Both the position numbers and the translations under genes were made by a program. The notes below the pieces were generated by a model. That model saw only the letters and a program-made list of their open reading frames with translations, was not told the DNA's origin and did not search any database. Below are positions 1 through 64,000 of a stretch of DNA of 64,000 nt, piece after piece; the stretch's first letter is position 1, and each line of letters begins with the position of its first letter. The stretch lies in assembly GCF_037042905.1 (NCBI RefSeq), contig NC_087250.1:16742001-16806000 (forward strand). The letters are read 5' to 3'. The stretch is from Lytechinus pictus (lineage: Eukaryota).

Positions 1-296
1 CCCACATTTCTATATATATATGTTCAGTAATTAAAGAAAATGTATATATAGATATAATTTTCACAGTACAGTTGATATTTTATAATGATTTATGTGCATT
101 ATTCATTATGTTTAAAAAAATATTTGCCTATTATGTAATATTGAAAAAAAAAATATTATACTTGTATATTCTTTGTTTTTGTTTTGAAATGTGGAAATAA
201 AATAAATCAAAATCAAATCAAATCAAATGCTGTATGTAAGATTTAAGCCCCATGCTTCTTGCCCCATTTTAAGTACTAAGGATTGCTGCATTGCTA

Positions 297-1182
297 CACT
301 GCAAAAACACCGGTATCTATATCAGAAAACACTAGGGAAGCGTTGAAACAATACCAGTTAAGAATCAAACTGATATTGGTTTTAAAACACTGATTTGTTT
401 GTTTAAATGCCTGTATGGTGTACCGGTATAAAGCCTATTAACCCTCGGAGACCAAATTTGCGACAACCGGGTACGCGGTTCCAAAGTTACGCAACATTTT
501 GTAAGTGCATGTCAGACCAAAAATTGCTCAAAAACATGATTTTGTGTACAAAGTCAATGCAAATTGTGTTTTCAACCCATAATCATAATTGTATGACTAT
601 TTTTAGTTTTGCTGGTCTAAATGGATTTATTTTATGCTGTTTATGATCTCAAAAGAGTCCCCAACAAAGTTCATTGAAAAAACTTTATAAAAAAAAAAGG
701 CAAAAAAAACAGAGAAATACATAAGAAATTGCAAAAAACAATAAAATACAGAAGAAATTGTTCTGATATCGCAATTATTTTCATGTTCCTTTGCTGAGAC
801 CACCACAAACAGTTTCTACACCAAAAATTAGAACATTTGGAGCTTTATTTAGGGGATAAAAGGAAAAAGTATGATTTTGCATACTAATTACGCATAGATT
901 AGCATAATTAATAAATAACGATTTGCATGAAATAAATCAATACAGAATTTTGTAGATTATGTTCCAGGCAAGCTGCGTGCCAATTTTTGGCGCGATCGCG
1001 CGATCTACAGCCGAGATCTCAAGGGGGGCCTGGGAGCCCCCCCCCCCCCCCGGCCATATGATCTCCAAAAATACCCTGACCTAGATAGGTTTAAAGCCAA
1101 AATGGTGCTGTGTCAACACCTCTAGTGTTTACTAATATAGATACCTAGCTGGTGACACGTCTACACCAGTACTTTTGCAGTG
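297..1182. mobile_element. CACTG-terminal (CMC/EnSpm-like) MITE with a nested insertion
   Basis: ta|CACTGCAAAAA...TTTTGCAGTG|ta; same family as 60207-60449. Confidence 0.75.
442..1090. mobile_element. TTAA-flanked piggyBac-like non-autonomous element nested in the MITE
   Basis: ttaa|CCCT...AGGT|ttaa; the host MITE resumes on both sides; TIR match is short. Confidence 0.55.
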
Positions 1183-1275
1183 TACCCGGTACTGTAAGAA
1201 TAGATGCTGGCAACCTTGGCGTTATTTTTGTTGAAAGACATGCTGTAATAACACATATTCTGTGCTTAATTCCAG

Positions 1276-1489
1276 ACATTTTCAAAGTATGGTGACCTGA
1301 AGCAAGTGAATCTAATCCGCGATGCTGTAACAGGCTTCTCAAAGCAGTATGCGTTCATGGAGTTTGAAGATGAACGTGCTGCAAGACGTGCAAGGGCCGA
1401 GGCTGATCAGAGTGTGATTGAAGAACATATTGTCTTTGTAGACTGGGAGTGTGAACACACCCTGGATGGATGGATACCCAGAAGGCTAG
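1276..1489 (+). CDS. SNRNP35: U11/U12 snRNP 35 kDa protein, internal coding exon (RRM C-terminal half); upstream exons lie outside the window
   Basis: ttccag|ACA acceptor and CTAG|gtagat donor; reads TFSKYGDLKQVNLIRDAVTGFSKQYAFMEF...DWECEHTLDGWIPRRL (RNP1-like motif of the U1-70K/SNRNP35 family). Confidence 0.92.
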
Positions 1490-1679
1490 GTAGATAGTAT
1501 GAGCACACCCTTAATGATTGGATTCATGTATGATACATGTAGTGTGAACACACTTCTGGTGATTAATTTATGGGAAGTTGAGTCTAGATGCAATATGCAC
1601 CTTTTCAACATACTTTTCATGCAGCCCCATTAAATATAATTAGGAAAGTGTTTCTTTGTTGTTTTTAGGGGGGTGGGGG

Positions 1680-2170
1680 TTAATTTCTATTTTCATCCAT
1701 TTTCATTTTTTTTTTTCTGAATATGTTTCTCTCTGTTTCTGTCCTTTTCTCTTTCACCTTCTCCCCATACCTCTTATAACTTTGGGTGTTATCTGCCTCC
1801 CTCCCCCCTCCCTCTACACCACTTGATTTGTATGCGCTCTCACTCTTTCTCCTTCTCACCACTTTAATCCCTTATATTTAACCAACCCCCTTGTTTTCTA
1901 TATATCACTCTCCCACTCTCTCCTTTTCTCTGCCTCTCTCATATCACCCTTCCTCTCCCTCTTACTCCCCCCTCTCTCCATTTTCACCTACACTTTTCTT
2001 GTTGTATTCCTTCCTCTCTCTCTCTCTCCTCCATCTTTCTCCTTTTCATCCTCCCTCTCCCACTTGCTCTTTCTCCCTCCTTCTTCTCTATCTTTTTCAC
2101 CTTTTCACCCCCCTTCCTTTGTCTCCCTTCTGCTGTCTATCTCTCTCACTCTACTATTTCTCTTTTTTTC
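1680..2170 (+). repeat. About 490-bp CT-rich low-complexity tract before the SNRNP35 acceptor
   Basis: Direct reading. Confidence 0.8.
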
Positions 2171-2174
2171 GCAG

Positions 2175-2902
2175 GTGGTGGATTGGGGGGCAAGAAGGAG
2201 TCCGGCCAGCTGAGGTTCGGGGGCAAGGACCGGCCGTTCAAGAAACCCATCGTAGTCCAGGCGCGAGATGACCATCATCGAGATAGAGAGACAAGAGATG
2301 GCGATAGAGAAGAAAGATACCGTGAAGGAGACAATAGGTACAGGGATCGAGGGATAGGCAGAGATAGAGATAGGGACAGGTATCGAGATAGAGAGGCCAG
2401 CGATAGGATAGACAAATATAGAGATAGGAGGGAAAGAGAGAGAGATAGAAGAGGCGAAGATAGAGATAGAAGGGATGAAGATCGAGAGAGGGATAGAAGA
2501 GGCGAGGATAGAGATAGAGGAGATACAGATAGAGAAAGAGATAGAATTGCTGACGATAGAGATAGGGAGGAAAGCAGTAGAGTGATAGGCAAAGACAGAG
2601 GTTCAGAGAGTGAAGATGGAGAAATAAGGGACAGAGAAAAAGAGAGAGGAAGAGAAAGAGAGGATGAAAGGAGAGATAGAATAGGAGATAGATATAAAGA
2701 TAGAGATAAGTATAGGGAGAGGGGCAGGTATCGAGATAATGAGAGGGAGAGTGGTAGGTATCGGGATAGAAGGAAAGAGAGGGATAGAGAAAGAGGAGAG
2801 AGGAAAGAGGGGAAGAGAAGATTTAGGGAGAGAGAGAGCGACGAAGAAGAGGGATTTGAAAGGAAAGAGGAAAGTCAAGAACCAAGTTCAAAATGGGATT
2901 AA
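2175..2902 (+). CDS. SNRNP35: SNRNP35 terminal coding exon with long RD/RE mixed-charge tail
   Basis: ttttcgcag|GT phase-1 acceptor gives [32 protein letters not shown], the SNRNP35 signature; TAA at 2900-2902. Confidence 0.92.
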
Positions 2903-4737
2903 TTTAAAACCAGGCAAGGAAAAAAAATTGTTTTTTTTTTCGGGGCCTACTTTTAACAACCTTCTGCCTTGATCTGTCACATTGAATAGATATTTTCTGA
3001 GGTTAATTTTTATTGTCCAGGGTACCTTTGTGCATTGTGGGTGCAGAATTCCTTGAGCCCCAATATATTTGTTTCAACCGCTTCATAAAGTGGATTAGTA
3101 GAGGCAATGGGTTGTTTTAGGCTTATTGCTACTCCACTCAAAGATAATGGTAATTTGATAATAAAAAAAAAATTGGGGAGGACCAAAATAGTGACTATTT
3201 TGTCAAAGTCCGATGCAAAATAATAGTGACAGCATTTCAAATTGCAGTATTTTTTAAAGCAGGGAGCGTGACTGCGATGTAATGAGTAAGATGCTGTTGG
3301 CATATCCCCACTTTAATATGAAATTATCAATATGTAATCTCTGTTGTCAGTGTAATACCTTGAATGGCGGGAGTGTGTGGTACTGTCCTTACTGAGCATA
3401 AAGATGACTGCTAGTTGTAATGATTTCAATCATGATTTCAATGATTTGTGTTCGGAAAGAATCCAATCAAAGGACCATCCAGGTTTCTGTACGTACATGT
3501 ATTTAAATAAGATATTTGTGCCAAACGATTCTGGAAGATGTGTTGTAATTGCTGAGAAATTAGCAAAACCAGCATGAAATGCATGGATGATGCTAGGTAC
3601 TGTATGTATTTTTCCAAGCAGTAATAACACACTGTCCTACATGATCTTCAGTGTGATCCTTTTTTTTTTCAGCTTTAAAGATTTCATGAATTCACTATTT
3701 CACACAGTTCTGTCAAACTTGACCAGATCTAGATCTATCTATCTAGTGACAAATTGACCTTGGTTTGAGAGACTTCTCATGAAAGCAGTGTCAAGTTCAA
3801 TAACTTTCATTAACCTTTAAAATGTTATTCAAAACAAGAGGCGGCTTGAGACATTATCACCATTTGCTATCGATAGTGCTATTTCTGTGGTGATTAGTAA
3901 CATTGTCATTTCTACATTGTCACCACTTGTGAGAAAGATAACAATTTTGATGTTTACATCAATGAATGAACAAGATAGACTGACATTGACGGTTATTTTT
4001 TTTTATTATTATTTATTTAAATCTTACATATATATGTTTAAATGCTCATGTCTCAGTCTTAATAAAACACAAGTAAAATTGCAAAGATATATGGATACTG
4101 TTTTTTATTACTCAGTCAATGATACCAACAGCTATATGTACAGTGAAAGGATGAAAGAATGTCTATATTTCATCACATTGCATAGCACACATTTTTTTTG
4201 TTCATAGAATATAATTACCGGTATGTTTATTTTGATGTCATACGCGAGCAGCTATACCATTATACATGTAATTCCATTTGCAATTATATGACAAAAACTA
4301 TTTTCTGTCATGAATCCTTAGGATATAAATGTGAGAATTCATGTAACATGATATACTGTATGAGGCAGCAGCTCTCATATGACGTCATTAGCCCTTACCA
4401 CGCATACCTCGCACCAATGCTCAATCGGTGCCATGCAAACTTCGCATTTCATGCTCAAACAAACAATCTATTGTTTCCCTCCCTGAAAATAATTCAGCAC
4501 AGAGGGGTTCATGGCCCTGCGCACAAAGAGTTAAAGCAACATTTTAGAAAGTTGTTAACTCTTAATTTGTGTCAAACTTGTAAAATGTGATCCTCTATCT
4601 TTTCCGCGTTCATCAAGATGCAACTAGATGTCATTGTGAAATTTCCCTTTGATTTGAGGAAGGGATGTTTTTCATCAAAGAAAACTTGATCTAAAGCCAC
4701 AACAAATGGAATAGAAAATGGCATTACCCAGAATGAA

Positions 4738-4990
4738 TAGATAATGTAGGATTTGTATAGCGCACATATCAAACTTGTTAGGTGCTCAAGGCACTCATAT
4801 TACCCTGGCTAAGCTAGTCTACCTATTCCGGTGCTCACAACTTTTTGAGGAGTTACTTCCTGCCGGTACCCATTTACCTCACCTGGGTTGAGTGCAGCAA
4901 AATGTGGGTAAATTTCTTGCTGGAATCATACCCATGTCCCTCAGATTGAAAGACAAGAGTCTTTAATAACCACTAGACCACGATGCCTCC
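4738..4990 (-). mobile_element. tRNA-derived SINE (degenerate); another at about 41250-41530
   Basis: Shares GGTACCCATTTACCTCACCTGGGTTGAGTGCAGC with the 29.8-kb copy. Confidence 0.7.
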
Positions 4991-6321
4991 ACATGAATAA
5001 GTGAAGAGTTTTGAGATTTGATATTCTGTTTTAAAAGCGGTATTAAAGGATAAAGAAACGCTTTTTTCATGTAGAAAAGGGGTCATTTAGATGATTATCA
5101 GACCTTTTTATCAAGCCTAAATGGCATCCCTGATAGTAACACATTGCAGAAATGCTTGAATTGTTTTATTAACATTTTTCAATATTGAATTGAAATATAT
5201 ATTCATATTTAAGAAATACACTCGATTTGAAAGACAACTAATGACATCATCACACACACCGTACACATAAACTACAATATATGAAAGTATTAACATGTGA
5301 ACAAAATGCACTTTCATGTCCAGCATGAAAAATAATATAATGGAATGATAATGATAATAATCCACATTTATATGGTTTAATTGTACAGCAGAAGAATCTA
5401 TGTACAGATACAGAATCGCAATGAAACCCAAAGTACTGTTTTATCATCTCGAAAACAGATTGTCGCAAAATATATTTCCCTGGGCATTATCAGAAAGTTT
5501 TATACATGACAATACCAGTAAAGATATACATGTACTGTATTTGCTCATCTTTGAAACAGTATGAATTACATCTGGGGGTGTTTCACATAGAATTAAGTGT
5601 GACTGAGAGTCATGCGTAAACGCCAATGCTCTGTTATTGAACGCATAATATGATTAATTGATACGCTTAGTGGACGTCCTGTGCTCTTGATCTGGCCAAT
5701 GCAGTGAGGTGTTATAATACCAAACACAATCAAAATTAGAATATGTCTCTAAGCTACACTTAAATCTTTGTGAAACACTCCCTGGGAATTACTTGGTATT
5801 TGCTCTGAAATATTTTTTTTGTGCTCGAAACATTTTTGGAAGTGCTCCTTTCTCTTAATTTGGTTCAATAAACTTTTTAAAGGCACTACGGGATAAATCA
5901 TATTAACATCATTTTTAGGTGTCTTTTCTTGGCTTGATAAGCTTTAAAAAAAATAGAAGGAAAAATTATGATATCAATGTTTTTAAGTTCTTCTTGGGAA
6001 CTAGGAGATATTTCACGTTCAATTTGTTGAATCCAGAACAATGGACTTTCTTGTAATGTAGCTGGATCCTTGGTGGTCAGCATTCTGTCAGTTTAAATCA
6101 AGTACAGTTGCAGGCATTCCTTTGCTTGCCTCTTGCAGTGTTAGATCAGATCAGTAATAGGAGGACTAAGACTTTGACAAATATTGCAAGGACTAGAATA
6201 TACATAGCAGTTGCTTATTGGTCATAAAACTTGACTGTAATATGTTGTTTATTACAAATAAAAACATCTGACTTTTTAAAACTTACTATAATACTAGATT
6301 TCTTTTATTTATTAAAATTTG

Positions 6322-6572
6322 TTAGAGGCTGAAAACTGTGTTTATTGAAGGCAGGGGCGCTTCATGTCTACTCTCCGTAAGGGACGTAGTTACACCTAAT
6401 TGATGATTAGTGGTCGTTTCCAAATGGTCCCTCTGTGACAGTGCACGTGCTGCTTCCCCATTGTTTGAATGGTACATCCCAGGCTGTCCGTAGGGGTGTG
6501 AAGTCACACTGGTGCCAGTTTGGCTTGGGTTCAGTCCATTGCTGCCCATAGGGTAATTTTGATGGGTTTGAT
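6322..6572 (-). CDS. RFX6: RFX6 terminal coding exon
   Basis: gaacag|AT in frame with the 6322-6549 ORF; ends APLPSINTVFSL*, cf. the RFX6 C-terminal LPPINTVF motif; AATAAA on the minus strand just downstream (about 6303-6313). Confidence 0.87.
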
Positions 6573-7099
6573 CTGTTCAAAGATTAAAGTAAACATACAC
6601 AGAATGATGCCCAGTTCATATTTTTCATGTTGACCAATCAGAACACCCCCAGTTGTTGTAGAGTAAGATATGTGAATTATTGTTATAGTAAGTATTATCA
6701 AGTATGACAAGAAGAATATCAATTAATAAACTACTTGTATCTGGATAAGTAAAATAGAATACACTATCAGTAGCTGCTTTAGTGAGGATGCAGAACTAGT
6801 ATTAAACATGCAACACCTGAATGAAACATTGGACATCTTAGGGGGCACTTCGCTATTAACAGGGTAAACATGTAAATGCACTGTATCAATGGCTTTTTCG
6901 TAGGGTGTCTGTCGTACCATCATATGAAACCGCCAAATTAAATATCAGTGGACAACATAGAGGGCACTATGCATGTATGGCTAACAGAAAAACACAGTAT
7001 CGATGATGGTTCATAGGGATCAAGTTTATACTATAGTGTCAAACGGCCGAATGAAATATTGATGGGCAACTTTAATAGAGGTGGCTATACCTGTCTTAC

Positions 7100-7396
7100 C
7101 TTGGAATGATGATTGGTTGATGAAGCTGTCTTGAAGACTCTTTCCCTGCTCCCCACAATTGGCTTCCAACATACCAAGAGTGTGCGCCTCATTACCAAAG
7201 TGTTCCTGGCGGATTCGTTCACCGTTTTGGCCAGGGTACTCAAAGGATCGCATCTCCTGTTCATAGCCGTCCGAGCTAGGGTTCGACTGATGATCCGGTC
7301 TGGTAACGCGGTTGCTGAAAGAATTGCTGGTGATGACTGAGACCCTCTCTGCAACTTGCTTGTTCTGATTTTCTGTCTGGCTTGGGTGGTAATAAC
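7100..7396 (-). CDS. RFX6: RFX6 exon (297 bp)
   Basis: aacag|GT TAT TAC... open frame including MRSFEYPGQ...QSSFQ G|gtaaga; phase 1 to phase 1. Confidence 0.8.
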
Positions 7397-7922
7397 CTGT
7401 TATAGGGACAAAATATAATGTTTCATTTATTATTTGGTAACCTCACAAAAAATTACAAATGAAAACATTCAGCAGCAGCTTGTAAAGTAATATGACAATC
7501 TGCTGATTGATTGTGATTGCACAAGAAGAAGAATAGGCAGTGACAAGAAAGCTTGAAACCCATTGTTCATTAATTCATACCATATCTCTTTTCAAATAAA
7601 TTTATTGTTTCTTGAAAACATGTATACTTTAATAACAATAAATATTTTTTTTAAAGAATAATAAATATTTCATGATGAGAGGTTACATTGTTTTGCTCTT
7701 AAATTAGGCCTATGAGTTGTTCAACTTCTCCAGAAGACATCTCTTCATAAAATTCATATCTAAAGTACCGGTATGTATAATATTCATTTTATGCCAAGAA
7801 TATCTTTCTTGAGTGGCTAGCCTAATAGAGCTTATCACGAGTGACATGAATGAATAAACCGACTTATGTTATACTGAATATTGCTACATGTATGGAGAAA
7901 GAATTGTTTAATGATATTTTAC

Positions 7923-8597
7923 CTTGGTTATAACCGTTAGCGTAAGAAAAGGAAGACTCCCCTACATCCTGCCTTTCCCCGCCCATTGTGCAGTTGCCAT
8001 AGTAACGGTCATCTCGATGTGGGTAGGAATCTGGATAAGCCACTCCCCCTGTATCCATTGAGTCATGTGACCGTGAATAATAAGGGGGGTTGTTGTAGCC
8101 TTGTGGAAACACAGTAGGATGGTGGTAGTAGTTTGATGCTGGGTACGGGGCCATGTAGTTTGGGGTCCTAGCCGAGGTGAGATAGGGTTCCTGCCCCTGA
8201 ATGTGATTGACGTACGGGAAACCAGTCTGTGGAGATGTGGACGGCATGAACGGCTGGTTATGGGCGGGGCCTGCATGAGGTGCCAGCGGTAACGGCGTTT
8301 GGTTGATGACAGAGCTACGCATCACAATGGGCGAGATGGGTGGAGTCAACATCGGGTTGCTGCGGGATCCGAGGGAATGATGAGGCGGAGTCGTTCCATA
8401 TGGCATGAGGTAGTCTCTTTCCCCAGGCCCCAAGGAGCCCATATGTCCGGGATAGAGTGCATTGCGGTTGTGATCCATCATGTCTTCCCGCTTACAATGC
8501 GGCTGGTCTATAAGGCCAGTCTGCTGTCTCGGCACGCCATTGCGGTTAGCAAGAAAACATGACCCAGCTGGATTAGAAAGAGGTCTCTGGCTGTTAC
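7923..8597 (-). CDS. RFX6: RFX6 exon, Pro/Tyr/His-rich C-terminal region (675 bp)
   Basis: ctag|GT...SCFLANRN motif shared with RFX6; open through the 7864-8535 ORF; CAAG|gtaaaa donor. Confidence 0.88.
7993..8006. promoter_or_regulatory. Consensus RFX X-box motif inside an RFX6 coding exon
   Basis: GTTGCCATAGTAAC matches GTNRCC-N0-3-RGYAAC; function unproven. Confidence 0.35.
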
Positions 8598-8992
8598 CTA
8601 GTGTAAGAAGGTGAGGGGAAAATTAAAAACAAGTCAGCATTTTTAACCTTTCTTTTATGACTGTCAATACTCAATATATCACAAAGAACAATACAAATTG
8701 TGCCCAATATATTGTCTGTTTAGCATAAAGGAAAATGTCAAAGCTGGGGTAACGACTACATGTAGTTTGCTGTGCAACCCTTCACAGGGGGATAAGTGGA
8801 AGAATGTGTAGCCTACTATGGCTTGTGTGGTCTAGAACCACTCAGCAAGGTTTATATGTGCTAGTCTTATTTGAAGACCCACTTGTTGATCAAAGTTTCA
8901 TCAGGATCTATGCCTGCAGGCTAGGTAGCAATAGATGCAGTTTGTATCCTCTGGCAAAAGCACTATATAATTCCATCTTTTATGATACATAC

Positions 8993-9115
8993 CTGATGCC
9001 TTCATGTGCTTTTCAAGGCGATTTTGAAGGTCGTTGTCCTTTTCAGAGTTGAACTGACTCTCGACAGCTAGCAGAATGTATTCATCCAATAGCATTCGTA
9101 TCAAATGGAAAGAAG
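8993..9115 (-). CDS. RFX6: RFX6 exon, dimerisation domain (123 bp)
   Basis: [41 protein letters not shown]; ag/gt boundaries. Confidence 0.95.
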
Positions 9116-9935
9116 CTGTAAGAGAAAGTGGTGTGATGTAGTGGTTCAGTCACTTAGCTCTTAATCTAACTAAGGTTTGAGGTTCAATCCCACATTGGAC
9201 TATTATATTCTTCAGCAAAACATATTTTGTTTTGTTGATGTTTTAATAAGTGAGACACATCCTTCATATTTGTGCTAAATGAAAGAAAATCTGAAAATCA
9301 AAGTTGATCAACTTTTTGTTTCCTTCCTCCCCCACCCAGTGGCAGTTCCAGGAAGAGGTACATCCGGCAAGTGCCCCCCCCCCCCCCTTGAGAGGCTTTA
9401 AAGGGGATATGTCATGCATAAGCAAGTGAATACCCTTTTTGGGGGGGATTATCAAATTCTTCCTGTACAAAATGCCCCCCCCCCCCCCCTCTTGGAAAAA
9501 TCCTGGATCCGCCCCTGCCCCCTCCCTCCCTGATGTATGATATCCGGATAGACCTGCCCCTGATCTGACTTATTAAAGTGAACTATATCAATGAAATCTT
9601 GTCATTGAAGGCTTGAAATTAAATTAAATGGTAATGTTTTTTTTTTCTCTAGAGGGCATAATTGCACTTTGATTACAAATTACAAAATTAAAGAAAACAC
9701 AATGACCTCTGAGCAAAAGTATAAAACTTAATCTGATGTCCGTGCAACCATTACTTACTTGCCCAACATGCTTTCAATATTTATTTTAATGACATTAATA
9801 TGGTTACCTTAGAATATCATTAATTCAAATTGGTCAAAACATCACTTGCTTAGTTTGGTTATTCTTGGCATTACTCAAGCCTACACATTTATAGATTGAA
9901 GAACGTAAATGCGGAATGTACATGTATACACTTAC

Positions 9936-10053
9936 CAAAACTCTGGGCATTGTTGATTGTTAATGAATGCATCACTCGAGCTCCGAAGAAGGACCATTTC
10001 AGCAGGAAATCCTGAGCTCGCTTCTTGAATGACCGCCCATTTTGTTTGCTTGG
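9936..10053 (-). CDS. RFX6: RFX6 exon, dimerisation domain (118 bp)
   Basis: [39 protein letters not shown]; ag/gt boundaries. Confidence 0.95.
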
Positions 10054-10286
10054 CTGTTAAGATAAAACAAACAAAACATACAACTTGATAACATCCCTTG
10101 AAGAATGAGTTTTGGTCAGTTGAAATAATGTGTTTTTACAGGTTGCGTTATTTATGCCATTATAATCTCTGGTGGAGCATGGACTAGTAGAATGATGGTC
10201 TACTAAGATTTCTGTGTGGTTTATCATTTTCTGGTGGCAGCACTGGGATGCATTATTTGATGAGTAACAAGTGACCTTCGACATAC

Positions 10287-10381
10287 CTTGATGACCTTTG
10301 ACTCGACAACCTGATCCAGCCATTCAGTGAAGGCCTCGACTGTCGCCTGCTTCTTCAGAAGTTCCTGGAAATCATTCAGAA
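10287..10381 (-). CDS. RFX6: RFX6 exon, dimerisation domain (95 bp)
   Basis: FLNDFQELLKKQATVEAFTEWLDQVVESKVIK; ag/gt boundaries. Confidence 0.92.
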
Positions 10382-11612
10382 CTGCAAAGACACATGAAAG
10401 GGGTATTTTTAGCACAAACTGTGATGACAAAAACTATTGAAATCCTTTAATCTGATTGGTTAAGAGCAGCCTGTATTTGCCTGAGGAAATCAAAGGCAAG
10501 ATGTGCCTTTAATAGATTTTGGTTTGACAGATTTGGTTTGAGAAATGACAGAATTGATGGATTTGTTCAATGATCATATTTTAAGATCATACATACAGTA
10601 TATATGAAGGACTTTGTGTTTCCTTTGTGTATGTGATGTGCGTCTTTGTACATAGGAATGTTTATGTGTATTACAGAGTGTTGGTTTATATATGTGTAGT
10701 TTTTTATATGGTTCTGTATTGTATTATTTGTTTTTGTGGGCGTACAGTTTTAGGAGAGTTGAGTGTTTATTGCTGTATTTTGTCATTGCGTTTATGGGGG
10801 GCGGCATGTATTAATGTTTTGTTATTTCTTTTCTTTCTTTGATAGAGTTTCCTGTGTCTTATGTATGAGAGAGTATTTTGTTTGAATATTTGTGTGAGTG
10901 TGATTTGACTAACTCTTGTCTACCTAAGATATGAACTTACCACAGAAGAAAAGTCTTTAAAAAACCACAATGTGAACTTGGTTATACATACATGGCGTGT
11001 AGTGTAGAGTACCGAAGTGTGACGCCTTCAATATATATTTTTTTTTTTGGGGGGGGGGTATTATACCTTGTTTTATACCACATTTCGGTTGAGCATGATG
11101 AAAAACCTCCACACCCCAAATTTGGTGGGAATAGATTCATCGGGGCCTTAGATATGACCTCATGAATACATTGACTTCGAAGGGGCTAAGTATGTATTCA
11201 TATCTAAGGCCCCCATGAACCAAATTCCACAAAATTTTGCTAGTTGGTATTTTTTATCTTGCCCTGTCGAGGTATAAAATAAAAAATACTGAAATGAAAC
11301 ATAATTTTTTTTATGACGTCGTCACTTTGGCAACCTATTAATTATATGAAAGTCAAGAAATTGAAACAAGGTTCTGCATGAATTTCTCTCGCGTAAATAT
11401 AAAGTTAATAATTCTGCAGCTAGTCGGACTATACAGGTTAATCTTATATTCTGTGTTTAGTGCACTCAATCGTCACTCGGGGACCTTCACCAACATTTAG
11501 CATTAATTGAAATAGAACAGCCTTGTTACAGACACACATGGAACTAAACTTAGTTGAGAATCAATGAGAAAATAAAGAAAAAATAGATAATGCTGGCGAA
11601 TTTGGATCTTAC

Positions 11613-11696
11613 ATTTTGTATTCAACTCTAAATTTACTTCTTCTTGAGTGATAAACAGCATTACTTGGGATCCAAACAAACAAAGTTAATATTAAC
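11613..11696 (-). pseudogene. Degenerate partial duplicate of the RFX6 142-bp exon (pseudo-exon)
   Basis: Reads LCLFGSQVMLFITQEEVNLELNTK T|gtaaga versus the real LCSIGSQAMLSVSQDEADSELNTE T|gtaaga; in-frame stops in the 5' part. Confidence 0.75.
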
Positions 11697-11716
11697 CTGT
11701 TCCCAATATTTTTATA

Positions 11717-11911
11717 GGGTATTGCAAGAAACTTTCAATCAATCACAAGTCAATTTTGGGCTGTAAACCCAATCACACGTTCTGAGATTATTAGAAAATT
11801 TGCACTCATTTGCTGGTTTGTTTTTTGAAACAAGAAGTTAAGTTTGATTTGTCAATTTTTAATTTGGGAAGAAAATTTTGTAATCAATTGCAAATATTTT
11901 TTTGCAATACC
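11717..11911. mobile_element. MITE; related to 32242-32388
   Basis: GGGTATTGCAAGAAA...TTTTTGCAATACC inverted ends. Confidence 0.55.
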
Positions 11912-11993
11912 AACTAGACCTGAATGTGCCCAAAGGAACAATTAACACTATTAAAAAAAAATGATTGTGTATGAGGATGAAAATTAATCTTAC

Positions 11994-12135
11994 ATTCTGT
12001 GTTCAATTCGGAATCTGCTTCATCTTGTGAGACAGACAGCATTGCCTGAGATCCGATAGAGCAAAGATCAACTTTCTCAAGATCCTCGATCATCTGATCT
12101 ACGAGCTGTTGGTCGAAGAGGACTGGACGAGCAGT
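11994..12135 (-). CDS. RFX6: RFX6 exon (142 bp)
   Basis: TARPVLFDQQLVDQMIEDLEKVDLCSIGSQAMLSVSQDEADSELNTE; ccag| acceptor and |gtaaga donor. Confidence 0.93.
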
Positions 12136-12362
12136 CTGGAGAAAAAAAAATGCAAGCGTAAAGTGAAAGCTTCCTGTGTTGGAGGTACACAGCAGGGGTT
12201 GGTGACTGGTAATTGTGCTCCCCTCACCAAACCCCTGGAATTTTCCAATCCTATTTTTTCCATTGCATTCTTTTCTAAACTTCCAACAAATGCTTCACTT
12301 TCAAATTATTAATAAAAGAAGTTCAAAGGCTTTGTCTGTAGGAATTGTCTTGCATGTATTGT

Positions 12363-12660
12363 GGACGTGTCGAGGTCTAGTGGTTCTGACTTTTGCCTTT
12401 CAAACAGAGGGTCGTGGGTTTGAATCCTAGCCATGGCGTGTTTTCCATCAGCAAGAAATTAATCCACACTGCTGCACTCGACCCAGGTGAGGTGAATGGG
12501 TACCCGTCAGGATTAATTTCTTGAATGATTGAGCGCCTAGGCAGCCCAGCTAAAGCCGGGGTAATAACAGCAGGGCCCGCTGGGAGAAGAGTTTTCGGAA
12601 CTGAAGTGGCTACCCTGGGTAAATATACTGCTATTGTTATTATTATTATTATATTATATT
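12363..12660 (+). mobile_element. tRNA-derived SINE
   Basis: A/B boxes, central CTCGACCCAGGTG..AATGGGTACC box, (ATT)n tail. Confidence 0.8.
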
Positions 12661-12756
12661 GCCCCAACCCTGTGAGAAAATGTATGGGTTAATTCATGTA
12701 GGCTTAAACGCTAATACTATTCTCCAGTACAACAAAACTAAATAATTAAGTCCTAC

Positions 12757-12916
12757 CTGAGCTAAATGAAGGAACGATGATTGTCTTTTAAGCGACTGGA
12801 TGAAACGTCTAGCCACTGTCATCTTGGATTCTTTGAGCGCATCTGGAAGGTTTTCAAGTGATGACGTCATCCATATCTCCCATTGCCGAGTGAAACGTCG
12901 GATATCTGTCAGTAAA
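12757..12916 (-). CDS. RFX6: RFX6 exon (160 bp)
   Basis: SLLTDIRRFTRQWEIWMTSSLENLPDALKESKMTVARRFIQSLKRQSSFLHLAQ; ag/gt boundaries. Confidence 0.95.
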
Positions 12917-13078
12917 CTGTGTGTAAGGAGATTGAAAATCAAGTTGTCTTATAATTATAAAGGGCAATTATCATTTTGGTATAGAAGGGGGGGGGGCTAT
13001 TTTGGGTCCTGAATGCACAAGGAATCATGTTTGAATCTAGATGAAAAATATTACGTTTAGGGGTCCCCCTCAAAAAAG

Positions 13079-13112
<34 letters not shown>

Positions 13113-13121
13113 ATATACATA

Positions 13122-13946
13122 GAGTGCATACCCGAAAAAACGAAACCGAGATTAAGCGATGATTTATCATAATTTAATCACAAATACAATAGACAAATTA
13201 CCTACCAATGTAAAGCTTAGAATCTCCTCTTTCATCTGATATTACTTAGATTATTCCTCATTCCCGCATGAGTGAGCAAAAACAATTTGAAGAAAGGATA
13301 CCAAAAACTCATTTGGCGGGGGTTATCTGAATTTAAAAAAGAAAATCACATGCCTAAAAAGTTCAATATCTGCTCTTTTATTTGATACCTCAATCACAAA
13401 AAATGGTCAAGAAGTAAAAAAGTTATATTCCCTCGAAACAATGCTTGTATTTCCATAATTTTATCAAATAAACGTGTTTTCACCGGTTTCCTACAGAAGC
13501 TATCGCATGGTTAACAAAAGACTTCATGCATGGCTGATCGTCAACAAAACGGAGTGTCAAGTGAGTTTGAACGCTAGCCTGTAAAACCTCTTCCATGTTA
13601 TGAAATTATTGAAATTCAAGCCTTATTTCAAATAACCAGAACTTTGTTATTTCTTGACCATTTTCTGTAAATGAGGTATCAAATTAAAGAGCAGATATTG
13701 AACTTTTTTAAAATTTGGTTTTCTTTTTTAAACCAAGATACAGCCCGCCAAATGACTTTTTGGTGTCCCCTTTTCAAATTGTTTTTGCTCACTCATGTGC
13801 GAATGAGAAATAATCTAAATAATTTCAGATGAAAGAAGAGATCCTATTAAAGCTTTACAATGGTAGGTCATTTGTCTATTTTATTTATGTTTAAGTTATG
13901 ATAAATCATCGATAAATCTCGGTTTCGTTTTTTGTGGGACGCACTG
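13122..13946. mobile_element. Tc1/mariner-like fold-back MITE in a (TA)n tract
   Basis: About 330-bp imperfect TIRs (AAAAAACGAAACCGAGAT.../...ATCTCGGTTTCGTTTTTT); right end ...GGGACGCACTG|ta. Confidence 0.8.
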
Positions 13947-14457
13947 TATATATATATACAATAACTATTTCACTTATTGCTCGAAACATAAGATCATATC
14001 AATATTAACCCAGATTCGTTCTATTTATTTAACAAAGTAGAATACAAATTTAAACCCCTTTCTTTAACCAGAGTATTAAAGAGCACTTAGAAATATTTTA
14101 TTTGTGCGATGTACTCAAACATTGATTAGGGAGTTTTTGCGCTGTGAAGCACGGAGGGTTCGAGAATAAAGTAAATGTATTGAAAATGCGCATCAAATGA
14201 CAAAGAACAGCTGGAATGCCTTTGTCAAAAATTGGTGAACTAGAACAGTAGTTTTATTCTAAGTTTCGGAGCTGAAAAAAAAATCCAAATTTGTTGTTTG
14301 TTCAGAGTCAAGGATGAAACTGCTGCTTTGACTCTCCAATTTCCTATAATGACTTCTTGGTTGTTGCCTTTTTGTTTTGTCATGAAAAGCATATACATTT
14401 ACTGTGTTCTTGAGTGCTCCTAAGTCGCAAACGGTAGAAAATTCCTCATTAACTTAC

Positions 14458-14621
14458 CTTTCAGGCATTTCCTGCATGGTAGCTGGGATAAGAATATCAA
14501 TCACAGTCTTGTACAGTATGGAATCACAGATACAGATGAGATCAATCATGATCGGGTTATCGAGCAACGGCTGAAGGTGATCGGGCATGCCTTGCCAGAA
14601 ATGCAGCAGAAAGTTCTGGAT
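14458..14621 (-). CDS. RFX6: RFX6 exon (164 bp)
   Basis: [20 protein letters not shown]...[11 protein letters not shown]; atag| acceptor and |gtaagt donor. Confidence 0.95.
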
Positions 14622-14670
14622 CTATTTAGGTATAGATAAAACCAAAGGATGTGACAGGTCGATTGAAAAA

Positions 14671-14850
14671 GGTGCCATGGCCGCGTGGTCTAAGGCGCCT
14701 GACTCTACATGGAAAGTCCAGGGTTCGATCCCTTGGAGCAAGGCATTTAATCTACAATGCTCTTTTATCCTGCTTTCAAATAAATGGAAATGCTATAACC
14801 ATTATTGGTAACTAGGTGTGCACTTGTAAAAAAAAAGTAAAAAAAAAGTA
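14671..14850 (+). mobile_element. tRNA-derived SINE fragment
   Basis: TGGCCGCGTGGTCTAAGGC and GGTTCGATCCC boxes; A-rich tail. Confidence 0.6.
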
Positions 14851-15723
14851 CTATAAGTATACTTGAAAGAATAAGACAAATCAAACCACCCCTTGTTTAA
14901 TTTTCTTGTTTTCTCATTTTATTCAGTCCTGTATGTTTTATCATTTCCAGAGGCTAACCAGACATAGCATCATCCAATGTTTCTGATTCTATTTCTGTTT
15001 ATGGTAACTCCCTTAGGAACTTGGCAGGACAACTTTTTTGCTGGTAAACGCCAAGCTGGTATATAACCAAAATAGGAAGCATTTTACATCTAGGTTAATC
15101 ATTCATGGTGGCTGAAGTTATAGAATGACAGATATTACTCTCGGGTCTTTTTTTATCAAAGTGTAGACAATGGCAGAGTGGGGATTCTACCAACCTTGCG
15201 ATTGTGAGTCCAACGCTCTAACCACTGGACCACACGAGTTTGTAGACTCGATTCCACTAATTGGAGTTTAGTTTTCACTTGCAGATTAGAAAACATAAAT
15301 GTTTCCTAGGACAGAGTCATGCATCAATATTGAATCCTTTCGGGAGAGCGAACTGACCATGCAACACTGTGTTGTCTCTTGTGTACTGTTTGTTACCTAA
15401 TAACTAGTATTATTTTTTTTTTCTTTTTCGATAAAACCATTAGTAATACAGGGGATATTAAAAATAACCATATCATTTTAGTTGTATTTAAAGAAACCGA
15501 AATGTTTTCTACAGGAAAGGTGCCTGTTTGGCTAATTGGTATTACAATTATCGCCACATGAATTTATAGAGTATGATAAGTGTTTTATTACTCAAGTGGA
15601 TCTACAGACTACACTACCAATAATTGTTGCATTGTCGGTAATGAATCTGACCAGGTTTGAGTAGCTGAGGACTTGAGCTGAGGTTATTAAACCCACTGGA
15701 TAAAGTTAAGATAAAGGACTATA

Positions 15724-15981
15724 TAGAGTACCGAAGCGATGACGTCAGTTGCCATGGTGTCATGGCGACCTGATCTAAACAAATGAGCCTGGAATGAAAG
15801 CGTGTCTTTCTCATAGGATAATATGGCTGCTATTGAAATTTCATCGCTTGCAACCTATTTTTCAGACGAGCCAAAGTCAGTTGCAAATACAAATGTGTAC
15901 AGACGACCGTCAGCTGCGACTCTGTTTAGAACCAGCCCGCCAGAACACCATGGCAACCGACGTCACACTTCAGTACTCTAT
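15724..15981. mobile_element. MITE with CRE and X-box-like motifs in its TIRs; related element at about 11004-11338
   Basis: TAGAGTACCGAAG...CTTCAGTACTCTA inverted termini. Confidence 0.65.
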
Positions 15982-15992
15982 TGTTATGTTAC

Positions 15993-16070
15993 CTCATCAA
16001 AGCTTGAGTTAATGATTGTGTCTAATATGCACTGAGAGTGTGTTTTGTACATCACAAGAAGAGTGTCAAC
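15993..16070 (-). CDS. RFX6: RFX6 exon, B domain (78 bp)
   Basis: [26 protein letters not shown]; ag/gt boundaries. Confidence 0.95.
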
Positions 16071-16527
16071 CTGAACGAAAACAGAGAAAACGGACAATGA
16101 TCATTTACCAATTACTTTAATTCACACTTTCAGAAATCAAGAACAAGGAATATGAGAACTTTTTTTTTTGTAATTCGTTTGCTAGAACTGCTCACTTGCG
16201 TATTTACTGCAGTTAGTAAGCAAGTGATTTTTGCAGTGATTATTTAAGACTGTTTTATTTTCAATGTCAATCAATGCAAAAAAAAATAGCAGCTTTGCAT
16301 AATAAATAGGCTCCCATAATATAGTAACAATGGTAAATTGGGCAGGTTTGCTTGAAAAAAATGATTATTTTTGCCAATTTGGTGAATAACACAGACAACC
16401 GATGAGATATTATTAACAATTTAGTATGCTTTAATCGAATAAAAAAATAACAAAAACTAAGCAATAAGATTGATAAAAAATAAGTTCTGAATAAATGAAT
16501 AAAATATAAATAGATGATAAAAAAAAC

Positions 16528-16556
<29 letters not shown>

Positions 16557-16558
<2 letters not shown>

Positions 16559-17205
16559 TGTAAAGAAATGGATGAAGAGAACAATGGTAGGCGTAGCTTA
16601 AATCAAGGTTCCCCAGAGCTATCTACCCTTTTGGAAAAATTGGTGATGCCGAAACAATGTCTCTGCCGGGAATCGAACCCGGGCCCCCAGCTTTGAACGC
16701 CGGTGCCTTAACCACTAAACCACAGAGACGGGTTAGTGGCTAGGGCGACCCCGATCCGATTGACCGTCAGATAGACAGATTTTCGACACTATACCAATTA
16801 TAATTTCCTTTGTCGGGTGAAGGTGGGTTTCGAACAATGACAAGCTGCCATGCTTCAGCTGGATCAAAGCTATTGCTTTGATACAGTACACGTATGGGAG
16901 AAAGTATTCAAATGTGAAGTTATACATGTACAACAGCTTTGGCAACTCTTTTATTTAATTATTGTAAAGAAATGGATGAAGAGAACAATGGTAGACGTAG
17001 CTTAAATCAAGGTTCCCCAGAGCTATCTACCCTTTTGGAAAAATTGGTGATGCCGAAAAAATGTATCTGCCGGGAATCGAACCCGGGCCCCCAGCTTTGA
17101 ACGCCGGTGCCTTAACCACTAGACCACAGACCACTTCATCAATTTCTTTACAATAATTAAATAAAAGAGTTGCCAAAGCTGTTGTACATGTTTAACCTCA
17201 CATTC
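16557..17205. mobile_element. Partial tandem (404-bp period) plus inverted-end element between (TA)n tracts
   Basis: 16557-16727 is repeated at 16961-17130; 16913-16981 is inverted at 17133-17205; (TA)n on both flanks. Confidence 0.7.
16658..16729 (-). tRNA. tRNA-like gene with UCA anticodon, inside a repeat
   Basis: 7-bp acceptor GTCTCTG/CAGAGAC; D-arm with A box; anticodon arm CCGGC-GTTCAAA-GCTGG; 4-nt variable loop; T-arm CCGGG-TTCGATT-CCCGG; T5 run about 18 nt downstream. Confidence 0.6.
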
Positions 17206-17258
17206 ATATATATATATATATATATATATATCACATAAATAATATATATATATCCTAC

Positions 17259-17366
17259 CCTCTCCGCAGACAGAGCGAATGGAAGTGCCATGTGCTGAGC
17301 ATCCGGGAAGTCTGGTAGGAGTGTCCCTGTCTTGGATGACAGTGAATACTTCCGGGTGAAACCGCC
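17259..17366 (-). CDS. RFX6: RFX6 exon (108 bp)
   Basis: GGFTRKYSLSSKTGTLLPDFPDAQHMALPFALSAER; ag/gt boundaries. Confidence 0.95.
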
Positions 17367-18841
17367 CTGTCATAGAATACAATAATAATTACAAAATTAT
17401 TAACATTCATGACACTTGCGTACAGATGGGTGCATGGCCGCTAAAAGTTTCACGATCAAGAAAAAAGAGAAAGATAGGAAGGGGAAACCAAAATATTGAT
17501 TCTATGTAATCAAGAATGAAAATTGTTTCTCTTTCGCTTGCATCATTTTAAAACTTTTGCTCCAGTATCTGGCGCCTTCAATATATTTATTTATTTGTAA
17601 TGATTATTAGTATTATTATTGTTCATTGCACCACTAATTCGTGGCGATCTAAAAAGGGAGGATATTGCTCCCAGTTGATATTTATCATTCATATATTTAT
17701 TATTAAATCATTGGGAGTGCTGGTTTTATTACCTTTTTAACATAATGTCATGTTATTTAGTAAAAGGGCCCTTCAGAAATACCAAAATGGAACCCATACC
17801 GAGATGTAACACGTATTTCAATGCGTAAAAGTAACTCTGAAATTTAGTGAAAAACCGGAGGAATCTATAAATTCTTGTAATCTTGTTTCAATACTTATTA
17901 CAGCCTTTCGATTTTACATTAATATAATACTCGGATACATTGAAAACGAACAGATATTCAAATGTAGATTTGTATTTATACATACAAATAACCCCCTTAT
18001 ATACACGTTGCGAAGATTATACCAGATCTTGATTATTTAAACAGAATCGCGACCCACAGAATGACGTATGAATCGTTACTGATATCATGGATATTATTGA
18101 ATTGAAATACTGTTAATATAGTTGACACACATTGATAGATACGAGACTTAAAAAAAAAAACATAAAAAAGGATTTTCTTGGAAATGTTTCTGAAGGAAGT
18201 GTGGAGTTTGATGAACTCTCGACAAAAAAAAAGAAAGGGAAATGAACATCATTTAGTAAATTTATAACTCGGGTTTAATTCCCTTCGATCAACTCGGTAC
18301 ATAAACCAATCTTTTTGAGGATGACGGATAGCGTTTTAATGAAACGCGACATGTGGTTCCCTGCACAACGACCCTGCATTAAAAACGACACATGCCAATG
18401 TTACCGCGCTAGGCTGACGACGAAGGCGCGCAAAAAGTAGGCCGAAAGAACTGGAAAAGGAAAAAGCAAAGAGGCCAATTTGGCGCAATTATTCATTCGA
18501 GAGAGCTGTGTCAAAAAGGAGTAATTTACAGCCTGGAATTTGTCCCGATGTGTTTGCTTGGAGCAGATGAATATAGCAATAAAGCTGTACGATTCCGCCC
18601 ATTTAAGGTGATGGGGTTGAAGCATGTGTAATGTTGTTAGATGTTAGGAAAGCATTATATCACTTTGAGGACATGCATGTCTATTGATTTTAATGAAAAT
18701 CTTGCTGAAATAAGAAGCACGCGTGTATGTATTAGGAAAATGATAAAATATCTATACACAGGAGCATGATTAAAATAGAACGATTTTTTTCTTGATATCC
18801 TCTCCTCTTTCATGTATATCTCTTTCTAAAAAGTATGGTAA

Positions 18842-19558
18842 AGGCCTGGTCCCACTGACCAAATGACACAAAACGTATATTCATAAAGGACACAGCGGAC
18901 GAGCAAAATTTCGGGGGTGGTTCCATCCGTTTTCATCCGCCCCAGAAATGGACAAAATTCGGGAAATATTTGCCCGAAAGACAACGGAAAAGAACGGACA
19001 TGGGTAGTATATAGCGGGGATCGGGGATGTTAAACGAATGGTCATAGGAAACCTGGCCATGCTGGCGGATGGAAGTGGATGACAGCTTCGAAGGGGTTAC
19101 CGGGAGGGGGGGGGGTTGAGTACGTTATATACGAGATATACATACGCTTACATCCTTTCTATTTCCGGGCAACTAACGATGTATAGACGCTCCATGTACC
19201 TTGTCTGTCATCATTCTTTCCGTAATACAACTACAGTGGCTGTGAGTTGCGAGGATGCCCAGAGGATAAAGCGGACGTTTAACGGATGAAAACGGACGTG
19301 AGACGTTTGTTGCCAGTCATGTTCTGGATTTACATCGTACACGGTGGAGAGTTCATCCGTTCTTAAAGTTATTTGCAACTCAAAACTTTTTGCGCGGATG
19401 AAATCACGTTGGACGAATGCTCGATGGATAGAGCGTATGAAACACGTATGCAATGCGTACATAACCATGATAACGGATGCAAAGCATTTTCCAATGGATG
19501 GCAAGATGGTTTAACGTTTTACATCCCTTTGCATCCGTAAGTGCAGTGGAACCGGGTT
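18842..19558. mobile_element. Harbinger-like non-autonomous element; internally deleted inverted copy at about 59170-59441
   Basis: AGGCCTGGTCCCACTG terminus shared with 59425-59441; ACGGA-rich body. Confidence 0.6.
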
Positions 19559-22281
19559 TTAAGAGATATACATGAAAAAGGGAAGAGAAAAGATATCACG
19601 AAAACTTGAGCTCAGAGAATTATGGACATGATGGAGAGAAAAAAGGGGGGGGGGCAGATGGGTGAATCGACCCAAACCCCCTCCCCAAATTCATCTAAAT
19701 GCTAAAATCCACAATATACGACGTTGTTTTTAAATTTTCCCTCAAGAGGGGTTAACCTGTCATATTTCAAGAACTTTTCTTGAAACTTCTTAGTATGTTA
19801 ATTTGTTCATATTAAAAAAAAAACATTTTTACTAATTAGTGACTACCAAATGATGGTAAGGATGACGATCATCACAAGGACCTCAGAACCAGGCAGGGGG
19901 ACTTGGGGCTTCTGCCACCATCTTTTCACAAAACCGTGTACAAAAACGTAAGGGTGCATGACTGATTGTATTTTTTGCATGGCCAGCTCCCACCCCGCCA
20001 ACTTTGGTGTTTTTGCAAGCCTCCAACCATGCCAACGCTATAGAGTATGTTCTCCAAATGATAACTAGGCAATATAAGAATTCATAACATTATTATTATT
20101 CAAAATTTCACCGACGCCTATCTTCTTCGCTGATGAAAAAATGGCTTATTATTCTCACTGTACAGTGCGACTAAGTTTGCATTCATAGTCAAGGCATGAA
20201 AATACTCCAAACATGTTACTTTGCTTAATTGGATCATTTCACGTTGCGAGTTGGTTAGGCTCATCTTTATACAAACTAGATAATTCATTTTATTCGGTCA
20301 TAGGTCCCATGGCACCCCGAGCATGGCACATATAGGGCCAACTCTGTAAACGTGTATGACTCTGAACATCAGCAAAGCTTGGATGATCGTAAATGGTAGA
20401 AAGGGAAATCCCCCATTAGTGCAATTTATGTACATTTTGAGGGCATTCACTCATTGATGATGGGCAACATGCTTCTTAAGCTAAGCAACCATCATTTTGC
20501 AAGCAACCATAACACGAAGACCCGCCATAGCCCGCATGGTACACAACGTTCCGTTACCGAGCTACCATGGCAAATCCCTTTCTCGGAGCTGCAAGTTTTC
20601 TCATAGCCGTGCGTGCATCCATTGCCAGGAGTAGTGACGGCGTTTCGATGCAACGGTTTCGGGGATACCGGTGCAGTCGAAAACCTGACAATGGTATGCG
20701 TTCTCCGTCTCCCAGTTAAAGCCGAAGTATAATGATGCATAGGTTTGTCGCGTGACGACGATAAAGGTCTAGGAACAAGCCTCCCCCCTGTGAATTGTGA
20801 GTATTGTACAGCAGTCTATGGGTGAGGGTCGCCCCCCCCCCCCCCTCAGATTAAGAGAGGAAACCTCGTGAAATTGCTGTACATAGCCTGCAAACTCATC
20901 TGTAAATTTCTTTTGAATTAGGTGAACTACTTTGGAAATATATAAAACTCAGACTATAAAACAGTCAGTTTGATTACTGATGAATGGTGACAGATCGATG
21001 TTCGCGATGATTATGGTTATAATGAAAATCAGAATACTAGTATTAAGTTCGAATTTAATCATGACTGATTTAGAAATCCCAATGATAAAATGTAGATAAT
21101 CGTAGTTATGCTAATAACGATCATCATGGACGCCATCTCCATCATTAACATTATCATCATCCCCATCGATATCACCATTATGATCAAAATATAAATGTTT
21201 TGATTAATGGTCCAAAGTTTCAGACGCTTTTGGCGTAAGTTTAGCTATATTGGAACTTTTACTTCTAATAATAATTACAATATTCAGATAGCGCTTTACA
21301 AAACAAATAAGTAACTTACATTAATATAATTGAACATTTAACAAATAAGAAAGGAAATGTAGTATTACAAATTTCAACTCAGGTAAAACAGCCTACTAAA
21401 GTTGGAAATACAAAATAATAATGATAATAATAATAGTGGTATAGCTTTCGTTGCTCTGCAGGCCAAACTTTATTCTAGGATAATATTCTTCTGGGGTGAC
21501 GCCGACGCTTATATTTCGTGTCCCCGTGGGAAAAAAATCATTACGAAATTCCAAATTCTAGAAATCTCATATTTCAGTTTGGGAAAATATAGAATACAGA
21601 GAAATTCCAGGGGAAAAAATATTACATTATGTTGTACACCACAACAGCCTACTTACATAATTAGAAACGCATAATAGCAGACAATATGGAATCTGAAGGC
21701 CTACATGACTACTCTTATATCTCTGGTCTAATCTTTCAATCAAAATTTGTCACTCTCTTCGCTCTGTCACCGTACTCAAGAACGAGCCTGACTCCATTTT
21801 AAAAAGGAATAACATAATATATTTTTTGTGTAAAAGGACTGTTTGGAGGAGGTATCACATTATTTTGCTGCCCCGTAGCCAGGGTTTTCAATCAAAGGGT
21901 TCAATTCTTCTGCTTCTCTTTACCTATCTTTTCTTGATTTTGAAACTTCTAGGTGGTTATACATCGAAGTCCTAACACCCCTTCCCCCTCCTGGTATATG
22001 CCGGCTTGCTTCATAAACTGCATGCCCCCCCCCCCCTCCATTTTCTTAATATAAAATGTGTCTGTAGTAGTTTATTACTAGGATACCACCGAGTATGGAC
22101 ATGGATGTGATTACGTAATTTACGTCATTAACCTCCGAACTTAAACAGGTTAATATCTTAATTGGATAACACACGTATCGTGTGCATGCGTGGCGTGTAT
22201 GCATGGGGGAACCTGCACGGAGGACAGTGTGCCTTCCAATTTTCTTCCTCTGTCCAATTCCAAATGGTGGCGTTTTGTTTG

Positions 22282-22494
22282 GAGGCGTGATAGCTCAGTC
22301 GGTAGAGCGGGGATTCGTATTCCGGTGACCTGGATTCGATTCTCACTTGGCGCGCTAGTGCCTTTTGGTAAGGCATTAATCCTCAGTACCAGGTCCTTCG
22401 GAGAGGACCTTAAGCCGTCGGTCCTCTGGTTGCTTGCTTACAAGCATTCATGCTTTCTTAGCACTCAGGTAAAAAATCACCACCACCACCACCA
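22282..22494 (+). mobile_element. tRNA-derived SINE, possibly Deu/Nin-domain type
   Basis: TAGCTCAGTCGGTAGAGC and GATTCGATTC head; GTCCTTCGGAGAGGACCTTAAGCCG resembles my recollection of the Deu domain; (CAC)n tail. Confidence 0.65.
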
Positions 22495-23848
22495 GTTGCG
22501 TAAATAAATTAATGAATAAAATAATACAATGAAATAATGACAATCACTGATATACAGATGGGGAATGCCTCAAAAAGATTCACGACCATGAAAAACGAAA
22601 GATAAGGAAAGGAAAAGGGAGAAATTGACTATCTCTATCTGAATATTATATCAAAATCTGTAACAAAGTTTATTTCTATTAAACATGTTAGAAAGACGAA
22701 TTTTACTTACACAGTCGTAGCTTTGTAGAACTTTTAGCCCGAAAATCCATGTCTAGCCCCCGTCAGAATCTTTGGAACATTACGCCATTGATAATAATAC
22801 AATGAAATGATTACATGCAAAATGAAACTGCAGAATAAATGAATAATGGAAGAAATTTAAATTGAAATACATAATGAACCTTAAACGCAAAGTAATCCCC
22901 TTACCATTTTTTTTTTACTAAGTGGTCTCTTTCTTTAACTTGTTAAATTAAAATGTCATTATGTTACATCCATATGTATACATGTAGTTCAAAAATAAAA
23001 ATTTTGTGCGAAAGCATGTCTCTTAAAAAAAATGAAGTGATACAATAAAATTTGTTTATTATGTTTCTCTCACAAGTTTTATTCAGCACTAGGCGTAGGC
23101 CCCGTCGTTTCATTTCCATGCTTGGGTTATAGAAGGAAATGATTAGGTTAACTTCCACCCAAACATTGAACGAATGAACAAAGAGGGGATAAGTAAAACA
23201 ATTTAAGACGACAGATCGTTGATATGGGCTCTTTAAACTACTTAAGTCTCCATCCGTTATACTTCGCTCCTCAGGAAATACCTACGCTGACCCGCTGTTA
23301 TAGCCGCCTAAGCTCTCGGGGTCTTTGTTTGCTAGAGCCCTGATACACGAGCTCCGTGAGGGCTTCGGTAAACAATATGCTTCCCTCGGTTAATATACAA
23401 TGGTTGAGTGTGATGAACAAGCTCATCTCGACGATTACAATATTTTGCTATTTTTCGCTAAAACAATTAATCTAGGACTCAGGACGGGGGATAATATACG
23501 AGATAACAAGAAGGAGAAGAAGAAGATAATTATGATGATGACGATGATGATGATTAAGAAGAAGAAGGGGGAGGAGGAGAAGAAAAGCTAGAAGGAGAAG
23601 AAGAAAAAAGGAGAAGAAGCAGGAAATGATGAAAAGAGGGATAATGAAATGAATCGACCCCCCCCCAAAAAAAAAAAAAAAAATAGACAGAATATCGGGA
23701 ATAAAACAATATTATGTAGATGTGAAAACAAACAAAAACAATGATTAGAAGGATGAAAGAAAGCAATCGTTGAATTCCTATAAAAGAATATAATGCAATA
23801 TAATTTTTTGAACATTTTGTGAATGATTATTAGGGAATCCGGTCTTAC

Positions 23849-23876
23849 CTCGCTCTTTAATCTTGCTCCGGAAAAT
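23849..23876 (-). CDS. RFX6: RFX6 28-bp microexon
   Basis: catag|A FSGARLKSE|gtaaga; matches RFX6 FSGSKLKNE and restores the frame. Confidence 0.9.
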
Positions 23877-24364
23877 CTATGCGTGTTAAGAGATGTAAAG
23901 TGAAAAAAAAATGATTATGGTAAATAACGCAAATATTGCAATCTTGATTTTGAAATGTGCTTTTACATCTATATTATGACACTGCGTGGTTTGATAAATG
24001 AATAAAAAGATAAATGAAACAAATGAATAATTAAATGAATAAAGAAGTAAATTAATGAATAAATAAAAACAATGAGCGAATACATTTTCAATTAGTGAAA
24101 TACATAAACAATTAGATATAAATGAATATGTAGATGACGAATTGAGTAAATCAATTAATAAATTAGTTTATATTTGAATAAATTAATTCATGAATAAGAA
24201 GATACCAAATTCATAGTAATAAATATATAAAACGATAAAATCAAATAATTATTACATAGATAAATTTTGAAATAAATTAGTAAAAAGAAAAGAGCATAAA
24301 AAGGTAAATGAATAATCTTTATAGGTGAATATCACTATGCGATAAAAAGAAAACAAAATCCTAC

Positions 24365-24442
24365 CTGGTTAGTCCTTTTGTAGAGTACACAGTATGATAA
24401 TATGCACTTGACTCTTTGATGCCAATACCGTAGTAATGATAT
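24365..24442 (-). CDS. RFX6: RFX6 exon, end of DBD (78 bp)
   Basis: [26 protein letters not shown]; ag/gt boundaries. Confidence 0.95.
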
Positions 24443-24932
24443 CTGCAATGAGAATGATACGACGTTTAGTGTAAGGATTAGACAGTGTGAGTAAAAAAAA
24501 ATTAAACCTTACAAATCCCCAAAGTTAGTGAAAAATATGTCATGAACGCATTATATTGCTAGAAAGAGTATTTTCTCCCAACTAATTTGATACAATATTT
24601 ATGTGGTATGTCGTCACGCTTTGATAATCAGTATTCTTTGCAGTGAAGTAAATTTTGATGGGCATGACCGGTACGCAATGAATGAATAAAAATGCCAATG
24701 ATGTCGTAATCCTGCATGAGTAAGTAAACACATTTTTTCAATGAAATTAACTTGAGAATTGATACTTAAAAATGTTTAACAATTATAATGTAAATTATTC
24801 AAGAGGTGTTTGGAAATAGATGTTAATGCAACCGTTGTAGGATTATGACACCATTTACATCTGGATTCATTCATTGCAGTCATGACTTACTCTGGCGCAA
24901 ATCAAACCTTACATCATTTCAAAGAAAACCTC

Positions 24933-25076
24933 CAGGGGGGCGTTTCATGAAAGGACTTGTCGGACGTTTTATCCGACAGTTACCATAGTAACAGTACCTC
25001 TCAGCCAATCAACATCAGAGAAAGATGTCAGATCTGACAACTTGTCGGACGAAAATGTTGATGAAACGCCCCCCTG
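24933..25076. mobile_element. CWG-flanked MITE (PIF/Harbinger-like) carrying an X-box; other copies at 29162-29324 and 49819-49980
   Basis: GGGGCGTTTCAT...ATGAAACGCCCC TIR; three near-identical copies in the window. Confidence 0.8.
24979..24992. promoter_or_regulatory. Consensus RFX X-box motif carried by a MITE in an RFX6 intron
   Basis: GTTACCATAGTAAC; function unproven. Confidence 0.35.
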
Positions 25077-26112
25077 ATCATACAGGCGTTAACACAAATT
25101 ATTTTGTAGAACATACTTTCTCAGGCCATGTGTTCTTTACATGATTTTTCCTTAAATCGGGGATTTGTGTTTTACTCACGGTTGAAAGGAGACTCATTTG
25201 CCCGTATCATGAAGTCCGGTTTAGCTTCGGCCCTGGGCTACCTTTGTAATAACACTATGGGAAGCCAAACATGTTGTAATTGCATTTACATTTTATGCTT
25301 CCTATTTTTATTTGACTCTACCATCATGTTCAATAATGAAGAGAACTATTCAGTTATTACTTTCGTAGTTGATTATCTTTTTTATTGATCAATGAATTAT
25401 CATGTTCATATGGTGGTAAATGTCTTTTTTCACCTGATCATTTTACAATTTAATTTGTACCCTCCATGAAAAGTTTTTATCAGAGGCGGTTTTCGGCCTT
25501 TACCTTTAGAAGTGGACTGCATTTTATGAGAACCGATAATTTGGTATGAGAATCCTAACCGCGGTTTAAAAATGTCGTTAAGTTTGATAAGACAGGAATT
25601 TACGAAATAACATTAGAGTTACCAAACAAATACTGTTCAACAAATGACGTGGTTCCTTTTGTTTGGCGTGATTTATACACTATCTTGATGCGTGTAATAG
25701 CCATGTGTGTAAGTACGACTTGTTTTTGTTTGCTAATTGTCTTTTGTTTTGTTGGATTTTTATTTGTTACTACGCCATTTGAATCATGTACATTTTTAAT
25801 AACAACTTGTGATTTTTGCGTTTTTGGGTGGCATTTCGATTAGATCTTCTCGTCCTCCCCTTGTTTTTCAATTCATTACTTTCTCCCCCTCCCCTTCTTC
25901 ATCTTTTTTCTCGCGGTTTTTTTTATCGATTTATTTTTCCTCCGGCTTCTCCATGTCATCTTTTTTGTTTTTTTCTTATTATTATTCCTCTCCTTTTCCT
26001 TCTTCTTCTTCCCTTCCTCATCCTACTTCTTTTTTTTTTCTTCTTCTTCTTTATCTTCTTCTTCTTCCCCTTTTCCTTTCTTCGTCTGTGCTAATAGATT
26101 TTTCTTTCTTAA

Positions 26113-26692
26113 AGGTCAAGTCTAACCCAGAAAAAAGGTTTATTTGAATAAATAAAGAAAAATCAAATTAGCATAACGCTAAAAATTTCATCAAAATCGC
26201 ATGTTTAATAAAAAAAGTTAGGACATTTTAGGACGTTAGGACGTTTTAAATAAAACAGTGATATGCACAACTCAGTATCATGCAAATGAGACAGTCGACG
26301 ATGTCCCTCACTCAATACAATACAATATTTTATTTTTACAGATTTGACAATGAGGACCAACTTCACTGAACCATATAGTAATAAAAATACTAATTCGACA
26401 TGTTTAGAGAGGAATTAATTGTTGTTTCACTTGACAATGAGGAGAAAATTAGAATATTTCATATAATAAAATACAAAATAAATATAGTGAGTGGATGACG
26501 TCATCAGTCTCCTCATTTGCATACTGACCAGGATGTGCATTTAACTGTTTTGTGAAATTAAGCGAAATTTTAAAATGTTTTAACTTTCTTATTTTGTATC
26601 CGATTTTTATGAAATTTTCAGTGTACAGTTATGCTTGTGGGATTTTTTCTCTTTTTATTAAAATCAACTTTTTATTGGGGTGGACTTGTCCT
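26113..26692. mobile_element. TTAA-flanked AGG...CCT MITE (Kolobok-like); other copies at 39372-40281 and 43024-43607
   Basis: ttaa|AGGTCAAGTC...GACTTGTCCT|ttaa; internally palindromic; three copies in the window. Confidence 0.8.
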
Positions 26693-27088
26693 TTAAATGA
26701 ATATAGATATTTACCCTTAAATTATTAGATTAACTTATTTCTTTTGTGTATTTTTATATTCTGGTATCAGGCTTTTAAATTTCTCACAGTGTCTTTGTTA
26801 TCAATTTCAGGTTATATACATGTTTATTAAATTATTATCAATATCATTTTTGTGATAATTTCAATTTTTTTACACTATGTCAACATTAAGTCGTATTTGT
26901 GTTGGTTCTAAAGTATCATGAATGATCAAACAATCGTTTACTGACATATTAGTTGAGGAAGGCCCGTTTCCTCCGCATCACTCTATCTACCCCCCCCCCC
27001 CCCCCCTCTCCATCTATATCTCTTTAATTCTCTCTCCCTTTCTTTTGACGAAAAATTTATATGGTATATATATATATATATATCTTAC

Positions 27089-27150
27089 TTTGAATGCCCT
27101 CTTGTTCCAAGTCGTCTTGTTGTCAAATTAGGAAATTTTTGTCGAATTGT
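27089..27150 (-). CDS. RFX6: RFX6 exon, DBD (62 bp)
   Basis: TIRQKFPNLTTRRLGTRGHSK; ag/gt boundaries. Confidence 0.95.
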
Positions 27151-28980
27151 CTGAAGGTATAAGAAGAAAGATAAAATTTGTTACATTTCTATAAAAAAAT
27201 TGCACCAGGTTCAGAATTGTTTATGTAAGTCAACATTTAACGTGTAAATAAAAAATAGGTATTTTCAAAAAGCATCAAAGGGGATGATACATGTAGATAT
27301 TGAATATAAATCTCGTCAATAAAAACACCGTTAATCAAATATTGATCAGGTGAGAAGATGAACACAAAATATAAAATGTCAGAATATACATTAAATCGTT
27401 CAGATCATTTTGAAAATATGTTCATATTATATATATATACATATATAATTATTTCGATTATGTAACTGTTGCATTCAAATGTTTTCCCCAAATATAATGG
27501 GAAGATCACACGTAACGTTGGTGACAATTTACAAATGTTTCACTGTTGGTATAACACAATGATAAGAAACGGGTAGTTTAGAACTGTTCACATGACGACA
27601 ATATAAATGACATTCCGCCTGCAGTCAATGAAAAACAACCAGTCTGCATTCGTAGTCTTTTTTTCATGAAAACTTTTTAAAAATCGTAGGCCTATGCGTT
27701 GGACTATTTTTATATAGATTATCCGCAAATGAGTGGCGTCATGGGCAATTAAATTTTAAAGGGGCCACACATGCAGTGTAGGGCTTAATTTCTGAAAAGC
27801 TGCGAGCGAGCAAAGCGAACAAGATTATTTCCCCCCTTTTTATCTTATTTTTTAGACACGATTTTATTTGTTATAGTGATAATGAGAAGAAAAAAAACAT
27901 TTGAGAAATTATATATTTCAACGTTTTACTTTTACTCCCCCTTCCTGTTGTCCTTATTTTGTTATTTTTTGTCATGAAACTTTGGGGATCCATGGCTTCG
28001 AATTCAGCCCCTCCCACCTTTACGCCAGCATCGTTTATCATGCCAACCTAAGGCGTCTAGATATGAAATGCACATTAAAGCTTAAAACAAATCTACCAGA
28101 GGTTACGTTCCGGAAACGATGCATTATTTCTGAATAATGTCATACAAGCGAAGCGAGTGGGCTCAAAATGTGCAATCAATCAATATCAATAGGGCCTGTG
28201 ATGTCATTTTATTGCGAATGCTAACAGAAGAATCACCAAGACATTCAACAGAACTTCTAGAAAATCATAATATCTTAAAACAGAATCCCATTACTCGTAA
28301 AACAAAATATCAATCGGAGCTGGGGCTAGGCATCAAGACCCGCCCAGTATCTTACAATAGTGGGTCTAGACAACAAAACTACGAAAAGTTCTTCGTGACG
28401 CAAACATTTGACAAAGTATACGCAAAACGGTATCATTGTTATGTAATATCGGATATATACCCTGATTGTTTTTGTCCAGGTCATGATATATGTACATGCA
28501 GCCCTATATTTACCATCCGTGCCTTGAATAGATACAGGCAAGAACAAAGTTTACTTACAAGATGTAAATATCGATAAATGCTACTTATCAATGTCGGATA
28601 CACTCAGACCCAAAGGGAAATTTATCAATATCTAAATAGATCAACTACTAGTAAAAACCACGGTGTAGTATAACGGTGAACCCAAAGGGGAAAACTATAT
28701 GTTTTATTAGGAGTAATTTGCTTAAGAATTTCGCCAACTTGTCGTCATCATTGGGGATATTTTTTCGATTTTCAAAGGCCAGTGCCGCTGTTTTGTCGCC
28801 TGCCTATCGCCACAATGAGTCATGTAAACTATTCGCCAAAATTCAAGAAACAAACATGGCAATGATTTAAATAGATACACAGCAAATGTAATTTCAAAGT
28901 TTACTCATTGGTTTCAAATTGAAATGTTGAAAAACAAAATCAAAATGATTAATTTCTGCATTTCCTTTCAATGACATGTA

Positions 28981-29381
28981 CACTGCAAAAACTCCGGTGT
29001 TGATTTACCACCAGAGCCCGGTATCTATATATCTCCACACCATCAGAGAAGTGTTAAACAACACCAGTTTGGTTTTGGTCCAACACCCGTTAGGTGTTTA
29101 TACAACACCAGTTAGTATTAAAACAACATCGGGTTGAAACTGGTGTTGTTTCAATAATGTTCTGGGTGGCGTTTCATGAAAGGACTTGTCGGACGTTTTA
29201 TCCGACAAGTCCCATTTTATCCGACAGTTACCATAGGAACAGTGCCTCTCTGCCAATCAAAATCATGGAAAGATGTCAGATCTGACAACTTGTCGGATGA
29301 AAATATTGATGAAACGCTCCCCAGGTGTGGGCATATATATATTCCGGGCAGGTGGTAAATCAACACCAGAGTTTTGCAGAG
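28981..29381. mobile_element. CACTG-terminal MITE with a nested CWG-flanked MITE
   Basis: CACTGCAAAAACTCCGGTGTTG...CAACACCAGAGTTTTGCAGAG. Confidence 0.75.
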
Positions 29382-29698
29382 CACCCTAGTGAATATTTGG
29401 GTAACGTTGCTGATCATAAGGACCGAGTGTACTAATTTGATAACTTTGCAGAGATATGTAAGTGCGTATAAAAAGGCTCCAAAAAGTATTGTGGAAAATT
29501 TCTTTTTAAAAGGTGAGATTTTAGTACTGATAGATAAGGTTTTATCAATTAGATTACACCAAAAAGCCGATAGTACAATTTTGACCAAACGGCAAAAAGG
29601 TCCATTGATCATTAAAAAAAATTGATGTTGCTCCGATGCTTGTGGACCGAATGTGGACAAAAAACACCACACCCAAATGGTCAGTTTGAAAATAACTC

Positions 29699-29970
29699 AT
29701 AATAATAATAATAAACAGTTCTTGTATAGCGCATATCACAATTATGAATAATGTCTCTATATATGCGCTTCCAAAGGACTTGGATATTATTACCCCATGC
29801 ACAGCGCACACGCATTTCAAGGAATACATTCCTGCCAGGTACCCATTCACCTCACCTGGGTTGAGTGCAGCATAATTTCTTGCCGAAGGAAATTACGCCA
29901 TGGCTGGGATTCGAACCCACGACCCTCTGTTTCAAAGTCCGAAGACTAACCCACTTGGCCACAACGCTCC
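29699..29970 (-). mobile_element. tRNA-derived SINE
   Basis: Same family on the minus strand; GGTTCGAATCC B box; (TTA)n tail. Confidence 0.8.
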
Positions 29971-30023
29971 ACTCGCTCATCAGTACTGAGTAAGAACTGT
30001 TAACATTGTTATGATTATTGTAA

Positions 30024-30386
30024 GAGCCGTGGTGTAGTGGTTCTGACTCTCGTCTTGTAAACAGAGGGTCGTGTGTTCGAATCCCACCGCGGTCTAGCGT
30101 CCTTTGGCAAGGCGTTAATCCACACTTTGCCACTCTCGACCCAGGTGCTAAATGGGTACCCGGTAGGATGCGAAAGATATTGTATGTTTGAATTTGCCAG
30201 CGCCATAATGAGGCTGCGATGAATGCAAGGAATGCTCCCCAGGGAGTGAAAATTGTGCACTTTTCGTGCGGGATTGAAATGAATCCAATTACCGGGGTAA
30301 TAATATGCTGTAACGCGCTTTGGGCCATTCTGGGAAAAGCGCTTTATAAAAATTGGCTATTATTATTATTATTATTATTATTATTA
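30024..30386 (+). mobile_element. tRNA-derived SINE
   Basis: TGGTGTAGTGG and GTTCGAATCC boxes, central box, (TAT)n tail. Confidence 0.85.
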
Positions 30387-30422
30387 CTGTGACATAATGA
30401 AATGCTGAAATTCGATCCTTAC

Positions 30423-30546
30423 CTTGCCGAACGTAGCAGCACAAGCTGGGTCCAGACTCTCTTTTCTGCAGAAGTCCAAGTAATGTGAGTAGAGTATACA
30501 TCGCGGTAGGCATACGCCATCACATATACAGTAATTCTCTTCCAGC
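30423..30546 (-). CDS. RFX6: RFX6 exon, winged-helix DBD (124 bp)
   Basis: ccag|G CTG GAA GAG AAT TAC (WLEENY)...ATFGK|gtaagg. Confidence 0.95.
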
Positions 30547-31856
30547 CTGGAGTTCAAATATATACGTGTATATTACTGACACTAATCTGAACTACGAAAA
30601 ATATCGAACCGTTTTTTTTAAAGCATGTAAAGAGCTCCCGAGATGAATTACAAATACTCAGGGGCGGCGGAACGTAATTTCGTTTGGGGGGCAAAACAAA
30701 AAAGGGCACACATGTGTCAAAATGGGTACATTGGTGCAAACGGATATTTTCACCATGAAGTAGGTGTGTGTTTTGTTGTAATTAAGTTGAGCACAGCTTT
30801 TTTTAAGTGATCTCACCAATCAAATAATGGGAGCGTGAATAATGAGCTGAAAATTTGTGACATTTCAACCTTAAAGCTGGACATTCTAAGCATTTTTATA
30901 ACCAAGAACAGAGTGAGACATTTAGTACCTTCAAAACGATAAATGATGCGATCGCCAAACGCGAGCCAAAAATTTGTGGTATTCCAATCTGAAAACTGGA
31001 CATTCTAAGCACTTTTGTGACCAAGAACAGAATGAGTACCTTACCATACAATAAATGATGCGAGCACAAAACCCGAGCCAAAAATTTGTAATATTCCAAC
31101 CTGAAAAATTGACATTCTAACCATTTCTGTAACAAAGAACACAATGAGTACCTTAATAAACAAAAATTGTTGCAATGTACTTTGTTTTACTTCAAAAAGG
31201 TATTTCATTTTTAATTAGGGCACATTTCATTTTGAAAAAAGGCACTTTTCATTTTGAATGAGGGCACATTTTTTCCTAGGGGGAGGTTTTTTTTTTCTTT
31301 GGGGGGTGGTGCAAGTGCCCCTGCGACTACTGTGACTTTGTCGTCATTGGCAACTACCATTGTATTGAGAATATATGCAATATGTGGGCTGATGATGCCA
31401 TGATCTCTACTTCCCTTAAATCAAAATTATTCATAATTTCATACATGACTGTATCAGCCGCAATGAATATTCAATACATTATATCAATAATTGTCAGTTG
31501 TGCAGAATTAGAATAGATATGATTACATAGAATAAAATATAGAATAATAATTGGGAATGTGACATCATCATATTGTTTACTGCATATTCTTGAAGGATTG
31601 CATAGAAAGTAGATGTTTCACTGAAATGATGCAGTCTTAAAAAAATTTTACCTTGTCATTTGAAATTTTCAGTGTCATGGTTGTTTAATTTTTTCTATCC
31701 ATTTGTTCATTTCATGATATTTTCATTCCAGCCTGGAGTACCCTTTAGATATAATAACGACCTGTCATACCTTCCGTTGGCTTATGTTGGTTAAAAAGGG
31801 CAGGCCTTGTTCGACAACCCCTCAATATAGTTTTTATGAAGTTAATATAAACTCAC

Positions 31857-32073
31857 CATTGTAAGGTTAGAGCGGTTTGTTTCTTCTTGTCCTTCACCAT
31901 TTGCGCTACAGTTTTTTTGCCAGTCGTTTTCGTCGGTTCATCTTTCTTATTCTTGTGCATTTCGCCGTCATCTTTGTTCACAACGACTGTTTTCCTAATT
32001 TCACTATCGATGACACTACTTTCAAGTTCTATTTCGTGTTCCTCGTCGGACGAAGTTTCGGCACTCTCACCAT
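31857..32073 (-). CDS. RFX6: RFX6 exon (N-terminal, start of DNA-binding domain)
   Basis: ctag|AT...[20 protein letters not shown] TG|gtgagt; matches RFX6 [21 protein letters not shown]. Confidence 0.9.
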
Positions 32074-33011
32074 CTAGCGAGAAAATATTAAACATGAATT
32101 TAGAATTGTTTGATAAATCATGTAGTGTAGAGTGGGAAGGGCAAGGGCACGGGAGCCTTGGAACGATTCTCTGGGAGGGAGATTTCCACTGTTAAACATT
32201 TTATTAACAGAAGTTCTTGCGGCAGTGTCCTGAGTACACCTGGGGCCCATTGTAGAAAGAGTTGCAATCAATCGCAACTCTATAAATCATGCGCAACTTG
32301 ATTTTCAACCAATCAACAGCGCGCATTTGGGACTTGCGATTGATTTTTTTGACTTGCGTTTAAACGCAACTCTTTCTGCAACGGACACCAGTACTTTGTC
32401 TACACTTTGTAATCTTACATTGTGTAAAATTACAGAAATGTGGTATTTAGTTTGGTGTATGAAACCTTTCAAATATCCTGTACTAAGACTTATATTTTTT
32501 TTATTAAACCTGTTCTATTGAATTGCAGAAAATTCTTGTTTTAAGAAATTGGCAAAGTAATGTTGCTATTTTTCAGTAAAACCTTTTTTCTAAATCCTGT
32601 TTCTAAAACAGGGTGGTTTGTTTAAAAAAATGACTTGACAGACCGCCAAAATATCAACAAAAAAAAGAAAAAAAATTCACCCTAGATTGAAGGTGCTTTT
32701 TGCAAGAAAGTTGTTTGACATGCAAAGAAAGAAGAAAGAAATAATGAAAATGGTTTTCACTTCCGAAAGAAGATAATCATTTGTCACACACCCCTCCCCC
32801 TAAAAAAAAAGTGATATGGGACTCCGGAATATTTGTCAATTTGGTAAAGAGGCGTAATTATAAGCCAGTTCACGGTTAGCTCATGATCAACTTTTCTCAA
32901 ATGACCTTTGTGATTTTTCATTAGGATAAGCACCATCATTTTCAAATGTAGATGTTGCGTAAGCTTTACTGGTAGAGTATTCAAATTCTAAAGAACAAAA
33001 GGCATTGTATA

Positions 33012-34373
33012 CAGTGGCGTAGCTAGGATTTTTTTCCTGGGGGGGCACTGGGGGGTCCTTGCTTTTTCAGGGGGGGCACCATTTTTTCGGTGTGTGTGTG
33101 TATGTGTCACAAGGGCGGATCCGACTTTCGCCAATAGGGGACGGTGCCAGAAATTATCTTCACCTATATTTTCCCCGATCAGTCACTTCTTAGTTTTATT
33201 CTTATAAAACAACATTAAATTGAAATAAGCCTTATAAAAAGTGCGAGCGCGAAGCGCGAGCGATTTTTTTTTTTTACTTTTATGTATTTTGTCCTGAAAA
33301 TTTAATATTCTGGGCAATGTTATGTGTGATCCTGAACAAGATTCGTATGTAACTAGATGGTTACTGCGAACGCCAAGCGCGAGCAGAAATTTTTATTACC
33401 TGTTCTAGCATTATCGAAAAGGGACCTGTTAAGGACTGCTTACAGTTACCCACGAAGACGGTATATATTTCGATAATGCGAGCGCGAAGCGCGAGCAAAT
33501 TTTTTTAACATTCCGACCTAAAAATGGTCATTCTAAGCACTTTTTGTATTAATAAATGGGATAGGTATGTAACTAAACAATTGATGCGAGCGCGAAGCGC
33601 GAGAGGTAGAAAATTTAGATTTCAGACCTAAAACAAAAAAAGTAAAAGCGGGACACTCTATTCATATTTTGTAAATCATAAATAGGATATAGTTAATTGG
33701 GTATCATTAATAATGCGATCATGAAGCGTGAGCAGACAATTATTGATATTCTGACATGAAACTGGATAATTTAAGTACATTTTAAATAAAGAACATGCAG
33801 GCCACCGCGCATGTTTTAGATTTAGACCTAGAATCTGGGCATTCTGAATACATTTGTTTAATGGAACATTATGGAATACACCTAGACAATATGAACTTGG
33901 CAAATCAAACAATGTGACCACGCAGCGTGAGCTTAAAATGCTGATATGTAGACCATAAAAACAAACATTTTACAGAGCACTTAAATTTGTAAATGAAAAA
34001 AATAATGAAAGCTCGATGTCCGAGCTAAAATATGTTATGTATATAGACTTCAAAACTTGCTCCATATCAGCCTATTGAGCAAGATATGAATCTCATCGAA
34101 CAGGCAATTCTGGCGCGAAGCGCAAGCAAAAATTTTATATGGTAACATGAAAGATTTTTTTTTTGCAAGTCTTCCCCTCACATTATTTCATTCACTCGTC
34201 TTCCTCTTCCTTTTTGTTCTTCTGTCTTTCTTCTTTTTTCTTTTTTTCTTTTCTTCTTTCTCCCTTTTTTTTTTTTGCTCTGCCAATTTTTTTCAGGGGG
34301 GGCACCTGGGGGGGCACACCAAATCTCAGGGGGGGCACGTGCCCCCCCATGCCCCCCCGTAGCTACGCCACTG
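33012..34373. mobile_element. hAT-like non-autonomous element with internal GCGAGCGCGAAGCGCGAGC repeats
   Basis: CAGTGGCGTAGCTA...TAGCTACGCCACTG with exact 8-bp TSD ATTGTATA. Confidence 0.85.
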
Positions 34374-37300
34374 ATTGTATAGACCAGGTGACTAGAATAG
34401 TACATCAGGGATAAAGTTTGGAAAACTGTTTTATTGTCTGCCTTTGGCACATTTGACTATTGTTTAGGCTACTGTCAAATACCAGTGATTATGAAGGCTC
34501 TATTTATTACTCTTCAGCTTGGATGTGATAAAATGAATATTTTGAAAGGAATACATGAATAATCATCAAATCACAAATGCCTATGTCAGTGAATTTGAAA
34601 GCCACCTTCATGGTTTATCTCAAATGACCCTTTTCTGCTCATGCGCAGTTTACAACCGTGAACAGGCTACCAACCCTCACTTAGTCTCACTCATTTGGGT
34701 CCTTTCTCTAAAATTTCGTTTCATTTGCAAGCATTTCTACTGATTTCACTCATTTTGACCCATAAATTATATCATTGTCCTATGGGAGTCTCACTTTTAA
34801 CTAGCTATCCAATGGGTGATTTCAAGTCCGGTGTTGGCCTTGGTGTTGGTTTTGAAATTTGGATTGCTTCCCCTAGCTCCAAAACTTATTCTAAGTTTGT
34901 AAAACTGATCCAGATCACATTATTGATATCTCAACAAGTAGTGAGTGACTTTTTCGGGACCGTCTTCATTTTATGTTTGATGTTATAATCGTGTAAAAAT
35001 TGACGTAACACCAACACCAAAAGGTCAACACTAAACTTGAAATCACCCAGTGTTGGCAGCCCTATTGGTGCTTCAGGGTCATGATGAAGGGGTGTGTCCA
35101 TTCACAGAATGCATGAAGCGATTGGAGGCGGGGAAAGAAAATAAAAAGTAAACCTTTCACAAAAATAGAATATGGAGGATGTGATGGAGATGATGATTTG
35201 CAATTTTGATTCAAACCCATGATGAGGACTATTAAGATGGGAGGATAATTTGAAATATTAAACAAAGGGATCTTAACTATTTGGAGTTCGAGGATGCTTT
35301 TGGAGATCTCGAGGGATGTTTTTAAACTTTCTGGATGCTGTATGAGTCACTCCACAAATAAATGATGATAAAGCCTCGTTATGGCAGTGGGTTTAGGTAA
35401 CTGGATAGATAACCTACACTGATCATACTCATTAACGAAGAACAAAGAAAGAAGAATGCATTGTGAAGTTTTCTAATTAAAGCCTCAGTGACACCGTTGA
35501 AACCGACTCAAGACCGATCATATCTATTCCTTGTTTTCGAATGAGATGTCATCGGTCGGATTGGAGTTGGTGTCGTTGGTGCGACTGCGTAATAAGTGGG
35601 AACATCACCATATGGTCTTCTGCGATCACCACTTAGGCTAAGTCCCAAGTTTCAATAAGACGGAACGGGTCGAAAATAATTCATGCAATTTTACGGTATC
35701 ACAAAAAAAAGTATGATTCATTATGTCAACGTAAACATTCACACTTTAATTGGTTTTATAAAAAAATAACATTAATTTGTATTCATTAGGGCACTCGCTC
35801 TTATGAACCATTCCTCCAGACTTGCCAGCGGGCCCTGTATAACATAATGTTATTATATGATTGATTGATTGATTAGATTTTATTCTCTTTATATCAAACT
35901 CAAACAGATTAACAAAGTAGGTTCAAATCAAGAGATAAATAACAGAAAATGAAAAATGTAAAATGGCATTATCATTTATGTTATTATTAGGTTATCGTTG
36001 AGGTTATACAAAACAAAGAAGAACATCTTTACAAAATATAATATGATTGGTAACAAATATACATGAAACAAATGCTAAAATAACAACACAGTGATAAAGT
36101 GATGATGTTTTGAGGGGGGGCGAGGGTCAAGTGCCCAATGCCTGTCTGCCCAATCGGGTAATTATTTGAGGCCAAAAAAGAGGGACATTCGAAGTTGAGC
36201 AGATACATGAAATGTGTAGCTCCGGGGAGATAAAATGTAATTCCAATATACAAATAATGATAATATTAAATCCATTGTTAATATTGTGATTCTTGGTGAT
36301 TTATAATAAAAACATAAATTTAAACATAATCTAATTGGATAGAAAATAAACCTGATAAAGGAGTTATTCAATTCAAAACTGTGAATTTATATTCAAGTCG
36401 TTATGACTTTGCAATGAGCGAGATGATGATGTTATGACCATTTTATCCATCCGCTTCGTAATTATTATATGAAATCTTGAAATATATTTTTCAACTGTGC
36501 GAGTAACATCTGTCTTACATTTGATATTCTTATCAATTTCAATTCACACAAAAATATTTCGATCAAATGCACTTTCTATATCATAACTTATTGTGTGTAG
36601 TTTATGGAAAGATGTTCATGTTTTATGTTATGTTGTGTATGTTCAAAATACCATGTAAAAATATGAATTTCCGTTTACTGAATGATTTATTCCCTTCCTC
36701 TTTATCCCCAAATGATTATTAGGTCTATTATTTTCTCCCAAATTTTTATTATTTTCTAAAATAATTTCTTCAAGATTTCTGTAATGTGTAATCCAATTAA
36801 TAGTACTTCCCGTAAGATACCAATCGCCGGCACCCCATAGAAGAACAGCGATCAGGTGATGGCCATGGGGATTAAACTGAATTGGGTGTCTTTCCTAGTT
36901 CATTATATAACTTCGTCTCTCTCTGATGTAGGCCTATAGCATGTTTCGTTCTTCATGTTTAATCATATTTTGCTAATATATTGTGTTCCTATGATATTTA
37001 TTTTTTTTTCTGTGAATTTTTGAGAAATAATTAAATACAAAAACAAAACTGAACAATAAATACAACCTTATGAAACGAATGAATCTCACAAGATGGGGTG
37101 CAAGAATGATGGTCCAATTGAAGGCATGGTATTAGCAGTAAATCTCAATTTAACATTCTTGTAACATAAATAGTTGTTATTCTACATGACAAACATTTAA
37201 TACATTATTCTTCGTTATATTTTTTCCGAAAATGGGTAGGCTTACATCTCGCAAAATGTGGCATTTTTTCATTTTTTGGACTTTACAGGTCATATTGTAA

Positions 37301-37754
37301 ATTCCAACAAACACGTATAGTGCCATATTAGTTATCAAGTTGTGCAATTGTTTCTACAATACCGAATTTTGGTATGAAAACCTTTTTTTCAACTTTTTTT
37401 CCCGAACAATGTCCCCTCATTATTGGATGACTTTTTTCTTTTCGATTTTAACAAACAAACTAGCACCCCTATTTAAAAATTGTTCACGGAGTCTTGGTCA
37501 AAACTTGCAATACATTTGACCAACTAGGGCAAAAACTTCATTGCCCTAACTTACGAAATAAAAATTGTCGTAAATTAGGGCAACTAAATTTCAAATCGAC
37601 CGAAAAGTTATCACCCAACATTCGGTCATTTACAATTGATTATATTTTATCCACATTGTTAACTACTTACCACTCATGTTACTATGAAAAAGTGCTTTCT
37701 TCGCAGGAAATTCCTCATCTTCAACTAATTTAATCACGCTCATGGATCGCTTAC

Positions 37755-37761
37755 TCGCCAT
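37755..37761 (-). CDS. RFX6: Tentative first coding exon of RFX6 (ATG GCG A; preceded by 5'UTR to about 37930)
   Basis: Minus strand cagtATGGCGA|gtaagc: good Kozak context and a phase-1 donor matching the phase-1 acceptor at 32073; no homology support. Confidence 0.35.
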
Positions 37762-39628
37762 ACTGGCCCGCTAATCCCCCGACAACTTCTCACTCCGTTC
37801 CGCTAAACTCCTTTACTTCTGCTCAGGTTGGTACCTCCTCACTGTGGTTGCATTGGATCGTAAATGAAGATGCGAGTATCGGGGAACTGTCGGCAGGGAA
37901 GACAAACAGTTGGGGTAGTCAATGATTAGCCATAATTGCTCCGAGACCCTTCATACGAGAACTCATTCAGAGTAATATTGACACAGTATTTCATGTTATA
38001 GCGCATTAAACGCAACAATCATTCGCATAGACATAATGTACAGGCGTTATATCTTTTTTTTTCAAAAGGCATTCATTTATGAACTTCACGGATAGGCATA
38101 TATAAATTATTTATCTAGGGACAGCATGACATATTAAACTTAATTCTTTCCAATGGGATCAAGATTTCCATCATTTTTTCTTAAATGAAAATGACTGATT
38201 TGCATTTAAGCCACATTTTTGTTATTAAAATGCAGTAAATCTTAATTTATCACGCCCATCAAAATGATCGTTATAATTTTTTTCCCACCTATGTTTCTTG
38301 TAAAGTGAAATGATTTGACCAACGTACATGCTACTGGCAACTGTTACAGCAGGAATTCGTTACACCCGCCCCTCCCCCAATATATATATATATATATCCT
38401 AGTTACAAGCCACACAAATATTTTTATGTCACTTAATCAGAAAAAAATATTGCTCTGAGGAATCACTGAAAATTGTTCTTATGCTATTTATGAATAATCG
38501 ATCTTACATCTAATGAGTATGCCTGTTGTGAATGTTTGTTATTTGGAGGATTTTTTCATCGTTGAAAAATAAAATTGGTGGTTGTGGGATGCCTTTGGGC
38601 GGTGCTTGTAGATGTGACTGTGGGCGTGCTTTACTTATGCATGTTATGTGATTGCAATAGTATACACATAGGAGTGGGGCTCGAGAATTGTGTGTTTGTG
38701 TGTTTGGGTGTGAAGTAGAGAAAGGGAATTGTGGTACGTGGATGTGTGTGCGTAGATGGATGGGAGTGATTGTAAGGATGGTGGGTGTGTGCGCGCGCGC
38801 ACGAGGGTGTGAGTGACAGTATATGCGGATCGAATAGGTACGTGCTGGGGAATGTGTGGGAGTGCACGTGGGGTGTTTGTGTGAGAATGGAAATGTGAGA
38901 GAGAAATAAAGATGGAGATGTGGGTGCATGTGTCCTAAGTGCAATAATTAGTTTTATGACGTTAAGAACATGAGTCTGTTATGCAGAGTATTGAGGTATG
39001 GGTTTTGTTTAAAGATTGAGTTATTTTATCCATATAAATTATCAGACTTTTGGCTTATGTTACGATACTGCATAATCCAAATATTGCACACTGGGTATAG
39101 ATCCGGGGATTTTTCTTTTTTAGTACTTTATTAGGTGGTGCTGTTCAGAGTTGATGTGGCAATTTTTTCATTTTTTAATATTATCTTTGAACAGCAAGAT
39201 ATGCGAAAATATGGCAAATTCTGTCGCTAAAAGGAGACTTACGATAAATTCGTGGTAATCAGTTGCATAATGAGCCTAACATTTTGAGGGGCTAAATATA
39301 GCGTCTGGGGCAAAACTGCTAAAAGGCTGCAAGTAAGCGAAGCGAGGTAGCAAAGTGTTGGACCATCTTAAAGGACAAGTCCACCCCAACAAAAAGTTGA
39401 TTTGAATAAAAAGAGGAAAATCCAACAAGCATAACACTGAAAACTTGATTAAAATCGGATGTAAAATAAGAAAGTTATGACATTTTAAAGTTTCACTTAA
39501 TTTCACAAAACAGTTATATGCACATCCTAGTCGGTATGTTAATGAGGAGACTGATGACGTCATCCACTATTTCTTTTGTATTTTATTAAATGAAATATTA
39601 TAAGTTCCTCCTCGTTGTCAAGTGAAAC

Positions 39629-39937
39629 CATAGGCGGCGGAAGCGGGGGGGGGACAGGTCCCCAAAAAAATTCGAGGTGGGGGGGGGGGGACGGTCTCCC
39701 CCTACATTTTTAGCTGACAACTTTTTTTTTTTTTTTTTTTGTCAATTTTGTTTCCTGCGTCCCCTCCTTAATTCTGGTGGCCCCCCCTTAAAATGACTCT
39801 TGTCCCCCCCCCCTAAAATTTAGGTTGATGACCTTTTTTTTTTTCTATTTTTTTTTTGCTTGTCAAATATTTTATACATGTCCATCACAAAATTTCAGGT
39901 AGACCCCCCCTAATTTTTTTGGCTTCCGCCGCCAATG
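39629..39937. mobile_element. hAT-like MITE nested in the Kolobok-like copy at 39372-40281
   Basis: CATAGGCGGCGGAAGC...GCTTCCGCCGCCAATG with exact 8-bp TSD AGTGAAAC. Confidence 0.85.
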
Positions 39938-41752
39938 AGTGAAACAACTATTAATTCCTCCCTGAGCATGTGGAACTAGTACTGTTTAATACTATATGGA
40001 ACAGTCAAGTTGGTCCTTATTGTCAAATCTGTAAAAAATGAAATATTGTATCATTCAAACAATAAAAACAAAAGAAATAGTGAGTGAGAGACATCATCAT
40101 CTGTCTCATTTCCATGTCAGTGATTTGTGCATATGCACTATTTTGTGAAAAATAAGCGAAATTTTAAAATATCATAACTTTCCTATTTTACATCCGATTT
40201 TGATGAAATTTTCAGCGTTATGCTAGTTTGATTTTTCTCTTTTTATTCAAATCAACATTTTTTCTGGCTTGGACTTGACCTTTAATGAAAAACAAAATAT
40301 TAGGATAGTTTTTTTTTTTTTTTTACGAAAATGTTATCACACATCACCTTTTTCCGTTCCTGTTTGTATTTTCTTTGGCCCCTCAGTCGTGAAACTTTTA
40401 AGGGGAGGGGTCCGTGCCCTCGAGCCCCCCCCCCCCCTCATCCTCATGTAGGCCAGTTTTGTCAATGGGTACATTTACTTGAACAACTGTGTCCATTCAT
40501 CATTATGATGACAACAATATGTTATATTCCTCGTCAAGTGCCCAGCACTGAATTGGTCATTAATCATCATTCGGTGTGGTAGCGTGTGACGACGTAACTG
40601 AACATGAACTCTCATTCGTAAATGGATTACTTATAGAAAGGGTCTAATGATTTCTTTGTGAACATGATGTGAACACCCACTCGCAAAAACACCACACCGT
40701 AAAAACTGGTGGGAGGGCCCAGGTAGCGTCCTTAGAGGACACACCAGAGTGTAGAAGTAACATTCAACGGTGCTGTAGTAACACCCAAATGTGTTCGACA
40801 GTATACACCGAAGTAAAATGACACTATCAGTCAATTGGTAGTGAGAGAGTTAGGGAGGCACCATTAGATACCCGGGGGGCTGGAAGGTTGGCTTGATGCA
40901 AAAAAAATATCCTTTCTTCTTTAAGGATTTTTTTTATTGCTTACCCCATTGAGACAAGTTTTTTTTTTTTCACTGATTGTGAGTCAATTTTTTGTTTAAG
41001 TCTTATCGCAAGTCATTTTTTTTTTTTGGGGGGGAGGGGGACTTCCTGCCCCCCTGGATATCTAATGGTGCGTCCCATAGGCTAGTCATAACTTTTTCCA
41101 GAGTTTAGATACAGCAGCATCACTAGAAAAAACATAAATTGAAGATGAATTTGAATGCATTGTATGAATTAATAAAGCATGAAGATTTTGAGCATATGAT
41201 GGGCTGTTAGAAGTTTCATACCACTGTATACATGGTGTGTAATATACATGTATAATAATAATTATTATTATATGCAAAAAAATTTAGCGCTTAATACAAT
41301 GTTTCTAATCGCTGTATTATTATTACCTCGGCTTTAGCACGGCTACTCTTATCGGGAACTCGAGCAATTAAGGATTTTTTTTCTTACCGGGTAGGCCTAC
41401 CTATTTACTGCTCCTGGGTGAAGAGTGTCAAATGTAGATAAACGCCTTTCCAAAGGACGCGAGTGCTGCAGTGGAATTCGAACCCCTGACCTTGTGGTTC
41501 AAATTCCAGAGATTTATCCACTGAGCGACAATATAATTGTTAGTGACGCAGACTGATTGAAAATTTCTGTCTTTCTGTTTTTAGAGTATAAGCTTATGGA
41601 GTTTAAACCATTGTTCAAAATTATGTTATTGTCTTCGATAAAACATTTTGTTTACATAAATGCCATCATATAGTTTCCAGCACTTAGCATCCGTATGACT
41701 GATATTGAATTTGGGTTTGCATGTGTCTTTTTTAAGGTTAAGGTCCCATATA

Positions 41753-41941
41753 CAGGGGCCGCGGAAGCGGTGGGGGGCTAAGGGGCTTCAGCCCCCCCCC
41801 CCCCCCTCCCCCACTTTTTTCCAAAACCGTGTACAAAAACGTAAAAATGACCATATGATTGTGATTTATTGCATGTACAGCCCCCAACTTTTGGCTCAGC
41901 CCCCCCCCCCCCCCACTTTGAAAACCGTTTCGCGGCCCCTG
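41753..41941. mobile_element. GC-rich-ended MITE
   Basis: CAGGGGCCGCGGAAGCGG...CCGTTTCGCGGCCCCTG. Confidence 0.65.
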
Positions 41942-44900
41942 CATGTATTTTATTGTGCTCCTGGCTTCATTCGTAAATGCAGCTAGGGTGAATCATTTTT
42001 TTTTTCTTATAGTAATAACAATTGAGTGTTTGTTTTCTGAATCAAGTATTTTTTGTTTAAACAAATCAGTGTACATATCCTTTCAAAGAGTCAACACTTG
42101 ACATAAAATGATTGAGTGCGAATGGGTCAAATTTGATGGAAATTTATGTACCAATTTATACTCTTTAGAGGCGGTGTATAGCAGAGACTGCTCTTCGAAT
42201 GTTTTGAGAGCATTTGCAAAAATGTTCCACTACCAAAAGTATTGTATTCCTGATTTTCAACAGTAGAGTCATCCATTGCTATGTTGTACTGTAAAAGCGC
42301 TATGGGCATGTTCCATTCAAGGATGTTTCATTTTTCATAGAAAAAATGTATGGATATACCTAGGGGTGTACGTATGTTTGTATGTATGTGTGTATGTATA
42401 CTGTATTAATGTAGTACATTCGACGATATATACCTAAACTATCCCTTTTTCTAAAATGTATAGTTCGTTGTTTTATTACAATATGGGGGTAATTCACGGG
42501 TGAACATTGATGTTTATTCGATTAATGGTTTCCCAGTACGTTAATTTGATTTTGTTTTATGAAGGTTTGTTTATCGTGATCCATGTATTCATTGTAAATG
42601 AATACATGAATTTGAATAATATTCAGGCCTACTGAAAATTTGTATCTGCCAATCCATCCCCTTTGAACAAGGATTAAAATATATGAGGTTAAAGCATAGA
42701 GCTATTATGGTTAAAGCCTTTTTTCCCCCTAGTTACATGAAAATGCTCGTCGGAAAATTATGTGTTTTTTTTGTATGACACATCATGAATTATTCGATAA
42801 AAAAATTTAAACCGAAATATTAACAAACTGTAAACAAATTTACAGTTGAAAGGGGAAAATGCCAAGAATTTTGCCAATTATTGAGCCAATCTTGCATGTC
42901 TTGAGCAATACAAACCAAGGTCCAACAAATAGACAAAAATAAGTGCCCAATCTTTATTTTATTTTCTTCCATTTCAGTGTATAACCTACCCGACTTACCA
43001 GGGTATTTTCTACCAATGATTAAAGGACAAGTCCACCGCAGCAAAAAGTTGATTTGAATAATTAAAAAAAAACATAACACTGAAAATTTCATCTAAATCG
43101 GGTGTAAAATAGTACAGTTATGACTTTTTTTTTATTTCGCTTAATTTCACATACCAGTTATATGCATATTCTGGTTGGTAATGAAATGAGGGGACTGATG
43201 ACGTCGTCCACTCACAATTTCTTTTGTATCATTATATGAGATATGAAGGATTTTATTTTTCTCCTCATAGTCCGGGAAAACAAAGTTTTATTTCTCACTG
43301 AATATGTAGAATTACCATGGTTGTAACATATTATGGTTCAGTCAAGTTGGTCCTTACTGTCAAATATGTAAAGATTCAAATCTCATATAATTCAAGTTAG
43401 TAAAAAAATAGTGAGGGACACCATCGACTATTTCGTTTGCATGCCATTGAAAGTTGTGCATATAACTGTTTTGTGAAAAAAATATGTGATCCTTTAAAAT
43501 GTCATAACTGCATTATTTACATCCGATTTTGATAACATTTTTAGCGTTGTGCTAGTGTGATTTTTCTCTATTTGATTAAAACAACTTTTTTTTCTGGGGT
43601 GAACGGTTTAATCGACTTCGGAAAGCGAAATTTTTATTTTTTCAAAATTCGACGATTGAAATTTAGAATATATGTATGTATAGACATACACTTTGAATCA
43701 TTGGGATGATATCTAAAAATTAAACGAAATCAGCTACAGTTAATAACAAGTCGAATTCTGGATAAATAAGTAAATTTAAAATGTTTCTTAACTTCACTCT
43801 TGAATTATTCACATTCATACCAATTGCATCGGTCATGTTTACCACTTTGGAAAATTAAAATTGATTTAATTTTAATTAAAATCACATCTTTGAATTTCTT
43901 AAAACAGACGATACAATAAAGGAAAACTGGAAAATGATTATCAGTGTCAATGAGAAGAAATATAATAAGTTTAATATTATTGAAGGATTACTCAAACTGT
44001 GCTGAAAAAAAATGATGACAACTTACTTCACTCAGATGGAAACCGGCCACTGGGCCCCCTTTTCAGAAAATTTGTCATTAATGTCAAACACAGAAATCAG
44101 TTCCATTAGTTTGCTGTCACCCAATGAAAAACACAATTTCCGGAGCTTGTAACAGATATCATCTTATTTTGGTTATACAAGTAATGAAGTATCTTGGAAC
44201 TTGTATCCGTGTAGCTACTTGTCTGCTTCAAATGTGTTGGAGTACGTGAGACGACACACTTTAACAGATAGACCCAGACCGCGTCGTGAATGGACGACAT
44301 TCACTCTGGCACTCTAATAAGTTATTATCAATCTGGCAGAACCGAATATCGATATCAAATGCAATCGGTGTTTAATGTTACATGGAGGAGCGTATCCAAA
44401 GTTGATATCTATACGTCACACGAGACAGAGCGTCTATCCCACGACCAAAATGACCATATAATTTAACCACTCTAAATTCGGCACAGCTATCGCAAGTTCT
44501 ATTTAACCAGCGGCAACCTCATAAGACATTACTATATCAATTATGTCGTTTGTTTGGTTGGGGTTTTAAATAGATGTACGCATGCGCAGTGGTAAGTTTA
44601 TCGGACAAATTGTTTTAATGAATGATTATAAGACAAATGCAACGGGGGAATTGTGTATAGAAACGACATCGGGTTTTTTGTTTCATTTGAATCATATGCA
44701 AGGGAGCAAGGTGGACAAAGTGTTCGTCCAAGGACTTTCAATATGATCCCTAATACCTCAGTCACATTTGCTCTACGGGAGTTGAAAACAGCCGTTTTAA
44801 CTTTTTTTGTACCAGCTACATATTGGTGGTTTGCACAAAAAAGAATAAACGGCTGTTTTTGACTTGCCGTACGACCGCCGTAGACCAAATGTAACTGCGG

Positions 44901-45504
44901 TATAAGTGATCGTCTTTCGATATCAGGGTGTCATAAACAAGACATTTTTGCATGGTTTTCCCATCATATTTTAATGTTCCAAAATATTCTAATTTCACGA
45001 ATTAGGGTGAAATGTATACCGCACATGAGTACATTCTTTTTTTAAGTATTAAATTAATATTCTACACAAAAGGGGCACATTGTGAGTGACAACGAGAGTC
45101 AATACCTTTATTATTATTTTGTTTTATTTTTGTCTGTTTATTTTTTATCCATGATTATTAATTTCTATTTATAATTTTTATATATTAATTTATTTATATA
45201 TTTATTCATTTATTATCTATTTGTTTGTTCATTTATTTGTTCTTATTTTCATTCTGTGATTGTTATTATTACTATTTTTCTTTGGGGGAGGAACTGGAGT
45301 TGGGACATTTTCATTGATTGGAATGGAGTCATCCAAATATTCCCAGAAGCGTCACTCAGGGGGAGGGGGCAGGGAGCGATCCTTCCCGTATGATTGTTCA
45401 TTTCATGAAGCGAAGAACAGGAAAATGGAACAAGAAGGGGACAACGTGATAATGAAGGACATGAAGGAAGGTGAAATAAAAACTTTTAAAACGAAATGGT
45501 CTTA

Positions 45505-45666
45505 TACCTTGGTCACATTTGCTCTACGGCGGCCGTACGGCGAGTCGAAAACAGCCGTTTTAACACTTTTTGTACCAACTATAAATAGGTGGTTTGAATT
45601 AAAATTAATAAAACGGCTGTTTTCGACTCGCCGTACGGCCGCCGTAGAGCAAATGTGACCAAGGTA
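45505..45666. mobile_element. Small palindromic MITE; degenerate copy at about 44754-44901
   Basis: About 60-bp perfect TIRs TACCTTGGTCACATTTGCTCTACGGCGGCCG... Confidence 0.8.
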
Positions 45667-46182
45667 TTAGCCATGTGAATTTGTGGTAATTCCTACAATT
45701 CAATTGATAATGAAAATGACGTCGCATATTATGAATAGATAACGATATGAATAAATAAATATATGAATAAATAATAAATAAATAATAAAATAAAATGGAA
45801 TAAAATATTTACCCGAAAAAAAATTGAAAAGAACAATCCCGGCGCCGCCTCTGAATTCTTTACATGAAGCCGATCGCTGGATTCTGCCATCTCATCTTCT
45901 GACCGAGCTGCAAGTGTTAATGGTAACAAATTAACTATCATCAAAAGCTGGCGCTATACGCTTATTCCTGTTCTTGGTCTCACAGGCCTAATTCATTCCC
46001 CCATAGACTCGTGTGTTAAATTGGCACTTTAAAAAATTCATAAAAAATAAGGATGAAATTCGGGGGTCGAATGTTTACTACCAGTGGATAGGATATATAT
46101 CTGGCAATCCATATCTGACCAGAAAAGGGTCCCTCGACCGGCTCATTTTAAAAATAAATTGGCGTGTTTGAAGACACCGTCG

Positions 46183-48802
46183 CACAACTGCTGGCTAGCG
46201 ACCGACGGATTTCCATTCTCAGCCGTTCTCTGATTGGTCAGTTAAGACAGTGCGGTGTCTGTGTGTTCCGTATGTGCCATGCGAAACGTGCTGTACATGT
46301 GTTCACTGGTCGTGTGGGCATAGAGTAGATACCCAGTCGTTTTATTGATTTTAACCTTACAATAACAACGATCAGGGATGGGTTTATTTTGTTGCTGTGT
46401 GTGCAGCGCATGTGAAGGATAGAAGTTTTTTACAGCTCTTAATTAACTGACTCTCTTTCCAAGCTAAAAAATTATAATGATAATTGCTACATTCCAATTG
46501 TGTGATTTGTTTGTTTTAGAAAAGGTCTTTTATTTTTTCCTGTCTATTAATTCTCCCATTATTTAAGAGTCTTCACTTGTGTTTCATTACATTATACAAT
46601 GTCCACTGTAATGAAAATGGAAACATGCCAGTCAATGGACAGTATTATAAAAAATGGAAACATGCCAGTCAATGGACGGTATTGGGTTTCGCATGGCACA
46701 TACACACACGGAACACACAGACACCGCACTATCTTAACTGACCAATCAGAGAACGGCTGAGAATGGAAACCCGTCGGTCGCTAGCCAGCAGTGTCGCACT
46801 GTGGGCCAGAAAGAACCCAAAGTGCGCCAAAACCCATTATTCACACATTTGTACGATTACATTTGGTAGATAGGGGTAATTTCACCCGTAGAATTCAATA
46901 AAAGTATTTTCAAATATTGATGACGTCGTTAAAATACTGTTTTCTGACTGGCTGTTAACATTTGAGCAGAAATTACATGTTTCTAATTCTACAATAAGTT
47001 TCAAATTTTCAGAAACTAGTGTTAGATAAATTTCATCAATAATTAAGCATATTAGCAAACAGCAAACACACAAACAGGCAACCAAACCAGAAAAGTCTGT
47101 GCTCGGGGTACAAAAATTAATAATTCAATTGGTGACTTGAGTATCGCTTGAAGAGGGCGCCCTACCATGAATCCGGAATTGTAAAATGCAAAGTGAGATT
47201 GTAAAAAAAAGGAAAAGGAGTATTTTAATTCCCTGGGTACATTGATTAGCCACACCTACATGAATTAAAATGGATTGATACCAGAAGTGGACAGTGAATC
47301 TTTAAAATAATGATTCCAGTGATAAATAATAGAGACCAGGTCCTCTGCAGGTTAATCATGCAGTACAAGGCCCTACAAGGCCTACCTTATTCCGAATCAG
47401 AGTCTCTCTCTACTATCTCACCAACTATTATGTGTTTGGTGAGAGGATCTTTTAGCACACTTTGAACATCAGGGGGAAGAGGCTGTGATTGTTGTACTCT
47501 TAAAAACTTGCTACTAATCACAAATGTCACCTGTTACCATACGCCTGTGGAATATATATAAAGTCAATGAGAATCATAAACCAAACAATCCTTGAAACGA
47601 TAATATACACTTCCTTCTTGATCGATACTAACAGTTATAGCAAACTTAGAATGAGCCAAGAGATAAACGAATTCAAACGTGTATGTAAAGTTACAACCCC
47701 CCCCCTTTTTTTTTTTTGGGGGGGGGTAATACTAATAATGATAATGCAACTTATACATGTAATAGAGCCCACGTATATCCCATCTCTGTCCTATACACAT
47801 TTTCATATTTTGTCAGAAAACTGTGAGAGACCTATCACATCCCTAGTCATGTGTGTTATAGCGATATACAGTAGCCCATACTTGGTTTATGAACAACAAA
47901 ACAAATATATAATCTTACCCGGGAATCTTACCTTAAGAATTAATCTTCTCAGGATGACAGCATATCATATAGGGAACACGGGATGGAACAGTTTGCATCA
48001 AAACAAAGTTGTGTTACATGTATTATTATATAGTCAGTGGAATTGGAAATGAAAGCTTGCCTTTACGTATGTTTTAACGAAAATATTTTAAAGGCAGACA
48101 CCAGTCACAAGAGCCAGACACTTAAACCAGATACCCCCCCCCCCCTCTCTCTCTCTCTCTCCCAGAACGCGACGGGGAGTTTGTTTAATGTCACCCGCAA
48201 CGTTCGGCATGCACGCGCATAATGGGACACTAACTTGGAACGATTTTTGTGATAAATACGGCGAACATGTGGTTGGAAAATTGGTTATATCTCCAGAAAA
48301 TGCACGTATATGCAGCTAAATTTGGTATCAGTGTAAAGCATGAACTTAAACAAAGACCGTCATGGTATTTACAGCGCAGCAATCGGCAGCAATTTGTAAA
48401 AGAAATGCTCATGAAAAAATAAATGCTAAAACCGCCCCATTGTCAAATGGTTTCGTCCAAAATTGCCTCTGAAGGGATTATCATTTTATCTTAAAAATGT
48501 TTGATCACTTAAAACAATTATTCATCAAAGATCACCGTGAATTACAATGAAATTGAGCAATCTGTTTTGTTAAAACAGTGAAATATCTAAAAACGTGTCA
48601 TTTACACTTCCGGTAGCCGTAAAGAGTCATTTTCGGGTAATACTGAATAAAAATGGGCAACAAATAATCAAGTTAATGGAAAAATATTGTACGGAGGCAT
48701 TCTACAGGTTCTTATCTTTGCTTAGAACATTAAAAAAACAAAATTTGTTTCATGACCAAAAACCAGTTTTGGCGCACTTTTGCTATCTCCTGTCCCACTG
48801 TG
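46183..48802. mobile_element. Non-autonomous Transib/RAG-like DNA transposon (core about 2 kb) with RSS-like TIRs
   Basis: Ends CAC(A/T)GTGGGCCAGAAAGAACCCAAAGTGCGCCAAAA and CACAGTGGGACAGGAGATAGCAAAAGTGCGCCAAAA; 5-bp TSD CGTCG at 46178-46182 and 48803-48807; empty site at about 50182. Confidence 0.8.
46187..46792. mobile_element. MITE with about 100-bp TIRs inserted in the left end of the Transib-like element
   Basis: ACTGCTGGCTAGCGACCGACGG...CCGTCGGTCGCTAGCCAGCAGT; flanks gtcgcaca/gtcgcact (8-bp TSD with 1 mismatch). Confidence 0.8.
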
Positions 48803-49981
48803 CGTCGGGGGGAGCAGATTCATCACCTCAAACAGCAAAATAGCCCTAATCCTTCCGCCAGTCAAAATATAGTCCAAAATTGGTGATATTTCTTCCCAAT
48901 TTGGGAAAAGGAAGTTCAGTAATTACCAAAAATAGAATCAGTGTTAGATGGACAATCATATGCATACAATTTGTCAATCAGCCATATCAAAATTTAAAAA
49001 ATGGCAATGGGTTGGCTCGAATGAATATCTCTTGCTTTCCCAATGTTAATAGGCCCGTGTAGCCTGTAATATCTCACGTGTATTTCTTTTTTATTATTTC
49101 AGCCTCCTTGCTATTCCTTTACACCTCCATACTGACATTATAACAAAAAATTGCACCAATAATCCCAATGTATTTGGTAATGACTCATTTAATGGAGCCC
49201 ATAAATGTACATGTTTATATGTGTTTTACACAATCCTTACTGTATCCCCATAAATGAATGCAATGTACAAGCAGATATACTTAGCAACATGGAGGTATAA
49301 AGATGTATAATTTTTGATCATAACTGGGTGCTAGAGGACCCAAGGCAATGTCCTTCATCATACTTAAATAATTTGCAAATGAATAATAAGAAAACAATAA
49401 AGCAATGTGTACTGTATGCATGCTTTAAACATTTGTCTTTTCTTTTGCAGTTAATGTGCATTATATTAATATGGAGAGAGAATGAGAAAGAAATATGAGA
49501 GAGAGAGAGAGAGTATTAAATATTAATATATACCCCCCCCCCCTCTCTCTCACCCCATCCCCTCTTTCTCTACAATATCATATTGTAGAGAAAGAGGGGA
49601 TGGGGTGAGAGAGAGAGAGGGGGGGGGTGAAACTGGATGAATGGATAGATGGATCAGTTACTTACCTGCTTACTGCCTGCTTAGCCCAATTCTCCCACTT
49701 TACTGCATCTCCTGATGATTTAAATGTGGATATTAGTGAAAATTAAGTATTTTTGACAAGTTTTAGTACATATTTCATCGACTTACTGAAAACTGAGATT
49801 TTCCCCTATTTTGGATTACAGGGGAGCGTTTCATCAATATTTTCACCCGACAAGTTTTCAGATCTGACATCTTTCTATGATTTTGATTGGCAGAGAGGCA
49901 CTGTTTCTATGGTTACTGTCGGATAAAATGGGACTTGTCGGATAAAGCGTCTGACAAGTCCTTTCATGAAACGCCCCCCAA

Positions 49982-50444
49982 GTCTCACAGGCCTAATTCA
50001 TTCCCCATAGACTCGTGTGTTAAATTGGCACTTTAAAAAATTCATAAAAAATAAGGATGAAATTCGGGGGTCGAATGTTTACTACCAGTGGATAGGATAT
50101 ATATCTGGCAATCCATATCTGACCAGAAAAGGGTCCCTCGGCCTGCTCATTTTAAAAATAAATTGGCGTGTTTGAAGACACCGTCGGGGGGAGCAGATTC
50201 ATCACCTCAAACAGCAAAATAGCCCTAATCCTTCCGCCAGTCAAAATATAGTCCAAAATTGGTGATATTTCTTCCCAATTTGGGAAAAGGAAGTTCAGTA
50301 ATTACCAAAAATAGAATCAGTGTTAGATGGACAATCATATGCATACAATTTGTCAATCAGCCATATCAAAATAAAAAAAATAGCAATGGGTTGGCTCGAA
50401 TGAATATCTCTTGCTTTCCCAATGTTAATAGGCCCGTGTAGCCT
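49982..50444. mobile_element. About 460-bp repeat, intact copy
   Basis: Colinear with both halves of the interrupted copy; single CGTCG at the junction. Confidence 0.8.
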
Positions 50445-50647
50445 TGGTCGGAAATTGGAAAGTGTAAATTTATACGCCTGGCGTTTTACTGTTGTCAAGT
50501 TCAACGTGGTAGACCATCGAGTTTTGTACCGTTATTGCAACCATGCACAAAATTCGATTAGATGGATCATGTTTTTGTACACGTTACTCGAAAAAGGTGG
50601 GAGAGCACTAACCCCCCCCCCTCCAGATTCCACGACCCCTGGTGTTC

Positions 50648-50795
50648 GTAGTAGTAGTTGTTGTTGTAGTAGCAGTAGTAGAAGTAGTAGTAGTGGTAAT
50701 AGTAGTGGTAGTAGTAGTAGTAGTAGTAGAAGAAGTAGAAGTAGTAGTAGAAGTAGTAGTAGTAGCAGTAGAAGAAGTAATAGTAGTGGTAGTGA

Positions 50796-50860
<65 letters not shown>

Positions 50861-50964
50861 TAGTAGTATAGTAGTAGTAGTAGTAGTACTAGTACATGTA
50901 GTAGTAGTAGTAGTACTACTAGTAGAAGTAGTAGCAGTAGAATAAGTAATAGTAGTAGTAGTGA

Positions 50965-51017
<53 letters not shown>

Positions 51018-51292
51018 GTATAGTAGTATAGTAGTAGTAGTAGTACTAGTACATGTAGTAGTAGTAGTACTACTACTACTACTACTACTAGTAGTAGTAG
51101 TAGTAAGAGTAGTGGTAGTAGTAGTACTACTACTACTACTAGTAGTAGTAGTAGTAGTAGTTGTATAGTCGTCGTAGTATTAGTAGTAGTAGTCGTAGTA
51201 TTATTATCATTAGTAGTAGTAGTAGTAGTAATGGTAGTAGTGTAGTAGTAGTAGTAAGAGTAGTGGTAGTAGTAGTATAGTAGTAGTAGTAA

Positions 51293-51345
<53 letters not shown>

Positions 51346-51609
51346 ATAGTAGTAGTAGTAGTAGCAGCAGCAGCAGTAGTGGTAGTAGTAGTAATAGTAG
51401 TGGTAGTAGTAGTAGTAGTAGTAGTAGGAGTAGTAGTAGTAATAGTAGTAGTGGTAGTAGTGGTAGTAGTAGTAGTAGTTGTATAGTAGTAGTAGTAGTA
51501 ATAGTGGTAGTAGTAGTAGTAGTAGTAGTATTAGTATTAGTAGTAGTAAGAGTAGTGGTAGTAGTAGTAGTAGAAATACTACTAGTAGTAGTAGTAGTAG
51601 TAGTAATAA

Positions 51610-51656
<47 letters not shown>

Positions 51657-51657
51657 T
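50648..51657. repeat. About 1-kb imperfect (TAG)n microsatellite
   Basis: Direct reading; short inverted (CTA)n blocks inside. Confidence 0.95.
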
Positions 51658-54600
51658 CGTAGTGCTAGAAAGAAAAAAAAATGATAAAGGAAGCGATCTC
51701 AATCTCATGATATGAAAGTGAACCTTTAAAACTCATATTTGTCGAAAAGAACTCATTACGGTTTACTAAAAGATAAGGTCCATTAGTTTCCCCGGAACTA
51801 CACTTCACTAATTTACTATACTGTAGCACTAATATATTCCCTTCGACATGTGTGTAGTTATATAATATTGACTGGCCTTGAGGGGAACATCAAATATATT
51901 CCCCACAAAAGAATCATATTGGCCCGAGTCTTTAGACGAGGGCAATATAATTGATGTTCCCCGACAGAAGAGCCAGTCATGTTATCATCCAAAACATCTA
52001 GAGCAAAATCATGAAAATTGAGATATATTTTTTTAAGAATCAGGTGCCGGGTTCTGCACTTTACCATTGTGACGTATTGTAATAACAAGATCGCGTCCCT
52101 AGGGATGCATATTCAGTGCCCCGATCAATTGTTGTAATTGACGAATGTTGTTGGTGCACGTATTCCTTTCTACGCATCCTCAAATTCCCGAACGTGAGAC
52201 CTGGAAAATACAAAGGAATATTTTCCATCGTCTCTGCATGTAAAGAAAATACGCACATAGAGAGCGAGCATAATACGATCAATATACCTATCCCTTCCCA
52301 ATATTCAGAAAATCTAGGGCAATGCGGTTTTGTAAATTTCCAGCTCAGATGTCTGATAGGGTGATAATTTGCAATACACAATCTTTTTATTTAAAGCGCA
52401 AGATACGAGAACTTTAGGGGATTCCGAAAGCGCAAGATACGAGAATCAAAATTATATTGATTATGTTGATTTAAATTTGACATGCATGTTAATTTATATT
52501 TGAATCACTTATTGAATATGTATATTATTTATTCAATGTTGAATTTTGTTCATTCTTTTATTTAAATTGAATTGATTTATCATGTAATTATTTGTATTAT
52601 GTTGAAGAAAGAAAAATAAATTGAATTGAACTAATTTTAGTAAATATATCGTAGATTGTACATCTCACCATCAATGGTATATTTAATGCCTCATATTGGA
52701 AATCAATCAACACAAATGTAATGACAAGCTCACTGCTTTCATCACCTGAAATGTTAAAGTAGCTCAAGTTCTCTCGCCAGACATTTTTAGTTTAAAAAAT
52801 GGATAAAATTATTTTCTTCCCCATTTTGCATGTTTTGGCAAAGGATGTTCAGTGATTACCCTTCCTAGAATCAAAGTTAGATGGTGATTCATATTCTTAC
52901 ATTCTTAGTGTGTCAATCAGCTCTATCATAATAAACAAAACCTTGGGAATGTTTGGACCGTATTAATATTTTTTTCGTCTTCTTGATGCAATAAGGCGTG
53001 TGAATTAAACCTAAAACATGTAAAATAAGTAATTCCGAATGTCAACATCCGCCATCTGATGGTGAATACTTTGTATTTAATTTTGCTCGTTTCATCGACA
53101 CGGAAATTTTTATTTCCGTGTTCAGAGACTTAAGAGTTTCATACAATACTCCTCTAGCGGAGTCAGTAGATTGTTCCATTTTCTTTGAGGGGGACAATGT
53201 TGCACGACCTTTTCTTTTAATAGCATGTTAATTATGATCAAAGTAAGATGTACTTTAAATTTGTGTGGCTGTGATCATGTTTGAGTGTGTGTGTTTGTCT
53301 GAGTGTGCGTTCGTTAAAGAAAGCCTGATAATGATTCTGAAGGGGGATTAAAGATATTCATACGGTGAAAATTTTGTAATGGGTTCGGCTAGTTTCATTG
53401 ACTTAGTAGTTACTCATCAACCGAAGTCAGTGGATTGTTCCTTGAATCATGTCAGTAGTGACCGAGGAAAAATGTACTTTGACTTTGTGTGGGTGAGGGT
53501 GTGCGCTTGTGTGCGCTTATGTCAAAGAGTGTGCGTTCGATAAAGAAAGCCTGTTATTTGTTCCGACGGGTGGATTAAAGAAAAGCACAGGGAAAAATAC
53601 CACCGAGTCCCACTTAATCGTTTGTTGTGCGACGAAAATTGGTGAATAAGGGATTGAAGTTCTCTGTGACCAAATTAGGAAACATTTTATTGAGTTATCA
53701 ATAGCTCTAAGGACGTACACAAATCGTGCAAGGTAAGAAAGTTCTTGTTATTTGCTTCATCACTTGTAAATGATCATATTCAATCTGTTTTGCAAGAAAT
53801 GAAATCAATATGATGATATTGAAACAAAATAATATTTGTTATAATACCATTGTTATGGGGTGTTCTACACACCTTAACATCAGATATCAAATTGAAATAA
53901 AACTTAGTGGCCTACTATTACACACACAAAAACCCAAAAAACTATTGATTTGTGAGTGATTAAAAAATATGAAAAGGGCTAATTAGTGAAAGTCGGAGCT
54001 ATGTAGTGTGCACCTCCCCCATTAATCTTAGTTTATTCCATACAAGGATATTTGTCTACACATGTATGTATGATTTTATGAAGCTTGTGGGTAAATTCAA
54101 TAATTATATTTTGAAGTATAATTTCGAAAAAAAATGCATTTATAATTAGTTTAGATCGGTTGACGTAATATTACCAGAACATAATGATTCGTAGTATTAT
54201 ATCAAAATTGCTCGTCATAGAATTCCCAAGGTATAGGCCTATAGTATATAGGCCCTATAAGATGGCATGTTTGATTAAGTTTGTCCATAGACGCACGTGA
54301 TATCTTACAAAACAAACAATTGGATGATAATTGATATTACTGCGACCACCCATCCTGGTTCATTTACCGGTTTGTTTTGAGGAAAAAATGACGACATCGT
54401 TCATTACTCTAAATTGGTATGAAGAGTAAGTCGCTTTAGTTTCACTTCCACTTCACTTGATATTGAAGTTATTTATTCGTTATTATTTATTTGTCTTGTA
54501 ACATTCTTTAACTGCAATTCTTCAGCGAGAGGCATCAAAAGGAAAAACGATAATTATATATATATATGTACATATATACAGTGTGTCCCATATGTATTGA

Positions 54601-55174
54601 AGATTCATGACCTAACTATATATTTGTCTGTAATTTCCTTAAAAGATACCAGATTTTGATTTTAGAAAATTCTGGAGGGTATTTTCAAACATCTGCAAAT
54701 ATTATCTTAAAAATTCATTAACGCCTAACTTTTGTTGTGAGTCGATTGCCGTTTAAAAAATGTGACTCGCGTAACACAGGAGTGTTACTCGCGTGACAAG
54801 TATCATTTCGGTAGTAAGTTGAAGAAAAAAAATGTATACAGTAAAGCGTGCCAAATTTTCTTCAACAGAACATTTATGATCACTTGCATCCCATTTATCT
54901 TTAAAACAAAGGAATTTTAAAGTCACGCTTTGATATATCTACTTGTAAAGTTGACATGTAGGACCATAATTATATTGTAGTCCCATACGTGTTATTAATT
55001 GCATTTAACAATGACGTTTTTCTAAATGAAAGAAATCTTCAGGCCTTAATGTGACTCGTGTGACAGCTTTTAGGGTGTTTCTTTTTCATAAATGAAGGGG
55101 TTTTACAGTTGGTAATCTTCTTTGCTGGTTTGACTTAGGCTCCTTACTTTTATCAACTACAAAATCAACTCCAA

Positions 55175-56560
55175 GCACTTTGGCAAGAAATAAAATTCAT
55201 GCCGAAGCACGACACGGTTTCCGACAAGGGTTATCAACTGTAACACAACTTACCTCGGTAGTCCATGAGTGGTCTCAAACACTTCAAAGTCGTAGTCAGT
55301 CTGATGCTGTTTTTCTGGATTTCCAGAAAGCCTTCGACAGGGTAGCGCATGAACGTCTTTCCATCAAACTACAATATTATGGCATCTCTGGGGATTCTCT
55401 CAACTGGATCCGTGCTTTTTTATTGGAAGGTCACAGTCAGGTTGATGGGAGCCAATCGACATCATGGAAGGGTGTCTCATCAGGAGTACCGCAGGGTTCA
55501 GTTATCGGCCCTACTCTCTTCCTACTCTATATCAATGACATCAAAAATAACATTTCATCATCCATACGTCTCTTTGCTGGTGATTGTGTAATCTTTCGTG
55601 AAATTTCATCAGACTCTGACTACAATGCTTTGTAACAGGACCTTCGTACTTAAACTACATGGTCATAATTTTGGCTCATGCACTTTAGCGTTAAAAAATG
55701 TGGTGTGATGTCTTTTACTCGGAAACCAATATCACATCCAGGATTATATTGTCCCAAGAGTCTCGGAGGATCCTGTATAAGTACCTGGGAGTAACTGTAT
55801 ACCAGATCTTCGCTGGAATTGACATTGCCAAAATATCCGGCAAAAAGCCAGCAAGACCTTAGGACTTATCCGTCGAACTCTCTTGCCATGCTCAAGAGAA
55901 GTGAAGTCGAGAGCTTAAACAGCTCTGGTTCGACCCCAGCTTGAATACGCCTCAGAGGCTTGGAATCCCTACACCTTGACTGCCATCAGAAACCTTGAGC
56001 AAGTGCAAAGAACAGCAGTTCGATTTGTTGCCCATGACTACAGGGGTCTACGTCATCCTCACACATGTTGTCTGCTCACGGATGGGACACACTACATCAT
56101 CGGCGACTCCTGGACCAATGCTCTCTTCTTTTCAAGATTCACTACAGACTGGTCAACATGCCAATGCCAGCTATAGTCACTCTGGCAACATATCTTGCAA
56201 GGAAGGACCAAAGACTGAAATTTGCTGTGCCGAAATCGTCTATTGATTCCTACAAATACTCCTTCTTCCCAAGGACAATCCGAATATGAAAACACCTGCC
56301 TGGCGAAGTTGTATATACAAACAGGTTTACCAGCATTCAAAGAGGCTGCCGCGCTTCCCATTATTAGAAGTCTGCAGCCTCCAACCAGATCTCTTGTTCT
56401 TTAAGATGTATCCAGGCTTTTACTTGCACATTGCACTCTCCTTTTATTGAAAATTAGAGATCTTCACAATGACACTAATCTTTCACAACATATTGCAAAG
56501 TTCATTCCAGTTTAGCGTTTTGGAGCTGCAAGAGGAATTATCTCATCAAGTATCAAGTAA
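55175..56560 (+). mobile_element. 5'-truncated decayed CR1/L2-group LINE (RT and 3' end)
   Basis: HGFRQGLSTVTQL, FLDFQKAFDRV, SGVPQGSVIGPTLFLLYIND, RLFAGDC, YKYSFFPRTI; stops and frameshifts; (TCAAGTA)2 tail near 56546. Confidence 0.9.
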
Positions 56561-56908
56561 AATACTAGTAAATACTTTTTAAGTAAACTAAACTACGGAT
56601 GTATTTTTGTGACTCACGTGCCACATTTCGAAGCTGATTTGAACTTGAAATATTGGTAAACGTGGTAAAAAAAAGTGCAAAAAAAAATTATTAGGTTAAA
56701 ATGGCTATAAGATTAGACAGAATACAAAAAATGATGTGTTTACAGACAACAGAACACGGTTTCATTAGTGTAATTAAAAAATGACAAAAAGACAATACTT
56801 TTTTATGCAAATTTGACATCTCTTTAGGATCGTGTAACTCGGTCATTTGTGGGTGAAAGCCAATGAACAATCAGATTTTCACCATTTAGACACGTAACAC
56901 GTTAACTT

Positions 56909-57841
56909 CACTCTAAAAAAAGGAAGTGTTAAGTGTTAATTTAGCTCTTAAAGTGATGGTCAGTGCTGAAAATATTTATACTTTTATTTATAGAGTAAAA
57001 TTAACTGAGCAAAATGCCGAAAATTTCATCAAAATCGGATAACAAATAATAAAGTTATTGAAGTTTAAAGTTAAGCAATATTTTGTAAAAACAGTCGTCA
57101 TGAATATTCATGAGGTGGGCTGATGATGTTACATCCCCACTCCCCGTTCACTGTAAAAACTGAAGTGCTATTTTAGCACTTACAGTGCTTGTATAGTGAC
57201 TGCACTACGGAGTGCTGATTTTTTAGTTCAAATTCAAACTAGAAAATCAGCACCCGAAGTGCAGTCACTATCCAAGCACTGTAAGTGCTAAATTAGCACT
57301 TCATTTTTTACAGTGTTTTCTTATGTTATTACATAAAATCATAATTTCTTCATTATTTCATACTTGTGTGAATAATATGTCTCCCTTATAATGAAATAAG
57401 TTGCAGCAATAAATATCTAATGCACTATTCAGTTTTCACTCCAATTTTTCTAGTTCTTAGAGAAAAAATTTAAATAAACCTAATTTCATATAATAAAATA
57501 CAAAAGAACAAGTAGGGATGTGACATCATCAGCCCACCTAATGAATATTCATGACAACTGTTTTCACAAAATATTGCTAAACTTTAAAATTCAATAACTT
57601 TGTTATTTGTTATCCGGTTTTGATGAAATTTTCGGCATTTTGCTCAGTGAATTCTACTCTATTTATTAAGCTATAAATAAATACTTTCAGCCCGGACCAT
57701 CCCTTAAGGGGCTTGTATGGTGACTGCACTTCGGACTGCTGATGTGTCTAGTGCAAATTTGAATGAGAAAAATTTGCACTCCAAGGGGCAGTAGTCACTG
57801 CAAAAGCTCCTTAAGAGCTAAATTAGCACTTCATTTTTTAT
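56909..57841. mobile_element. Triple nest: CACT-MITE containing a TTAA Kolobok-like MITE (56952-57703) containing a CACTG-MITE (57149-57315)
   Basis: TIRs visible at each level; TTAA and TT target duplications for the inner two. Confidence 0.75.
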
Positions 57842-58568
57842 GTATTTATGTATTTTTTTTGTACATACATCATAATTTCATACACAAAATTAATGAATAT
57901 GATAGTACATAGCTGACAAAAAGTTTGTTGTAAAAGTGACAGCTAACTTCTAAAAAAAAAAAATTGGAAGGGTTTGAGGAATATCCATCACAAAAAATGA
58001 AAAAAAAAGTTAGTAGAATTTGAATTATTTGATTTGCGACGTCATATGCGAGCAGCATTTCTAATTATCGTATGGTAAAAAAAAAATGAAATGTCGTTTT
58101 CTCAGGAAATTGAAAATGGTTTTATGGTACCTTCAGTATGTCAACACACAAATGATTTCACACCCGCTCCAATAAAAATAAAAAAAATCATTTCGACGTT
58201 TATGACGTCACAAATAAAAATGAAATTCTGATAACTTTGTTAATTTTCGATGGTACTTCCTCAAACCTTCACCGATATTTGTTATTATTTTTTTCTGCTA
58301 TTTTTTACAACATAGTTTTCGTCAGAGTGAACTTCCTCTCTATTCTATTCTTGCATCAAATAAACTAATTGCACATTCAAACTGAAGAAATATTTTGTTC
58401 GGACTCGAGTAGTATCGTTTGTTACTGAGTTAATTATTCGACTTTGACCCATTTGGGTATATACATATAAATATTAGGCACTACGGATCGAAACCTCTTT
58501 TAAGGTTTGATAACCCTGCCCCTAGGGCCTATCCCATTCCAATCCATTAAATAATATGTCTGTTTTAA

Positions 58569-59151
58569 AGGAGAATGAAACCTTTGGAACAAGATAGCTT
58601 GTGTGAAAAAAGATAAATCAAAGCAACAGATCAACGAAAGTTTGAGAAAAATCGAAAAAATTATGAGAAAGTTATGAGCACTTGAATATTGCGATCACTA
58701 TGCTATGGAGATCTTCAAATTGGTAATGCGACAAAGATGTGTGATGTCACTTGTGAACAACTCTCCCCATTACTTTAGTATATATTTCACTTAAACTGCC
58801 TCTTTTATCACATCTAGCAGTAGATCATGTGTTCTTTCTGTAGGAGGGCATGTAATACAGATTAAAAAAAATACATCATGGATAAAGATTTTGTATCACC
58901 ATGAGAAAAAACTAAAAGAGACATTTTAGCGGTATTTTATAGTCCATCAAAGGGAAAGTTGTTCACATGTGACATCACACATCCTTGTCGCATTGCCAAT
59001 GAAAGGATCTCCATATTATTAGTGATAGCATTATTCAAATGCTCATAACTTTCTTATTACTTGTCCGATTTTTCTTAAACTGTCTTTGTTCTTATTCTTT
59101 TATTTTTCTGTCATGACACAAGCCCATTTGTTCAAAAGGTTTCATTCCCAT
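58569..59151. mobile_element. Palindromic Kolobok-like MITE
   Basis: ttaa|AGGAGAATGAAACCTTTG...CAAAAGGTTTCATTCCC; long internal inverted repeat. Confidence 0.7.
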
Positions 59152-60206
59152 TGAATGACTGTAAATCAACCAGTGGACGGATGCTCGATGGATATAAAGC
59201 TAATGAAACACTAATGCAGAGTACACAACAGATACATAACGTTTTCCAACGGATGGCAAGATTCTTTCCGTTTTACATCCTCTCTGAATTCCGTAAGTGC
59301 AATGTGAGTGATTTCATTGTTCGCCCATTTTGTCCATTGTCTGGAGCGGATGAAAACGGATGGAGCCACCCCGAAATTGTGCTTGTCCGCTGTATCCGTT
59401 ATGAATACGTTTTGTGTCCGTCGGTCAGTGGGACCAGGCCTTTAGAACGAAAGAACTTAATATTGAAAACAGAAAGATATTATATTATACCACTTGTTTC
59501 TTTGCTTTTATTGTCCGAACGCCCTCCCCCACCCTACACCAGTGACCACACATGTGTGCTTTTCGAATATACCAGGACATTGTCATGCAAAAGGTGCAGC
59601 TTTCGATTGATATATTTCACAAGACAGTCAACATGGTCAATACACTTTATAGGAAAACTTAGTAACGTTCGAGGTATAAGCTGAAAACAACTAGTATCTT
59701 GCCTTTATTTACTTCTTTTGATCTCCATCGGTTTTCTTTGAAGCAAAACAATCAGAATTAAAACGAATGACATGTATTATTTATGTATGTTTCGTTCTCG
59801 TAATTACCAAATAACAGTTTGAGTGTTCAAATGCGACTCTTATAGGTCTTTTTAGAAGTTATGTGTGTAATTAATGTTAAGACTGCAGACTCGCCTATTT
59901 AGACCCCATTTGGAATGGTTATATATATGAGTTTTGAACTTTGATCACTGCTCTAAACTTTTTTTTATTTAATGAAAGGGGAGAATCAGATTAGAAGTAC
60001 TGCATGGAAATTCATTCCTCGCAATTGACACATTTCAAAGCACTGATTTTTTTCTCTCACTCTATTGTGGGTGTCAACATTGTGCTAACCTAGGTAAATT
60101 TTGTGATACATATTCATTTTCTTCTAAGATAATAAAGAAGACATGCTAAATTTGCCTTTATAAGTGTTTGGGAATAGTATGATCACGATACCTAATCTGC
60201 ACACTA

Positions 60207-60449
60207 CACTGCAAAAACTCCAGTGTTGATTTAACACCAGCCCGGAATCTATATATGTCCACACCAGAGAAGTATTGAAACAACACCAGTTTGGAATCAA
60301 ACCAATTCTGTTTTAAAACTAATTGGTGTTGTATAAATACCTATCTGGTGTTAGACTTATACCCAAACCGGTGTTGTTTAACTTTTCTCTGGTGTGGTCA
60401 TATATAGATTCCGGGCTAGTGTTAAATCAACACCGGGGTTTTTGCAGTG
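60207..60449. mobile_element. CACTG-terminal palindromic MITE
   Basis: Long TIRs; TA on both flanks. Confidence 0.85.
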
Positions 60450-62191
60450 TACCTAATCAGCATGTAGTAAGAGCCAGATAAGGGCGAGTGGCATTACTAG
60501 TTTTGTCCTACAATAATTCTTGAATTGCTAATTTTCTCGTGACAGAATTCTTTGTAAATAAGTTTGTGACCATAGGTTTGTAAGTGTAGTTTCAGTTATG
60601 ATGAATACCGCTTCTACAGTAAACAAAGTCATGGCGAATTTCTGTAGATTTATCATGTAGCTATAGGTAATGGACAGTGCATGCTGACTTCAACAAACAG
60701 GTGTCATATAAGTGAAACTACTCATTTTTCTCAAGGACCGAAGAAAGGTTTTAAAAGTGCGGGGGGGGGGGGGGGGCTGACCATGCAAAAAAATAACAAT
60801 CAGATAGTAATTTTTACATTTTTGTAAACTGCTTTGGGGAAAAGTGAAATTTGCTTCAATTATTTAATTATTTTTTACGCTTTTTACGAAAGCTTTTGCA
60901 TATTTTCAAGGACATCCACACACATGCACCCGCTCCCCCATCTGAATACAAAGTAATATGATTGCAAGGGGTCCTATCCCATTTAAAAGCACATTGGTGG
61001 TGATCCTACGAATTTTATGAACTTGTTTGTACTCAAAGCGAAGGTGTTTATTGATTGGTAAAATTTAAATTGACTGAATTGTGATTCTTGAATATAATAA
61101 ATCAATTCATTCATGTGTAGAATTTCAAATGATAGATATTAAAATTTTAATCAAGAAATTGCTATGTAATTCTCCATTCCTTAATAGTTTTACCCAATCA
61201 ATTGCATTTAATATCCTTTGGTGTATGTCTACATTCCGCAGTCCAATCTGATTACGTACATTCAGTGTCTTTTTAGCAGTATGAAGTGAAAAAAAATGTG
61301 CTGAAATGATCATTGTCTTTGTTTTTCTTCATAATGCTGGTCAAATTGTTCTAAGTTTTTAAAGCTTCTAGAACCAAGCCCAAATATAAACCAACTTTTT
61401 CTTTCATTTTGCCTGTCAACTGGACCTTTTAAAAGCCAGACTATGATGTTCTTAAGTTCCACAGGGAACAATCATTTTAATATAGGTTCCACAATGAGCA
61501 AGTTGCTCTATATACTGCCAACGCCGAGTTTTGATCATTGGACTTCATTGAGGGATTGCATGTGCATCTCCACATAGTATTTTACCAATGTAGTATTGCT
61601 CCTATCTTCCAGTTTCTTTTACCAGTTCATCAAGTCATTCCTATCCACATTGGTAGCCGTCGGGGTCTTGCTGAATGAAAAATTGTCAGTTCTCCTACCT
61701 TAGGGGTTCCTCAAGATTACTTTATTGGGAAGGCAATAACGATGATAATCATGTTTCTTTTTAAGTCATTCAATTTAATACTGTCGAAGCAGTTCGATCC
61801 AAGTCATCAAGTTTGCGTTCTTTAGACATGTTCAATTCTCTTGTCAGAGGTTCGTGGAGAAAACCAGACTCTTAGACTACAGGGAGATCTGCTGTTTGAC
61901 GAGATTTGAGGTGTTAAAATGCCGGTAGTGTAACTTTCCCATACTACAGTCAATTCCAATACAATGTGCATCCCCTTGGTCATTTGTCGAACCACGATTA
62001 GTTGACATCTTCATACGATATTTTTTTTCTGTTAACTAATAAAGTTATTATTTCTGCGGATAATAGGTTCCTAGCATGTTTGGTCTTCTAGTTGGTGATT
62101 ATCAATCCACATGTTTTGTCCGGTGTTATCGCCAATTGCATCCAATGGCTCTGTAGGCTACTGGTGGGTCTGCAATGGCATCATCAGTGTA

Positions 62192-62436
62192 CACAGCAAA
62201 AACTGTGGTGTTAACCTGTGTGCATAGAGGACCACACCAGTTATTTTACATCGGTGTTAAATTGACAGTGTTAGTTTAACACCTATAGGTGTTATTACAA
62301 CACCTTTGGTTGTCACATCAACACCCTTTGGTGTTGGTCTTATGTCCAATCCCTAGGGTGTAATTTTAACACCTCAGGGTGTGGTCCTCTATTAACACCA
62401 ACTGGTGTAAATTTTAACACCTCAGTTTTTACAGTG
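62192..62436. mobile_element. CAC(A/T)G-terminal MITE inside the RTE fragment
   Basis: ta|CACAGCAAAAACTG...CAGTTTTTACAGTG|ta. Confidence 0.75.
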
Positions 62437-62612
62437 TATGTAGGTAATTTATTCGATTATAAATGTATAGACAGGAAAATCCCTTTCTTTATACTTACCT
62501 TCTTCATCACGAGATGTATTGCCTATAACGAAACGAATCGGTGAAAGTATGCAACCTTGACGCACTTCTGTCAGTACCTTTAACCAGTCACTATAACCAT
62601 CTTCTCTCCTGA

Positions 62613-63021
62613 AGGCGACCGCACACCTTACGACTGGTCTGCGACCCGATTTCAGAATAAGATGTTGTAGAATTTGATGCTAATATTGAGACTTGGAATA
62701 TCATACTGTGTAATGTTATAAATCATCGTACGAATACCTATGATCAAATCTGTGACTTTGCTATCATCCTTCTTAGAATAAAAGATAATTTAATATCTAG
62801 TCGTAATGACGTCACAGCAGTCGTACGATTGGCTACGATTTGAAACTAATTTGGCCTTTACTCCAAAATAAAGGCTTTCAATCTTTCAAAATGATTATAA
62901 GATTATTCTTTCAATTAATTTTAACCTCAAATAAAATGATATGTTCCATTCACATCTTCAGAAAATGAGCAAAATGTTCCAAAATCAGATCGCGAACAGT
63001 CGTAAGGTGTGCGGTGGCCTT
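62613..63021. mobile_element. Harbinger-like MITE inside the RTE fragment
   Basis: AGGCGACCGCACACCTTACGAC...GTCGTAAGGTGTGCGGTGGCCT TIRs. Confidence 0.75.
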
Positions 63022-64000
63022 TACACAACACCATAAACTATCAAAGATTGTATTGATGGTAGGGGCATAGTTAACGAGAGACCGTAAGAAGTGAACACCT
63101 TTATATTACACTGTTTATGTTATCAAATGCATTGCTGCTAAAATCAATTAAAGTTCATTGCAATGGGAATCTGGAGTTCCTAGCACTTTTCAATCATAGT
63201 ACGCGGTGTGAACATTTGCTCAGCACAAGTTTAGCTGGAAACCTGCTTATTCTTGATCTTGTTTTATAATTTCCTGTTATATATAAATGATTGTTTCGAA
63301 AACGACTATAATCTTCAGCTATCACTTTGATAGTTGACTCGGGAAAATGCATCCTCAGAAAAATAAAATAAATAAATAACGAGCAGGGTAATGACCCAGA
63401 AAAAGATTGAGTGATCCAGTAATGACAGACCCATTGCCTTGATTGCAAATTGTTATTTGCAGAGTTAGCTGCAATTATTGCAGATCTGATGGGAGCTGAA
63501 GTGAACTGAAAGATATGATTTTGCTACAAGGATGTACAAGCAAAAGTATAATACATGTATTGGCGTTATACATTACATTGCATAAGTCACACGTTTATTT
63601 GATTATTACGTAAGTTGGCCTATCTATTACCTAATTATGGATATGATGAACATGTTAATATATCTAATTCAATTAATCTAATTTCAACATGATTATTAGT
63701 TCATCAATCTATATTTAGTATTTTTGTTGTAGGTTCATGTAATTGTATCATTGTCATGATTATAAGATCAGTATCAGTGTGCTCTTAGGCATGCCTGATG
63801 CTCCTTGCAAGCATACTACTTTGTATACAGATGTGGGTGCATGTGTGTGCGTTTTTGTTTACTCCTGAATACAAATTAAAAATTGTGGTAAAAACGATTG
63901 TCAAATCATTCAATCATTAAAGCTTGATATATGTATTGCCTTCGACAAAATCATAAGCAGTTGTTGAAAGATCTCGTTAAAACAAATGTACAAAACAAAT

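Follow-up and report, generated by a model that had tools for sequence, protein, structure and literature searches.

A non-autonomous Transib-type element with RSS-like ends in the genome of the sea urchin Lytechinus pictus

Described Transib elements and the ends of the window copy

The 38-bp RSS-like ends of Transib transposons were described by Kapitonov and Jurka (2005, PMC1131882), together with the elements Transib1_SP and TransibN1_SP. According to this source, Transib1_SP has a length of 4132 bp, encodes a transposase of 676 aa and is flanked by a CGGCG duplication, and TransibN1_SP is a non-autonomous Transib of the purple sea urchin, for which 10 of the 11 listed left flanks read CGNCG (PMC1131882, Fig. 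S4g). The motif CGNCG has also been named as the Transib target (PMC4735498), and Transibs with intact ends are reported to be common in echinoderms (Martin et al., 2023, PMC10629977). For HzTransib, cleavage by nicking and hairpin formation and 5-bp duplications have been described (PMC4840297). The ends of RAG-like (RAGL) transposons contain TR2, an A-rich block after the heptamer (PMC7204232, PMC10629977).

The element analyzed here is located in a 64,000-base stretch of L. pictus DNA (NC_087250.1, positions 16,742,001 to 16,806,000 of the forward strand), which we refer to as the window; all its features are listed in Table 1. A sequence-only reading of this stretch had proposed a transposon from 46178 to 48807 with RSS-like motifs at both ends, and all end motifs and coordinates quoted there are indeed present in the window. 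On the reverse strand from 48802, the right end starts with CACAGTG, followed by GCAAAAGTG after 12 nt and CCAAAACTG after 23 nt, and the left end reads CACTGTG from 46797, then CCCAAAGTG at 12 nt and CCAAAACCC at 23 nt. The 5-bp CGTCG duplication and the empty site within the window could be confirmed as well, with one CGTCG on each side of the element and a single one in the uninterrupted host copy. Joined to each other, the two host halves show 5 substitutions and an indel of 1 bp relative to this copy. The proposed extent of the element was correct with respect to the CGTCG boundaries, but the segment 46183-46796 is mostly a separate insertion, so that the Transib body itself is shorter than assumed.

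Table 1. Features of the Transib copy and its surroundings in window coordinates
Feature	Position	Strand	Evidence or remark
Host repeat, left part (abundant ~460-bp element)	45977..46182	+	98.5% identical to 49982-50186
Left target duplication CGTCG	46178..46182	+	fits family consensus CGNCG
Start (CACA, four bases) of the original left heptamer, severed by the nested insertion	46183..46186	+	part of 8-bp duplication 46179-46186 / 46793-46800
Nested unrelated non-coding element, 606 bp, ~107-bp inverted ends (ACTG...CAGT), 8-bp target duplication	46187..46792	.	inverted ends; family end matches
Transib copy body, non-autonomous, 2006 bp	46797..48802	- (strand of parent transposase gene)	full-length genome matches 89-92%; 96.6% to 30-copy majority sequence
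Left terminal inverted repeat, 3' end of parent	46797..46833	+	31/36 vs 3' end of broken parent on C8; 31/36 vs TransibN1_SP (hand count)
Transib transposase gene remnant, last ~55 codons and stop, one frameshift in window copy	47387..47557	-	156/171 bases identical to frame on C15; tblastn E=3e-19
Right terminal inverted repeat, inferred 5' end of parent	48766..48802	-	29/36 vs 5' end of Transib paralogue on C11
Right target duplication CGTCG	48803..48807	+	seen in sequence
Host repeat, right part	48803..49065	+	98.9% identical to 50182-50444
Uninterrupted host copy (empty site)	49982..50444	+	single CGTCG at 50182-50186

The separate insertion is an element of a different kind, which entered between the fourth and fifth bases of the left Transib heptamer and is flanked by an 8-bp duplication (GTCGCACA / GTCGCACT). 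It belongs to a family of its own with 99 end matches in the genome (at most one mismatch), and a perfect 8-bp duplication was found for 6 of the 8 other pairs fetched. As the heptamer of the Transib family is CACAGTG, the T in the left heptamer of the window copy represents a later mutation in one of the two duplication copies. A search of positions 45000-51000 against Rfam gave no match.

Part of the stretch is present in 18 of 21 public runs, four of which were examined; one run is possibly the assembly's own sample. In the four runs the summed contig depth of the host repeat is very high, although depth does not equal copy number. The empty joined form (joint 46177 to 48803) is also present in public contigs, which is uninformative with respect to polymorphism at the window locus because the host is a high-copy repeat.

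Copies, targets and relationship to TransibN1_SP

To place the window element in its family we used the 812-Mb assembly, in which the DNA search for copies scored 40 of 204 candidates. Among these 40, many are full-length copies with 89-92% identity to the window element. The sequence-only reading had proposed a genome-wide search for the ends with a tally of the duplications. Such a pattern search detected the right end 125 times and the left end 127 times, the reversed-pattern controls having 0 matches, and a perfect 5-bp duplication flanks 24 of 29 other copies, two more having one mismatch and three a damaged end; among these 29 copies, L003 and L013 are a segmental duplicate and L010 and L026 share a flank. 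The perfect duplications read CGNCG in 19 of the 24 cases, a motif of which the 64,000 bases of the window contain only 58. Long copies have a perfect 5-bp duplication as well (4/4). With their inverted repeats of ~37 bp, the CAC at the start and an A-rich block, the ends correspond to what has been described for Transib (~38 bp, A-rich near 30-38; PMC1131882).

The mean pairwise identity of the aligned copies is 95.6%. Because copies at different sites reach 99.5-99.7% identity, the family has spread in several waves, some of them young. The sequence-only reading had concluded from the near-identical host copies that the mobilization was recent, which is doubtful for the window copy itself: it is a decayed copy and the most diverged of 30, with 53 private differences in 1964 sites and 94.9% identity to its nearest neighbor, as against the 5 substitutions in the host flanks. 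From the divergence of the window copy, ~12 substitutions would be expected in these flanks on one branch (P ~0.016). This excess likeness of the flanks is due either to a late move of a diverged donor or to homogenization of the two neighboring host copies.

The closest described element is TransibN1_SP. The first 13 and the last 14 bases of its 36-bp end are the same as in the window family, and by hand count it agrees with each of our consensus ends at 31 of 36 positions; 5-bp CGNCG targets and the lack of coding capacity are further common features. In contrast, the listed TransibN1_SP copies are 0.56-0.99 kb long (family ~0.9 kb) and perfectly symmetric at their ends, whereas the window family has a length of 2.0 kb and 6 mismatches between its two 36-bp ends. 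A search of the genome with the exact TransibN1_SP end gave its closest matches at 3 mismatches (10 matches). The likeness concerns the ends and the target site, since the interior is not printed in Fig. S4g of PMC1131882. Compared in these two respects, the window family seems to be a close relative, sister to TransibN1_SP. The sequence-only reading had stated that a match to a catalogued family would remove the novelty, and this is largely the case for ends and target site, while the length is not matched. The family may already be catalogued in Repbase/Dfam, in the main Fig. 4 of PMC1131882 or in the supplements of other papers. There is little new in the window element in any case, as RSS-like ends, 5-bp CGNCG targets and gene-less sea-urchin Transibs were published in 2005. 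It is a clean worked case, in which an empty site and a nested insertion come together with a piece of coding sequence linking the miniature to its parent.

Origin of the element: Transib gene remnant and RAG-like transposons

The sequence-only reading had found no transposase ORF inside the element. None is intact, but the 171-bp remnant of a transposase gene listed in Table 1 is present, and it is common to the window copy and all 30 aligned copies. The reference for this remnant is a frame of 495 residues on C15, found via a Transib-like protein. Its best relative of solved structure is HzTransib (PDB 6pqn, E=3.8e-83, ~410 residues aligned), compared with E=5.8e-5 for the amphioxus RAG1L, and the Pfam RAG1 profile gave no match on this frame. 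As an active transposase the C15 frame was rejected: it is a fragment without ends, and its similarity to the family is limited to the part inward of the stop codon. It also matches the parent gene on C8 only from about residue 44. This C8 parent is broken, with the gene in three pieces, but it runs continuously from the gene end into a family-type end, followed by CGGCG, and over 766 bases its identity to the family is 92%. A Transib paralogue on C11 is bounded by related ends on either side, with CGCCG/CGCTG as flanks.

With Transib1_SP, which was compared by its description, and with HzTransib the family shares the single-gene Transib type and the 5-bp duplication. Unlike for these elements, an intact parent was not found in the assembly among the 86 of 173 transposase candidates that were scored, every longer match being fragmentary or interrupted by stops. 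The 1.5 kb on the upstream side of the C8 gene contain no 5' end of the parent, which leaves the element's right 1.2 kb without a parent match. Long end-to-end copies were considered as autonomous parent and dismissed, since the four fetched (of 11) and two on C13 are all the 2-kb element with nested repeats. For six more long pairs, only residues 440-495 were matched in the transposase search.

The remnant, the continuity on C8 and HzTransib as best structure match identify the family as descended from an element with a Transib-type DDE transposase. Together with the 24 of 29 duplications this supports the earlier assignment to the Transib superfamily as a non-autonomous element with a GC-rich 5-bp duplication. 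It is therefore very probable that the window element is an internal-deletion, non-autonomous derivative of a canonical single-gene Transib, which was moved in trans by a Transib transposase. Of the full-length element, both ~37-bp inverted ends, the ~590 bp that follow the stop codon and the 55 terminal codons of the transposase are retained. As mobilizing enzyme we infer the family's own Transib transposase, which, by analogy to HzTransib, would cleave at the borders of the CAC heptamer by nick and hairpin and insert with a 5-bp stagger into CGNCG sites. The window copy landed in the CGTCG of an abundant host repeat; next, the unrelated element inserted into the left heptamer, and then one base of its duplication mutated. 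This order of events follows from the nesting of the duplications.

The similarity to RSS raises the question whether the ends are more than ordinary Transib ends. A-rich boxes are present at both spacings and agree with the nonamer at 4-5 of 9 positions at 12 nt and at 5-7 of 9 at 23 nt, the left 23-nt box reaching 7/9, and 12/23-like ends have been described for some insect Transibs (PMC1131882). One could therefore think of a true 12/23 pair or of bipartite signals, with a nonamer-like box at 12 nt in one end and at 23 nt in the other, but this is highly unlikely: the two family ends are identical at 30 of 36 bases with the boxes in the same places, the ends of TransibN1_SP are perfectly symmetric and contain the same boxes (PMC1131882), and HzTransib ends are described as having little or no similarity to the nonamer (PMC4840297). 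Since both boxes have the same spacing on both ends, there is no 12/23 pair, and the V(D)J arrangement with a nonamer at 12 nt of one end and at 23 nt of the other was not found. The boxes are parts of a symmetric inverted repeat, and the RSS likeness is that of an ordinary Transib end. A second alternative, left open by the sequence-only reading, is a gene-less derivative of a RAG1L-RAG2L transposon, or an element mainly moved by a RAG1L-RAG2L enzyme. The CAC-starting heptamer, a perfect RSS heptamer, and the GC-rich 5-bp duplication are indeed shared with ProtoRAG/BbRAGL-B, TransibSU and PflRAGL-A (PMC7204232, PMC4411706, PMC10629977), and the genome contains RAG1L frames (17 Pfam RAG1 matches). 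There is even an apparently whole RAG1L-RAG2L transposon of 13,574 bp (C182:10626-24199) with a CGGAG duplication and a RAG1L frame, whose convergent kelch-plus-PHD frame has the amphioxus RAG2L as best match (E=3e-15), so that cross-mobilization might occasionally occur. But the ends of this transposon have only 13-18 of 36 bases in common with the family consensus ends, no alignment to the family exceeds 19 bp, and after the heptamer they contain the A-rich block, where the family ends continue with GGCCAG instead. Unlike the RAG-like transposons named above, the family lacks RAG1L/RAG2L genes or remnants thereof, the A-rich TR2 after the heptamer, shared ends and the spacer asymmetry, and the coding sequence it carries is that of a Transib. 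A tblastn search with two RAG1L frames against the 30 copies revealed no RAG1L remnant (best E=5.2). RAG1L loci as parent were discarded, as the family-type end is absent from the DNA fetched around the 15 loci. The genome search with the Pfam RAG2 profile was blank, yet it missed the RAG2L frames found later and is thus uninformative. Judged from these comparisons, the window element is not a derivative of the C182 transposon and a RAG-like descent is largely refuted; descent from or main mobilization by a RAG1L-RAG2L system is extremely improbable, and the Transib remnant and the broken parent speak against a RAG-like mobilizing enzyme.

Zero-spacer joints on contig C13

The assembly contains four perfect right-to-left junctions, in which CACTGTG directly abuts CACAGTG, and all of them are located on C13. 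Two are part of a head-to-tail array (13881552-13892374), whose outer flanks both read CGGCG and represent one target duplication, and the second joint of this array is a 99.6%-identical tandem duplicate of the first. At distances of 70 and 140 kb, the other two belong to an inverted duplicate with 99.3% identity over 6.3 kb; of these two, the joint that was examined lies between inverted arms of 1.1 kb. The four joints go back to one or two events, between which the markers, being mosaic, do not decide. In public reads no end-to-start joint occurred among the 15 joints listed (168 further), and the C13 joints are known from the assembly alone.

For circles of hAT elements (hobo/Hermes episomes, PMC2803484), perfect joints of the ends have been described, and signal joints are formed by HzTransib plus mouse RAG2 on RSS substrates (PMC4840297). 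The C13 structure resembles V(D)J signal joints and the hobo/Hermes circles in being an exact heptamer-to-heptamer fusion of a right and a left end (PMC2803484, PMC4840297). In contrast to the hobo/Hermes episomes and the HzTransib products with mouse RAG2, which are extrachromosomal or experimental according to the same sources, the C13 joints are chromosomal and their origin is deduced from the structure. A genome-fixed Transib signal joint was not reported in the literature covered by our search, most subscription papers lying outside it.

Blunt joining of cleaved ends explains the C13 structure, and an enzyme could have made the joint by several routes: sister-chromatid joining, re-integration of a circle or excision of a 5-bp spacer would all be suitable. 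An insertion of one copy into the terminal five bases of another, at either end, was rejected, since the outer ends are plain CGGCG without extra bases. The joints might also have arisen by double insertion into one CGGCG and later loss of the 5-bp spacer through slippage between the two GC dinucleotides. Such a slippage would restore exactly the same junction letters, each insertion recreates the target, an end of related sequence is found 8 bp outside copy L061 on its right side, and tandems of DNA transposons are described to arise by double insertion, with small deletions often spanning the junctions (PMC5932611). Nevertheless, exactly these five bases would have to be lost, in copies that are only ~1% diverged, and a spaced dimer of the family as precursor was not present among the first 100 of 125 right and 100 of 127 left ends listed. 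Moreover, the two right halves of the C13 array have a private base in common, as expected from a single source copy. We regard double insertion with slippage as a serious though less likely alternative, and on balance we lean slightly towards the assumption that a natural Transib without its own RAG2 formed an exact signal joint of the V(D)J type in an invertebrate germ line and that this joint became fixed in the chromosome.

The fate of the cleaved ends, transposition versus signal joint, is a central step on the way from a transposase to the V(D)J recombinase. If the C13 joint was made by an enzyme, this fossil would show the formation of signal joints in vivo with the single-gene ancestor type. 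Furthermore, one genome contains a Transib family as well as an apparently whole RAG1L-RAG2L transposon whose ends are different, which makes cross-recognition between the two directly testable.

RAG1L loci on contigs C182 and C4

An element carrying RAG1L as well as RAG2L is located on contig C182, where its 13,574 bp are flanked by a CGGAG duplication and both ends consist of the heptamer followed by an A-rich part. The RAG1L exon is stop-free over 612 residues with a CX2CX3GHX4C motif at its end, and the RAG2L frame, which is convergent to RAG1L, contains the kelch and PHD parts. The RAG1L region on contig C233 (L031, L032) is identical to that of this element. PMC10629977 states that echinoderms had no known intact RAGL transposon.

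A second RAG1L frame of 624 residues, together with convergent kelch-like frames, is present on contig C4. This locus is possibly a domesticated RAG1L-RAG2L pair, because a search of the 19.8 kb fetched revealed no heptamer-bounded pair with a duplication.

Positions of the features in the window and in the L. pictus assembly (G000)
Feature	Position	Fetched stretch
RAG1L-RAG2L element	G000:C182:10626-24199	L046, L047
Second RAG1L locus	G000:C4:15673400-15683500	L048, L049
Internal Transib fragment	G000:C15:7470347-7471831	L062
Zero-spacer joints	G000:C13:13881552-13892374, 13956315/6, 14023761/2	L050, L052, L053, L083
End of Transib subfamily	G000:C8:38032720 onward	
Nested element	window 46187-46792	
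Host repeat, interrupted	window 45977-46182 + 48803-49065	
Host repeat, uninterrupted	window 49982-50444	
Its inverted ends	window 49986-49995 / 50429-50438	
Palindromic repeat	window 44750-44906, 45501-45670	
Arg/Asp/Glu-rich frame	window 1868-2902	
Second reading frame	window 55096-55635	

Repeats and reading frames of the window

The inverted ends of the host repeat are short and imperfect, and no duplication was readable at either window copy. The likeness of these two neighbouring copies is greater than predicted from the age of the inserted Transib. The element nested in the left heptamer of the Transib copy belongs to a family whose termini read ACTG, whose inverted ends are long and whose duplications measure 8 bp; its paired copies range from ~0.6 to 15 kb. 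Another small palindromic repeat is present in two copies, ~760 bp apart and 83-90% alike; its summed contig depth in public runs, which is not a copy number, is very high. Two reading frames were also observed, one of 344 residues that resembles an exon from a gene for RNA processing, the other resembling part of a LINE reverse transcriptase.

Relatives and joints of the Transib family

The internal transposase fragment on C15 has kept a stop-free frame, its match to the window family ends at the stop codon, and neither family end was found nearby. In a contig of 1312 bases from one public run (X15), the match to the window is confined to the same transposase remnant. The end of a related subfamily starts 8 bp past a family copy (L061) in its right flank, and contig C11 carries a paralogous Transib of ~12 kb (L063, L064), near-duplicates of which occur at three further places of C11. 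Finally, contig C13 harbors four heptamer-to-heptamer joints of the window family with zero spacer, which derive from one or two events.
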